From Narcine bancroftii (lineage: Eukaryota): 64,000 nt of DNA. Below are positions 1-64,000 of the stretch, one piece after another (within the stretch, counting starts at the first letter, position 1; every line of letters begins with the position of its first letter). The DNA lies in contig NC_091472.1 of assembly GCF_036971445.1 (NCBI RefSeq), positions 270,940,001 through 271,004,000 on the forward strand, in the 5' to 3' direction. Under the pieces are notes generated by a model. The model was given only the letters and a program-made list of their open reading frames with translations, was not told where the DNA came from and ran no database searches. Both the position numbers and the translations under genes were made by a program.

Positions 1-39
1 ACGTACAAGCCAACTACAGCCCAGGAAGGAATGGTCTCT

Positions 40-1075
40 AAAAAAGCAGCCACAAAACAAATTTGTACAGCTATATAATATATTTTTTTTAAATCTAGTA
101 ATTTTAACCCTCCCAATTTATAATCCAAGGTCATGGAAATTCTAGAAACATTACCTGACCAAAGGAATGAAAAAATATGTCCATTATTTTTTTTTAATTA
201 ATAGTTGGTGGGATAGGTAAGGATTGAAAAAAGTATCGAAGTCTCTGTATTACCTTCCTTTTTGCATGATTTACACTGCCGAATAATGTGATGGGCATGT
301 TTACTCACCTCTATAGGTCATCCTCAATTTTCTGCAGCAAGGGAAGGTAATTAGGCTTATATAGACTGTTCAAATTATAATTAAATTTAATCCCCAAATA
401 CTTTCTATTGGATTTTGCTGAATTAAACTGACTGCCATATTGATACTGGATATAGTTTCCTTGGCCTAAAGGTGAAATCTCACTCTTGTCCCTGATTATT
501 TTATATCTGGAGACTTTCCCATAATTATCTAGCATGGCCTTAAGTCTAACCAGAGAGCCAACTGCATCAGTCAAATATATTTATATATCATCAGCAAATA
601 AATTTATTTTATATCTTCCTGATCCACTTTAAACCCCTTCATATCTATATCCCATCTGATAGCTTAAGCCAATGGCTCTAATGTCATAATAAATAGAGAT
701 GGAGATAGTGGACAACCTTGACTACTCAATCTATATGATGAAAAGACTGATGAAATCTGTCCATTAGTAATTATTTTAGCTTTTGACTGATGCTAAGGTG
801 CTCTTACTCAATTAATAAATATTTGGCCTAAACCAAATTTCTACATTGTTTTAAATTTTTTTTTTAAATTCCATTTAAGCCAACCAAAGCCATTGCTACA
901 TTCGGGTTCATCTTTGTCTTGGCTAAATGTAATATAGTAAGTAATCTTCCAATATTATCTGATGATTGTCTATTTTTACTAAATCCTGATTGTTCAGATT
1001 TAATCAATTTTTACAACTATTGAGGCAATCTGTTAGTTAATACTTTCAGTATTATTTTATACCCTGCATTTAAAA
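40..1075 (-). mobile_element. L1-clade LINE ORF2 reverse transcriptase fragment, degenerate
   Basis: Minus strand encodes KINLFADD (about 587-610), QGCPLSP (about 700-721) and KYLGI in ORF 311-574; many stops and frameshifts. Confidence 0.85.
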
Positions 1076-1210
1076 GTGATATTGGTACGTGTTAATATGA
1101 AAATAAACTCATTTTCAAAACACCCATCAACTTTTGTTTCGATCTTTCCTTCACTTTCAATTTTCCCTGGACCTGAAACATTTTCACTTCTAATTTTAAC
1201 CAGATTTTAG

Positions 1211-1238
1211 TGGGGGGGCGGGGGGGGGGGGTGGGCGG
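1211..1238 (+). repeat. poly-G tract
   Basis: tgggggggcggggggggggggtgggcgg read directly. Confidence 0.9.
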
Positions 1239-1434
1239 CATTGACCTAAAACTTTAACTTTCATTCAGCAAGATATGGTCTAACCTGCTGAGGATTTTCA
1301 ATTTTTTCACTGCTTTTCTATTTAAATGACATATTACTCAACACCACTTTTAAATGATAATAAAATAGCATTCTTGAAACTTCCCATTGATTATTTATTG
1401 TTTAATGTTGATCAAGTGTTAATTTTATTGGCGG

Positions 1435-1720
1435 AATCATAGCATCACACATCTCAGAAACAGACTCATCATCCATTGATCATCAACCAACTATTTATAT
1501 TAATTCCACTTTTTATTCTCATCACATTACATCAACTTCCACTGATTCTATGTACATAATGCAATTTACAGTGGGCAGTTATCTACAGGCTCACAGAGGG
1601 AGGAAATTGGAGCACCCAGAAGAAATCCATCCAGGCAACATCCAAACTCAGGAGTGAACCCAGCTTTCTGGTCCTGTTAGACAGCGAATCTATGACCTGT
1701 GCCACAGCATTGCCCCAGCC
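1435..1720 (-). mobile_element. degenerate V-SINE/HE1-like SINE
   Basis: gggaggaaattggagcacccagaagaaatcca is the reverse complement of the V-SINE core GGGTTTCCTCCGGGTGCTCCGGTTTCCTCCC. Confidence 0.65.
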
Positions 1721-3299
1721 ATTAATCTTTGACAATTTTGATGGTCCTTGACACCCTCAATCTCTATCCAACAAACCATATTATGGTTTATATGCAGCAG
1801 TGGGTGAGGACAGGGTTGTGCAGTGATGATCCCTTGGTTTTAATCAAATGTTGATTAAACATTGGAAACATTTTTAAAAAGTATAATAATGAATGGAACT
1901 GACACAAAGTTAAAAATTCTTTGTGTCATACAAAATTTCATCCACCGTTTATTGGCAGATTACTCAGTTGAATAGAAGTGCAAACATTACAACTCAACTG
2001 TTATTTTTATTTTAAAAACATATTAAAAAATCAACATATTATTCTTTTGTCACAAAGCTCTCTGATCACTCTGACAGGTTATACTTGGAGTGGCCATAAA
2101 CTAGGTCCTTATCTGTCTAACTCAGGGTCCCGTTTTGTATTGATTTAGATTCCATGTCTGGCTGAGACTGAATCCTTGAATCATCCAAAGCATGGCTATT
2201 CTCATAACAGGATGAGCACACTATGTGTGTGATACCAAATAGCTTGAGTAGTAAGAATGATAATACAGTAGCAAAAATATATGTAGACAAGTCAACTATA
2301 TCTTTACAATAACCAGCAGCTGGAAAAGGGATTGTGACCCACCAAAGAATCAATCCATATTTTTATGTATGTATATTAGCTTGACTTCCAACTTAAAATG
2401 ACTGTTGTGACAAGTAGCCATCTTATTTTCATGCACAGCCCTGACACTAACCCCAACTGCAAGTTCTTCCAGCCCTATTCATTGCTTGAATATCTCTGCA
2501 ATGCTATGTGGCCTGGCTTTGATAAACAGTGACTCAAGACTTCCTTCCTGTGCTGCACAGAATGTAAGAACCTGAATAGCTTGGAAAATTTAAATTGTGC
2601 CTTGCTTCATTTTTGTCACAACCACCCTACTCCAACCACGTATCATCCCATTCATATGATTTCCCTATAAAGTATTTGAGATTAAAAAGGTTAAGAATCT
2701 TTTTTTAAGGTATTTTTTTAATATCAAAGCCAAGAGTATATGTCTGGACAATATTTAACTATTTCTTCTGAAATGTCTACATAAATGCTTCGGCAATACA
2801 CAGATAATAAATTATGTGTATAAATGCTTGTGTTTATAATTCTTCCATGGAGTCTAATGGAATTTCCTCATTGGTTCATGATTCACATTATCACTATTAG
2901 GCAATTACAGCACATAATATCATGAAACCGCGCTCGATTCACGATCCAGTCTTACTCATTATATTGTATTACAGATCACATTTTAGCATAGCTAATTACT
3001 CAGACAATATCCTTACAGCTGGAATATAAGCAAACAGAAAAGCTAGCTGCTTTCACCTCCAGTCATGATTTTTGCATCAATGCTGTCATCTGTCGATATT
3101 GCAGCAAGTGTCTCTTGCAGCAGTCCTTGACCGAGCTTGTAGGTTTACACTGATTTTAAGCAATTAATAAATGCATTTCATTAAATTGAAAACAACTTCT
3201 GGAAGATGTCCCTCTGTTGAATTTGACATCAGATGGAATCTGCATAGGAAATTAAAATAATTATTTTTGACGAACTTAAATGCTGCTGTGTATTTTGAT

Positions 3300-4075
3300 A
3301 CATCTGATGCAAGGATCGACAAAGAGATAGACAACAGACTCGCCAAGGCAAATAGCGCCTTTGGAAGACTACACAAAATAATCTGGAAAAAACAACCACC
3401 TGAAAAAACACACAAAGATCAGCGTGTACAGAGCTGTTGTCATACCCACGCTCCTGTTCGGCTCCGAATCATGGGTCCTCTACCGGCATTGCCTATGTCT
3501 CCTAGAACGCTTCCATCAGCACTTGTCTCCGCTCCATCCTCAACATTCATTGGAATGACTTCATCACCAACATCAAAGTACTTGAGCTGGCAGAGACCGC
3601 AAGCATCAAATCCATGCTGCTGAAGACCCAACTGCGCTGGGTGGGTCACATCTCCAGAATGGAGGACCATCGCCTTCCCAAGATTGTGTTATATGGAAAG
3701 CTCTCCACTGGCCACCGAGACAGAGATGCACCAAAGAAGAGGTACAAGGACTGCCTAAAGAAATCTCTTGGTGCCTGCCACATTGACCACCGGCAGTGGG
3801 CTGATATTCACTTCCAACCGTGCATCTTGGCGCCTCACAGTTCGGCGGGCAGCAACCTCCTTTGAAAAAGACCGCAGAGCCCACCTCACTGACAAAAGAC
3901 AAAGGAGGAAAAACCCAACACCCAACCCCAACCAACCAATTTTCCCTTGCAACCGCTGCAACCGTGCCTGCCTGTCCCGCGTCAGACTTGCCAGTCACCA
4001 ACGAGCCTGCAGCACACGTGGACATAGCCCTCCATAAATCTTCGTTCGGGAACCCAAGCCAAAGAAGAAAGAAGA
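3300..4075 (+). mobile_element. RTE-clade LINE, 5'-truncated, frameshifted
   Basis: SDARIDKEIDNRLAKANSAFGRL, QLRWVGHISRMEDHRLPK and C-terminal C2H2-like FPCNRCNRACLSR..SH; ends in an AAGA-rich tail; homologous to 18594-19514. Confidence 0.95.
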
Positions 4076-4204
4076 GTTTCAAAACCTACTGGAAATTAAG
4101 TATTAAAATAACTTCAAGAAATGGTGACATTTTAAAAGATGTTTGTCTTTTCATGAAAGGATTTACCAATAAGGTTATTCTCTTATGTACCCTGCAAACC
4201 ATGA

Positions 4205-4320
4205 ACTCCATTACATTGAAAAAGGGCTCAGGCCCAAAATGTTGGTTATATATCTTTACCTCCAATGGATACTGCAGGGGCTGCTGGGTCCCTCTGGCAT
4301 ATTTGTATTTTAACTCCATT
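4205..4320 (+). mobile_element. Penelope-like pseudo-LTR remnant with decayed hammerhead motif
   Basis: ttgaaaaagggctcaggcccaaaatgttggttatatatctttacctcc matches the copies at 33020-33047 and 48396-48423. Confidence 0.7.
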
Positions 4321-4604
4321 ACCAAGGAGGATGAGGGCAGTCCACACTTTGAAACATCACGACTTCAAGTTTTCTTTCCAGGTCACACATCAGCCTGACT
4401 TCAAAGTGTACTGATTGTTCTTCATTATTGACAGCTCTATATTCTGTAATTTCAGACTCAACTGCACTATTAGTGTACCGTCATCAAAAAGACTGGAGCA
4501 ATTTAAGAAAGTATATCTCACCTCCACCTTCTGGTGGTCAGGGTAATGCTGACCTTACCAGCATTCTTCATATCCTGACAAGTGAATAAACAAGTACAAC
4601 TCCC

Positions 4605-4690
4605 TGCCAATAAAAGGTCTTGGCTTGAAACTTTAACTGACCATTTCTACCCAAGGATGCTGCTTGGCCTGCTAAGTTCCCCCAGCAGCT
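4605..4690 (+). mobile_element. Penelope-like pseudo-LTR remnant
   Basis: aaggtcttggcttgaaac...gatgctgcttggcctgctaagttcccccagc, the same motif family as 20680 and 33903. Confidence 0.6.
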
Positions 4691-5339
4691 CATGGTGGCT
4701 CCCTTCCTCTCCTGTCTATTCATCCCTAGATTAACATTTTTCCTTGTCTTTCAAATTCTATCTTTCAATCATTATATTCTTTCTCCAAATATTGAAAGAG
4801 CAGAGAGTAAGGATGAGTACACAGACATTTTAATTTGCAGCGTGACTGCTTTTCAGAACAGAGATTTGCAGATGATCATACGATGTGACAACATGGCATA
4901 TTGTTGGCTATTTTTTTAAATGTTGGCAACATTTCAAATAAAACTCATGTAAGTTTTCTTTAAAAAAAATATTCTTCCATTGGTTCTGTTCTCAAATACT
5001 TTGGCACTTCTCCAGAATTTAATGAATGTGGATAGGTTGGTAGAGTTAAGTCCAGGAAGATATGGAACGTGTGGCGGTTCCAGCTGATCTTTTCCTATCC
5101 AATATGTTCTAACGTAACAGGAAATCAACCTGACTCACTTAAAATTGACCTTGGGTTAACTGACTTCATTAACTATATTTATGTGTGTAAGATTCTCACT
5201 TGTTGAAGTTTGTGGTATTTTTATCTGCCCTATTCTTCAAATTAAAAAAAAATTGTTGGTTTCTTTCGATGATCCATAAATCTTTGTTGTAATGTTTCCA
5301 GGTATAACTGAGCAATTCTCCGAGCACAGAACCAGTAAA

Positions 5340-5520
5340 CAAAAGGAATTTTTAAGGCATTGTCTGGAAGGAGTTTTACCTTCTGTGTGGGATTTCCCTG
5401 GGTCCTTCAGTTTCCTCCCACCCTTTGAAACTTGCGGGGTCAGTAGATTAATTTGAATGTAATTGGGCAGCATGGATTTAAATGGCCAGAATCAGCTTCA
5501 CTGTGCTGTAATTTAAAAAA
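5340..5520 (+). mobile_element. V-SINE/HE1-like SINE
   Basis: tctgtgtgggatttccctgggtccttcagtttcctccca core and A-rich end; homologous to 29445 and 30175. Confidence 0.75.
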
Positions 5521-5869
5521 AAATCAAGTTACATTAGGCTTCCACAGATCTTAATTTGTGGGAACTTGTCGCAATATGTTGGATTGACAATGAGCGCTCT
5601 GAGTTATCCTTGGGAATTTTTGATTTTCTGGATGTCACAGATATATGTCTTATAAGATGTGATCTCCTTTCAGTGTCTTGACTGATTTTTGGAGGAGATT
5701 GCCTCCATATCCTAAATGTTCTGAATAAAAGTACATATATATGTCAAAAACCTCACATTATACATATTTGGGAGATTGGGTAAGGGCATGGCAGTGCATA
5801 GCTCAATTCTACCAGCCCCAGCTGTCTTTCAATTTCATTTATACCTTGCACATCAGATAGTATCACCTG

Positions 5870-6490
5870 GGATCAAACAAGTTCTTTCCACTCAGAGGGA
5901 CAAAATTGAACATTACATGAAGAATGTTTGTCTAAGAATCATATCCAAATCAACACACTTCCTATGGAGGTTACGGAGGGTAAGTCCATCTTTCCCCATT
6001 TTGACCACGTTTTACAGAGTGGTCTGTCTGGCTACATCATTGTGTGGCATGGCAGATGCAAACATCAGATTGAAAGTCAACAGGTTTATCAAAACAGCCA
6101 AGAAGATCACTGAGGTCTTCCTTTCCTCTATTGAGGACATCTCCTGGGACCATTTCTAAAAGGGCTCAAAGATTTATAGAAGACCCTTTCCATCCAGTAC
6201 ACAGTATATTTGACTCATAACCATCTAGAAGGAGGTACATGAGCATCAAAATTGAGACTGCTGGGCTGGGAAATAACTTCTTCCACACAGGTTGTGAGAT
6301 TGATGAACAGTGTCTTGTAACCAAATAATCATCCCAAAATATTTATATTTTAAATGATATATTATGTATATATTTGTTTATCATGTGTTGCAGATTGTGT
6401 GTGTTTGTGTATGCACACCATGGTCCAGACAAACACAGATTCATAGGATAGAACATCTACAGACAGATGATAATAAACTCGAACTTTATA
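5870..6490 (+). mobile_element. Rex1/Babar-like LINE 3' fragment
   Basis: HFLWRLRR..ILTTFYR and SGYIIVWHG (DUF1891-like region), 3' UTR ending aataaactcgaact. Confidence 0.75.
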
Positions 6491-8239
6491 TGTGCACGAC
6501 TAAATATAGGATCTATTGGGATCCATATCAATGAAATTGATTCTAACATTGTTAAATTCAGTTTCAAATTCTGATTCACATAAATAAATAAAAATTTGGA
6601 TTCCCATATGGTTTTCATGTTTTTATTGACTGACCTACTTAAATGAGCTTATAACAGCAAGATAATGAGAAAATACTGAGAAAAAAAACTAATTTAGATT
6701 TAGAAATATAGTACATTATTAAGAATATTTACTTACCATGATATATAGTTAAGCAGAATGGATTACTATACTTTAGAAATTACAATGGAAGCAATTTATG
6801 TTCAATTAATTCCCTCCCAACCTGTGATTTTTAACATTGCTTCACTGGTTCTCAGAATATCCATTAAATTCACTGAAGTCCCATATCCCTGCCAACAGCA
6901 AGTAAATAAAAACTCCCCAAATGCCTAATTATGATAACCGAGAATAAAGATGTACTTTACAGTCTCATAAAGTTGAAATTACTATGTAATATAATTGGCT
7001 TAAAAATTGGAAAATAAAATTATGGGTTTCTGCGAGAAACTGCTCCAGTTGCTTCAGGGAACTGTATTTTTGGCTTGTCTAGATATGAGTTATATTACCA
7101 GAGATAATAAAAGAATATACAGCATATGTTCTTCAGAATGGATCCCACAGAAATTGTTACCTCTGCAGATTTTGATTGGTCTCAAGCATTAAAATCACAT
7201 TTTAATAAGCAAGTAAAATGAATGAACAAATTCAATCATAATCTACACATTTAAGTTAACATCTATAGTAAATGCAGACAGTATCTCACTCAAGCTATAG
7301 TGGTGAAGAAAATGCCTGCTCCATCACATAAATTGCCTGCATAAAGGAAACACCAATGAGGGTTCCATCACTCGTCTCTCTCATCCTTTGCATTGCCATT
7401 TATACTGCATCACATCTCCCTGCTAAGGCCTACAAAGCGTTAAGTTTGCACATGAAGGTTTCTTCTTTGTTCCTCATTGCCTCTTCTGGCAACCCAGTAG
7501 ATACACAGGGTCTTGTTTCCCAGGCTAGCTAGCAAGAAGCTCTTTTTTAATGTCTGGAATATTGCCTTCCACTAGAAATTAATCCATATCCAGGAAAATG
7601 GATTAGGATTATAAAAGAGTAAGAGTGGGTAGGAGGAAATCCCAAAGAGGGACAGCTGCTTTTAAATTCTTAAACCAAATTGATTCTGCTCAGGTCATTT
7701 TAAGTTCAGAAGCTTGGCTGAATGTTCATTCTCGGTCAATCTATGTTATTAAAAACACATGTCTATTATAGAAGCCTGTTTTCGTGCTGGTTCACTGTTT
7801 ATGAGATAAGCAATTATCAAGTCTCAAGTCAGTATATTTCCGTTAACTTCCACTGAATGGTGATTCAAGGAAATGTGAATTTATGGATATTTGGGCACTT
7901 TTGCCAAATAAGAATCCCTCAAGAGCAACTTTTTCATTTTGACCATATTAACCAAAATAGTTACAACTAAATCCCATGAGATTAGATAGATTTATTTCAT
8001 CCAAAACTGAAATAAATTGAACCCTACTAGATTTAAAGAGAGAGGCTGTTTGCTGTCCTTCGAAATGCAATCAGGTCTTCAAAATTTCTTGGAGGAGATG
8101 GACCACATCACTGGTTAAAAATAGAAGTCAATTCTGCAGATTAGAGTTCATTGATTAAGCTTTAAGTAGATATTTACAAGGCAAAGAAGCTACTGATGAG
8201 AATGCCATAAAATAGGAATTTCTATTGCAGCTCTATGCA

Positions 8240-8565
8240 AGATAGCAGGCATTGCAGTGATGACAGGTAACGTGAAGAATGTTGCTATATTCAAGAGCAT
8301 GTGCACTCCACATGTTATTGGTCTGGAAGCAGAGTACACATTTACAATTTGTCATCAAACATCAAATATGGTTAACATTGAAGAGAATAATAAAAGATTG
8401 ATGGAATATCTTGATGTGGCATATAAGATTTAACACTGGAGAGTGTAAAATCTGCAGTTTGGGTGGAAGAATGAGAAAAGACAATGTGAGCTAAATGGTA
8501 AAATTGTAAAGGTTTAATAGGATGAAAATATATACACAAATTTGACATAGAGTTATTAAAGAAAT
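8240..8565 (+). mobile_element. highly decayed CR1 LINE fragment
   Basis: Weak similarity to the CR1 post-RT region at 10020-10200 (tggcatataagatttaacactggagagtgtaaa). Confidence 0.45.
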
Positions 8566-8569
8566 GAGA

Positions 8570-9042
8570 AATGGATTGGAGGCCAATCCACAGGTCCATA
8601 GGAGTGGCAGAGAGGATCAATGGAGTCTCCCTCCCCCACAATTGATATGATATACTGGGATTGCTATCCGAAGAAGGTGCACAAAATCATTGACGATCCT
8701 GTCCACCATTTACACAACATTTTTCAGCTACTCCCATCAGGTAAGAGATACCAAGAGTATCAGAACCAACATCACCAGGCTGAGGAACAGTGGCTTCCCA
8801 CGGGTAGTGGGAATGCTGACCAACCAAAGGAACTGCTCACACGAGCCATCCAAGACTCTCATATGTACAAAGCAATATTTATTTATTTGTATAATATAAT
8901 ACTTGTCCTGCATATGTATTGTTTTTCAGTATGTGTGTTATGTCTGGTTGTGTGTCTGCATGTTTTGCAACTAGGACCAGAGAATGTAATTTTGTTTGGT
9001 TGTACTTATAGAATCAGAAAACAATAAACTTTACTTGACTTT
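8570..9042 (+). mobile_element. Rex1/Babar-like LINE 3' end
   Basis: KIIDDPVHHLHNIFQLLPSGKRY and SIRTNITRLRNSGFPR; tail aataaactttacttgact. Confidence 0.8.
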
Positions 9043-9129
9043 ACCTGAGAGCTGTTGCTTTAGAGACAAAGGTAAAAAGAATACAAGATCAATCAGCATG
9101 TTGTTGATTTCAGTGTTTTTTTCAGATTT

Positions 9130-11050
9130 GAGTATTTAACCTTTCTACAGATGTGTGGTGGCAAGTGTGCCCACCAGATACATCACAGTCTGGTATGGTG
9201 AGACCAATATACCTGAGGGTAAAGCACTGCAAAAGGTAGTGAACACAGGCAAAAACCTTCCTATTATCGAGAACATCTACAGGGAATGCTGCTTGTCGGA
9301 GAGCAAAAACAGTCATCAAAGGATCCATCATCAACGCAGCCCAAAGCTCGCACCACCAGGTTCAGGAACAGCTGCATCCCTCCAACATCAGACTCAACAA
9401 TAAACTCAATCAGGGAGTCATTTAAGGACTCTTAATTTTGCACTTTATTACTTTTTAAATTCTCTAACAAACTAGCAACAGTCAGTTTGTTTATATTTAT
9501 TTATTTCCTTACGTATATGTTGTGTACAGTTTTTTTTTGCATGTCTGCGGTTGGAAAAATGCTTGAAGCCGTCATTAAAGATGAAATAGTGAAACTTTTG
9601 GAACATAAGGGTTCAATCAGGCAGACGCAGCATGGTTTTAGAAAGGGGAGATCGTGTTTGACAAACTTGTTAGGATTCTTTGAGGATATAATGGGTGCGG
9701 TGGATAGAGGGGAACAGGTTGATGTTGTATATTTGGATTTCCAGAAAGCGTTTGATAAGGTGCCGCACAACAGACTTATCAGTAAGTTACAGGAAAGTGG
9801 AGTCCGGGGAAGTATATTGGCCTGGATTGAAAATTGGTTGTCTGACAGGAGGCAGAGAGTCGGGATAAATGGGAGCTTTTCAGGTTGGCAGAGAGTGGTA
9901 GGTGGGGTGCTGTAGGGGTCGGTGCTAGGCCCACAACTGTTCATCATTTACATTGATGACTTGGAGGAGGGGACAAAATGTGGTGTAGCCAAGTTTGCGG
10001 ATGACACCAAATTGAGTGGAAGAGCAAATTGTAATGAGGATGTGGAGAGTCTGCAGAGGGATATAGTTAAGCTGGATGAGTGGGCAAAGGTCTGGCAGAT
10101 GGAGTACAATGTTAGTAAGTGTGAGGTTATCCACTTTGGCAAGAAAAATAAAAGAGCTGAATATTACTTAAAGGGTGGAAAACTACAGCATGCTGTTGTG
10201 CAGAGGAACTTGGGAGTGCTTGTGCATGAATTGCAAAAAGTTAGGTTGCAGGTGCAGCAGGTTATTAAGAAGGCAAATGGAATGTTGGCCTTCATCGCTA
10301 GAGGAATTGAATTCAGGAGTAGGGAGGTAATGTTGCAACTGTATAAGGTACTGGTGAGACCGCACCTGGAGTACTGTGTCCAGTTCTGGTCTCCATATTT
10401 GAGGAAGGATATACTGGCTTTGGAGACGGTCCAGAGGAGGTTTACTAAGTTGATCCCTGGGATGAAGGGGCTGACTTATGATGAAAGATTAAATCATCTA
10501 GGATTGTATTCGCTCGAGTTCAGAAGAATGAGAGGAGATCTTATAGAAACATATAGGATTATGAAGGGTATGTATAGGATAGATGAAGGAAGGTTTTTTG
10601 AGCTGGCTGGGGAAACTAAAATGAGAGGACACAGTCTCAAGATTCGGGGGATTAGATTTAGGACAGAGATGAGGAAAAATAGTTTTTCCCAGAGAGTAGT
10701 GAATGTTTGGAATTCTCTAACCACGGAAGTGGTTGAGGTTGCCTCATTAAACATATTTAAAATTCGGTTAGATAAATTTTTACATGATAGAGGAATTAGG
10801 GGATATGGGGAGAAGACAGGTAGGTGGAGTTAGGTCAAAAATTAGATCAGCCATGATCGTATTGAATGGTTGAGCAGGCTCGATGGGCCATTTTTGGCCT
10901 ACTCCTGTTCCTACTTCCTATGTTCCTATCTTCCTATTACCAATAGGTGGTAATTCTGCCTCTTGTGTAGGAGAAAGAATCTTAGGGCTGCATGTGATGT
11001 CATGTATGTACTCTGACAATAAATCTGAAATCCGAATCTGAAATCTGAAA
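9130..11050 (+). mobile_element. Rex1/Babar-like LINE 3' end split by a CR1 insertion (parts 9130-9540 and 10933-11050)
   Basis: ITVWYG..KALQKVVNT; the two parts rejoin to match the uninterrupted copy at 47120-47756; ATCTGA-type repeat tail. Confidence 0.85.
9541..10932 (+). mobile_element. young CR1 LINE, 5'-truncated, RT to 3' tail
   Basis: QHGFRKGRSCLTNL, YLDFQKAFDKVPH, KFADDTK, RPHLEYCVQFWSP; one in-frame TAG at 9913-9915; TTCCTAT-type repeat tail. Confidence 0.97.
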
Positions 11051-11184
11051 CTATCAAAGAGGCAGTTTCTTGTGTGAGGAATGTTCTGGTGTCTTAGAGA
11101 AAGCCATATTAATCTCAAAACAAAGAAGTAAAAAATAAGGCAAAATTATTTTTGAGTATTGGGGAGACCAAGTTGATCTGAAGC

Positions 11185-12468
11185 ACAATCTTTCAAGATG
11201 TCAAACAATTCACATGTGGTTAAAGTGCACATTCCATTTTTAATTAAAGGGTATTTGTGTACAGTTTGGCTTGACCATGTAGACATTTCAATACATTTTA
11301 TACATAGTCCCCTCATTTCAGGGCACCATTATATTTGAGACATAGCAATGGTATATATATTAAAGTAGTCATGCTTTTTATACTTTGTTCCATATTGTAT
11401 ACAATGACTGCTTGAAGTCCGTGATTCATGAACATCACCAAGTACTGAATATCTTCACTTTTGATGCTCTGCCAGGCCTATACTGCAGCTATCTTCAGCT
11501 CTTGCTTGTTTCAGGGTCTTGTCTCCTTGGATTTTCTCTTCAGCAAATGGAAAGCATGTGCAATTGATTTTAAATCACGTGACTGACTTGGCCATTCAAC
11601 ATTTTCCAGTGTTTAGCTTTGAAAAAACTCCTTTGTTATGTTTGTGACCATTGTCTTGCTGAAGGAACTGCCATCCAATGAGTTTGGAGGCATTTGCTCA
11701 AATTTGAACAGATAAGATGTATCCACACACTTCAGAATTAATTTTTGTACTGCCATCATCTGTAACATGAAGATGTAGCTAGTACCTGTGGCAGCCATAC
11801 ATGCCCAGGCCATAACACCCTACCACCATATTTCACAGATGACGTGCTGTGTTTTGGATTTTGGGAAGTTCCTTTATGCCTCCACACTGCTCTTGCCATC
11901 ACTGTGATATAGGTTAATTTGGTCTCATCTGTCCACAAGCCCTTTTACTAGAATTCAGCAGGCTCTTTTAAATATTTCTTGGCAAACTGTAATCTGGCCA
12001 TCTTATTTCTGTATTTCTGTTCATGCTTCTGCTGACAGTAGTCATTGATACATCCACACTTGCATCCTGAAGAGGATTTCTTATCTGTAAAACAGTCATG
12101 AGGGGATTCTTGATTATTATGATGAGAATGTTTATGTCATCAGCAGTGGAGATCTTCCTTGGCCTTCCAGTCCCTTTGTGATTACTGAACTCTTTCTTCT
12201 TAATGATGTTCCAAACAGTTGATTTTGTTGATGCTAAAGTTTGGGCAATGTCTCTTACTGTTTTATTCGTTTTATCAGCCTCATAATGGCTTCTTTGACA
12301 TTCATTGGCACAACTCTTGTCCTCATGTTGAAAAATGGCAACTACAAACTCCAAAGGTTATCCAAAGCTTAGAAGCAAGTCTAGCTTTCTTACAGCTGCA
12401 GCAATGAAACAATTAAACATACCTGAGCAATCACAAGTATCTGTGAAGCCAAATGTCCCACACATTAT
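11185..12468 (-). mobile_element. Tc1/mariner DNA transposon, decayed transposase
   Basis: HTH TVRDIAQTLASTKSTVWNIIKK, GRPRK, WTDETK, VKYGG, MAWACMAA, QQDNGHKH and WPSQSRDLKSI motifs; inner inverted-repeat ends at about 11329-11343 and 12454-12468. Confidence 0.92.
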
Positions 12469-12878
12469 TGTAAGGGTAAAAATATATTTCATAGATTAAA
12501 CCAATATGTAGGTAGCTATCAAGGTGTTTTTTAAATATGCTTTGAGTGTCTCTTAGCAACGTCTTTGAGTCAAGGTCTTATGGTTTGTATAGAGAGAGAT
12601 TATACATTAATTTGGTTTCCTTTGTTCTACGAAATAGTAAGGAATTAGAATTTCCAACAATTTTTATTGACCATCTATCAAAGTTTAGCAATGTATAACA
12701 ATGTTTAATGGCTTGTAACAATGTATAGTAACTGATAATAATGTCAACAATGTTTAATAAACTCTGGAAAGCTCAACTCAACTTTATTACAGATTTGTTT
12801 GAAAGAGTCTAAGACAACAACAACATTCTGCTATCCTCCAAGTGATTATTAAGGAAAATAGTCACTAAAATCTTTAGT
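12469..12878 (+). repeat. putative BEL 5' LTR
   Basis: Begins TG exactly at the Tc1 breakpoint, contains aataaa (about 12756) and precedes the gag leader; 3' boundary uncertain. Confidence 0.55.
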
Positions 12879-13125
12879 CAATTCAGACTATTGATTGGGC
12901 TCTGTTGAGAGCACTTCAAACTCAAAGAGGCACGATCGACAACAGCATCATCAAGGACATTGAAGAAGTTGTAAGCCTTGTTAATGGATTCCTTCTGCAT
13001 TTTTATTGAAAGTTAGAACCCCAGTTTGGAGAAACTGCTGCTTGTCCTTTGAGGACTGTTTTGGTTTTGGAGTTATTGTCGTGCATGATTGATGTCGGAA
13101 TGTGATGGTCTGCTGAACGGATAAG

Positions 13126-13439
13126 ATGGCAGCTGCGGCTGAAACTGTTGCCCCTGAGGGTCTCTCTTAGTGAAAATGAAGGTCATGGAACTTAAAGAAG
13201 AATTGCAATGTCAACACTTAGAAACAGGTGGAAACAAAGCTGTTCTTTTTGCGAGACTGATCGACGCAATAGAAAAGCAGAAGGTTATGGCTGCTGGGAA
13301 TACAAACCCCACAGAATTACAGCAAAAAAAAACATCAATAGAAACTCAGCTCAACCACATGAAAATGGATGAAGCTGTGCCACAAGCTGATGGGGTGGAG
13401 GATGGGCCAATCCAGAGTGGAGACAAAGTCAGATATTAA
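13126..13439 (+). pseudogene. BEL gag N-terminus with SAP domain
   Basis: aagATGg start at 13126 (MAAAAETVAPEG), one frameshift, then LVKMKVMELKEELQCQHLETGGNKAVLFARL, matching the SAP consensus LxxLKVxELKxELxxRGLxxxGxKxxLxxRL. Confidence 0.8.
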
Positions 13440-15518
13440 GGTGACATCTGACATACAGAATGAAGTATGACCAAGTGATAATGCATCAAATACTGGAAGC
13501 AGAAGGAGTTTTAGACCAAGTTCCAGTGTTTCATGTACTGCATCTAGGCATGTAAAAGGTCAGGCCACTCTTGAATTAGAACAAGAATAGTTTAAGGATA
13601 AAAAAAAAGTCTTAGAAAACCTAGAGAAACAGCAGGAGGAACAGCTTTGAAGAACCAGGAAGTAGCTAAAGGAGGCAAAAAGAATAAATGGAACTGAGAA
13701 AAAAAAACTGTTAATGAGTCCAAGTCGAGGGTTCTAGAAGGCTGTAAAGTATCTGGGACTCAAAGTAAATTACCTAAAGTATCTAACATTTTGGAGTCAC
13801 ATTTTGAGGAAGGATAATAGAAAAAGGAATTATTTAATACTAAAGAAGAGCCTGTGTTATGGTTACAAGACTTGAATGGTCCCGAACTAGCCAGGTTAAG
13901 GCACGGTGGTGCCAAATCTCAAACCCCAATAATGACCTCAGTGGACAGAGATGTGAGCCAAATGCCATCTTACCAACCAGAATACTACCCACTTCCGACA
14001 GGTAATAAAAATCCAGGTGAACAAAGTAACTTATACCCAGGCATAAGAAAGTAGGATGAAATGGGTGCCCAAGAGAGAGATTCCAGTTTTTGATGGTGGT
14101 GAACTTCAATCTCAAGTGTTTATGAAAAAGTTTGAATGCAGTATTGAAATTAAGAGCCAAAGCTCAGAGGATTGTCTATATTATTTGGAAGATTTCATGG
14201 GTGGGCATCCATATGAAGTTGTAAAGAGTTGTCATCATACTGTCCCAAACAAAGGATTAGATAAGGCTAAGTTTTGACTAAAGAAGCATTTTGGCATCAA
14301 TAAGACTGGATGGTACAAAGACTTTACAAGCTGTCAGCCTTTTTCTAAGAGGATGTTACAATGTCATGATGGAGAACTTGACATATCTACTAATACGCTA
14401 ATCGTTTTAAATAAATTAACATACCAGATGAAATAACATAAGAACTTCATTTGTTGAATATCAGAAAATAAATGAAACAGCTGCTTTTAAGGATTTGGTG
14501 TTCATTGAAGGGCAAGAGAACCTTGTCATGGAAATATCAAAGGCAATCAAACAGTAAGTAAAAAAGTTAAGAGGTCCAAATCATACCCTCAACCATTTTT
14601 TTTAAAGTACATTTGTCACCTCCCTGGCAGTGGAAGATAAAGAAATTAAGGAAAATGAAAGTTTGCTTGCAGTGAAGAAATGTTTGTTCTGTGATGATAA
14701 GCTTGCTTTGGAAAGGTGTGGACAGTTGGAAAAGAAAATGCATAGTGAGAAAATTACATTTTTGAAGGAAAGGCTATGTTTTGGCTGTTTGTGTAAAGGA
14801 CACATCAGCAAAAACTGCAAAAAATGATTCAGCTTTGACATATGTACTCAAAAGCATCCCAAAATGCTACATATCTTCCAGGAAAAGAAGAATATGGAAA
14901 AGATACAAACAACAAGAAAAGTAGCAAATGAAAACAGTGCAGAAGCCTTGGTATTGACAAGTGATTTTACTAGGGTCAGAGAGAACAACTGCAAACTTTT
15001 AACAGTATCTGTGCAAGTCAAGGTCAAGAAGTACAATAGTGCACATTTATGCATTTCTTGACCCAGGAAGCTCTGCGTCTTTTTGCACTCTGGGGCTAAT
15101 GATAAGGTTTACTTGCAAAGAAGCAGTACAAAAATTCTATTGAGAACTATAGGTTAAATTAAACACACTGAAACCAGAGATCGCTAGACAAGATAGTAAT
15201 GATTTTTATGAACTTCCAGCCCTTTACACTCAGAAAGCTATGCATGTGCTAAAGGAAACATCCCATATCAAAACGACATTGAACCACGGACACATTTGAT
15301 AAATGCTTGTTTACACAAAATCAACTCTGAGATAGAGTTGCTGATTGGTTCAGATGCACCAAAAGCTCTGGAACCACTAGATATGATAACGAGTGTGGGA
15401 GATGGACCCTACACTGTCAAAACTATGCTTGGTTGGGTGATTAATGGACCATTAGGAGGAAGAAAAGAGGTTCAAAATCAGTTGGCTATAAGTGTTAACA
15501 AAATATTGATTGTTAAGC

Positions 15519-16870
15519 ATTTTTTGAATATTTTATTTAAAAATTTGCATCCATGTAATTAGATATCGTACAGAGTCAATACTTAGTTATATTTAAAACT
15601 GCAATGATTACATGGCATTAATATTTCCCCCTTGCCTGTCCTCCCCTTCCTCTTACTCTCTCCCATTATAAACGTTGTAATGATAAAAATATATATGATA
15701 TATAATTATAAAAAGGGATTATGTAAAGAGAAAAGTATAAAGATTATATAGTCTGGATTGCACAAAGGATTAGCTCACACACTGTGATTTTACAGTATTT
15801 ATATTAACAACTTTAGGGAAGAAGATTATTACAGGTCTTAAATGGCCAGTAGTACATTTTTACATGTTTATCTCTAAACTTTGCATACATGGACTCCAAA
15901 TTTGTATGAATGTTGAATATTTCTCAAATTATATGTTATTTTCTCCAAAGGTATACAACTTTAAATTTCCAAATGTGCATCTGATTTCCAAGTCACTGCA
16001 ATACACTTCCTTGCCACCACTAAAGCTATTTTGATAAATTTAATTTGATAAACTTATAGTTTCAATTTCAATATTATTCTTTCTATATTCCCCAACAAAA
16101 AAATAAATCTGGATTTTGTGTAATAAAATCTTTGCTATATCCATCCTAAAAGTTCCAACTTTAGAACATGACCAAGTAGAAGGCAAAACGGTCCCTATTT
16201 CTTCACCACATCTAAAATATTTATCTGATAAATCCAATTTGATTTTGAGCAATTTTTGCAGTGTTAAATGTAATTGATGTAAATAATTATATTGAACTTA
16301 ACTGTATTTAACATTTATAATATTTGTCATACAATCTTGACAGAGTTTTGCCCATCTTTTCTCATCAATTCTAATATTTAAATCAACCTCCCATTTCTGT
16401 GTAGATTTATGTATTCCCTTTTTAATAGTTCCTGCTTGTAGTAAAAGATACATTGCAGAAATATATTTCTTAGTATAATCTCTCCTGATAGGAACCTCCA
16501 TCTGGTAAGTACATTGTTAAACCTAATTTTCCTGCAAATATCCCCTCAATTGAAGATTGCAAAAAGTGTATTTTGGGTAATTACAGATTTATTTCTTAAT
16601 TGTCAAAACAACATCAATTAACCTTGTTCATAATAATCTTCTACATTTTTAATACCATTGTGAAACCAAATATTTAAAAAAGTGTTTATCTTTAGTAAAA
16701 GGTATAAGGTTATTTTGAATGAAAGGTGTTTTCATTATTTATCTCGTTCCAAATGGTAATCAAGTGCACAACAGTCATTAATTTTGAATCCCAATTTTAT
16801 AAACAAATTCCTCTTCATATTTTGCTCCTATTTTATACATCTCTATTTTGACCATATTAAGCTTGGTTCT
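15519..16870 (-). mobile_element. L1-clade LINE 3' portion inserted in BEL pol
   Basis: ORF2 C-terminal zinc-finger region (FRCGEEIGTVLPSTWSCSKV); T-rich tail at 15520; 9-bp TSD ttgttaagc at 15510-15518 and 16871-16879. Confidence 0.9.
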
Positions 16871-17409
16871 TTGTTAAGCTTGATAGGCTGTGGGAGGAGC
16901 AGTTCCTGAGTGCCTCAGGGACAACCGAGATCCTTCAAAGGAAGACCAGTAGTTATTGGAATCAGCGACAAACAAAAGCTGTCAAGCTAGTTAATAATCA
17001 TTATTGCATTGGATTGCCTTTGAAGAAAAGGGAAATATGCATGCCTGATAATAGAAGCACTATCGAACAATGTACACCAATTTTAAAAAGAAGATTCAAG
17101 AAAGATTCTTCCTTTCAGATTACACCAAATGTGTGTCTGACATGAAATGCAGAGAATGTCCTAGATAATACTTTGGAATGTAGTGATGGCAATAAATGGA
17201 ACTTACCACTCCATGGGGTTTTGCATTACAGAAGAAGAAAAAGTTTTATGTGGTGTTTGATTGTGGAGCAACCATTTTTTTGGGGGGATCTGGCAGGTTT
17301 CACTAAATTCTCAACTCTTACAGGGTCTTGATAAGACAAGTACATTGATAGGAATCTTCACTACATTCTGTAAAGAACATGTCATCATGACTGCAGACAT
17401 TGAAGCAAT

Positions 17410-19570
17410 TGATGCGATATTTGGGGAATGGGTTGGATTGGGAATAATAAAAATTAAGGATTTATATATCCAAGGCAATTTTGATTCATTTGAACAATTA
17501 ACAGTTAAATTTAACCTTCCAAATAGGCATTTTTAAAAAAAAAATATCTATGAATTAGGCATTTTGTCCAGTCTGAATTCTCCAATTTTCCTCAAATTCC
17601 CATAAATCAAGGGTTCTTGATTTTTTTATTTTTGATTTAAAATTTCCCATAGTGGATCAATAGCTATTATTTATAGTAATTTGATAGACCTAAGAATATG
17701 TTCAGGGATAGGAATCAAAAATGAATGGGAACGAAACTTGAATACATCAATTTCAGATGAAATTTGGATAATCTATTTGATCTGATTAATAATACTTCAT
17801 TCTGTGTGCAACATTGTTCAATACAATTTAAAGTTGTACATAAAATACATACATCCAAAGTTGGATGATATAATTTTTATCCTGATGTTGATCCATTATG
17901 TGACAAATGTAAAATTTTTGAGACCCCTCTGATTCATATGTTCTGGGAGTGCGCAGAACTACAAGAATATTGGGAACAATTCTTTAAAATTCTACACAGA
18001 TTCTTATGATTAAATTAGAACTGTTTTGTTTTATTGGTTTATTTGGTTATTCTCTAGAAAAGAGGATTACCTTGAATTCAACTCAAAAAAGAATAATAGC
18101 TTTCACTTCATTGATGGTCAGAAGAGCAATAAGATAAAAAGTCAGCATTGCACCAAATCATATGGAATGGCTGCAAGATATTATGTCTTTCTTGAGTTTG
18201 CAGAAAATTAGACAAAAAGCTAAAGAGATCAAGATTGAATTTAACAAGATATGATGGCCATTTATGGATTATTATCATAATTTGATTACTTAGGCAAGGG
18301 TTTTCTATCTGATGTCTGAGTCAATACTCAACTCTTTACAATTTATTAGCTGGTGACCGTTTTTAGTGGGATTAGTATGGTTTTTGTCTTCTTTCTTTTT
18401 TTCTTATTTTTTTTATAAATTATTGGTCCATTTAGATAATCACAATGTATATCTCAATATTAGAATATGTGAAATTTTCATAAGGATATTTCACCTTTTT
18501 TTGAGAATTATATGAAAAAATGTATAAGATGTGACTCATATTCAGTATTGCATTATATAAATCTTATATAATTATATAATTAATTACTATCTAAACTGCC
18601 AAAATGTTTGGCCTGGAAGTCAGCCTGAAGAAAACTGAGGTCCTCCATCAGCCAGCTCCCCACCATGACTACCAGCCCCCCCACATCTCCATCGGGCACA
18701 CAAAACTCAAAACGGTCAACCAGTTTACCTATCTCGGCTGCACCATTTCATCAGATGCAAGGATCGACAATGAGATAGACAACAGACTCGCCAAGGCAAA
18801 TAGCGCCTTTGGAAGACTACACAAAAGAGTCTGGAAAAACAACCAACTGAAAAACCTCACAAAGATAAGCATATACAGAGCCGTTGTCATACCCACACTC
18901 CTGTTCGGCTCCGAATCATGGGTCCTCTACCGGCACCACCTACGGCTCCTAGAACGCTTCCACCAGCGTTGTCTCCGCTCCATCCTCAACATCCATTGGA
19001 GCGCTTTCATCCCTAACGTCGAAGTACTCGAGATGGCAGAGGTCGACAGCATCGAGTCCACGCTGCTGAAGATCCAGCTGCGCTGGATGGGTCACGTCTC
19101 CAGAATGGAGGACCATCGCCTTCCCAAGATCGTGTTATATGGCGAGCTCTCCACTGGCCACCGTGACAGAGGTGCACCAAAGAAAAGGTACAAGGACTGC
19201 CTAAAGAAATCTCTTGGTGCCTGCCACATTGACCACCGCCAGTGGGCTGATAACGCCTCAAACCGTGCATCTTGGCGCCTCACAGTTTGGCGGGCAGCAA
19301 CCTTCTTTGAAGAAGACCGCAGAGCCCACCTCACTGACAAAAGGCAAAGGAGGAAAAACCCAACACCCAACCCCAACCAACCAATTTTCCCCTGCAGCCA
19401 CTGCAACCGTGTCTGCCTGTCCCGCATCGGACTTGTCAGCCACAAACGAGCCTGCAGCTGACGTGGACTTTTACCCCCTCCATAAATCTTCGTCCGCGAA
19501 GCCAAGCCAAAGAAACAATGTATACATGTAATATTTCCCTATATCAAATTAATAAAAATGTTTGAAAAAG
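17410..19570 (+). mobile_element. L1-clade LINE 3' portion inserted in BEL RT
   Basis: WVGLGIIKIKDLY..SFEQL, QFKVVHK, CDKC..LIHMFWEC; aataaa and A-rich tail at 19551-19570; imperfect TSD gaagcaat (17402-17409) and gaaacaat (19571-19578). Confidence 0.88.
18594..19514 (+). mobile_element. young RTE-clade LINE, 5'-truncated with open 285-aa frame
   Basis: ORF 18604-19461 with FTYLG, QLRWMGHVSRM and C2H2 CSHCNRVCLSRIGLVSH; CpG retained; lies in the L1 3' UTR. Confidence 0.97.
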
Positions 19571-20679
19571 GAAACAATGTTCCATTAGGTGTAAGTACTG
19601 AATGAAGAACATGACTTGTTACTTCCTTTGGTGGCTTGATGGAGACTGCGGTTAGAACATGGTAGAGCACAGAATGACAGGGCATCTATTTGGGGTGATT
19701 TTATCACCAAGTTGTGCCAACTTTGCTTTTAGGAAGTATGCTGAGGACAATATGGAACAATTTAACTCTCGAGCTATAAACACCATCAGGAATAACTTTT
19801 ATGTGGGTGACTGTCTCACTTGTGCAGCTACAGTTAAAGAAGCAATAGCTCTTTATCATAAGTTGAAAGTCAATTGTTTTAAGGGAGGCTTTCATCTTAT
19901 CAAATGGACAAGTAACAATCACCATGTAATGGCTGTCATACCTGAAAGAAAGAGGACAAAAGAAATGAAGAATTTGGAATTAGACCATGAGAACCTTCCT
20001 GTAGGGAGGGTATTAGGTGTTCAATGATGTGTTCAGTGTGACATTTTTAAGTTCAAAATCATTTTGAAGGACTGACCTCTCACATGCAGGAGGATTCTAT
20101 CAACAGTCAGTTTGGTATATTATCCTCTACAAATATTGGCACTAGTTGTCCTGACTGCCAAGAAGATCCTGCAAGCTTTGTGTAGGGAAACGATTGGTTG
20201 GATTGATGAGATATCAGAATCCATTGTACAAGAATTGATGTATTGGATTTGGATCTTCGCCTGCTGGAAGACTTAAAGATTAACAGATGCTTCAAACCCA
20301 CAAATCTTGGAACTGTAACATCTGTTCAATTGCATTATTTTGCTGATGCATTTGAACACGGTTATGGAACTGTTATTTAACTGTTACTGCATGATAACAA
20401 GGATAGGTACATTGTGGATTTGAAAAGGGGAAAGGCCAGACTGGCTCCATTGAAACTGGTCACTATCCCATGAATGGAGTTGAAGGTTGCTACCATGGCA
20501 AGCAGAATGGACACAATGTTGAAAGAGAGTTGCAGATGAAACTAACACACTCCATACTTTGGACAGATGGCACCTTTGTACTCAAATATATTAACAATAA
20601 AACCACAAGGTTTTGAAATTTTGTAGGTAACAGAATCACAGAAATTGATAAAGTCTCATGTCCAATAGAGTGGAGGTAT

Positions 20680-21110
20680 GAAACGTCAACCAGCCATCTA
20701 ACTCCACAGATGCTGCCCGATCCTCTGAGTTCCTCCAGCTGATTGTTTTCTTTTTGCTTCAATTTACAACATCCGCAGTATCTTGTACCTTCATCTGTCT
20801 CTCTACTCCAATTTATATATGATGCTGGAGGGGTAGCAGCACATTGTCCCATCTCCACTCCTTCTTGCTTTTGCAGGGAAAAGTCTCTCCAAGACATCCT
20901 TGTCCAGTCTTCCCTCTCCACGCATCTGTTTATCTTCTCAGGCACTTACTATTCTAAACGTGGAAAGTGCAAAACCTGTCTGTGGTGAACAGAAATTCAC
21001 TGACTGTGTAGTTCAGATGGCTGGCTCCCCTCTCACCTACCCCAATATAAAGCATGGTTTTCCTGCCTTACCTCAGATTCACCTGAGGACTATTGTATAT
21101 ACCAGCCGTT
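20680..21110 (+). mobile_element. Penelope-like element fragment
   Basis: gaaacgtc..acagatgctgcccgatcctctgagttcctccagc pseudo-LTR, then REKSLQDILVQSSL..GTY..RGKCKTC linker resembling 33550-33720. Confidence 0.7.
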
Positions 21111-21789
21111 AATTGTAAGCTATTAAAAATGTGTTTGTGCTCCGCTCAAGTCTCTGAGTCCAATCAGTTGCGTTACACTCTCCCTACATCTCTTCCCTCT
21201 CCTTCTTTCAGGGCCATATCTTTGGATATTAGTCAAAGAGGCATTGTTTTAAAAGACCAGTGACAAAGACAATGGATATGTTTTTAAGAGTTGCCTTAAC
21301 TAGGTTAACGAAACTAACACAAGCAAATCTGAAATGCATCAGTGCTTGTTCAACAATCTGGCATCAGCACGAGTGCAAAAGAGTTTATGATTTGGTTTAT
21401 CAGGAATGGAACACAATTTAGACACAAGGCAAACATCATCACTCAAAATGCATTCAAAAGGGAACATGAGAAAAAGTGGATTCTGGACCTATAAATTATA
21501 TTTCCAATTTAGAGAAAATCACCACTGAAGAGGCACAAGGCAGACCTTAAATACCCAATGGCACATTTTGAGAAGCGCTTTTAGACAGATATCTATTTTC
21601 ACTCTGCATTCAACAAATGCTCAAGTTAATGTTATTTAGAAAGAATCGTGTTCAATTTTTATAGGTTTAGTCAGGTGAGGTATAGGCCATTGTGAATCAA
21701 CATTATTCTGGTAGATAAAATAATTAATTTTTTTTCTTGCTTACTCTCTTGGATATTTCAGCAAAAGGATGATAGTCAAGTGACTTTTT

Positions 21790-22200
21790 AAAAGACAATA
21801 AACTTGCTCATAATGTCGGCAAGACAAAGGAACTGAACATTGTCTTCTGGAATAGGAGTGGAGCTCCCTCCCCTGTAAGCATCAACGGTGCTGGGTGGAG
21901 ATACTAGATAGCTTTAAGTTCTTTGGCGCAAATATTTCCAATGACCTATCCTGGTCCAACCACATCGATTCAAAAGCCAAAAAGGTCACAAATGCCTCTA
22001 CTTCCTCAGAAGTTTGAACAACTTCTACAGTTGCATAATCAAAAGTATCCAGTAAGCATTCACTATTGTGTGTATGAAAAATGTTCAGTCCAAGATCTCA
22101 AGAAACTGCAGAGTTGTGAACACAGTTCAGACCATCACTTAAACTCCCCTCCCTTCCCTCCCCTGCTGTTCATCTGCTGTTTAAATCTTCATGCATGTAT
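21790..22200 (+). mobile_element. Rex1/Babar-like LINE fragment
   Basis: aatgtcggcaagacaaaggaactg (NVGKTKEL), FKFFG..ISNDLSW and ctctacttcctcagaag. Confidence 0.75.
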
Positions 22201-22249
22201 TCATTACCAAAACATCTATTCCAAAGCTCTCTTGACTGTTGTCCCTTAT

Positions 22250-24215
22250 TCGAGCTAATGATGAGAGATTCTGAGTAATGAGTGATGGACCTCTCCATGG
22301 GGGAGCATTTCTGTGAGAGTGACCACATCCCTGAGCTTTAGCATAGCTATACATGAAGATAAAAACAGAAAGAAAATGGGCATGTGTTTAATTGGGGAAG
22401 GGTTAATTACAATGGGACAAGGCGGGAACTAGTGAGAGTAAATTGGAAATAGATATTCATGGTAGAAAGCACAGAACTAAGGTGGAGGAAGTTTAGGGGC
22501 CACTTGCACTGGGTTCAGGATAGGTTTGTCCCACTGGGACAAGGAAAAGATGGGATAAAAAGGGAACCCCTGTGGTGAGGCGGCTTGTTAAGAGAAAATA
22601 GAAAGCATACATTAGATTTAAGATGCAAGAAATAAGAAAGGCTCTTAAGAATTATATGATAGCCAGGAATGAAATTAAGAAAGTACAAGAGAGTTTGAAG
22701 GGAGCATGAGAAGGCCTTGGCAAATAGGATTAAGGAGGACATCAAGGTGTTGAATGCCTATGTGAAGAACAGAAGGATGAGGAGAGTGAAGGATAAAGCA
22801 GGTTCAGGAGGTCTTAAATTAGTACTTCGCTTCAATATTCGCAGTATTGATGAGGGTGATTGCAAAGGTAATAGGTATAATCTTGGGAAATATAGACTGG
22901 TGAATCTTACGTTGGTGGTGCACAAACTGTGGGAGAGGATTCTTAAGGATGGAATTTATGAGCATTTGGAGAAGTACAGTCTAATCAATGATAGTCAACA
23001 TGGCTTTGTGAAGGGAAGGTCATCCCTCACATGCCTAATTAAGCTCTTTGAGGACGTAACAAATGAAATTGATGAGGGTAGGGCGGTAGATGTGGTCTAC
23101 ATGGATTTTAGCAAAGCATTTGACAAAGTCTCTCATGAGAAAATCATAAGCTGCAGATTAAAAATTGGTTTGTATGTAGAAAGTAGAGAGTAGTAGTACA
23201 TGGTAAGTATTCTTCCTGTAGGTCAGTGGCTAGTGGAGTTCTGCAGGTATCTGTTCTGGGACCCATGCTCTTTATGCTTTAATAAATGACTTACATGAAG
23301 AAGCAGAAGGATGGGTCAGTAAGTTTGTGAATGATACAAAGGATGGAGGAGTTGTGGATAGAGCTGAAGGATGTCATAGGTTGCAGAAGGATATAGACAG
23401 GATGCAGAGTTGGGCAGAAATATAGCAGATGGAGTTCAAACTGCATAAGTGTGAGGTGATGCATTTTGGAAGGCCAAAGCAGAAAGATGAGTACAGGGTT
23501 AATTTTTGAATACTTAACAGTGTGGAGGACGGAGGATCTTTTTTTTTGTGTCCAAATCCATACATCTTTCAAAGTCACCAAGCAGGTTGATAGGATAGTT
23601 AAGAAGGCCTATTGGATATTGGGCTTCATTAATAGGAGGATTTAGATCAAGAGTTGAGAGGTTATGTTGCAACTCTACAAATCTTTGGTGAGACCACTCT
23701 TAGAATACTATGTTCAGGTCTGGTCATTTCATTATAAGAAGAACATGGAAGCTATAGAGAAAGGATACAAAGAAGATTTACAGGATCTTATGAGGCAAGT
23801 TTAGAATACCTTGAACTTTTCTCTTTAGAGCGAAGAAGGATGAAAGGAGACAACAGAGGTCTCCGAAATTCTGAGAGGCAGAGATAACGTGGATAGCCAG
23901 TGCCCTTTTCCCAGGGAAAGAATAGCAAACATCAGGGGACATATTTACTAAGTAAAGGGAGGAAAGTTTAGGGGAGTCATCATGGTATGTTTATACATGA
24001 AGAAAATAGGTGCCTGGAATGCTTTCCCAGTGATAGCAGTGGAGCTGAAACATTGGGGCATTTAAGAGACTCATAGATAGGGAAATGGATGAAAGTAAAA
24101 AAAAACTAAGGGTAACAAAGTAGGAATGATTTAGTACTTTTTTGAAAAGAATATATAGGTCAGCACAACATCAAGGGCCAAAGGTTCTGTATTGGGCTGT
24201 AATGTTCTATGTTGT
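22250..24215 (+). mobile_element. CR1 LINE, degenerate ORF2 to 3' tail
   Basis: SQHGFVKGRSSLTCL, VYMDFSKAFDKVSH, GSVLGP-like and LVRPLLEY motifs; tail gttctatgttg. Confidence 0.92.
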
Positions 24216-24389
24216 GTTGTATGGTGAGCAGTGTCACAGGAGACAAACTTAAAAGGCAATCCTTTAATATCAATTTCTATCCATGAAGGGTACAATTATT
24301 TTAAAATGTACTTCCAAAATTTAAATAGAATATTATACAAATAATAAATTAATGGAAGGAAACCATATCTTGAAGGATTAATGGATTTT

Positions 24390-24560
24390 AAACATAGAAT
24401 GAAAAACGTAGAACATTTTAGCAAGTACAGGCCCTTCGGTGTGCTGACCTACATATTCCTACCTAAAAAATTCTAAACCCTTCCTACCTCGCAACTTTCT
24501 ATTTTTCATTCATCCATGTGCCTCCCTAAAAGCCTCTTAAATGTCTCTGATGTTTCAGCC
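24390..24560 (-). mobile_element. CR1 3' end
   Basis: aacatagaa tail on the plus strand; reverse complement of 24050-24210. Confidence 0.8.
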
Positions 24561-24564
24561 TCTG

Positions 24565-24900
24565 GCAAGGTGACTTTGAAGATGACCTCCTTGTTCTTTT
24601 GATCAAAGCAAATGTAGCAATAATTAAGCTCCTCGGAGTGGGAGGCACAGTTGTAAGCGGGCACAGTACTAGGTGGTTTATAGTCCGTAATGATCTGTAG
24701 GCCATGCCACATGCGCCAGGGGTCCGATGAATTGAAATGCTCTTTGATCTTTTTTTTGGTATGGTTTTATGTTTAGCCTGAGTGATTCCCCTCCTTAGAT
24801 TGGCCATTGCTGAGCTGAAAGTCTTCCAGTGTCCAGATCTGAAAGCTAAATCTTTGAGCAGAAATTGAACCTCAATGTTCATCCATGTTTTTTGAATCAA
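24565..24900 (-). mobile_element. Rex1/Babar/L2-like LINE internal fragment
   Basis: KTWMNIEVQFLLK..AFRSG and MWHGLQIITDYKP..ELN peptides typical of the region upstream of RT. Confidence 0.7.
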
Positions 24901-24919
24901 ACAAAGTTTTGTTTATTTT

Positions 24920-25340
24920 TTGATGTCACTCCATCCACACCTTTGTTGGTCTATCAGATTAAACTGCATTTGCCACTTTTCTGCCCAACTCTGCATCTTG
25001 TCTATATCCTTCTGTAACCTACAACAACCTTCAGCTCCATCCACAACTCCTCCAATCTTCTGCTAACTTGCTGACCCATCCTTCTGCTTCTTCATCTAGA
25101 TCATTTATAAAAATCATGGAGAGCAGGGGCTTCAGAACAGATCCCTGTGGAACTCTACTTATTACTGACCCCTTGGCAGAATACTTTCCATCCACCACTA
25201 CTCTCTGCTTTCTACATGCAAGCCAATTTTTAATCCATACAACCAAGTTTCCATGAATTACATGCCAAATGATTTTCTGGCCAAGTCTCCCATGAGGGAC
25301 CTTGTCAAATGCCTTACTCAAATCCATGTTGATCACATCT
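24920..25340 (-). mobile_element. CR1 RT fragment
   Basis: ORF 25031-25336: MDLSKAFDKVPHGRL..VPQGSVL. Confidence 0.92.
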
Positions 25341-25781
25341 TATAAGAAAGCATAAGTTCAAATGTCATCATTGCAGGTGATGTACTCAAAGGATCTGTCA
25401 ATTTATGGGCTATCACCAAATGTTATCAAAAGCAGCTGGATTGCTGGAAGAATTTGCCCTTCAGACAACGATTATTGTCATCTTTACCTAATCAGTCCAC
25501 AGATGACTCCAAAATACTCTGTGATTGAATCCTAATCTCAGTACTACCTTATCAATGTGAGTCCCATCCCAACAACAAATATAAATTCTAGCTTCAAGTG
25601 GCACTTGGATTCATTAATCTACAAGAATTAGTCATGAAATTAATGTCCCTTATTGTGTCACCCTCCACTTCCTCTCACTCCCTCATATGGCTCCTTCTGC
25701 ATTCCCTATTCTTGTTTAGAATTTCTGCTATCTGCAGATTGTTTTGCTCTGCATAGGTACAACTGTGACAGGTAATTTGTT

Positions 25782-26735
25782 GAACATAGAACATAGAACA
25801 GTACAACACCATGCAGGCCTTTCAGCCCTTGATGTTGTGCCAACCCATATATTCCCTGCTAAAAAAAAGTACTAAACCCACCTTACCTCATAACCTCTAT
25901 TTTTCTTTCATCCATGAGTTTGTTTAAATGCCCTCAATGTTGCAACTTTCACCACCCATCCCCAGCAAGGCATTCCAAGCACTCGCTGGGTAAACCCTGA
26001 TGTCTTCCCTAAATTTCCCTTCCTTAACTTTGTACATGCGTCCTCTGGTGTTTTTTTGATTCTGCACTAGGATACAGGTGCTGGCTGTACACCTTATCTA
26101 TACCTCTCATAATCTTGTAGACCTTTATCAAGTCTCCTTTCATCCTTCTATGCTCAAAAAAGAAAAGTCCCAGCTCTACTAACCTTGCCTCATAAGACTT
26201 GTTTCTCAATCCAGGCAACCACCTGGCAAATCTTACCTGCACCCACTCCATAGTTTCAACATCCTTCTTATAATGAGGTGACCAGAACTGGACTCAATAT
26301 CCTAAGTGTGATCCTACCAAAGATTTGTTGAGTTATAACATGAATGAATCCCAGCAACCCATTAGCCTTCTTAACTATCCTATTAATCTGTGCGGAAAAC
26401 TTAAGGGCTGCGTGGATTTGCACTCCAAGGTCCTCTGCTCATCCACACTCTTGCATCACCTCATACATATCCGAATTGAAATCCATTCACCTTTTTTCTG
26501 TCCAACTCTGCATCCTGTCTATATTATCTTATAAACTTCAACAAACCTTCAGCTCCATTCACAACTCTTCCAACCTTTATGTCATCCCCAAACTTATTGA
26601 CATATTCTTCCCTCTCTTCATCCAAGGTCATTTATAAAAATCACGAAGAGCAGGGGTCCAACTAGTCACTGACCTCTAGGTAGAATACTTTCCTTCCACT
26701 ATTACTCCCTGCTTTCATTCTACGTCAATTTTTTA
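25782..26735 (-). mobile_element. CR1 LINE 3' portion
   Basis: aacatagaacatagaac tail; RRMKGDLIKVYKIMRGID in ORF 26024-26251. Confidence 0.9.
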
Positions 26736-27394
26736 TCGATAAACCCAATTTTTACTGATCCTGTGACTCAGGGCAAGATAGATTTTCCTAATTGTTAGTT
26801 CCCTCACCATTTTTTGTTGTCCTTTGGAATATTGCCATCTTGATAAGTAGTGGAGCTATTAAAGAATTCATGATATTGGATATTAATATTCTATACTTCT
26901 GTTAGTCCAAGCATTTTTTTTTAAGTTGTACAAAGATGAAGGAAGAGAGATTTTTTGAGGAAGGGTCAGCTGAAAGTTTTGTGAGGTTGGAAATGAACAT
27001 TGAGCACCTGAAAGACTCATCCTCTTTATAGTGTACTCGTTATAGCACGGCCTTTTCTTCTAGACCAATCTTGATGTACGGAGTGAGAATAAACAAAGAA
27101 TCCGAAAGATTTGCTTCTCTGGTTAGAGGATGATGATCATGGGGCTGGGTTTTGTGGGGTATGAATGCCAGAGATGTGTACTATTTATGAGTGGTAGAGA
27201 GACAATGTCCTCCTGTTGAATTTAAATACATATGAGTATTATCTCAGTGTAAATGATGAAACTGTCACATATGCATTTTATAAATTTTAAAACTGGAATT
27301 TTCAATATTTAGTAATTTCCATCTGTAGACACAGTCCAGTTTATATCACAATGTTGTGTGTGCCATTTAAGGACAAGAGAGGGTGCTATATCAA

Positions 27395-28040
27395 AATTCA
27401 AGGTTTCTTTTATTGTAAAGTAAGAAAACATAAAAATGAAATATACATGATATAATCAACTTTTATCTACCATAAGGCAAACAAAGAGTCATTATGAGAT
27501 TGGCCCAACATTGCTAACAATAAAAGAAAGAGAAGCAAAAGAGAGATTCTTCAGAGACAATGAGTGGATTCTCCTCCAGTGCTCCAGCAGCCTCTGCAGA
27601 CTCCTATTCAAACCATTGGCAATCCAAGCTCCAGCTCCAACTCTTCAAAAGGATCAGGAAACTTTCAGCAACCAAGAGCCTTCGAGAACCTTTCTTGATC
27701 TCAGAACCCTCTCAAATCCTAGTCATACCTGGTTCCCATGAGCCAGTCTCCAGCTCACAGCCTATGTGACTCTGACTGCAAGTTGCCAACTGTCTGCAGC
27801 CTGTGTGGGTCCTTCAGCTGCTGAGCCCCTCACTGGTTCACTGCTGTGGTCACCTTCCCTGGAGGGTTATCTCCCATGCTTCTTCCTTCCAGCAGGGGGT
27901 GTTCTCCCTAATTCCCGTGCCCTGCATTTGTCCGCGGCTCCAGCAGAGTATGTAACCCCTTGTGGGACACTGCCAGGCACTGCAAATTTTGGAATAGACC
28001 TCCAAGTATGCAGGTTTTTAAAAATAATCTCTGCTTGAGT
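27395..28040 (-). repeat. unclassified non-coding interspersed repeat, copy 1
   Basis: Colinear with 58405-59200 (ctaacaataa.agaaagagaagcaaaag.gag..ttcagagacaatgagtg); LINE-like aataaa and ttgaa tail on the minus strand. Confidence 0.75.
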
Positions 28041-28939
28041 TACTGCAAAACATTAAGTAGAGAACAATCGCATCTGAATGTTTTTATTGTGTGAAAATGT
28101 GTTTATTAATGATCAGTATAGTGAATGATGTCTTCTATCATGTTGGGGTTTTAAGCCATTGTATGAAAATGTTCCCTTTGTATCATTAAAACTACTACTG
28201 TATTGTCATTGACAATAGCTGAATTTGGATAATAAATTATTATTGATCTGTGGATATATTTTTCCACTTCTATAAATCAATATTTTAAAGGTCATTTTTA
28301 TTTCCATTACTTAATATTCTAAATGTAGAATTATGCATGTTCAAAGATTAATTTCTCAATTATGAAACGTTTGAGAAATACATAATTTATATTTTCCATC
28401 AGAATCAGAATCAGGATTTATTGTCATGAACAAGTCATGAAATTTGGTGTTTTGTGGCAGCGTCATAGTCCGAACATTCATATAATAAACATCTTACAAC
28501 ATTAATATAAATATATAAGAAATAATCATGCATGAAAAGTAAAACCATAACTTCTACTTGAGGCATTCATCAAGGATAAGAATAGATTAGAGAGTTCTGG
28601 TATTTTGTCAAGCAGCATGTTTAAGCCTTCCTGTAGTGTGTGTGACAGAGGTGCAAAGGGACATTGCCTTAAATTCAGAACCTCACCATACAGAGGTTGG
28701 GAAATAATCTTTTCCAGCAAAGAATGGTAAAATTATTTTTCCACCAATAGATTCAACTGCTGGCTCAAATTTGAGAATTATAATTTATTTCCTTCAACCA
28801 CAAAAGCCCAGGAAGATCATATCTCATCACATTTAAGTGGGATAATCTATGTAAACATCAAAAGACAAGATGGACCTCATATCAAAAGCACCATGATATG
28901 CTCCACATAATTTGCTTTGTGACATACAATTTCAATGTA

Positions 28940-29945
28940 AATCTGATGGCGAGAGCATAATTTTATGTGCAAGTATCATGAACAAATGCAATGAAATTCT
29001 CGTTTGCTGCTGCTAAATACATTAACAAGCAAGTAGAAATTAAATCAACACAAGAGAAAAATAATAATAAAACAGGGATAGATGAACTGTTGAAGTAAAT
29101 AAAAGTTTTGCAATGTTACAGTAGTGCTGACAAATTTTTGATGGTCCTGGAGTAGTGTTATAGTTAGGGTAGAATGGGAAACATCAGGAGCCTGATAGAA
29201 GAGTCTAGAGGTGCAGGATTTCAGGCTTTGGTAACTTCTGCCTGAAGGTATCAGTATGACAGGGAGATGACTAAATTGATGATTATCCTTTATGATGGCT
29301 GATTTCTTGAGGCAGTGCCTCAAGTGTCTTTAATGGAAAGGAAATCAGTGTCTGTAATGGACTTGGCTAGGTTTGCTGCCTTCAGCAAAATTTCCAAATC
29401 AGGGGTGATACAACCAGTCCACAGGACATCCACTATGTTATTTGCCTAATGTTATTACAGTGCCAGCAATTGGGATCGGGGTTCAAATCCCACGCTGTCT
29501 GAAAGGAGTTTATACATTCTCCCTGTGTCTGTGTGGGTTTCCTCCAGGTGCTCTGGTTTCTTCCCACCATTCAAAAAAGTGTACCGAGGATTGTCAGTCA
29601 ATTGGGCATAATTGGGTGGCATGGGCTTAAGGGCCAGTTACCATGCTGTATGTCTAAATTTTAAAAAATAAAATAATAAAGGTCTGCACAAAATTCATGG
29701 GCCAAAAATTATCTTTTTCTTCTCTTTCTTTTATTTGACAACATGCTGAGTCACCTCAGAATGGTTGCCTCAAAGTGCTGGCTCCAGGATAGGTCCTCTG
29801 ACATGAAGGTACACACCTGTTTCACTGTCAACCTGCCATGAAGACAGGTGTCTGGTCTCTTGGATTCTCCTTCCTAAAGTTTACAAAAATCTCCTTGGTC
29901 CTGTTGACATTGAGAGCAAGATTATTTTATGGCTCATCGTTACCA
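28940..29945 (-). mobile_element. Rex1/Babar-like LINE fragments interrupted by a SINE
   Basis: AIIKDNHQ..LIPSGRSYQSLKS in ORF 29045-29323; ctcaatgtcaacaggaccaaggag (LNVNRTKE) on the minus strand near 29900. Confidence 0.65.
29445..29672 (+). mobile_element. V-SINE/HE1-like SINE
   Basis: B-box-like ggttcaaatccc, core gggtttcctccaggtgctctggtttcttccca, A-rich tail. Confidence 0.85.
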
Positions 29946-30174
29946 ATGGTGGATTTGTTTCAAATATTCAATGGAGATGAAATTTAATGTGGAAAACATT
30001 TAAATGAAAATTTTGGTGGAATAGTTCACTTTGAAATAGGGGAATATTCAAACCTGTTTCTGTAGAAATGCAACATCTAATTTCAGTTCTATTGTGTTAA
30101 GGAGGAAAAAAAATCATCTTTATTTCTTTGAATTACCAGATCCATTTTCAAAACCCATCTGAAACTGTAGAATG

Positions 30175-30400
30175 TAGATGGTGAGTGCAGCCGTTAGCAT
30201 GATGCCACCGACCTGGGTTCAAATCCGGTGCTGTCTGTACGTTCTCCTCATGTCTGCTTAGGTTTTACTCAGGTCCTCTAGTTTCCTCCCACCCTCCAAA
30301 ACGTGCGGGATTGGAGGTTAATTATGGTGCAATTGGATGTCATGGGTTTAAATGGCCGGAATCAGATTCTACCATGCTGTAGATTTTGAAAAAAATAATA
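30175..30400 (+). mobile_element. V-SINE/HE1-like SINE
   Basis: gggttcaaatccgg B-box, V-SINE core and A-rich tail. Confidence 0.85.
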
Positions 30401-30559
30401 AAACAGTGCAGACTCTTTGGCCCATGATTTTTGTGCAGACCTTTATTAACATAACAATCAGTTCACATTTGGTTGTTTGTTGGAGGTTGATTCGGCAGGG
30501 GAATATTCCTTTCTTTTAATGGATAGTCTGTAGTCGAGCTGGATTAACATTTATATAAC

Positions 30560-31460
30560 CTAGCTGGGTGACAGGCAGAATGTAGGGCATTCAGGTTTGC
30601 CAAAGATTAAAAAAGAGATGGAAAGTCAACTTGTAATAAGGATATTGTAACTTTGACATGTCATAAAGATAGTTTGAGTGGATGAGTGAAAATTGATTTT
30701 TATGTGGGAAATTGTGAGGTCATACATTTCAGTGAGGAATCTGAAGGTGCATTATTACTTAAAGGGAAAGAAAGTACAAATGAATGAAGTTCAGAAGGAT
30801 CCAACTGATCCTGTGCATCAGTCACAAAAAGTTATCAGTCAGGTGCAACAAATAGACAAGTAAATAGCATATTGATTTTTATTGCAATTGTGTCAGAGCT
30901 TAGAAATCAGGATGTTTTCTTCACAATATGAAACACTTGAAATGTTGCACACAGTTTTGTGTCCATTACTTAAGAAAGTGTATACAAGCATTAGAGGCAG
31001 TCCAGAAGAGATTCACCAGTCTAATTCCTGGGGTAACTTTGTTGTCCCATCAAATGAGACAACCTTTATTGGCTCTTGAACTGTATTCATTGGCGTGTAG
31101 AAGAATGAGGTGGGATCTCATAGAAACAGTTTGAATGTTGAAAGGATTGGATAGAGTAGATGTGATTAAGATGTTTCCCTTGGTGGGTGAATCCAGGACA
31201 AAAGAGCACAGTCTTAGAATTAGAAGGTTTCCATTTAAAACATAGATTAGGAGAAATTTCTTTAGCCAGAGGGTCATGATTTTGTGGAATTCGTTGCCAC
31301 ATACAGCTGTGGAGGCACGATCATTGGGGGAGTGTAAGGAGATTGATAGGTATTTAATTATGCAGGATATCAAGGGATGTGGGGAAAAGTCTGGAAATTG
31401 GAACTAGGCGTGAGAAAGGTTTAGCTCAGGGTGAAGTTGTGGAGCAGACCCGATAGCCTT
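30560..31460 (+). mobile_element. CR1 LINE 3' portion, degenerate
   Basis: ALEAVQKRFTSLIPG, RRMRWDLIET and aatttctttagccagagggtc. Confidence 0.88.
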
Positions 31461-31614
31461 TAACTAGCGATCTTGTCAACACATGCTGGATCTGTATTAT
31501 CTGAAGTTTGGAAGAATGATGCTTGATTTTAAACACATAAGATCCTAGAGGGCATGGGTAACAGCATTGTTCCCTCCAATTTTCTTGGAATTGTCACAAT
31601 AAAAGCACAAGTAG

Positions 31615-31980
31615 AATGGATGGTACAGTTAAAGTAGTTGCTAGTGCAACTAATTCATAAATTAGATCATCCATGATCGTATTGAATGGTGGAGCAGGCT
31701 CGATGGGCCATTTTTGGCCTACTCCTGTTCCTACTTCCTATGCTCCTATGTTGCTAACACAATTACTGTGCCAGTGTCTGGTATTCAAATATGGTGCTGT
31801 CTGTAAGAAATTACTATGTTTTCCTGAAGACCTGCGTGGGTTTGCTCTGGGTTCTCTAGTTTCCTCCTACCTTCCAAAATGTACAGGGTTGGTAGGTTAA
31901 TTGTGTGTAATTGGGTTGCATAGGTTTCATCAGCTGAAAGGGCCTGATACCATTCCATATTGTTAAATTGCAAATAAATA
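31615..31980 (+). mobile_element. V-SINE-like SINE interrupted by a short CR1 tail
   Basis: Core tgcgtgggtttgctctgggttctctagtttcctcc at 31833-31867. Confidence 0.75.
31653..31749 (+). mobile_element. about 95-bp CR1 3' UTR insertion
   Basis: Nearly identical to 10838-10928; flanked by the imperfect duplication gttgctagtgcaacta / gttgctaacacaatta. Confidence 0.9.
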
Positions 31981-32224
31981 GAAAGTCAATGTACAATCTG
32001 TAGACTCTACATACTCTGTTTTGCCTGGTGTCTGGAAATATTGCATGAGAATGCTGCCTTTGTGAGGTCCATGAAAGCTTTGATACAATCTTTCTGCGCC
32101 ATTGCTTTTTCTGAGGTAGATATTTTGGGGCTAAGTTGATGCACTTAATCCATTGATCCATTAGGCTAAGCTCAGTCCAGAACCATGAGTGCATGTCATG
32201 GTCCATGTAAGGCAGTTATCAGTT

Positions 32225-34380
32225 CATTTCAAGTTATTTGTCATCCAATTGTACCAGTACAACTGACAATGTTCTCCAGTCCACATTGTAGAGCAGTGCA
32301 AAACCCGTGTACAGATATAACACACCTCCAGACACACGATACATAGAGCATATATATGTGCATATATTAAAATAAATATTACTAATAAATAGTAGAGTCA
32401 TGGAGAGTTGTTTTAGCAGTCATTCAACAGTCACATTTCAAGCTGTTCCTTGGCCTGGTAGTTCTGGCTCTGATAACTCTGTATCATTTTCCCAACAGAA
32501 GTTACTGGAAGATTCTGCGAGCATGATGGTCAAGGTCCTCCCTGATTTTTTGAGCCATCTTTAAACAACGATCTCAGTACATCACATTAATGGATGGGAG
32601 GAAGAACTCAATGAACCACTCTGCTGTTTTTATAGTCCTGTGCATTGACCTCCGATTGAATGCTTGACAGCAACCAAACCACATTGTAATGCAGCCAGCC
32701 AGGATGCTCCAAATGGAGCTGCTGTAGAAAATTGACAGAATGGTGGCAGGTAGCCTTCCCTGCCTCAGCCTTCCAATGAAGTACATTCACTGTTGCACCT
32801 TCTTGACAACAGATGAGATGTGTGCCCAGGATAGGTCACTTCTTAAGCGAACTGCAAGGAACTTGGTGCTCTCTACTCTCTCCAATATTAAGCTATTAAC
32901 GCGTAGTGGAGGGGACATTCCTAGTCCTCTTGAAGTCCATGGTCACCTATGCTTAAAAAAAATGCCGACATAACTCAGCTGGTCTATACAGCATCTATGA
33001 GAGACAAAGATATATTGGTGATGTTTTGGGCCTGAGCCCTTCTTCAAGGAAACATCAGAAAAGGCAGAAGCAGAATATATCAAACAGTCTTAGATTCCAA
33101 AAAATGAGGGAGGAATCCACACCAACAAAAGGTGTTAATTGGATGTGACAAGGGACTAGGTCGAATTTATCATGTCTGTGAGAAAGGAGACAGGAAATGG
33201 AGGGATGAGGAGGGAAGCAGGGTTTAATGAAAAGTGAAAAAAGTTGATATTAATGCTAACTGGTTGGAGAGGGCACAGTTGGAAGATGAGGGGTTGTTCC
33301 TCCAATTTATGAATGTCTCAGTCTGGCAGTACATGAGACCATGGACAGACATGTCAGCAAGGGAATGGGATGGGGAATTGAGATGGGTGGCCGCAGAGAG
33401 ATCCATGTTATTGTGGCAGACAGAGCCGAGATGCTAAACAAAGCAATTTCGCAGTCTGCATTCAGTCTCTCCGATGTAGAGGAAACCACAACGAGAGAAC
33501 CAGATGCCATAGGTGACCCCTGCAGGTTCACAAGTGAAATGTTGCTTTACTTGGAAGGACTGTTTGGGGCCACCAATAGTGGTGAGGGAGGAGGTGAGGA
33601 CATAATTGGAGCATCTCCTGCGATCACAGGGATAGGTCCAAAGATGCCAATTAGTGTGGAGGGAGGAATGGACAAGGAAGTCACTGAGGGAATGGTCCCT
33701 GCAGAAGGCTGAGAGGGGAATAATAGTGGTAGGGTCATAGAAACATAGAAACATGTAGTAAGTGGTGGAAATGGTGGAGGAGGATGTGTTGGATGCAGAG
33801 GCTGGTGGAGTGGTAGATGAGGACAAGAGGAATCCCAGTCTGCGTCCAATCTCTCGAATGTAGCAGAGGGGCCTTGCCTGTGTAGGCTTGTAGCATGGAT
33901 TGATCACAATATATCTTTGTCTTCTATAGATGCTGAATAGATCAGCTGAGTTCCTCCAGCATTTCAGTGTTTTTACTACAATCGCAGCATCTATCGTACT
34001 CAACTCCTTTGTCTTGTCCACGTTGAGACTCAGATTGTTATACTCATGAACTCTTATCTATATTTCAACATTGTTGTTTTAGATGAGGCCAACTACTGTC
34101 ATGTCACCTGCAAACTTGATGACTGTTGGAGCTGGATCTGGTGTTGTAGTCATGAGCCAGTAGCATGAATAGGAATGGACTGAGCACACAGCCCTGAGGT
34201 GCTCCAGGGCTCAGCTTGGTGGCGCTCAATGTTCTGCTGCCAACCTGGACAGACTGTGGTCATTCCATTATAAAGTTGAGAATTCAATTACAGAGAGGGG
34301 TGTTAAGTCTCAGCCAGGACAGATTCTCCACCAGCCTCTGGGGAATGAAGTTGATGAACAGCAACCTGGTGTATGACATC
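32225..34380 (-). mobile_element. Rex1/Babar-like LINE split by a Penelope-like insertion
   Basis: ILAGCITMWFG in ORF 32574-32786; SLNVDKTKE and KFAGDMTVVGLI at 34000-34120 on the minus strand. Confidence 0.85.
32950..33995 (-). mobile_element. Penelope-like element with GIY-YIG endonuclease and inverted pseudo-LTRs
   Basis: ORF 33434-34021: RDHSLSDFLVHS, TYPCDRRRC, HFTCEPAGVTYGI..CGFLYIGETECRL (GIY-YIG); 32955-33022 and 33903-33965 are inverted copies. Confidence 0.9.
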
Positions 34381-34624
34381 ATTCTCCTGGAGATTCTCAC
34401 TCAGATGATGATTAAACAGTCAAATCACCTGGACACCTACTCAGCCAACAATGACAATGTACATGATCAAAGGCCGCTGCAGAGTGTAAGAGAGCTGCCA
34501 AGTATGGGACGTTATTTTTTGTAAATCTTGGAAAAGAACTCCTGCTCCTTAAATTTCAGAAGAATGTTTTCTTTTACCAATGGGATCTCACCCTCTTCAT
34601 CACCTGTCTTATCTGAGCAAAATG

Positions 34625-34945
34625 AATCAAAGAGTCATAGATACATATAGCATAGACATAAGTACTTCTGTCCATATCAAGTATCAAACACCCATTGACA
34701 CTAATCTTAAATTTATCCCCACAGTATCATCTACTCCTCCATATTCTGCCACTAATGGAAATTTAAATAGCCACTTAAGATATCAACGCACATGTCTGGG
34801 ATGTGGGAGGGAACTGGAAGATCCAGGGAAACCCACATGGATACAGAGAGAACATGAAAACTCCATGTACACAGCAGACAAGGTCAAGATTGAATCTGAA
34901 TTTTGGTTGCTGCATTGGAGTGGTTCTACTAGGCATACACTGTGG
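34625..34945 (-). mobile_element. V-SINE-like SINE
   Basis: tgtgggagggaactggaagatccagggaaacccaca is the reverse core. Confidence 0.75.
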
Positions 34946-36742
34946 AACCCAAAGACATCCTGGTTCTCCTCTGCCTTTCTGTCTTCTCTAAATTGCATCA
35001 GGGCTTCCTGGGTGTCACATGACAAGCCCACAATAAAAATGAACCTGGGATACGAATGGTGCATGACAATTATAACTGCACTTCTACTCTTATTCTGTTT
35101 CTACTATTGGGCATGTTAAAAAAAGGGAGATGTAGAAGGCATCATACCTTAACGAACGACACTAGCTCAAAATGTGGGTTATATATCTTTGCTACATAAC
35201 AAATGCTGAATGACCTATGGGTCTATTAAATTGCAATAAAAGCATCTGCAGCCTTTCTTGTTTAACTGATGTGTACATTTGTTCATTACAACATTATTAA
35301 AATTACTATTCAGATGTCATTGGTACAGATATCATGCACCAAAGGGTCTATTCCTGTGCTGTTCTGTTCTGACGCCCAGGGAATGGCTATATACAATTAA
35401 TATATAGTACTTAATAGGCCATATATAAGCATAAATTCAGCAATGGCTTATGTTGGTGCTTTTGTTGCAAATGTTGTACTGACACATGAAGTCTGTAGTT
35501 AATTAACCTACATAACCTGATGTCTTGGATGTCCAACTAATCCTGGATGGTAACTGTGAAACTTCACATCTTCTGCCAGAGGGGCAGGAAGAAACAACAT
35601 TTCCCATCTTCATTTGTGGAGCCCTGGGAGAAATATGAAACATCATTTAGGAAACTGATCCAATTTGAAAGGAGTATCGTAATTATACTGCTCGCAGGTG
35701 AACAAAGGATGCATGTTGCTTTTGTAATATGCTTCCTTGATAGGCATGTAATTTGCACTGAAGATTCAATGAATAGCATGTGCAGACTATTTTCCATGAC
35801 CAGACCTCCATTTCAACCAGTGATATTATTTACTTATATCTCAACAGATGGGTCCTATTGAAGCCATTACATAGTTCATGAACAAGTCACATCTGCAAAA
35901 ATATCACATCTAGCAATTGGAAAACAACCACAGGCCTCTTGATTTCTAAATTCTTTCATGACCTTTCCCAAGTCTATTATTACAATATGCTTTACCCCAG
36001 CAATCTTCCAAGATTTCATTCCTGATTTTCTGTGCTCCACTATTTGTGGTTGTGCCTTTAACTGTCTGATCCTGGGTTCAGGGAGTCTATTCTGGAATTG
36101 TGTTTATTTATTTAAGATGACCTTAAAATCTGTCTTTAATCATACTTTAACATTCCAATTCCAACATCCCTTTTTGTAGCTTATAGTCAAATTGTGCCTT
36201 TTGATATTTTTAGATACTGACGATATATATAAATGCAAATTTTATTAATGAAAATCTTTCATTTATGGATTTAAAATCATTTGAATGGAAACCCTATCCT
36301 CCATTGACATTTTCTTAAGTAACTTCTGTTTTCTTTTGGGGATAGAGCCAAATTATTGGATACTTACATATTATACAGGCTGCAAACAAACCTATGAACT
36401 AATTTAAAGAACAAAGTAATAAAAATAGATATTGCTGGAAATAGCTAACGTCAAGCAGTTTCTGTGCAGAGAGAAAAAGAGTTAGCAATTCAGATCGATG
36501 ACCTTTTATCAGAACAGAGTTTTGGGCAAATGCTTATTACTCCATCATACTGTATGCTTTTATGTGGCTCTGATTTCCATTTCAAGATATTTCAATAGAT
36601 ATTTTATGAACTGGACATGAAATGATTAATCAACCTCAATTTTCCTTTCTGAGTGAGGAATTGAAAGAAAAATAAGGCAGCTTTTTATGTACAATTTCAT
36701 GCCATTTCTACAGTATGCATTATGAAACATGCAATTCAAATA

Positions 36743-37524
36743 CAGTCAAACCTCTCTTATCTGGAATTCAAATAACCAAAATCCTCAAGCAACCCGTGTA
36801 AAAGTTGTGGAAAATAAATTGGTGCAGTATGTTTCTGAATATCCGAAAACCACTTTACCAAAATTTTCAATTATCTGCAAATATTTTCGGCAGCCAATGA
36901 CATTACAAATTGAAAAAAAACGATTTACCTGCCATGCTCAAGTGGGACTCTGATGTGCAGTTAGTGCCATTTTGATTGTTGCTGCATTTATCTTAAGTTT
37001 GTAAGTAGAACTCACGTTGTTTTTGGAAGAATTAAACTTTATTTCATGCTTGAAAAACCGTATTATGCAGATGCTACTGGGCTGGAATCGGAGCGGGGAT
37101 CTCAGGGTCATGAGCAGGTTCGGTGATGGTGGTGGAGAGGTGTCGTGGATCAGAACGGGGACCTCAGTCTCCCGGGCAGGTTCGGTGATGGTGGTGAGGA
37201 GATGTCGGATATCAGAGCGGGCACCTCAGGTGCTGGGGAGGTTCTGTGATGGCGATGGGGAGGTGTCAGGATTGGCGATGGCTGCTTAAACTGAGTTGCT
37301 TAAAGCCACTTCTCAGATTATCCAGAAAATGCAGTTCATCGATACATGTCCAGTCATAAGTATTTCAGATAATCGGAAACATACGTATAAAATACAAAAG
37401 TTTAAGATGGGAACGCCTCGTAGTTCGCTTGCCAATATGCTACATGCAATCTCAAGCAACTGTAAAATTCATTTATCCAGCATCTACTAATCCCCATTGG
37501 TGCCAGATACCAGAGTTTTTATTG
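36743..37524. mobile_element. Tigger/pogo-like MITE with internal tandem repeat
   Basis: TA-cagtcaaacctctcttatctgg ... ccagataccagagtttttattg imperfect terminal inverted repeats. Confidence 0.75.
37083..37275. repeat. about 62-bp GC-rich tandem repeat, 3 copies
   Basis: Recurring atcagagcgggg.cctcag...gcaggttcggtgatggtggtg..gaggtgtc. Confidence 0.85.
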
Positions 37525-38551
37525 CACTATGAAAAACGAAATGAATTTGTTCCTGCTGGTCCCCCAGTGTATCAGCTTAGTCACACCATTCCATATCAGG
37601 TTGAGCCGAGTTTGGTTTAAACAAATGAACAAACATAATTGGGCTGTACTTTATTACACAGAAACATCCATTCCAACCCATCTAATTTATCTTTGACAAA
37701 GCCTACATAATCTCATCCCTTTGACCAAATTTCTTATTTCTTTCTCCATTATGGGTACATTTTTAATGTTTCAATGTAAAATATATTATAAATCAGAATA
37801 ATTTTAATTCTGAAATCTCACAAATTTTCAATTGATGCATATTTTGCACAAAAAGCAAATTCTCAGCCAACTGATAGTTTTACCATTAATGCCCCTTTCA
37901 ACGAGCACTGTTGAGCTAATTATTTTGCCCTATTATCATAACCTTGGCACCATTCATCAGAAAAAGAGAGGAGCTGTTGCCTCCAGGCAGGGTTGAATCA
38001 GTTCCCATTGTTCTGTCATCAGAGACTCTGACAGATTTGATAATGTTCTCCTTATTTTAAAAAAATTGGATCATAGGTAGCAAATATTTTGTTATGTCAT
38101 TTTCCTTTTGGTAATTGGGGCTGATCCTTATGTATGAGTTTTAAGTGATCTACAAGAGGTTATGTTCGAAAAAAATGCTACCTGGGTCGTGATATGTAAA
38201 TAGAACTCAACCCTCTGAGGATATGTTTTGCATAATCATTTACAGATGCTGGTGCAGATTTTAAAAAATGCACAGGAGACATGACTGGCAGAATCATATT
38301 GATGAAATTTAAAGGAGGCAAACATATAGCAGGAAATGGCAAAATTGGAGTAGAGCATTTTGTTTGGAAAATGTTTCAAAAAAACATCTCAATCATCTTT
38401 GTTCATTGGTTGAAAAGAGGAGAGCAATATAATAGATGCCAAACACTATGAAAGAAAATCTTTGAGGATATGAGCCTCTGGGCATCTGACAGAACAACTG
38501 AGCATGAGACATTTGTTTGAGAGCTGTTTATGGAGGCAGTACTGCTTGACA

Positions 38552-39035
38552 GAGGTCGACAGCATCGAGTCCACGCTGCTGAAGATCCAGCTGCGCTGGA
38601 TGGGTCATGTCTCCAGAATGGAGGACCATCGCCTTCCCAAGATCGTGTTATATGGCGAGCTCTCCACTGGCCACCGTGACAGAGGTGCACCAAAGAAAAG
38701 GTACAAGGACTGCCTAAAGAAATCTCTTGGTGCCTGCCACATTGACCACCGCCAGTGGGCTGATAACGCCTCAAACCGTGCATCTTGGCGCCTCACAGTT
38801 TGGCGGGCAGCAACCTCCTTTGAAGAAGACCGCAGAGCCCACCTCACTGACAAAAGGCAAAGGAGGAAAAACCCAACACCCAACCCCAACCCACCAATTT
38901 TCCCCTGCAACCACTGCAACCGTGTCTGCCTGTCCCGCATCGGACTTGTCAGCCACAAACGAGCCTGCAGCTGACGTGGACTTTTTACCCCCTCCATAAA
39001 TCTTCGTCCGCGAAGCCAAGCCAAAGAAGGGGAAG
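38552..39035 (+). mobile_element. young RTE LINE 3' end with perfect 11-bp TSD
   Basis: Near-identical to 19040-19514; actgcttgaca at 38541-38551 and 39036-39046. Confidence 0.97.
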
Positions 39036-39359
39036 ACTGCTTGACAATGGCTCTGGTAGAGAGTGCATCACAGTATCCATGGGGATCAGTATGGCAGCAT
39101 ACCTGGAAGAAGATAGGAATCAGCACACAGCTGCCCTCTAATGAATAGAAGCAAAGGATGTTAGAATTTTGAAACAAAAACCAATAGAAAATATTGACAA
39201 CATTCAATGGGTGAGACAACACCCTTGCAAAATGAAATATATTTAATAATATGGACAAATGATTTTTCATCAAAAGTCCCCACTGCTGCTTATTGTTCTG
39301 GCCTTCAGGTTTGTCCTTGTAACAGACGATATATATCTGTTTCAATTTTGTTTTTATAA

Positions 39360-39795
39360 TCATCAAGAAATTCACGAATGTTGCCTGGAACAGAGAGCGA
39401 GAATTGTAAGGTGAGGCTGGGATTATTTTGCTTGGAGTGAAGCAAGCTGAGGTGTGATCTTACAGAGGTCTATAAAATTACGAGGCCCATTGATAGGATA
39501 GATAATCATCATCTTTTTCCCAAGGTCAGTGAGTCTAAAACTAAGAGACAATGTGATAGTGGAAATATTTAAAGGGGAAAGCTTTTCACACAAGAAAAAG
39601 CTGGGTATATAACCAAGCTACTAGAAGAGGGGTAGAGGCAGGTAGAATTACAAAATGTATAAGATATTTGACTGGGGTATAGGCAGGAAAGGTTTAGAAG
39701 CATGTGAGTCAAATAGATAAACCTAGTTTGGCATGGATGATTTGGGCCATAGGGCCTATTTCCTTGCTGTATAATTTCATGAATCTATGAATCTT
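39360..39795 (+). mobile_element. CR1 3' fragment
   Basis: agctgaggtgtgatcttacagaggtctataaaatta (LRCDLTEVYKI); tail tctatgaatct. Confidence 0.8.
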
Positions 39796-40394
39796 TAAGA
39801 GCAAAATGACAATTCTACATTCCTGTCAATAGTGTTTCTCCTAAACTCTGCCTTAAAATTGTTCAAAGATCCTGCATCTTGGGCCTTTGCAGAAAAGATT
39901 TCCAAAGACTCACAAGAGAAGTTAATGGCCTCATACCACTCTTAGGAGGAGACACTAACTTTTAAGCAATGGCCACTCTTTCTGAGTTCCCTCACATGAG
40001 GAATCAACAACTTTACTTCCACCTTGTGAAAACTAAGCCAAGATCTTGTATCTTTCTATCATTACCTCATTCTTCTGAATTGATTAAGATCAGGATTGTC
40101 TCCCATTGTGTCCTAGTTAGTGGTTTCCTACCATTCAACCAGTTTTTGTCTCATTACTCTACATGAGATTTTGTGAGAGATTTATCTGGTTATATTTAAG
40201 CCCCAGGGATACACTCATTTTCCTTTGGGAGTAGAACTAACTGGGATCAGTTGACATGATACAATGTTTTTTTTCCCCCAGATCTTGGGAGAATATTTTA
40301 GAAGGAGGGCAAAAAAAACACCTGGTGCCAGCACTGATTTTCATCATCTTTTTTAAAAAAAGCTAACATTGGGAGTTTTCTTTAGTGGCTCCAT

Positions 40395-42125
40395 TCAGAT
40401 TTCAGATTCAGATTTATTGTCAGAGTGAATACATGACATCACATCCAATCCCGAGATGCCTTTTCCCTGCAGTCATTGCAGAATTACCATTACTTGTCAT
40501 GCAAAAAATAAACTATACACAGCATAAACATGTTAAATAAATAAAAGAACTGTAAATAGCTAATAAATGTAAACAAACTGATTGTGCAATATAGAAAGAG
40601 AGAGAAAAAATCAATAATGTGCACAACTAAGAATCCTTAAATGAGTCTTTAATTGAGTTTTTCGCTGTGGAGTCTGATGGTGGAGGGGTAGTAGCTGTTC
40701 CTGAACATGGTGGCGCAAATCTTGTGGCATCTATACCACTTTCCTGATGATAACAGTGAGAACAGAGTGGGTGCTGGGTGGTGTGGTGTGATTGCTGCTA
40801 CTCTTCAATGGCAGCATACCCTGTAGATGTACTCAGTAGAGAGGAGGGTTTTGCCTGTGATGTCCTGGGCTGTGTGCACCATCTTTTGGAGGATTTTATG
40901 CACAGACGTATTAGTGCTCCCATACCAAACCATGATGCAGCCAGTCAGCACACTTTCCACAACACCTCTGTAGAAATTTGCCAGGGTTTCTGGGTTTATA
41001 CCAAACCTCCGCAAACTCCTGAGGAAGTAGAGGCGCTGAAGTGCTTTCTTCATGATGCCATTGGTGTGTGGGGTCCAGGAAAGATCCTTCAAGATATTGA
41101 CTCCCAAGAACTTAAATTGCTCACCCTCTCCACCTCTGATCCCCTTATGATTCCTGGATTGTTTACTCCTCGCTTTCCTTTCCTGAAGTCAACAATCATC
41201 TCTTTAGTTCTGGGGACAATGAGTGCAAGGTTGTGGTTGGTGCACCATTCAGTCAAGTTTTCAATCTCCCTCCTGTATGCTGATTCATCCCATTCTGTAG
41301 CGATTTTAATGAAGTTGCTTGGAGGCTAAATTAGCCGCTTATGTGTGATGCGTTTCCAATAATTTCTAACACAAATTCAGTTGTATTTTAAAACCTTTAT
41401 TCTTAATAACAATTATTCTTAATTATACTGAACATGGCCAATAGATATCATAGACTCCTAACTCACCCTCCTTCTGATTCCAATCTGCTGATGCAAGCTA
41501 AAGAAGCTCCTTTTAAACGCTGCCAAACAGCCGTGCATGTTCCTTTGAACGTGCTGGGTCCCAGCTCCAACTGCTAACTGCAGGCACAGAGCTACATGTG
41601 CATGCTTCTTGAAGGACGCATTGGCCCTCGCTGGTACTGAGTTAACCACGCATTTGCTGCCATGCTCCTCTGGCACTGCAATGGTGCCAGTCTTCACATA
41701 AGCGCCTGCCGGCACCCTCACCCAAGTCGAGCGTGGCCTAATATTCAGCATGTCACTGATGCCCACTGGGACGTTGCCTATCCACAACCAAAGGTAAGCT
41801 TTTGGTTCTTACACCTTCCTTTATACAACCCATTACCGTGGCATCATCGACAAATTTGTAGATGGTGTTATTGTCGTACCGAGCTACACTGCCATAGCAT
41901 AAATTGAGTACAGCAGTGGTGCTCCAGAATTGATGGACATTATGGAGGAGTTCTTACCAATCTTCACTGATTGTAATCTGGAGGTGAGGAGATCCATGAT
42001 CCAATTACACAGTGGGGTGTTAACAGCCAGGTCTTGGAGTTTGCTGATCAGTTTTGAGGGGATGATGACATTAAATGCTGAACTGCTTGTCGATAACAAG
42101 CATCCTGATGTTGGCATCTTTGCAT
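40395..42125 (-). mobile_element. Rex1/Babar-like LINE split by a solo LTR
   Basis: KALQRLYFLRSLRRFG..ESVLTGCIMVWYG (40805-41107); SSAFNVIIPSKL..CNWIMD (41884-42129); KFVDDAT; ttcaga-type tail. Confidence 0.92.
41296..41813 (-). mobile_element. solo LTR, 518 bp
   Basis: TGTA...TACA ends, 5-bp TSD cattc/ccttc, minus-strand aataaa near 41396-41401; the host LINE resumes after it. Confidence 0.85.
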
Positions 42126-42849
42126 TCATGGACTTTCATGGAAAGGTAAAATAGAGTGCCTAATATTTCTCACAAAATATTATGAAGTGAACAATAGTGT
42201 AGGTATGGCCTTAAAAATGCAGCTCAGTCTTCCAATTAGGCACTTCTTATATGGCTCAGCTGTGGGAGGTGCTGAATGCTCATCTTAGTATAATCTGCAG
42301 TGACTATGGTACGATGGTTGAGAATGAAGTTGGAGTTATGAAGGAAATTTGTCGTTAAATATTTCCAAACTTATTTCAAGCAGGGGTTTTGCAGAATACT
42401 CAGTAGGGTCCCTGAAAAATATCAAGCAGCATGCAAGATGTGTTAGATGCTTGGAAACATTTACTATCCTGTGAATGTATTGACTGCACCTGCTTCCAGG
42501 TTATAGAAGAGAGTATTTTAACAGATCAATCTTTTGCCACAGTCTCACTACATGACAGGTTGACTACATATGGTGCCTAATGGTAAAAATCCCTTCATTA
42601 CAGAATATAAAACATGTATGGCCTGCAGCATTTCTAAATCAACCTGGATTAAGTTTCAATTTCATTTATAAAGGATTATTTTTCTTGCCATTTCTTTCTT
42701 CAGATTCCAGTGCTGCAAAGGGAACAATTAACTTTATGAGTTCCTCAGCGCTATTCATCTAAATTACTTTCTTGAAATCTAGCAAGATCATCTTTCCTGC
42801 CATTTAAAAGTATTGGCCCCAAACCTTCTCCTTGCTTGTGTTTTTTTTT

Positions 42850-44700
42850 TATGGGGGTCTCCTGGGATCACAGATGACTTGCTCTCACATTGGCTTTGTA
42901 GGTTTTGATGAGACTTATGTCACAACTCACAGATTCATCTACAGATGGAGAAGAAGGTGTCTGACTGTGAAGGCAGGCACATTGCCTGTGAGGTGGTGCA
43001 CTCCTTCTGCCAGTAATGCCAAGCTTCTCTCTATTCCTGACTCATGAACTCAAGATTCTTAACATTATCCGGAATGCTGCTCTAGTTTGAAACAGTCACA
43101 AGTTTTCCCAGAGTTGATGATGATGTTGCTTTATTTATACAAGAATTGTGCAAATCCTTTAACCTTTTTCCTCTTCTGCCTTGTGATTTCTTCTGATCAG
43201 AGCTTGGAGTACCAGACTTCGATATTGGGCACACTTGCAATGTGATCTGCCTGATGGAGTTGACAGTTCATGCCTCAATCCTATGATGTTAACCTGGAGG
43301 AAGTCCCTCATGCTTGTTTGGTTGTTTTTCCAATTTGTTTGGAGAATTTTGTGGGGAGAGCATTGCTGGTATCTTTCCAATGCCCTGATGTGTTTGCTCT
43401 AAGTCCCAACAATGTAGGATGGGATGACTGCTGACAAGAAGATGAGTTTATGAAGCATCTGATATATTCATCTTCAATCCCTTTCAACTCCATCAATCAA
43501 AAATTGTGATAGTGATGTTGATGCTATCTCATTTGACATGGATCTTCACCAGGAGCAAAGTATTGATAGCATTTATGCCATCATGAACTGAACATGAAAG
43601 GAGACACATTTCAGTCAGAGTTAAATTTGAGAAAAATGTCCCTCCCAAAAGACTATTCCACAAATTGGAGGATAATAATAACCAGTGAAACAGATGGACA
43701 GGACAAAGGGATTTCTCTTTGAGAATGAGGCATGATTATTGAGGAGATCCCAATATCACGTCTTTAGCAGATTAATGTGGCAAGTTAGAGAGAGAAAATC
43801 ATAAAAAAATAAATGCAGCTTCGAGCTGTATAAACCTGAAAGCAAAGGAGAATGTTGAAAATATCCAGCAGATCATACATAATCTGTGGAGAGAGAAAAA
43901 CTGAACCAATGTTACTGATGGGTATCCTTGCACCAGTTTTGATACAAACAAAAAGAGTGAATTAAGTTCAATATCACATCATGAAAGCTGGCCAGATGGA
44001 AGATCCCTTGTTAATCTTTCCAATGTTTCTTTTTCTTCATCCTAGTTTGCTCCTCAGGGTTTAGGGAAGACTTGATTCTGGTCTAATTCTCAAGTTCTTA
44101 GGAGTCTAAAACATTTATATATGCATACTCTGGCACTGAAGGGAAAGAATATGCTGAATGGAACTAATGCATAGGAGATGGTCTTTTCCTGCTGCCATTT
44201 TTGCTTGGACTCTGAGCACTCCAGACAAAGGGTCTTGTTCCACCAAGATTCCTTCTTCCCAACTATAAACAATTAGAGGCCAAGGTCAGGAGAATATTCT
44301 ATCTTTTCAAGCAGCTTTTGAGAATACTGCGGAAGCATGGCCTTCTTTTGCAAGGCTTGGAGTAGAGTATTTACTTTGGGACTCATGTGTCAAACATGAG
44401 AGTATTATGAGCTGCCCATTGGGCAGCCTTATAAAATTAGAACCCGGTTGAGGATGTTGATGTTCGTTCAGATTCTGCCAGATTTGAAGAATCTTGTAAG
44501 TAGTCCTTGTCTCAGAATCAAAGAGGTGATCAAGCAGCACAGTCGTCCTGCAGTGTCGTGTTTAAGGTCTTGTTCGGAAGAGGTCATTTTGATATATGAG
44601 TGCTTTGTCTGACATTTGTTTTCTCATAAGTTTCCAAGCACAGCATCGAGGTGTGCACATCTTATCAGTGTATTTCATTTCCATGACTGAGGGTGTTTGA
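42850..44700 (-). mobile_element. ancient RTE-like LINE fragments (patchy)
   Basis: Weak resemblance at 42850-43600 and 44270-44690 (for example tgccatcatgaactgaa, gagctgcccattggg); heavily decayed. Confidence 0.35.
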
Positions 44701-44759
44701 TTGGAATATTTTGATTGGAATAGAAGTGAATGGAATATTTGATTGGAATAGAAGTGAAC
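44696..44759. repeat. local tandem duplication, about 30 bp
   Basis: tggaatatt(t)tgattggaatagaagtgaa occurs twice in a row. Confidence 0.85.
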
Positions 44760-46439
44760 GAAGTTGATCAGTTTCCTACTTGTCCTTTAGAATTTGCAAT
44801 AAATAAAGCAGAAAGATCATCTATAGGCAATCATTAATGGTAAGAGGTGGTTATAATTCCTTATCAGTGGAAAGGTAGGGTTAAGTCAAAATAAAATGTA
44901 ATGGAGTAGATTGTACGTTTCCATGCTATCACCTCCCATTGTACCCTAGGAACTTCAGAAGTGTACAAGAGAGGCATATTCTCATAATAAAAAAAATGAA
45001 AATAATATAATTATCTGTTAACCTTATAGCATTTCTGCAAACCATTCTTTTCCAAGTGGGTGAAAATGTTCAAAATTTCTTTAATCAAATGTCCATGTAA
45101 GAGGATCAATATATTAACTTTTTCTGGGCCCTATTCAAATCCTGACTTCATGGTGATAGTGGTATTTGGCATGCAATATCCTCATTCAATTTGCAATGAA
45201 TATTTGTATGTTTAAGTGTCCATTTTCTGAACAGATTTTTCTCTCTATCTAATAGTATTTGAAAATAATTGATCATGACATTTAAGATTTTCAGAGAATG
45301 AGTTCTTGCTATCCATTGATACTCACTTTTTTTACATTACCACATTAATATAATTCAACAAAGTATCACTTATAGAAAAGATACACGGAGTAGAATTAAA
45401 TTATCACATTTTGATATCTAATTAATGTGCTAAGGAGCCCTTGCAATTGGGATGTTTATTTTGTTCCAACGAATGCTCCCTTCAAATCTTCTTCAAGACT
45501 GTCAAAGCTTTTTAAAATAATTATTTGACTATAAAGTGTCATACAGCACAGAAACTTCACACAAACTTCATTACCAAATGTCTTACAATTTTACATCCGT
45601 GAGCTTTTTATTTATTTCCACCCTGCTGGAACAAAGCCTTGCATCTGACACTGTTTAAAGGTCTGATCACCATTCTATAATGGTTCTGTCAGAGCTGGTT
45701 TGCCATTCATTTGGATTCCTCGAGGAGTGGATTTAAGCTACCTCTTTAAAAACTGACTCACAAATGAACACATTCCTTCTGACTAAACTGGGTCTGACAG
45801 TGATGCATGAATTTTTATATGAATACTGAAAACTGATGGATTTGTGATCTTACAAATGCTAAGAGCTAATGCACATAATTAAATTGCACATTTGAAATCT
45901 ATAACTGGGTAGCTTATTGCAATATTATTAAACTAAATGTTCAAAACATAGAATGAGTAGAATTTTCTCAGAGTATTTGCCAAAGTTTCTCTTTTTTAAC
46001 TTCAATAGAAATTATCTCATATCCTGTGGAAAACAAATGATCCTCAATTATGAATTAGCACAGGGAGATCAGCACAGCCAGAACTGTCACTTTAAATAAA
46101 GCTTTCCATTTTAGTTTATATGATGCAGAGCAGTCCAATAATGCTAAAAATATAAAACAATGGGACCTTTAAGAATCTTTATTATTCAATGTTCTGAATC
46201 CATATATCCACCCTAAAATTTTAGCATGCTTCGAATGTCTCGGTCTGGTTCAATTCAGACCAATAGGATATAACCCGTTTTCTTTGCATAAAGTATAATT
46301 TGCACTGTTTTAAAACTGATTTTTTGCCTTTCACTTTTTCAAACATTGTCCCTGTAAGGATTGGTCTCAACCTAATCAATTCCTCTGTTCAGACCAGCTG
46401 ACCATCTATTGGTTTGAGCAAATATTGTGCTAGAATTAC

Positions 46440-46760
46440 TTAAATATAGAAAACTGGAGCAGAAGTGGGTGAGTTAACCCATTGATCTAGTTCCATCATT
46501 CAATACCATCATGGCTGCGCTATCTTCCCAAATATTTTGGTTTCTTTAGCCCCAAGAACAATATTTAACTCCTTAAGTATTTGGAATGACTTCTTGGCTC
46601 TCTTTGCATTCTGTATGAGTTAACTCGCACGTTCTCTGGGAGATAGAATTTCTCCTGATCTCAGTCTTAAATAACTCAGCTCTTATCCTTAGAATATGAC
46701 TCCTGGTGCTCAATTCCACCACTGTCAGAATATTCTTCCTGTATCGAATCTGTCCAGATC
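46440..46760 (-). mobile_element. CR1 3' fragment
   Basis: gaatttctcctgatctcagtcttaaa..cttatccttagaatatgactcctggt is the reverse of the CR1 GHSLRI..TE.RRN region. Confidence 0.75.
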
Positions 46761-47119
46761 AACAATACAGTTACCTCAGCAGGGAAAGGAATAGTAAATG
46801 AGTGATATGCAACAGGCTAACACATGTTTTGTGTCCAAGCCACAACTGCAAGGTCTTACCACATAAGAGGCCATTACTTTGTGACTAAACAAAAACACAC
46901 CCTTTACTTATCGAAAGTATAATGCTGACAAGTCATTCCTCTATCATTACAAAATGAATAGAAAAACAGGCATCTAGTATTATCTGAAGTGAAGTGGGAA
47001 GTTTGTGCTTGAGAAAGCCTGAGATGGGCAGAGATAAGGCTTGAGGTAGGAGAGTGATCAGTTGCAGAGAAGCAGGAGGGGAGGGAATGGTAAGATGTGA
47101 CTTTAAGAGATGATTAGGT

Positions 47120-47756
47120 GAACACTAATGGCATCATGAAGAAAGCACATTAGCACCTCTACTTCCTCAGGAATTTGTGGAGGTTTGGTATGACACCAGA
47201 AACCCTGGCAAATTTCTATAGATGTGTGGTGTAAAGTGTGCCAACCTGCTGCATCACGGTCTAATATGGGTGAACACCAAATTGTGTGCAAAGCCCTGCA
47301 AAAGGTAGTGAACACACCCCATAACATCAAGATAAAGCCCTCCCCACCATCTACAGGCAATGGTGGAGTTGGAGAGCAGCACCAATCATCAAGGATCCAC
47401 ATAACCCAGTGCACACTCTGTTCTCGCTGCTACCATCAGGAAAGAGGATTCACAAGAAGTTTAGGTGTCACATGTTCAGGAACAGTTGCTTCCCCTCCAC
47501 CATCAGTCTCCTCATCAACAAACTCAATCAGGGACTCATTTAGGGACTCTTACTTTTGCACTTTTTTTTCCCTTCTCTCTGCATTGCATAGTCAGTTTTA
47601 TTTTTCTTTATTCGTCTACATGTTTATGTTGAGTACAGTTTTTGTTTGCACTACCAATAAGTGGTAATTTTGCTTGTCTGCAGGAAAAAGAATCTCAGGG
47701 TTGTATGTGATGTCATATATGTACTCTGACAATAAACCTGAAATCTAAAATCTGAA
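47120..47756 (+). mobile_element. Rex1/Babar-like LINE 3' end, uninterrupted
   Basis: cacctctacttcctcagg, KALQKVVNT; 3' UTR matches 9400-9540 plus 10933-11050. Confidence 0.9.
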
Positions 47757-47899
47757 GGCATATTGTCCAGGGGCAGAAGGGAGACCAGTAAGAGGCTATT
47801 ACATTTATCTTAAAGTGCCTCAGCTTGAACTGCCCTTGGAGATACTCCTTAGAGTTAAGTGAGAAAATAAAGTGAGAACATATTTGAAATGATGAGAGT

Positions 47900-48215
47900 T
47901 TGAAAGCTATTGGCATTCAAAGGGAACAGAATGTCCCTGTAATGAATCAATTAAAAGGAAGATCAAGCATTTAGGAATGAAAATGGAATGTTGATTTTTT
48001 TATTGCAACAAAGTGTAAATTCAAGAGTAGAGATAACTTGCTCCAATTATGTAATGCCCTGACAAGATCATATCAGGAATATGGTGCACAAGACTATTCT
48101 CCTTATCAAAGGAAAGATGCAGTTATGATTGTGGGAGTGCAGTGAAGGATCGACAGATTGATTCTTTGAATGATGAGTTTGACATATGATGGGACATTAA
48201 GCAGATTAGAGACTG
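47900..48215 (+). mobile_element. decayed CR1 fragment
   Basis: aatggaatgttgatttttattgcaa, ggaatatggtgcaca and ggaaagatgcagttatgattgtgggagtgcag resemble 10276-10500. Confidence 0.65.
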
Positions 48216-48289
48216 ACAATTGGACATTTGTGACTTCACTCAGGGTTTACATCAGGTAATACTCTAACCAATTTCAGCAATCGTATTGA

Positions 48290-48860
48290 GTGAAACATGA
48301 AAATCTGCAGACGCAGTGATTGGAGTGAAAACACAAACACACTGGAGGAACTTAGCAAATCTTGCAGCGTCTATGGGAGGTAAAATTATATAACTGATGT
48401 TTCGGGCTTGAGCCCTTCTTCAGTGTATGACCAAAATGCAGGAAGGGGTCTGAATAATAAGGCTGGGGGAGAAGGGAAAAAAAGGGCAGGGGGAGGAGCA
48501 CAGGCCAACAGAGCATTGTGATAATTAGACATGGCTAGGAGGTCAGGAGAGGAAAGATGAGAACTGATCGGGGAGGGTGTTGGCTCTGAGAATGCAGAGT
48601 TGGAGGAAAGGGGTCAGGGGAAAAGAGAATGAGAGAGCTAGAGGAAAGGGGAAATAGAGATGGGGATAGGGAGAGATGGAGTGGGGGTGAACTAACAAAA
48701 ACTGGAGAAGTTGATGTTAATGCCATCATAATAAGAGGGTGGCCAGAGAGAATGCGAGGTATTGTTCCTCAAATTTGCGAGTGGTCTCAGTTTGGCAGTG
48801 CATGTGGCCATGGACAGACAAGTCAGCAAGGGAATGAGGTGGAGAATTTGAATGGGTTAT
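48290..48860 (-). mobile_element. Penelope-like 3' fragment with pseudo-LTR
   Basis: Homologous to 32950-33390; purine-rich tract; hammerhead core. Confidence 0.85.
48390..48430 (-). ncRNA. minimal hammerhead ribozyme motif (Penelope-associated)
   Basis: Minus strand reads CUGAAGA-A-GGGC-UCAA-GCCC-GAAAC-AUC: CUGANGA and GAAA boxes around a 4-bp helix II. Activity not shown. Confidence 0.65.
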
Positions 48861-50053
48861 CATTTTCAGCAATCCTATAACTCACTTTGATTTGAAGGAA
48901 GATGCCCTCTAACTTTCCGACACTACTTATTTTCTGTCATAATCCAAAATTTTAATTGCCAACCATAGTGAAATTCTACTGTTGATTCAAGCTTTTAGAA
49001 CATCCATTTTAGAGAATCTCTGAAACTGTGGGGAAAAGAGGCTATTTGTCCATATGAACGCTGAAACACTCGGAAGGAGATATCCAATTAGTCAAGTTCC
49101 CTTTTATCCCTGTGGCTCTGAATTTTCCTTTTGTATTTGGAATTAATTCAATTTCCCTTTGAATAGTATGACTGTATTTGCTTCCTCCATCCTTTCTAGA
49201 TCCTAATATAACAAGAGATCATATTTGAGAAATAAATAATTGAAGTCCACTGCAGTCCAAGTGGATTTTCAAAATATAGACAAATAATCAATTATAGTAT
49301 TATATTCTGATGAAGGGGTCACTTGTACTTCTTTGACCAACCTTGGACATGGTTCAACAGCAGTTTCTTTAAAAGAAACCCGAATTAAATTTTAAAAAGT
49401 TTCTTAATCTAGTTGTCTTGTCATCAACCAAAATTAATCTGGTTTGATTGTTGATTTCTTTCTAAATTTCTTATGTTGAAAGAGATAAATAGCTTTCAGT
49501 TTAAAGTACCCTGGAGAACCAAATATGGAGACAAATTACAAGCAACATTAATCACAAATTTAAAAGCGGGTTCGCTATATCTTCTTGTTATCAAAAAAGA
49601 AGATAAATTTGCTTAATATTGCCATACTAACTTGATAAATAGCAAAATATACTGTTTAAAACAATTGATTATCTGATAAAGTGTTTGAATCTCTAACCCT
49701 TCAGATTGTAATTCATGATTTTAGTCCATTATATCAATGAGATGTATATCAAATGATTAATTACAAATCTTCCTGCATTGTCTTAGCTTTGTCTTAAATT
49801 TTAGTATCATCAACAAATAACCCTTTTAATGTGTCTATTCAGTTGGTGAGAAATGGGATTATGTAGAAGATGCACACTGAGAAAATGTATGCCGGCCAAT
49901 GGTCTTTATATAATACTCTAAGAAGTTGAGGTATCGAATAAGATGATACCTTTCAACCTGATGGGAGCAGTTCACATTATGGACTTCGACTGTTTTTGCA
50001 AAGACTTTCCATAATCCACACCAAAACTGACTTTACATAGCAATAATGGAATA

Positions 50054-50469
50054 CCATACATGCCGGCATCCTTGAACTTAAAAAATGTCACCCAAAAACT
50101 AGGGGTCATCTTATACATCAAGTTTAAAATCCAAACCTTAACAATGAAGTCTCAATGCTCCCCCACGAGGTCCATCCGCACAGACTACCTGCCGTCGACT
50201 CTGTACAGGATTGAAACAATCTGTTAAAGGAGCCAAAGGTGGCTTATTTTAAAATATGCTAATAAAATATAAACATTTACTCTGTAATTTGCTTCTAAAT
50301 TATTATGAATTACTATATTAAATGTGCCTAGCAGCATTATTCCACTGGTCAGTATTAAGTGCCTGACTTGGGGTAGTCTTATACAGTGAGCATAACTCTA
50401 CGTACATTTCAGGTGGAAATTCAAGGGTTCGTCTTATACACAAGTCATCATATATGTTGGCATATACAG
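50054..50469. mobile_element. Tc1/mariner-superfamily MITE
   Basis: TA-ccatacatgccggcat ... atgttggcatatacag-TA, with internal gtcttatac-type repeats. Confidence 0.7.
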
Positions 50470-51153
50470 TATTCACAAGTTAGTAGCCATACAACATGAT
50501 ATCACTTTGCAAAGCATCTTCTAAAATAGGATTTTCTTCATCAGCCATTGCTAGGTTACTTTTAAATGTAGGAAGTTTGGAAATAGCTATTGTAGCTCTG
50601 TCAGTGAATGAGATACACATTTTACAAAGAAAGATCCCAATGAGTCTCTTTTGTGGTGACACACAAGACAAACACATTAGTTTCCATTAAAACAATATAA
50701 TGAGCAATAAATTTCAGAAATCTAAACCTACCACTAAGATCACATGTGTGCTATATGGCTGCTGCAGCCAATTAAAATGTGTTAAGATATAACATTATAC
50801 AAATTGAAATAATTAAGGTGAAGATGAGGTTTTTAACATACTGGGAGAATAATTGAAAATTTAAATGAATGAAACCACCTTCCAAAAGAACGGAAATCAT
50901 ATGTAAATAGAGATTTCATTAAAATAAAAAAAAAGCAGCCCATTAAATATTACATCAGGTATATTCTTAAAAGCTGTAATTTTAAAATTTTATACCTATT
51001 AAATTTAATTAAAAACTTTTTTTCCCAAATTCGATTGCAATATTGTTTAATATAGATTTATTTTCTTAGTATCAATTAATCAGAGGTGATTAATTGAATA
51101 AATGAAGAATTCATAAGCAGTGTTTGTGACAGAGAATCTCATCAAATATATTA

Positions 51154-51487
51154 TAGTGAAAGTCATAAAATCTGGATTCCTCAGTCCACATTTTTGGATT
51201 TTCTAGATTCTCAGGTGGTTCTTTTAAAACTTAAATTTAAGGAGAATAAAGAAGAGATGAACAGGTAAAGTTTGATAGTTCATTAACATTTTTCTAATTA
51301 AAAAATACAAAGTACAAAAACTAAAATATTTATTTGTTTATTTCCATGACTTCTGTACGTCTATGGCCCTTACACATGCATGCACGCACATAAAAGCCTG
51401 GGAAAATTTAAAAGTTTGAGTGTTTTTGAGAAGTCCAGATTCTCAGGTGGTCTGGATTTCTGGCATCTGGATTTTGGACTTTTACAG
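51154..51487. mobile_element. Tigger-like MITE
   Basis: TA-tagtgaaagtcataaaatctgga ... tctggattttggacttttacag-TA inverted ends. Confidence 0.75.
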
Positions 51488-52858
51488 TATACATTAAAAC
51501 AAACGTTTCGTCCTTTGAGGCAGTCAATTATTTAATTTGGTTTCGGTTCTTCCCCTCTATAAATGGACCATTGCAGTCCTGAGACGGAACAAATGTCAGG
51601 GTGCCAAGTCCAAGAGTGCACAAACAACTTCCGATATTTGGCTTGCTGTGGAAGAAAATTCATTATGTTATGGATCTTAATTGTGCAAGTTAAAAAAAAA
51701 GGATGTAATTAAGCCATGATGTAATAAAAAAATTAATGTTTCTGGTTTTATCAAACTGGTTTATTGACCACCTAGTGAGAGAAAAAGATAACAAAAACCC
51801 ATTCTGGATTTGTTGGATGGTTTAGTTGTTAGCTAAGGGAACTTTTACTGATCTGGCTTTTCTGACTATGGTTTCATGTTTTTTTCTCTGAGAAGTTTCT
51901 TTGAAACTAAAGAAATGAACGCAAGAAGCAAAATAAATCATTATTGTTGCTCTCTTGTTGAATTAGCAGGTAAGGATGCTGCTCAGTATGATACATAGGC
52001 CTTAAACTCCCAGATTCGACCAACAGGTTCGATCCAATGGAACCAAGGGATGAGAAAGAAACAGCCCTAACTCAGAAAAACATTCAGAAATCCTCCACTG
52101 AAAATGAATGGTCTGGACATTGGTTGAGATCAAGTGATGACTGAATTTTGATTGACACAGTGAATGCATACAGAACTATTCTCCCATGAAACAATGCCTT
52201 ACTAAGAGGAGAGAGAAAAACTGAAGAGTGCCAAAAGGGGTGAAGAAAAACAACTAAATCAATAGTCTCCAATAATAAAAATGAAGAGATTGGATGTTTC
52301 TGAAGTTAGTGGACATTAATTGGGCATACATTTTGATGTTAATATCTTAAAATACTGAAGAAACTGAATACAATATTATGAAACATTGTATTGCCCATTT
52401 AACTGTATGCATTACCAAATTCAACTGCAATCCATTGCAAATGTGTTATGTATAAAACTTAATGAACGATGGAAAGTTGAAAGTAAAATCAATATAAAAC
52501 TGTTTGCTTTGTGTAAAAATCCTCAATCATGCTTAGAAAAAATTGGATGAGATTGTCCAAATGAAAGTTTTACTATGAACTTCCAGTCAATATTTTCATT
52601 TTAGGTAGAGGCTTTTGATAATCGTTGTTTACTTAACCAGTTTATAATAACTATTGTTGACATCTGAAGGGCCCTTCAAAAGTTCATTTGGATTCATAAA
52701 ATGAATGTTGGTGTGACCATTACAGCTGTATAGTCACCAAAAGTCTGGACAAAAGACAGTATTTTTGTCTTTGACTTGAGGTCATGTAAAAAAAAAATTA
52801 ATTCCTTTCCACATTTTTAGAAGAAATCAAGCCATTCCATTTTTTTTAATGAATATTT

Positions 52859-52875
52859 AACACTAGAGGGTGCTC
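52859..52875 (+). promoter_or_regulatory. candidate CTCF site
   Basis: aacactagagggtgctc resembles CCACYAGRGGGCRC; motif match only. Confidence 0.4.
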
Positions 52876-54064
52876 AGTAATTGCACCAACAGTCAGTTCC
52901 TCTTTACAATGCCTGTTGACTGGATTTTAAAAAAATTAAATTTTTAACCGGAAAATTGTTCTTGAAGATTGATTAACCAGATTACTTTTTCTCCTTTATC
53001 GATTCATTGTTTCGTCATTTCAGTCTTGTTCTCGTCCATCAAATTATTTGATCATTCAAAATTAAGCAATGGGCAAAGACAGCTTTATTTCAGCTGTTAA
53101 TTCTACAGAAAGCATCAGCATTTCTTCTGAAATTTCCATCAAGTGATATCTATTTATTTTCCTTGGAGCCACACAGATTGGATCAACTCTTGTGCAATTT
53201 TACTTCAATGGCTCTTTAATTTGACTTAAATATTCCAAAGAAATATTGAAATAATAGACGGAGCAATCAAAGGAAGTACTTTCACATTTAACATTATTCC
53301 ACAGCTATGATTGTGGACTTTCATGTTCCAAAGGAAGGTAATTTCCTTTTGTTGATCCTTTGTTGAGCCAAATTTAAATTTGCAATGGTCTTTGGAATCC
53401 ACAAGCATAAAAGTATTTTAAACACATTTTTATGCAAATTGCCATGCAGTAATTCGACCAAACTAGGCCACAGTCCTGTCACTGACCTTGCCAAAGCTGT
53501 TGAGGAAAATTAAACACCACATTTTTGAGAAGATAGTTCTTTGAAAGTATTTATTTATACATTATTTTTAATAGTTGAGCAAAGTTATCAAAACTGTCTT
53601 TACTTAATCCACCCAATGCATCTTAAAGTCACTCGATTCTAAACACATTATCCTACTAATAATAACTCACAATAAAATGTTGGCGTATTAGTCAGTAGAT
53701 GGCTCTGCAGCTTTGAACTAAATACACTCTAATCTACTTTGCTGCTGAGCAGTTTTAATTTCACAGTTCCACATTAAATTCTGACAGACCTCATCTTCCT
53801 TGTGTTTGGTGTCAGAAAAAAGACCATTCCTCTCAATTTAAACTTTAAAGAATGCTGAAGCAACTCATCGTATTTGATTGCAATTTCTTCAAATGTTTTC
53901 TTATGCTAATTATTGAACCTGTTTATGCTCTTCCCACACAGTCTATGATGGACTCACCTTTTTACACTCAAATATTTGACCATTCTGTGGTGCAGATGCA
54001 GCTGCTTAAACAACCACTATGTTTTATTTATCAAAGAAATTTTAACGGTATTTTTCAAAGTAAA

Positions 54065-54525
54065 TGAGTCACAGTCACGCAAACACAACAGCTTTGGCCC
54101 ATCAAGGGACTCCTGACAGCCGACACCCAGCTTCACTCTACCCTGCAAATCCTGTTTTGTTCTCCTTACAGTCCTATCAATTTAGTGAGATCCAATCCTC
54201 ACCTCAAATCTAGGGGCAACTTATTAACCAACATGCATAGGGGATGTGGGAGCAAAGTGGAGTATCACAGGGAAAAGAAACGGAACACAGATTGGAGAGG
54301 TGAGACGAGCGTGATTGCCTCTGGTCAGGGAAGCGTGTTTTGGAAACCAGAACATCGAGTGTATTTAAGACAGAGATTCTTGGCTCTTGATTAGCCAGGG
54401 AATCAAAGGTTTTGGGGAGAAGGTCAGGCAGTGAGAAAATAGAATAGCTCATGATTAAATGGGAGGGCAGACTTGATGGGCTGAATAGGTCTTATGGTCT
54501 TAAAACTCTACTGTCTGCACCACAG
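54065..54525. mobile_element. minus-strand SINE remnant with a plus-strand CR1 3' end (about 54345-54502)
   Basis: ggatgtgggagcaaagtggagtatc reverse SINE core; gatgggctgaatagg..tcttatggtctta CR1 tail. Confidence 0.65.
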
Positions 54526-54859
54526 TGTTGAATATTCCATTCAAAACACAAGGAGCATGAAGTGTTAACCATTACTTTCAAAGAATAAAGAGAAGAAAAC
54601 CTGGTGGGATTATGTTCCAGATGGAATCCCTTACTATTCATAAAATCACAAACAGGTTATAAAACAAATGAAAGAGATGACTGGAAATATTTATTTAATG
54701 GAAATAGAAAAAGGTATTGAATAACAGAGCATCAGAAGTGAATTTAAAAAAAGTGTTGCTGTGAACATAAATAATTCTGAGGAAGTCAAATGCCTGTAAA
54801 TATTAGTATGCCCTAAAGGGCGTGCTAGAATAGTATGCATGCAATGAGATGTCTCAGTG

Positions 54860-57050
54860 AATTTTCATTTCAAAATAAATTTCATTAACAGTAAAAATAG
54901 ATATACATTACTCAGTCTTTTCAAATTTGCTGTGTCCTGTTCACAAAGGAAAATTTTGGTGTCATATTCGTTTGTGCATTGTTATTTATACATTGTGACA
55001 TTAACTGTTTATAGCACCATTGGCATAAGTGTGGCTCCCCAGGGGCTTCTTTGCCTTCTGTGGTTTGAGGAGCACATCTTACCCCTCAATATCTGGTAGT
55101 GGACTCTAGACTGTATACACAGAGCTCTTGCATTGGCTGCACCAAGCCTCAGGGAATCCCTCAGCACATATCCTTCAACCTGAAATGTGCCAGTCCGCAG
55201 CATTCCCTCACTAATATCTCACTGTGCTGGAAGACCAACAGGTTTCAGGGAGATCAAGGAGCATCCTTCATCAATGATCTTCTAGCAGCAATGGATGTCT
55301 GTCTCTATGTGCATCCCTGGGAACAGCCCATAAATCACAGAGTTCTCTGTTATGCTATTGCTGGGGATGAACTGTGACAAGGACCCTTTGCTTCATTCTC
55401 CAAATACTCTTCATAAATCTACAGTCTGCAAAGAGGTGGGCATCTCAAGGTCAATGAGTGTTGGGGATGATATTCCATCAGCACAGGAAAGATCTGACCA
55501 GGAGGGCTCCTCTCACTGGCAGCTAGGCCAGGTCCTCTGCTTATAAGTGACTTTTGATTATCAGGCATCTTTCCAGATGATCTGGAACTACCCCATCATA
55601 CCCATCGGGTTCTTGTCTGCAAGACATTCCATGCTTTGCTACATCTGGGACACATAGAATCTCAACTGTAAGCACCACTTGGTGCCCTCATACTTTGGTT
55701 TCATACACAGCCTGATGCAGCCACACACAAGGATGGTCATCAAGATGAGAGACCCTTGCCCCTGTTCTCAAATGACTTGTACATGGCCAACCATTGAACC
55801 TGTTCCATTTTAGATCTCCAGATTAACTTGATGGCAGCTCGGGATATGTTTAGGGCGGCAATGTGAGATTTGGGCCACACCTGCACCAAGAACTCCAGCC
55901 CTGAGAGCATCTTTCATTTGTTAAGCAGATTCTTCCCTGTTATTGAGAAGGAGGGCCATTTCATCAGTCCCGATTTCTTGAGGACCTTGAATATCCACTC
56001 TGATCAAATTTACTTGCACACCTTATCCCCTCCAAATCAGATCCCCAGCACCTTCAAGCAGTCAGACCTGATTGTGAAGGGGATGGTGAATTGATCAGAC
56101 CAGTTACTGAAGAGATTTGCATCACTCTTTTGATTAATCCTGCCAACTACTGCCAACTCAAACTGGCCACAGATGCTGGTCAGCCTGCAAATTGATTGTG
56201 GTTCTGAGCAGAAGGCAGTGACATCATTCACGTACAGGGAGGCTTTGACCTTGGTGCCTGCAGTGCCTCGTAACATGTTATGCTCTTGTCAAGATTCAGC
56301 CATGCACTTCCTGCAGCACACAAACAAGACAGGAGAGATCAAGCAATCCTGCCTAACTCCAGGTTTGATGGGGAAGCTAACTCTTTATCACCCATTAGTT
56401 TGGACTGCACTATAGGTATCGGTGTAGTACAGTTGAATCCAATTTCCTTCCCAAAGTATGTTCAGCTTCAATTTGTGTGAAATTCTGTTGAAAGCCTTCT
56501 CTTGGTTCAAGCTGACCAGGCTGTCCACTCTCCTTTCCTATGCATAGACTATGTATCTCTGAGCTGACAAATGCAAGACTGTCAAAGATTTGCCTACAAA
56601 AGCACAAATTTAATCTGGCTAGATCACCTGTCCCAGATCAGACTTGACTCACTGGGAAATGACCTTGGACAGGATGCTGCAATCAATGTTTAACAATGAT
56701 CTGGATCTCTAATTGCTGATGTTCTCCTTCTGTTTGTAAATGATGGCGATTGATGCCCTTCCTCATGGAGTCTGACGTACTGCCGGTTAGAAGCATAGTA
56801 TGGTGCACTTCCAGTAGGTCCGGACCTATCCAGTCCCACAGAGCCGTGTCCCACTCATCTGGTAAGCCATCATTTCAAGGAGTTTTATTTGACTCAATGG
56901 AGCAGGTGGAGCCAGTCAGCTCTTCCAAGGTCAGTGGCTGATCCAGACTCACCTATGCTGCCGTCGAAGCCATTCACTTCTGTGTGGGCAATGTGTACAC
57001 ATTGATCATTCAGAGACGGCCATGAGGAGACATTCCCCTTCCTCAACTAT
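54860..57050 (-). mobile_element. Tx1-clade LINE, degenerate
   Basis: GVRQDCLISPVLFVCC, VKASLYVNDVTAF, LKVLGI and YVLRDSLRLGAANARA on the minus strand. Confidence 0.85.
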
Positions 57051-57692
57051 CACTTTATTTTCAGTAGTGGTGTTCCATAATTGCAGCATTATTTGACAGT
57101 TTGAAATAGTGCATCATATAATTTTATTCAATTAAAAATCTTTTGTTCTACATGAAGAGGATTTGCAAAAAGAAAATCTGTCAGTGCTGACATGCTTATC
57201 AAGAATATATATTGCATGTTGCACTATGATTTAAAAAGTATAGCATGAATAATCTATTCACCAACACAGTTTATAGATATTTCAACAAAAATCATCGACA
57301 TTGGAGAAATTCAAATTGCCTTTATGATAAATTGTCACTCTATGCTTTTTTTTCTATAAGGGTTCTGTTGGTATAGTGCTGTCGAGAAAGGAACTGTAAA
57401 ATGCTGGGAAATTCATAGCACCACTGATATGTGTCGAACATTAAAGCAAAAATATTGTGAGTTTCTAATGGTCTGATATGCAGAAGTGATCTCTCATAAT
57501 TAGCCAATAAGAAGTGAGTTAAAATCAATTTTAAAATTAAGTTAAACACACTTTAAATCAAATTGTAATCTAAAGACATGAAAAATAAAACAGCAATGAA
57601 GTTTCTGTTCATATTTGCAAATGGGGGCTGCATCATTCAAAGAAAATAGCCATTTAACCCTATAGATCTCCTTCATTTCGCACAATTATATT

Positions 57693-57848
57693 NNNNNNNN
57701 NNNNNNNNNNNNNNNNNNNNNNNNNNNNNNNNNNNNNNNNNNNNNNNNNNNNNNNNNNNNNNNNNNNNNNNNNNNNNNNNNNNNNNNNNNNNNNNNNNNN
57801 NNNNNNNNNNNNNNNNNNNNNNNNNNNNNNNNNNNNNNNNNNNNNNNN
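57693..57848. other. assembly gap, 156 N
   Basis: Run of N. Confidence 1.
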
Positions 57849-58404
57849 ACAATATATCCTAGAATAAAAATTAACATTGTAATTGTCAATAAACAACTTG
57901 AATCTCTTGTTCCTACATATTAAAAAAAACAAAAGAAAAAATCTGTAACCAACTTATCCAAAATCTATACCCCCTTAAACTAAAGAAAAAGAGAAAAAGA
58001 GAAAAAAAAACACTGGGATAACTTAAACCACCAAAAGAGTAAGTGTAATGCTTCATTGGGGAATTGCATTATATGTAAATAAGTAAATTCAGCAAGAGAC
58101 TACAAATGCTTCGTATGTTACATAAAAAAATAGTAAACAACTGTATTATTAATTTATGTCATTTGTCTTACAGGTTTTCTTTTTGTTTATCATCTGGAAA
58201 TTTAAAATAAACTCATTCTTTCATGATGGGCAGATGACTCCGTTGCTGAGAAAGGGAGTAGTCTTTCATCTCGTCAGTGTTAGTTGTTTGAACCCTAGTT
58301 CCAAACATGAAAGGCAATCTCTCACATAGAGCTTCACCCCACTGCATGAAAACAATAGATATACAAAGAACAAATTAAAAACTATCTGAAATAAAACAGA
58401 CAAT

Positions 58405-59200
58405 CCAAAGTTCAATGTTCCTTTTATTGCCATGAAATAATATATAAAAGTATAATATACATGATAGACTTTAAATTTTGTCTGCCATAAGGAAAACTAA
58501 GAGTCACCTTGAGCATTACCTGATACCTCTAACAATAAGAGAAAGAGAAGCAAAAGGGAGTCCTTTCAGAGACAATGAGTGTCTGTGAATTTGCCTCCAA
58601 TGCTCCCATAGCCTCTTCAGCCACAAAGACTCTGATACATCCATTGGCAACCTAAGTTCCAGGTCCAAACCTCAGATACTTCAGTAAACCTTCAGTATCT
58701 GAGGCCATTTTGGAATCCCTTCTTGCCTTCAGCACTCTCTTGAATCTGGTTTCAATATCTGGTTTCCATGAGCCAGATACTAGCAGCCTGTAGCCTGTGT
58801 GAGCCCTTCAGCCATAAGTCACCAGCACCCCACAGCTTGTGACGAGCCTTCAGTTGCTGAGCCCCTTGCTGCTCTGCTGCTATGTTCTCCTTTCCTGTAA
58901 GGTTGTCTTCCATGCTTCTTCTTCTCAACAGTAGGGTTGGGAGGCATGTTCTCTCTGCTTCTGGTACCCTGCACCAGCCTGTTCCTCCTCCAGAGTCTGC
59001 AACCCCTCATAGTTCGCTGCCCAGCACAGACATTACCATTTAGGCATAGATCTTGACAGTTGCTGGGTTAAACAAATAAATAATATGGCTCTTTTAACAG
59101 GCCCTTTAAAGTCTGCATTGAGCTGTCGATGGGAAGTAGGATCTTGTGGAGGATCACTGTGTGTCCATTCCCAACTCTCCTGGCTCCACACCAATGTTGT
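58405..59200 (-). repeat. unclassified non-coding interspersed repeat, copy 2
   Basis: Colinear with 27395-28040. Confidence 0.75.
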
Positions 59201-59759
59201 CCACTAACATTGGTGATGTAAGAAAGATATGTTAAGGTAATGTATTGTAAATGCTCTATTTGAACTGATTTTGGAGAGGTTAGATGCAAATTCTGACACC
59301 TCACATCTCAACCTAATGCTTATATTACACATATAAGACAGTTTTCTTAATATTTATTATTGCTGTCTGATAACATGGTCTGATTATATTCTTGTTTTCT
59401 GTGTGTGAAATAAATGCCATTGCCTGCTCCCATTTATTACATTGGGCTCACTGTTATTGTCATGGAAACATGGAGAACAGAATCAGACCATTTTGCCCCT
59501 AGTGTCTGTATCGCCCAAAAAAATACTAATCCCATTCATAAAAACTGAATCCATACTTTCCAATGCCTCAGTGATTCTAATGCTCATCTAAGTACAATTT
59601 TAATAGTTTACTATTGTTTGTAAAATAGTATTATTGTATAGAGAATCATGAATGGGGATTATGAAGAAAGGAGTTTGCCTTCATTTATTATGCCACTCCA
59701 TATTTTCCCAGAACTTCTGTGATTCTTTGCCATTCATTCCCACTTAGAAATGTGGATAG

Positions 59760-60028
59760 TGTGGCACTCTGAGGAGCTGAAGAAAATCACAGCCACCACA
59801 CCGATGGTCGATTACGACTGTTTTTATTCAAATTCCACGCATCCCTTTAAGGGCAGCATGAGCTCAGTCACCTGGTGCATTGTGATATCGTAATCGCTGC
59901 CCAGGGCACACGCTGGAAGGGATGCTGGAGTCTAGAAGAAACCCCTGATGATGCCATCTCCTAATGGCTGCCTCACCACGTGGCGATACAAGCGGGGCCA
60001 GTTCGCCATTTGGCTGTGCACCGCCACA
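59760..60028 (-). mobile_element. solo LTR, 269 bp, Gypsy-like
   Basis: tgtggc...gccaca inverted ends, 4-bp TSD atag/atac, CpG-rich, minus-strand aataaa near 59823. Confidence 0.8.
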
Positions 60029-62929
60029 ATACTTCAATAAAATTGTTCTGCCTCACTAAATTGAATGCTTATCACTTTTTAATCTGAACTTAACTAAGTC
60101 TTAAGACTTCCTACATTTATAAGTAATGATACTGCTGAACCCCGGTTACCTTGGTCAAACTTTGAATTCGTGCTCTAAAAACAGCCCCCTTTAAACAATT
60201 GGCCTAAGTTAATTTGTTTAGTTCCTTGGACAACTTAACTCCAGGAAGATTTGCATCTTTTCAGTGAGTTGATAATAACAACTTTACTCACAGTTTAAAA
60301 TTGAATGAAATAATCACCTTTTAAAATCATGAAACATCCTAAATTGTAAACAGCAGCATGAAAGAAGAATGAGACATGTCTTAATAAGATGGGAGAAAGT
60401 TCATAAAAAAGCAAATTCAAGTTTATCGACAAGTATGTGGTGTGAAAGTTTATTTTGCTAGCAACTCATCTAGACAACTCATACATAGTCCAGCAACAAA
60501 AACACAGTAAGGAATACAGAGTTGCAGAGAGTGATCAGTTAGAATAGAGCAGAGTCAATATTATTTTTCTAGTGCAGGAATAACAAATGTAAATATAGAC
60601 AGACTTATTGGTCTTTAAAATGCATTAAAGACTAATTTCCTTATAGAGAATCTATCTGTCAAGGTGCTTTCTAGGAAAAGCAGCTTTGAGGCAGTTTAAA
60701 TTGCTCCACTATGAGCCACCTTGTCCAGCCATTTCGGGAAAAGGAGACAAATGCTGAAAGCAGCTGAAAACTTCCAGGTCAGCAGGTTTTAACTAAATAT
60801 CCATGCTAAATGGTTGTAATAAAATGGCCACCCAATTCTAATGCTAAAAAAAATCTAATTCTAATTTGAAAAGTTAATGATGCTGAGATCAGCATGCTCG
60901 TTGCCTAAAAGTACACTCAAAAAATATTGATGATGGTTTTGTATGGAAATGTGGTCCATTCACTTTATTACATGCAATTGACATAATGATAAACAATCAA
61001 TGCTCTGATTGTCATAAATTGGGCCTTGCCAAAGTAGCAACATTGCCTGATTAATCAGACAAGTGTAATAAACACTTACGGCAAGAATAATTTCAGAATA
61101 AGAAAAACAAATAATTTACTCTGCTATTTAAGATCAAGGGTGATTTTGTAACATCTGCATTTATATTGTGATGGAGGGAAAGAAAATATTTAGTCTGGGC
61201 ATTGTTCTTTATGAAATGAGTTGATGTGTTTTCAAGGCATCACTTTTATCTGGTATTTGAAAATTGATAGTAGCCCCATTTACACTAAAATAAATAGATT
61301 AATAACTTCAACCACACACTTAAAGTGATGGTGAATATATTTGTTCTCCAAATGCATGCATAACTGGCAGGAATGCATTAATTTGTAATGGTAAGATGTT
61401 GGTTGTCCTTCTGTCTTAATACTTACTGTTTTGACAATTTATCCAGCCTGATAGAGCTCTTCAAAGTACATTAAGAGTCAACTATATCCATAAATACATT
61501 AACTATTTCTATTCTTTCTGCAATTTCAGACTATGCCGATTATTTAACTATATGCTGTTAATTGTGGCAACATCACATGAATATCATTTTGGCATTTAAT
61601 GAGTCACATTTTTAACAAGCTGTTATAATTTAAATTAGAAAGATAGATGCATCGATATGACCAATTTTGAATTAAAATATTACTTTTGTGACTGTATATT
61701 AACATTTTTTCTGTCAGTTATAGCTATTCCTGCAAAAAATACATGTCACGACATTTCAACTCTAATGTAAAATTGTCGCTATTTGCTATTACTAACCAAA
61801 AATAAATTTCTTATAAAAAGCATATTCACGAGTCAGCTGAGAGGGAGCTCTTCACCAATATAAAATGTATCTCCCATTGGGATGATGGTGACCATTTTGT
61901 GCGTCATGTATTGGACTGATCAGAGTTGGACATAGATTTGGTGCTGTTGTTTTCACATTCCTTTAAAGGTACTGACCTGAAACTGGGAAATACAGCACCA
62001 CAATAACATTATCCCGACTTTTGTGAATTTCTGGTCCTGAAAGCTTTGCAAAACAGGAGATTAGATCATCAGTCCTATTAATAACAGGGTTCTGGCTCCT
62101 TAACCTGCAATTTGTTATGTATCAATGGTTTGAAGTGATTAAAATACCACCACAGAAGCTGAAATTCTTGGAATTAAATACCTGGCTTTCGAGTGATGAT
62201 TTTTACCAATGATTGAATGCAATGATTGAACAGTAAAAGTTCATCACTTGAGTTATTTCCTGACAATTCTGAATTAATGCACTTTAAAAAATGGCAAATT
62301 GTGCTTTATTATAGATACTTCAAAAGAATAATTTTCTGTTAATGTCTGTAATTTTGCTATCTGTGTAATATATCTTAAAGGTATGCTTTTTTGGGGGGCC
62401 TACATCCACTAATGGAGCTTGCATGTTGTCCGGTTGAGGCCAATACACCTCATTTCATTTTGATGGCCATTTCTATACTTCTGGGTTCAGACTAAAGAAA
62501 TCAAAAGTGAATTAATTTTGAGATTCGATGCTCCTGTACTATAAGCCTTCTTTAGTTTTGAAGGGACAAAAAGGAGATTCTGCCTTGCAAATTATTGAAG
62601 GAAACATTATAAGGGGGAAATTATAAATAGGGACTATTAGAAATCCTCAAGGTTTTCATTTCCATTACCATATTTTTTGCTTTCTTTTGTTCTTTTTTCT
62701 GGTTTTGCTCACATATGTCAACCCTAATATGTAAAATTGGCTTTAATATATTTTTCAACAATTTGTAGACCTGAACCACTACCTCAGGCAAGTTTAGATG
62801 ATCTGCAGTTCTGGAAACATTTTAGATAATGATCTGTCAGTCACTATTACTCTTCCCCTCTCCGTTTTGGCATTCTCACCAAATTGCTTAAGATAAAAAA
62901 AACATTGCATATTATTCATATTCTTTATC

Positions 62930-63580
62930 CTGATGAGGTCTACACGAGAGCTTCAGAGATGTCTTACTTTTCCTTCACAGCAGTTTCCCTTCCACCAGAC
63001 TTGACATGACTGTTAACTGTGCCTGATCTATTTTTAGATTTCCTCTTGCCTCTCTCCTGACCCTTATCCTTTCGGATTCTTCTTGACCTCACCATCAACC
63101 CCGCCTGCTACCACTTTCAACAGATAATTTTTACTGTCATCTTCAATGAGACATCATCACCAGGCACATCTCTTCCCCCTCCCCTTCCCTCAACCAACAT
63201 TCTGAGGAGATCATGGCTTCTGCCAACACTCTTCCAGTTCTCAAGTTATATTCCCATGTAACTGCAGAAGATATAACACTTAACTCTCTATCTCTTCGTT
63301 TCTCATTCAACAAATGGATTTCTATAGAGTCCCATATTTGGTCTCCATTATTTCAGAATTCAAGCACAGATTGGATGATCACTTTTCAGAGATTCTCCAT
63401 TCAGCCTGCAAAAATAGCTATGAGCTTCTTGTTGCCCATCACTTGAAATCTCCATCTCATTCCCATTGACCTATCTTTAGCTGCTAAGACCATTCCAACA
63501 AAGTACAAGTTAAGCTGGAGGATCAGAAACTGATCTTCCATTTAGGCATATTACAGGTATCAGAACTCAATATTTTTAGA
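62930..63580 (+). mobile_element. Penelope-like fragment, decayed
   Basis: acatcatcaccaggcacatc, gatcatggcttctgccaacactct and aagctggaggatcagaaactgatcttcc are homologous to the minus-strand element at 33250-33800. Confidence 0.7.
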
Positions 63581-63647
63581 TCAGTGCCTCTTTCAGTTTG
63601 TGCAGAGCTGGGCAAATTCAACTGAAAAATTATTCATCTATAAGGTC

Positions 63648-64000
63648 TTTACCTATCTCGGCTGCACCATTTCATCGGATGCAAGGATCGACAACGAGAT
63701 AGACAACAGACTCGCCAAGGCAAATAGCGCCTTTGGAAGACTACACAAAAGAGTCTGGAAAAACAACCAACTGAAAAACCTCACAAAGATTAGCGTATAC
63801 AGAGCCGTTGTCATACCCACACTCCTGTTCGGCTCCGAATCATGGGTCCTCTACCGGCATCACCTACGGCTCCTAGAACGCTTCCACCAGCGTTGTCTCC
63901 GCTCCATCCTCAACATTCATTGGAGCTATTTCATCCCTAACATCGAAGTACTCGAGATGGCAGAGGCCGACAGCATCGAATCCACGCTGCTGAAGAGCCA
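63648..64000 (+). mobile_element. young RTE LINE, runs off the window edge
   Basis: Near-identical to 18724-19076 (FTYLGCTISSDARID...). Confidence 0.97.

Follow-up and report, generated by a model that had tools for sequence, protein, structure and literature searches.

A BEL/Pao retrotransposon family in the 3.3 Gb genome studied here carries a SAP domain at the start of its Gag protein, and this domain was almost certainly captured from a host gene of the SAFB family. Capture of host domains by mobile elements is already known from a few cases in which the donor is rarely identifiable; what is new here is a SAP domain at the start of a BEL Gag together with an identified host donor. Donor, splice junction, start codon and graded intermediates are found in one genome, presumably that of a cartilaginous fish to judge from its repeats, which allows a captured domain to be traced as it evolved; retrotransposon repression has recently been demonstrated for the gene family of the donor. 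In addition, BEL/Pao targeting and nuclear entry are poorly understood, and a natural swap of the Gag N-terminus makes the role of this region testable. No published report of a SAP-bearing BEL or LTR Gag, or of SLTM capture, was found among the papers listed by searches of the open literature. The term SAP is absent from the main text of a BEL/Pao survey (PMC3118150) and from the text and four of the five supplements of a Repbase gene-capture study, whose file 1 may bear on SAP capture (PMC3597677).

The window, the whole 64,000-nt stretch of DNA analysed (G000:C9:270940001-271004000), contains a copy of this family with the following parts.

12469-12869 (+): 5' LTR, beginning TGTAAGGG, last bases decayed; 72-82% identical to the 3' LTRs of other copies
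12870-13125 (+): leader, the last ~30 nt clearly and ~100 nt probably from the host 5' UTR; aligns to the host-like copies
13126-13128 (+): start codon, paired with the host ATG in the alignment; here SAP lies in another frame
13170-13274 (+): SAP domain, attributed to host SAFB-family exon 1 (PF02037, 36.2 bits; 62% DNA identity over 38 codons)
13266-13280 (+): five codons attributed to the start of host exon 2 (nearer exon 2 than intron 1 in 80 of 82 copies)
13281-13437 (+): low-complexity linker with no clear match to further host exons; low-confidence region of the model
13438-13731 (+): Ser-rich stretch and coiled coil of BEL Gag, broken (tblastn, P0002 169-269, E 1.6e-6)
14020-14595 (+): DUF1759-like capsid part of Gag, broken (tblastn, P0002 389-609, E 1.6e-23)
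14681-14872 (+): three Cys-His motifs, the middle one (CX2CX4HX4C) intact (translation)
15018-15518 (+): protease region, broken (tblastn, P0005 and P0039)
15519-16870 (no strand): later insertion in the element, which we take to be a LINE-like 3' fragment (alignment gap against all other copies)
16871-17409 (+): Pol, first RT piece (tblastn and alignment to other copies)
17410-19570 (+): later insertions, including a young LINE fragment at 18593-19515 (98% identical copies elsewhere)
19571-20680 (+): Pol, RT to the Pao peptidase A17/RNase H region (57% to P0005 1144-1352; PF05380, E 1.3e-8)

The sequence-only reading of this DNA had described a Gag that starts with a SAP domain, and this description held: the peptide reads as described in the frame 13158-13439 and its Pfam score (E 4.5e-9) was well above the curated cut-off of 23.9 bits. 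The start codon does stand in a good Kozak context (A at -3, G at +4), and the LTR and leader placed upstream of it were located; the LTR ends agreed with those of paired copies, and no second LTR copy lies in the window. The single frameshift that had been proposed was right in that the ATG and SAP frames differ, but it understated the damage, as there is a stop at 13437 and more frame changes and stops follow through Gag and Pol. The copy is badly decayed, with Pol split by two later insertions; the start codon is in frame with SAP in most other copies. The coiled-coil, DUF1759-like and Cys-His parts expected downstream were recovered by tblastn and translation, but DUF1759 obtained no Pfam score in this copy (PF03564 scored below its cut-off in two others). 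BEL/Pao Gag typically has three Cys-His motifs, and in the window each of the outer two has one ligand changed. The match of the element to other copies ends at about 20680, and neither integrase nor 3' LTR was found in the window. GC content of the Gag region is 35-41%, that of an AT-rich element. A Tc1/mariner-type transposase fragment (11968-12460, -; HTH_Tnp_Tc3_2, E 0.0014) lies directly upstream of the LTR, so the BEL element may have inserted near its end. Elsewhere in the window a young LINE family, presumably RTE-like, occupies 18593-19515, 3301-4066, 38547-39028 and 63648-64000, with copies up to 98-99% identical.

Searches of the genome showed that SAP is a regular part of this family. 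A protein search gave at least 150 family matches (150 of 150 scored, from 662 candidates), and a DNA search with 13000-14400 returned dispersed copies, mostly 69-79% identical (40 of 1057 candidates scored). SAP was present in 18 of the 19 other top DNA matches, and a mechanical count over 50 loci, four of which had no SAP match, gave an upstream Met in open frame in 33 of the 46 copies with a match; on these counts a separate insertion of SAP, which the earlier reading had allowed for, was rejected. PF02037 matched 22 of 24 aligned copies at E <=0.05. Furthermore, when 36 of 129 further PF02037 matches were fetched, 29 had BEL protein matches downstream, four were host genes and three were element-like loci without a Gag match. 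SAP is open in frame with the Gag coiled coil in L034, L035, L036, L037 and L047. The frame from SAP to DUF1759 could be covered by overlapping open frames of four copies (L034, L032, L027 and L021), but no single fetched copy was open throughout; no intact copy of the element was present among those found, and the family is decayed.

LTR pairs were recognised in ten fetched copies, with ends TGTAAGGG...CTACA, 84-92% identity over aligned columns and K2P distances of 0.09-0.18 in local alignments. Target-site duplications of 5 bp, read by eye, flank three of these ten pairs (exact in L030 and L035, one mismatch in L023), and a conserved TTAGTCAAT follows the LTR, where a tRNA primer-binding site would lie. 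The family was assigned to BEL/Pao because of Pfam matches to Peptidase_A17 (PF05380) in the window and to PF05380, DUF5641 (PF18701), Integrase_H2C2 (PF17921) and, below threshold, DUF1759 (PF03564) in other copies; L122 and L123 are also collinear with full BEL proteins (Gag-PR-RT-RH-IN order). Contigs from two other organisms (runs X5 and X6; records 22 and 30) span SAP into the element linker, so the family is not private to the window genome. Summed contig depth over the element was far higher in X5 and X6 than in the runs of organisms A and D, and this may reflect larger or younger subfamilies there, depth not being copy number. An orthologous window insertion was not seen among the pieces listed from other organisms, in which gaps carry no weight. 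At two near-identical loci, L039:5032-9779 and L040 (G000:C1 and C11), which probably arose by segmental duplication, an old SAP-BEL copy contains a young Ty3/Gypsy-type element with a frame of 1372 aa and 175-bp LTRs that share 96-98% identity. The LTR at L128:460-790 (oriented) contains a tandem array with a period of ~39 bp.

A genome-wide SAP search found the candidate donor among CpG-rich host exons, at G000:C29:46626268-46626366 (-). One kb beyond this exon 1 lies an exon whose translation begins AIEEE, and RRM exons with RRM matches in the PDB and an ER-rich exon come after it, in order within 42 kb. Proteins of the SAFB family have an N-terminal SAP, a central RRM and an ER-rich C-terminal part, as laid out in the available sections of PMC10901741, and the same exon order therefore places the C29 gene in this family. 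Two other SAFB-type exons lie on C8 at a distance of 0.53 Mb from each other; where the C29 SAP has Val-Lys-Thr, they have Asn-Lys-Ser as in SAFB2. The donor is likely SLTM, the name that we presume for the C29 gene.

The comparison of copies with the host exon supports the capture at several points. Over 38 codons, L088, L100, L101, L104 and L108 were 86-92% identical in DNA to the C29 exon 1 SAP, L097 84%, the L064 group ~61-71%, the window 62% and the farthest copy 49%, so that the subfamilies form a gradient of likeness from 92% through the window down to about 50%. C29 was the nearest of six host SAP exons by DNA for 75 of 84 copies; these counts leave out nine of 93 segments (six host genes, L019, the duplicate L040 and L076). 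Past the end of exon 1, 80 of 82 copies were nearer exon 2 (77%) than intron 1 (41%), and in L121 and L123 an exact run crosses the exon 1/exon 2 junction. Upstream, five host-like copies share the C29 5' UTR and most of them also its ATG. Host-like copies agree with the host UTR at 63-77% of the last 30 nt and, from there out to -90, at 50-67%, compared with a shuffled maximum of 45%. The alignment of the window leader scored 75, whereas the best of 200 shuffles reached 33. The sequence shared with the host upstream of SAP thus takes in the ATG plus 30 or more UTR bases, probably about 100. The presence of exon 2 codons and not intron 1, together with UTR and ATG, shows that the captured piece is the 5' end of a spliced mRNA. 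It comprises the SAP exon, 5' UTR sequence, the ATG and the first five exon 2 codons, the RRM and ER-rich parts having been left behind. Additionally, the host-like copies are true elements, as seen in L123, where LTR similarity occurs at either end and BEL protein matches extend over the rest of the polyprotein to its last part.

All of the 58 closest proteins were BEL Gags or polyproteins, and those with a species name came from bony fish. PF02037 was annotated in none of the 58 in precomputed Pfam data, many of them being N-terminally incomplete, and a SAP profile run against them reached E 1.2 at best. Among ten of these proteins inspected, the five with a long N-terminus (P0002, P0003, P0005, P0012 and P0013) have another, helical-looking domain instead of SAP, and bony-fish Gags align with our copies from the Ser-rich stretch onward. 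This different N-terminal domain in the SAP-less fish Gags indicates that SAP replaced the usual N-terminus; no match to the bony-fish type of N-terminus occurred among 132 fetched loci. An intact SAP-BEL protein was absent from 76 candidates in a weak search of longer proteins with the window ORF, and from 7992 scored with a SAP-plus-coiled-coil alignment, an insensitive search that missed the expected fish Gag matches. When a SAP profile was compared with 1.84 billion representatives, again a weak test, the best 150 of 496 were all generic SAP proteins, and BLAST of these 150 against the 58 BEL proteins gave no match. An equally insensitive ESM Atlas search with P0003 showed no SAP among the DUF1759 clusters listed. 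Apart from this, P0204, a protein of 200 aa with a similar SAP at its N-terminus and a coiled coil after it, is possibly ORF1 of another mobile element.

We propose that a BEL/Pao element swapped its own Gag N-terminus for the 5' end of a spliced SAFB-family mRNA, the likely route being template switching during reverse transcription on a co-packaged mRNA. SAP is fused in frame to the Gag coiled coil and has spread through several subfamilies, in which it was likely retained as a dsDNA tether that would hold Gag particles on chromatin before integration. Tethers encoded in Gag have precedents in foamy virus Gag and MLV p12 (PMC6282019). We give this combination, replacement of the N-terminus by a captured host mRNA followed by retention of SAP as a Gag-borne tether, about an even chance. 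A somewhat weaker case can be made for SAP having been re-tuned over a long active history into a working tether or decoy, with the full series preserved and at least two other organisms carrying the family; this we would rate slightly below even.

The pattern of conservation within SAP is consistent with a DNA-binding role. The host residue was kept in 88-96% of 81-84 copies at L9, E12, L13, L18, G22, K24, L27, R30 and L31, a retention near the ceiling set by post-insertion decay, and in <20% of copies at 14 of the 38 SAP positions. K24 was the best-kept residue (96%), followed by G22 and R30 (93% each), across ~40-50% DNA divergence; in our mapping K24 aligns with SAFB2 Lys53. The SAFB2 mutant K53A/S54A has lost DNA binding, and the SAFB2 SAP binds only dsDNA, with micromolar affinity and a slight AT preference, binds neither RNA nor ssDNA and has some tendency to dimerise (PMC9958909). 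The equivalents of SAFB2 Ser54 and Arg45 are variable in the copies (22% and 37%). Net dN/dS between subfamilies was <1 in 21 of 21 pairs, with the interval <1 in 10 of 21. These pairs lack independence, saturation affects some of them, and neutral decay by itself would yield ~0.85 with this method. Host and window group differed at a net dN/dS of 0.56 (0.20-1.64), which is not significant, and the plain pairwise value of 0.80 (0.51-1.19) is uninformative. Many copies were gathered by SAP searches, which biases the sample towards conserved SAPs. Taken together, the data argue with moderate strength that a folded, DNA-binding SAP was kept. An AlphaFold model of L034, a weak one (pLDDT 63), has two helices around a loop, and Foldseek with this model returned no SAP match; by sequence, the domain matched the solved SAPs 1zrj (E 7.5e-8) and 2kvu (E 1.6e-4). 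Of the functions suggested earlier for the domain, RNA packaging is unlikely, given the dsDNA-only specificity of the SAFB2 SAP, and targeting of AT-rich sites left no signal in seven insertion flanks (mean GC 0.39 vs 0.38 in the window), which are too few for power.

Alternatively, the capture may have mattered for the host 5' UTR and start codon, SAP being a folded and harmless N-terminal cap, an account that we consider unlikely but worth weighing. UTR and ATG were indeed captured with the exon, most of the conserved positions lie in the hydrophobic core, as expected in any folded passenger, the dN/dS intervals are wide, and the subfamily of L061, L075, L078, L083 and L090 is far diverged. 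Against this, the residue kept best is a surface lysine that matches a DNA contact of SAFB2, the UTR decayed faster than SAP (12-58% identity outside the host-like copies), and no SAP-less subfamily appeared among the 19 top DNA matches, one truncated copy apart. It is improbable, though in line with the dsDNA-only specificity of the SAFB2 SAP and with the AT-rich element, that the domain binds the element's own double-stranded cDNA in the particle and serves in its packaging, protection or delivery to integrase; many Gag copies would supply avidity, but the Cys-His motifs act at the nucleic-acid core of the particle, from which the very start of Gag usually points away. We regard as more doubtful still a role in counter-defence, with the SAFB-family piece acting as a decoy for matrix-attachment DNA or partners, or making silencing of the element costly to the host. 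SAFB1, SAFB2 and SLTM suppress L1 and also LTR elements in mice and flies, according to the available sections of PMC10901741, and the dimerisation tendency of SAP would suit such a role. However, that suppression acts via RNA binding with no SAP requirement demonstrated in those sections, the element DNA diverged fast from the host (62% in the window), so that mimicry of sequence was not kept, and the element SAP protein drifted towards generic SAPs.

The least credible account gives SAP two origins: the window type would stem from some hnRNP U-like gene or a different mobile element, and a later, separate capture would have produced the host-like copies. Protein identity of the window group is 45-48% to hnRNP U-like exons vs 38% to C29, the best PDB match in a sequence search was 1zrj, 9 of 84 copies are nearer hnRNP U-like exons in DNA and base composition may bias third positions, but DNA identity of this group is 62% to C29 vs 49-51% to hnRNP U-like exons (third codon positions, 61% vs 30-35%), ATG context and exon 2 codons are shared, and in the SAP-region tree the copies branch off one after another from the host. 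The DNA comparison largely refutes two origins for the window group, only the L061 group being truly ambiguous, and an hnRNP U origin was rejected on the same comparison. Comparison with the host SAP genes hence replaced the hnRNP U relative named by the sequence-only reading with the SAFB-family gene on C29; the hnRNP U likeness is, as judged from the sequences, convergence at the protein level, and this drift accounts for both the first impression and the 1zrj match. In many lineages the donor G-V-K has changed to G-N-K at SAP column 23, the state of the C8 SAFB paralogs, and this too is convergence because the DNA of those lineages stays nearer C29.

A single capture is the reading that we infer from the trees. 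In the Gag tree, from which 36 of 93 segments with <130 aligned residues were omitted, the host-like copies lie at an unresolved base next to P0001-P0004 and the rest form one clade (support 96-97). In the free tree, which has weak support at this point, the SAP label has to change twice, and a tree holding all SAP copies together was not rejected (p-AU 0.435). L009, L012, L016, L020 and L055 are placed differently by the SAP-region and Gag trees, which suggests recombination between subfamilies. In L061, L075, L078, L083, L089 and L090 the SAP has diverged strongly and the leader does not resemble the host UTR; this L061 group, which has a very long branch, may share the origin of the others or stem from a second acquisition. 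The Gag of L100, L101 and L104 is very near the bony-fish Gags P0001-P0004 (inner branch 0.03, P0001 end branch 0.09), which hints at a horizontal transfer between fish lineages before the capture.

Lastly, the SAP-BEL family can be set beside known systems. Its nearest named relatives are the bony-fish BEL/Pao polyproteins P0001 (Epinephelus moara), P0003 (Merluccius polli) and P0005 (Pimephales promelas). The bony-fish elements have the same Ser-rich stretch, coiled coil, DUF1759 (55-62% to a decayed copy), Cys-His motifs and Pol order, and P0001-P0004 fall in a 100%-supported clade with our copies; unlike these copies they are without SAP, their N-terminus, where present, being a helical-looking domain of ~110-160 aa (the P0001 and P0004 sequences are without an N-terminus and hence uninformative on SAP). 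SAP has been reported as an accessory domain in Zisupton DNA transposons and in Chlamys-1_pPol Penelope-like elements, which are not LTR elements and carry it outside Gag, with no donor named in the available part of the source (PMC8557442). The foamy virus Gag CBS and MLV p12 are likewise chromosome attachment modules encoded in Gag, but they bind nucleosomes via short peptides (PMC6282019), whereas SAP binds DNA and its tether function in SAP-BEL is a proposed one. The nearest parallel, CopiaMBD of centipede and spiders, is also an LTR lineage that co-opted a host DNA-binding domain of a silencing-linked family, for which targeting was proposed (PMC6673714, available part). It is a Copia element with the MBD in the Pol ORF and binding shown by assay, while SAP-BEL is a BEL element with SAP at the start of Gag and predicted binding; beyond CopiaMBD, SAP-BEL lets the donor gene, the splice junction and the intermediate stages be seen.
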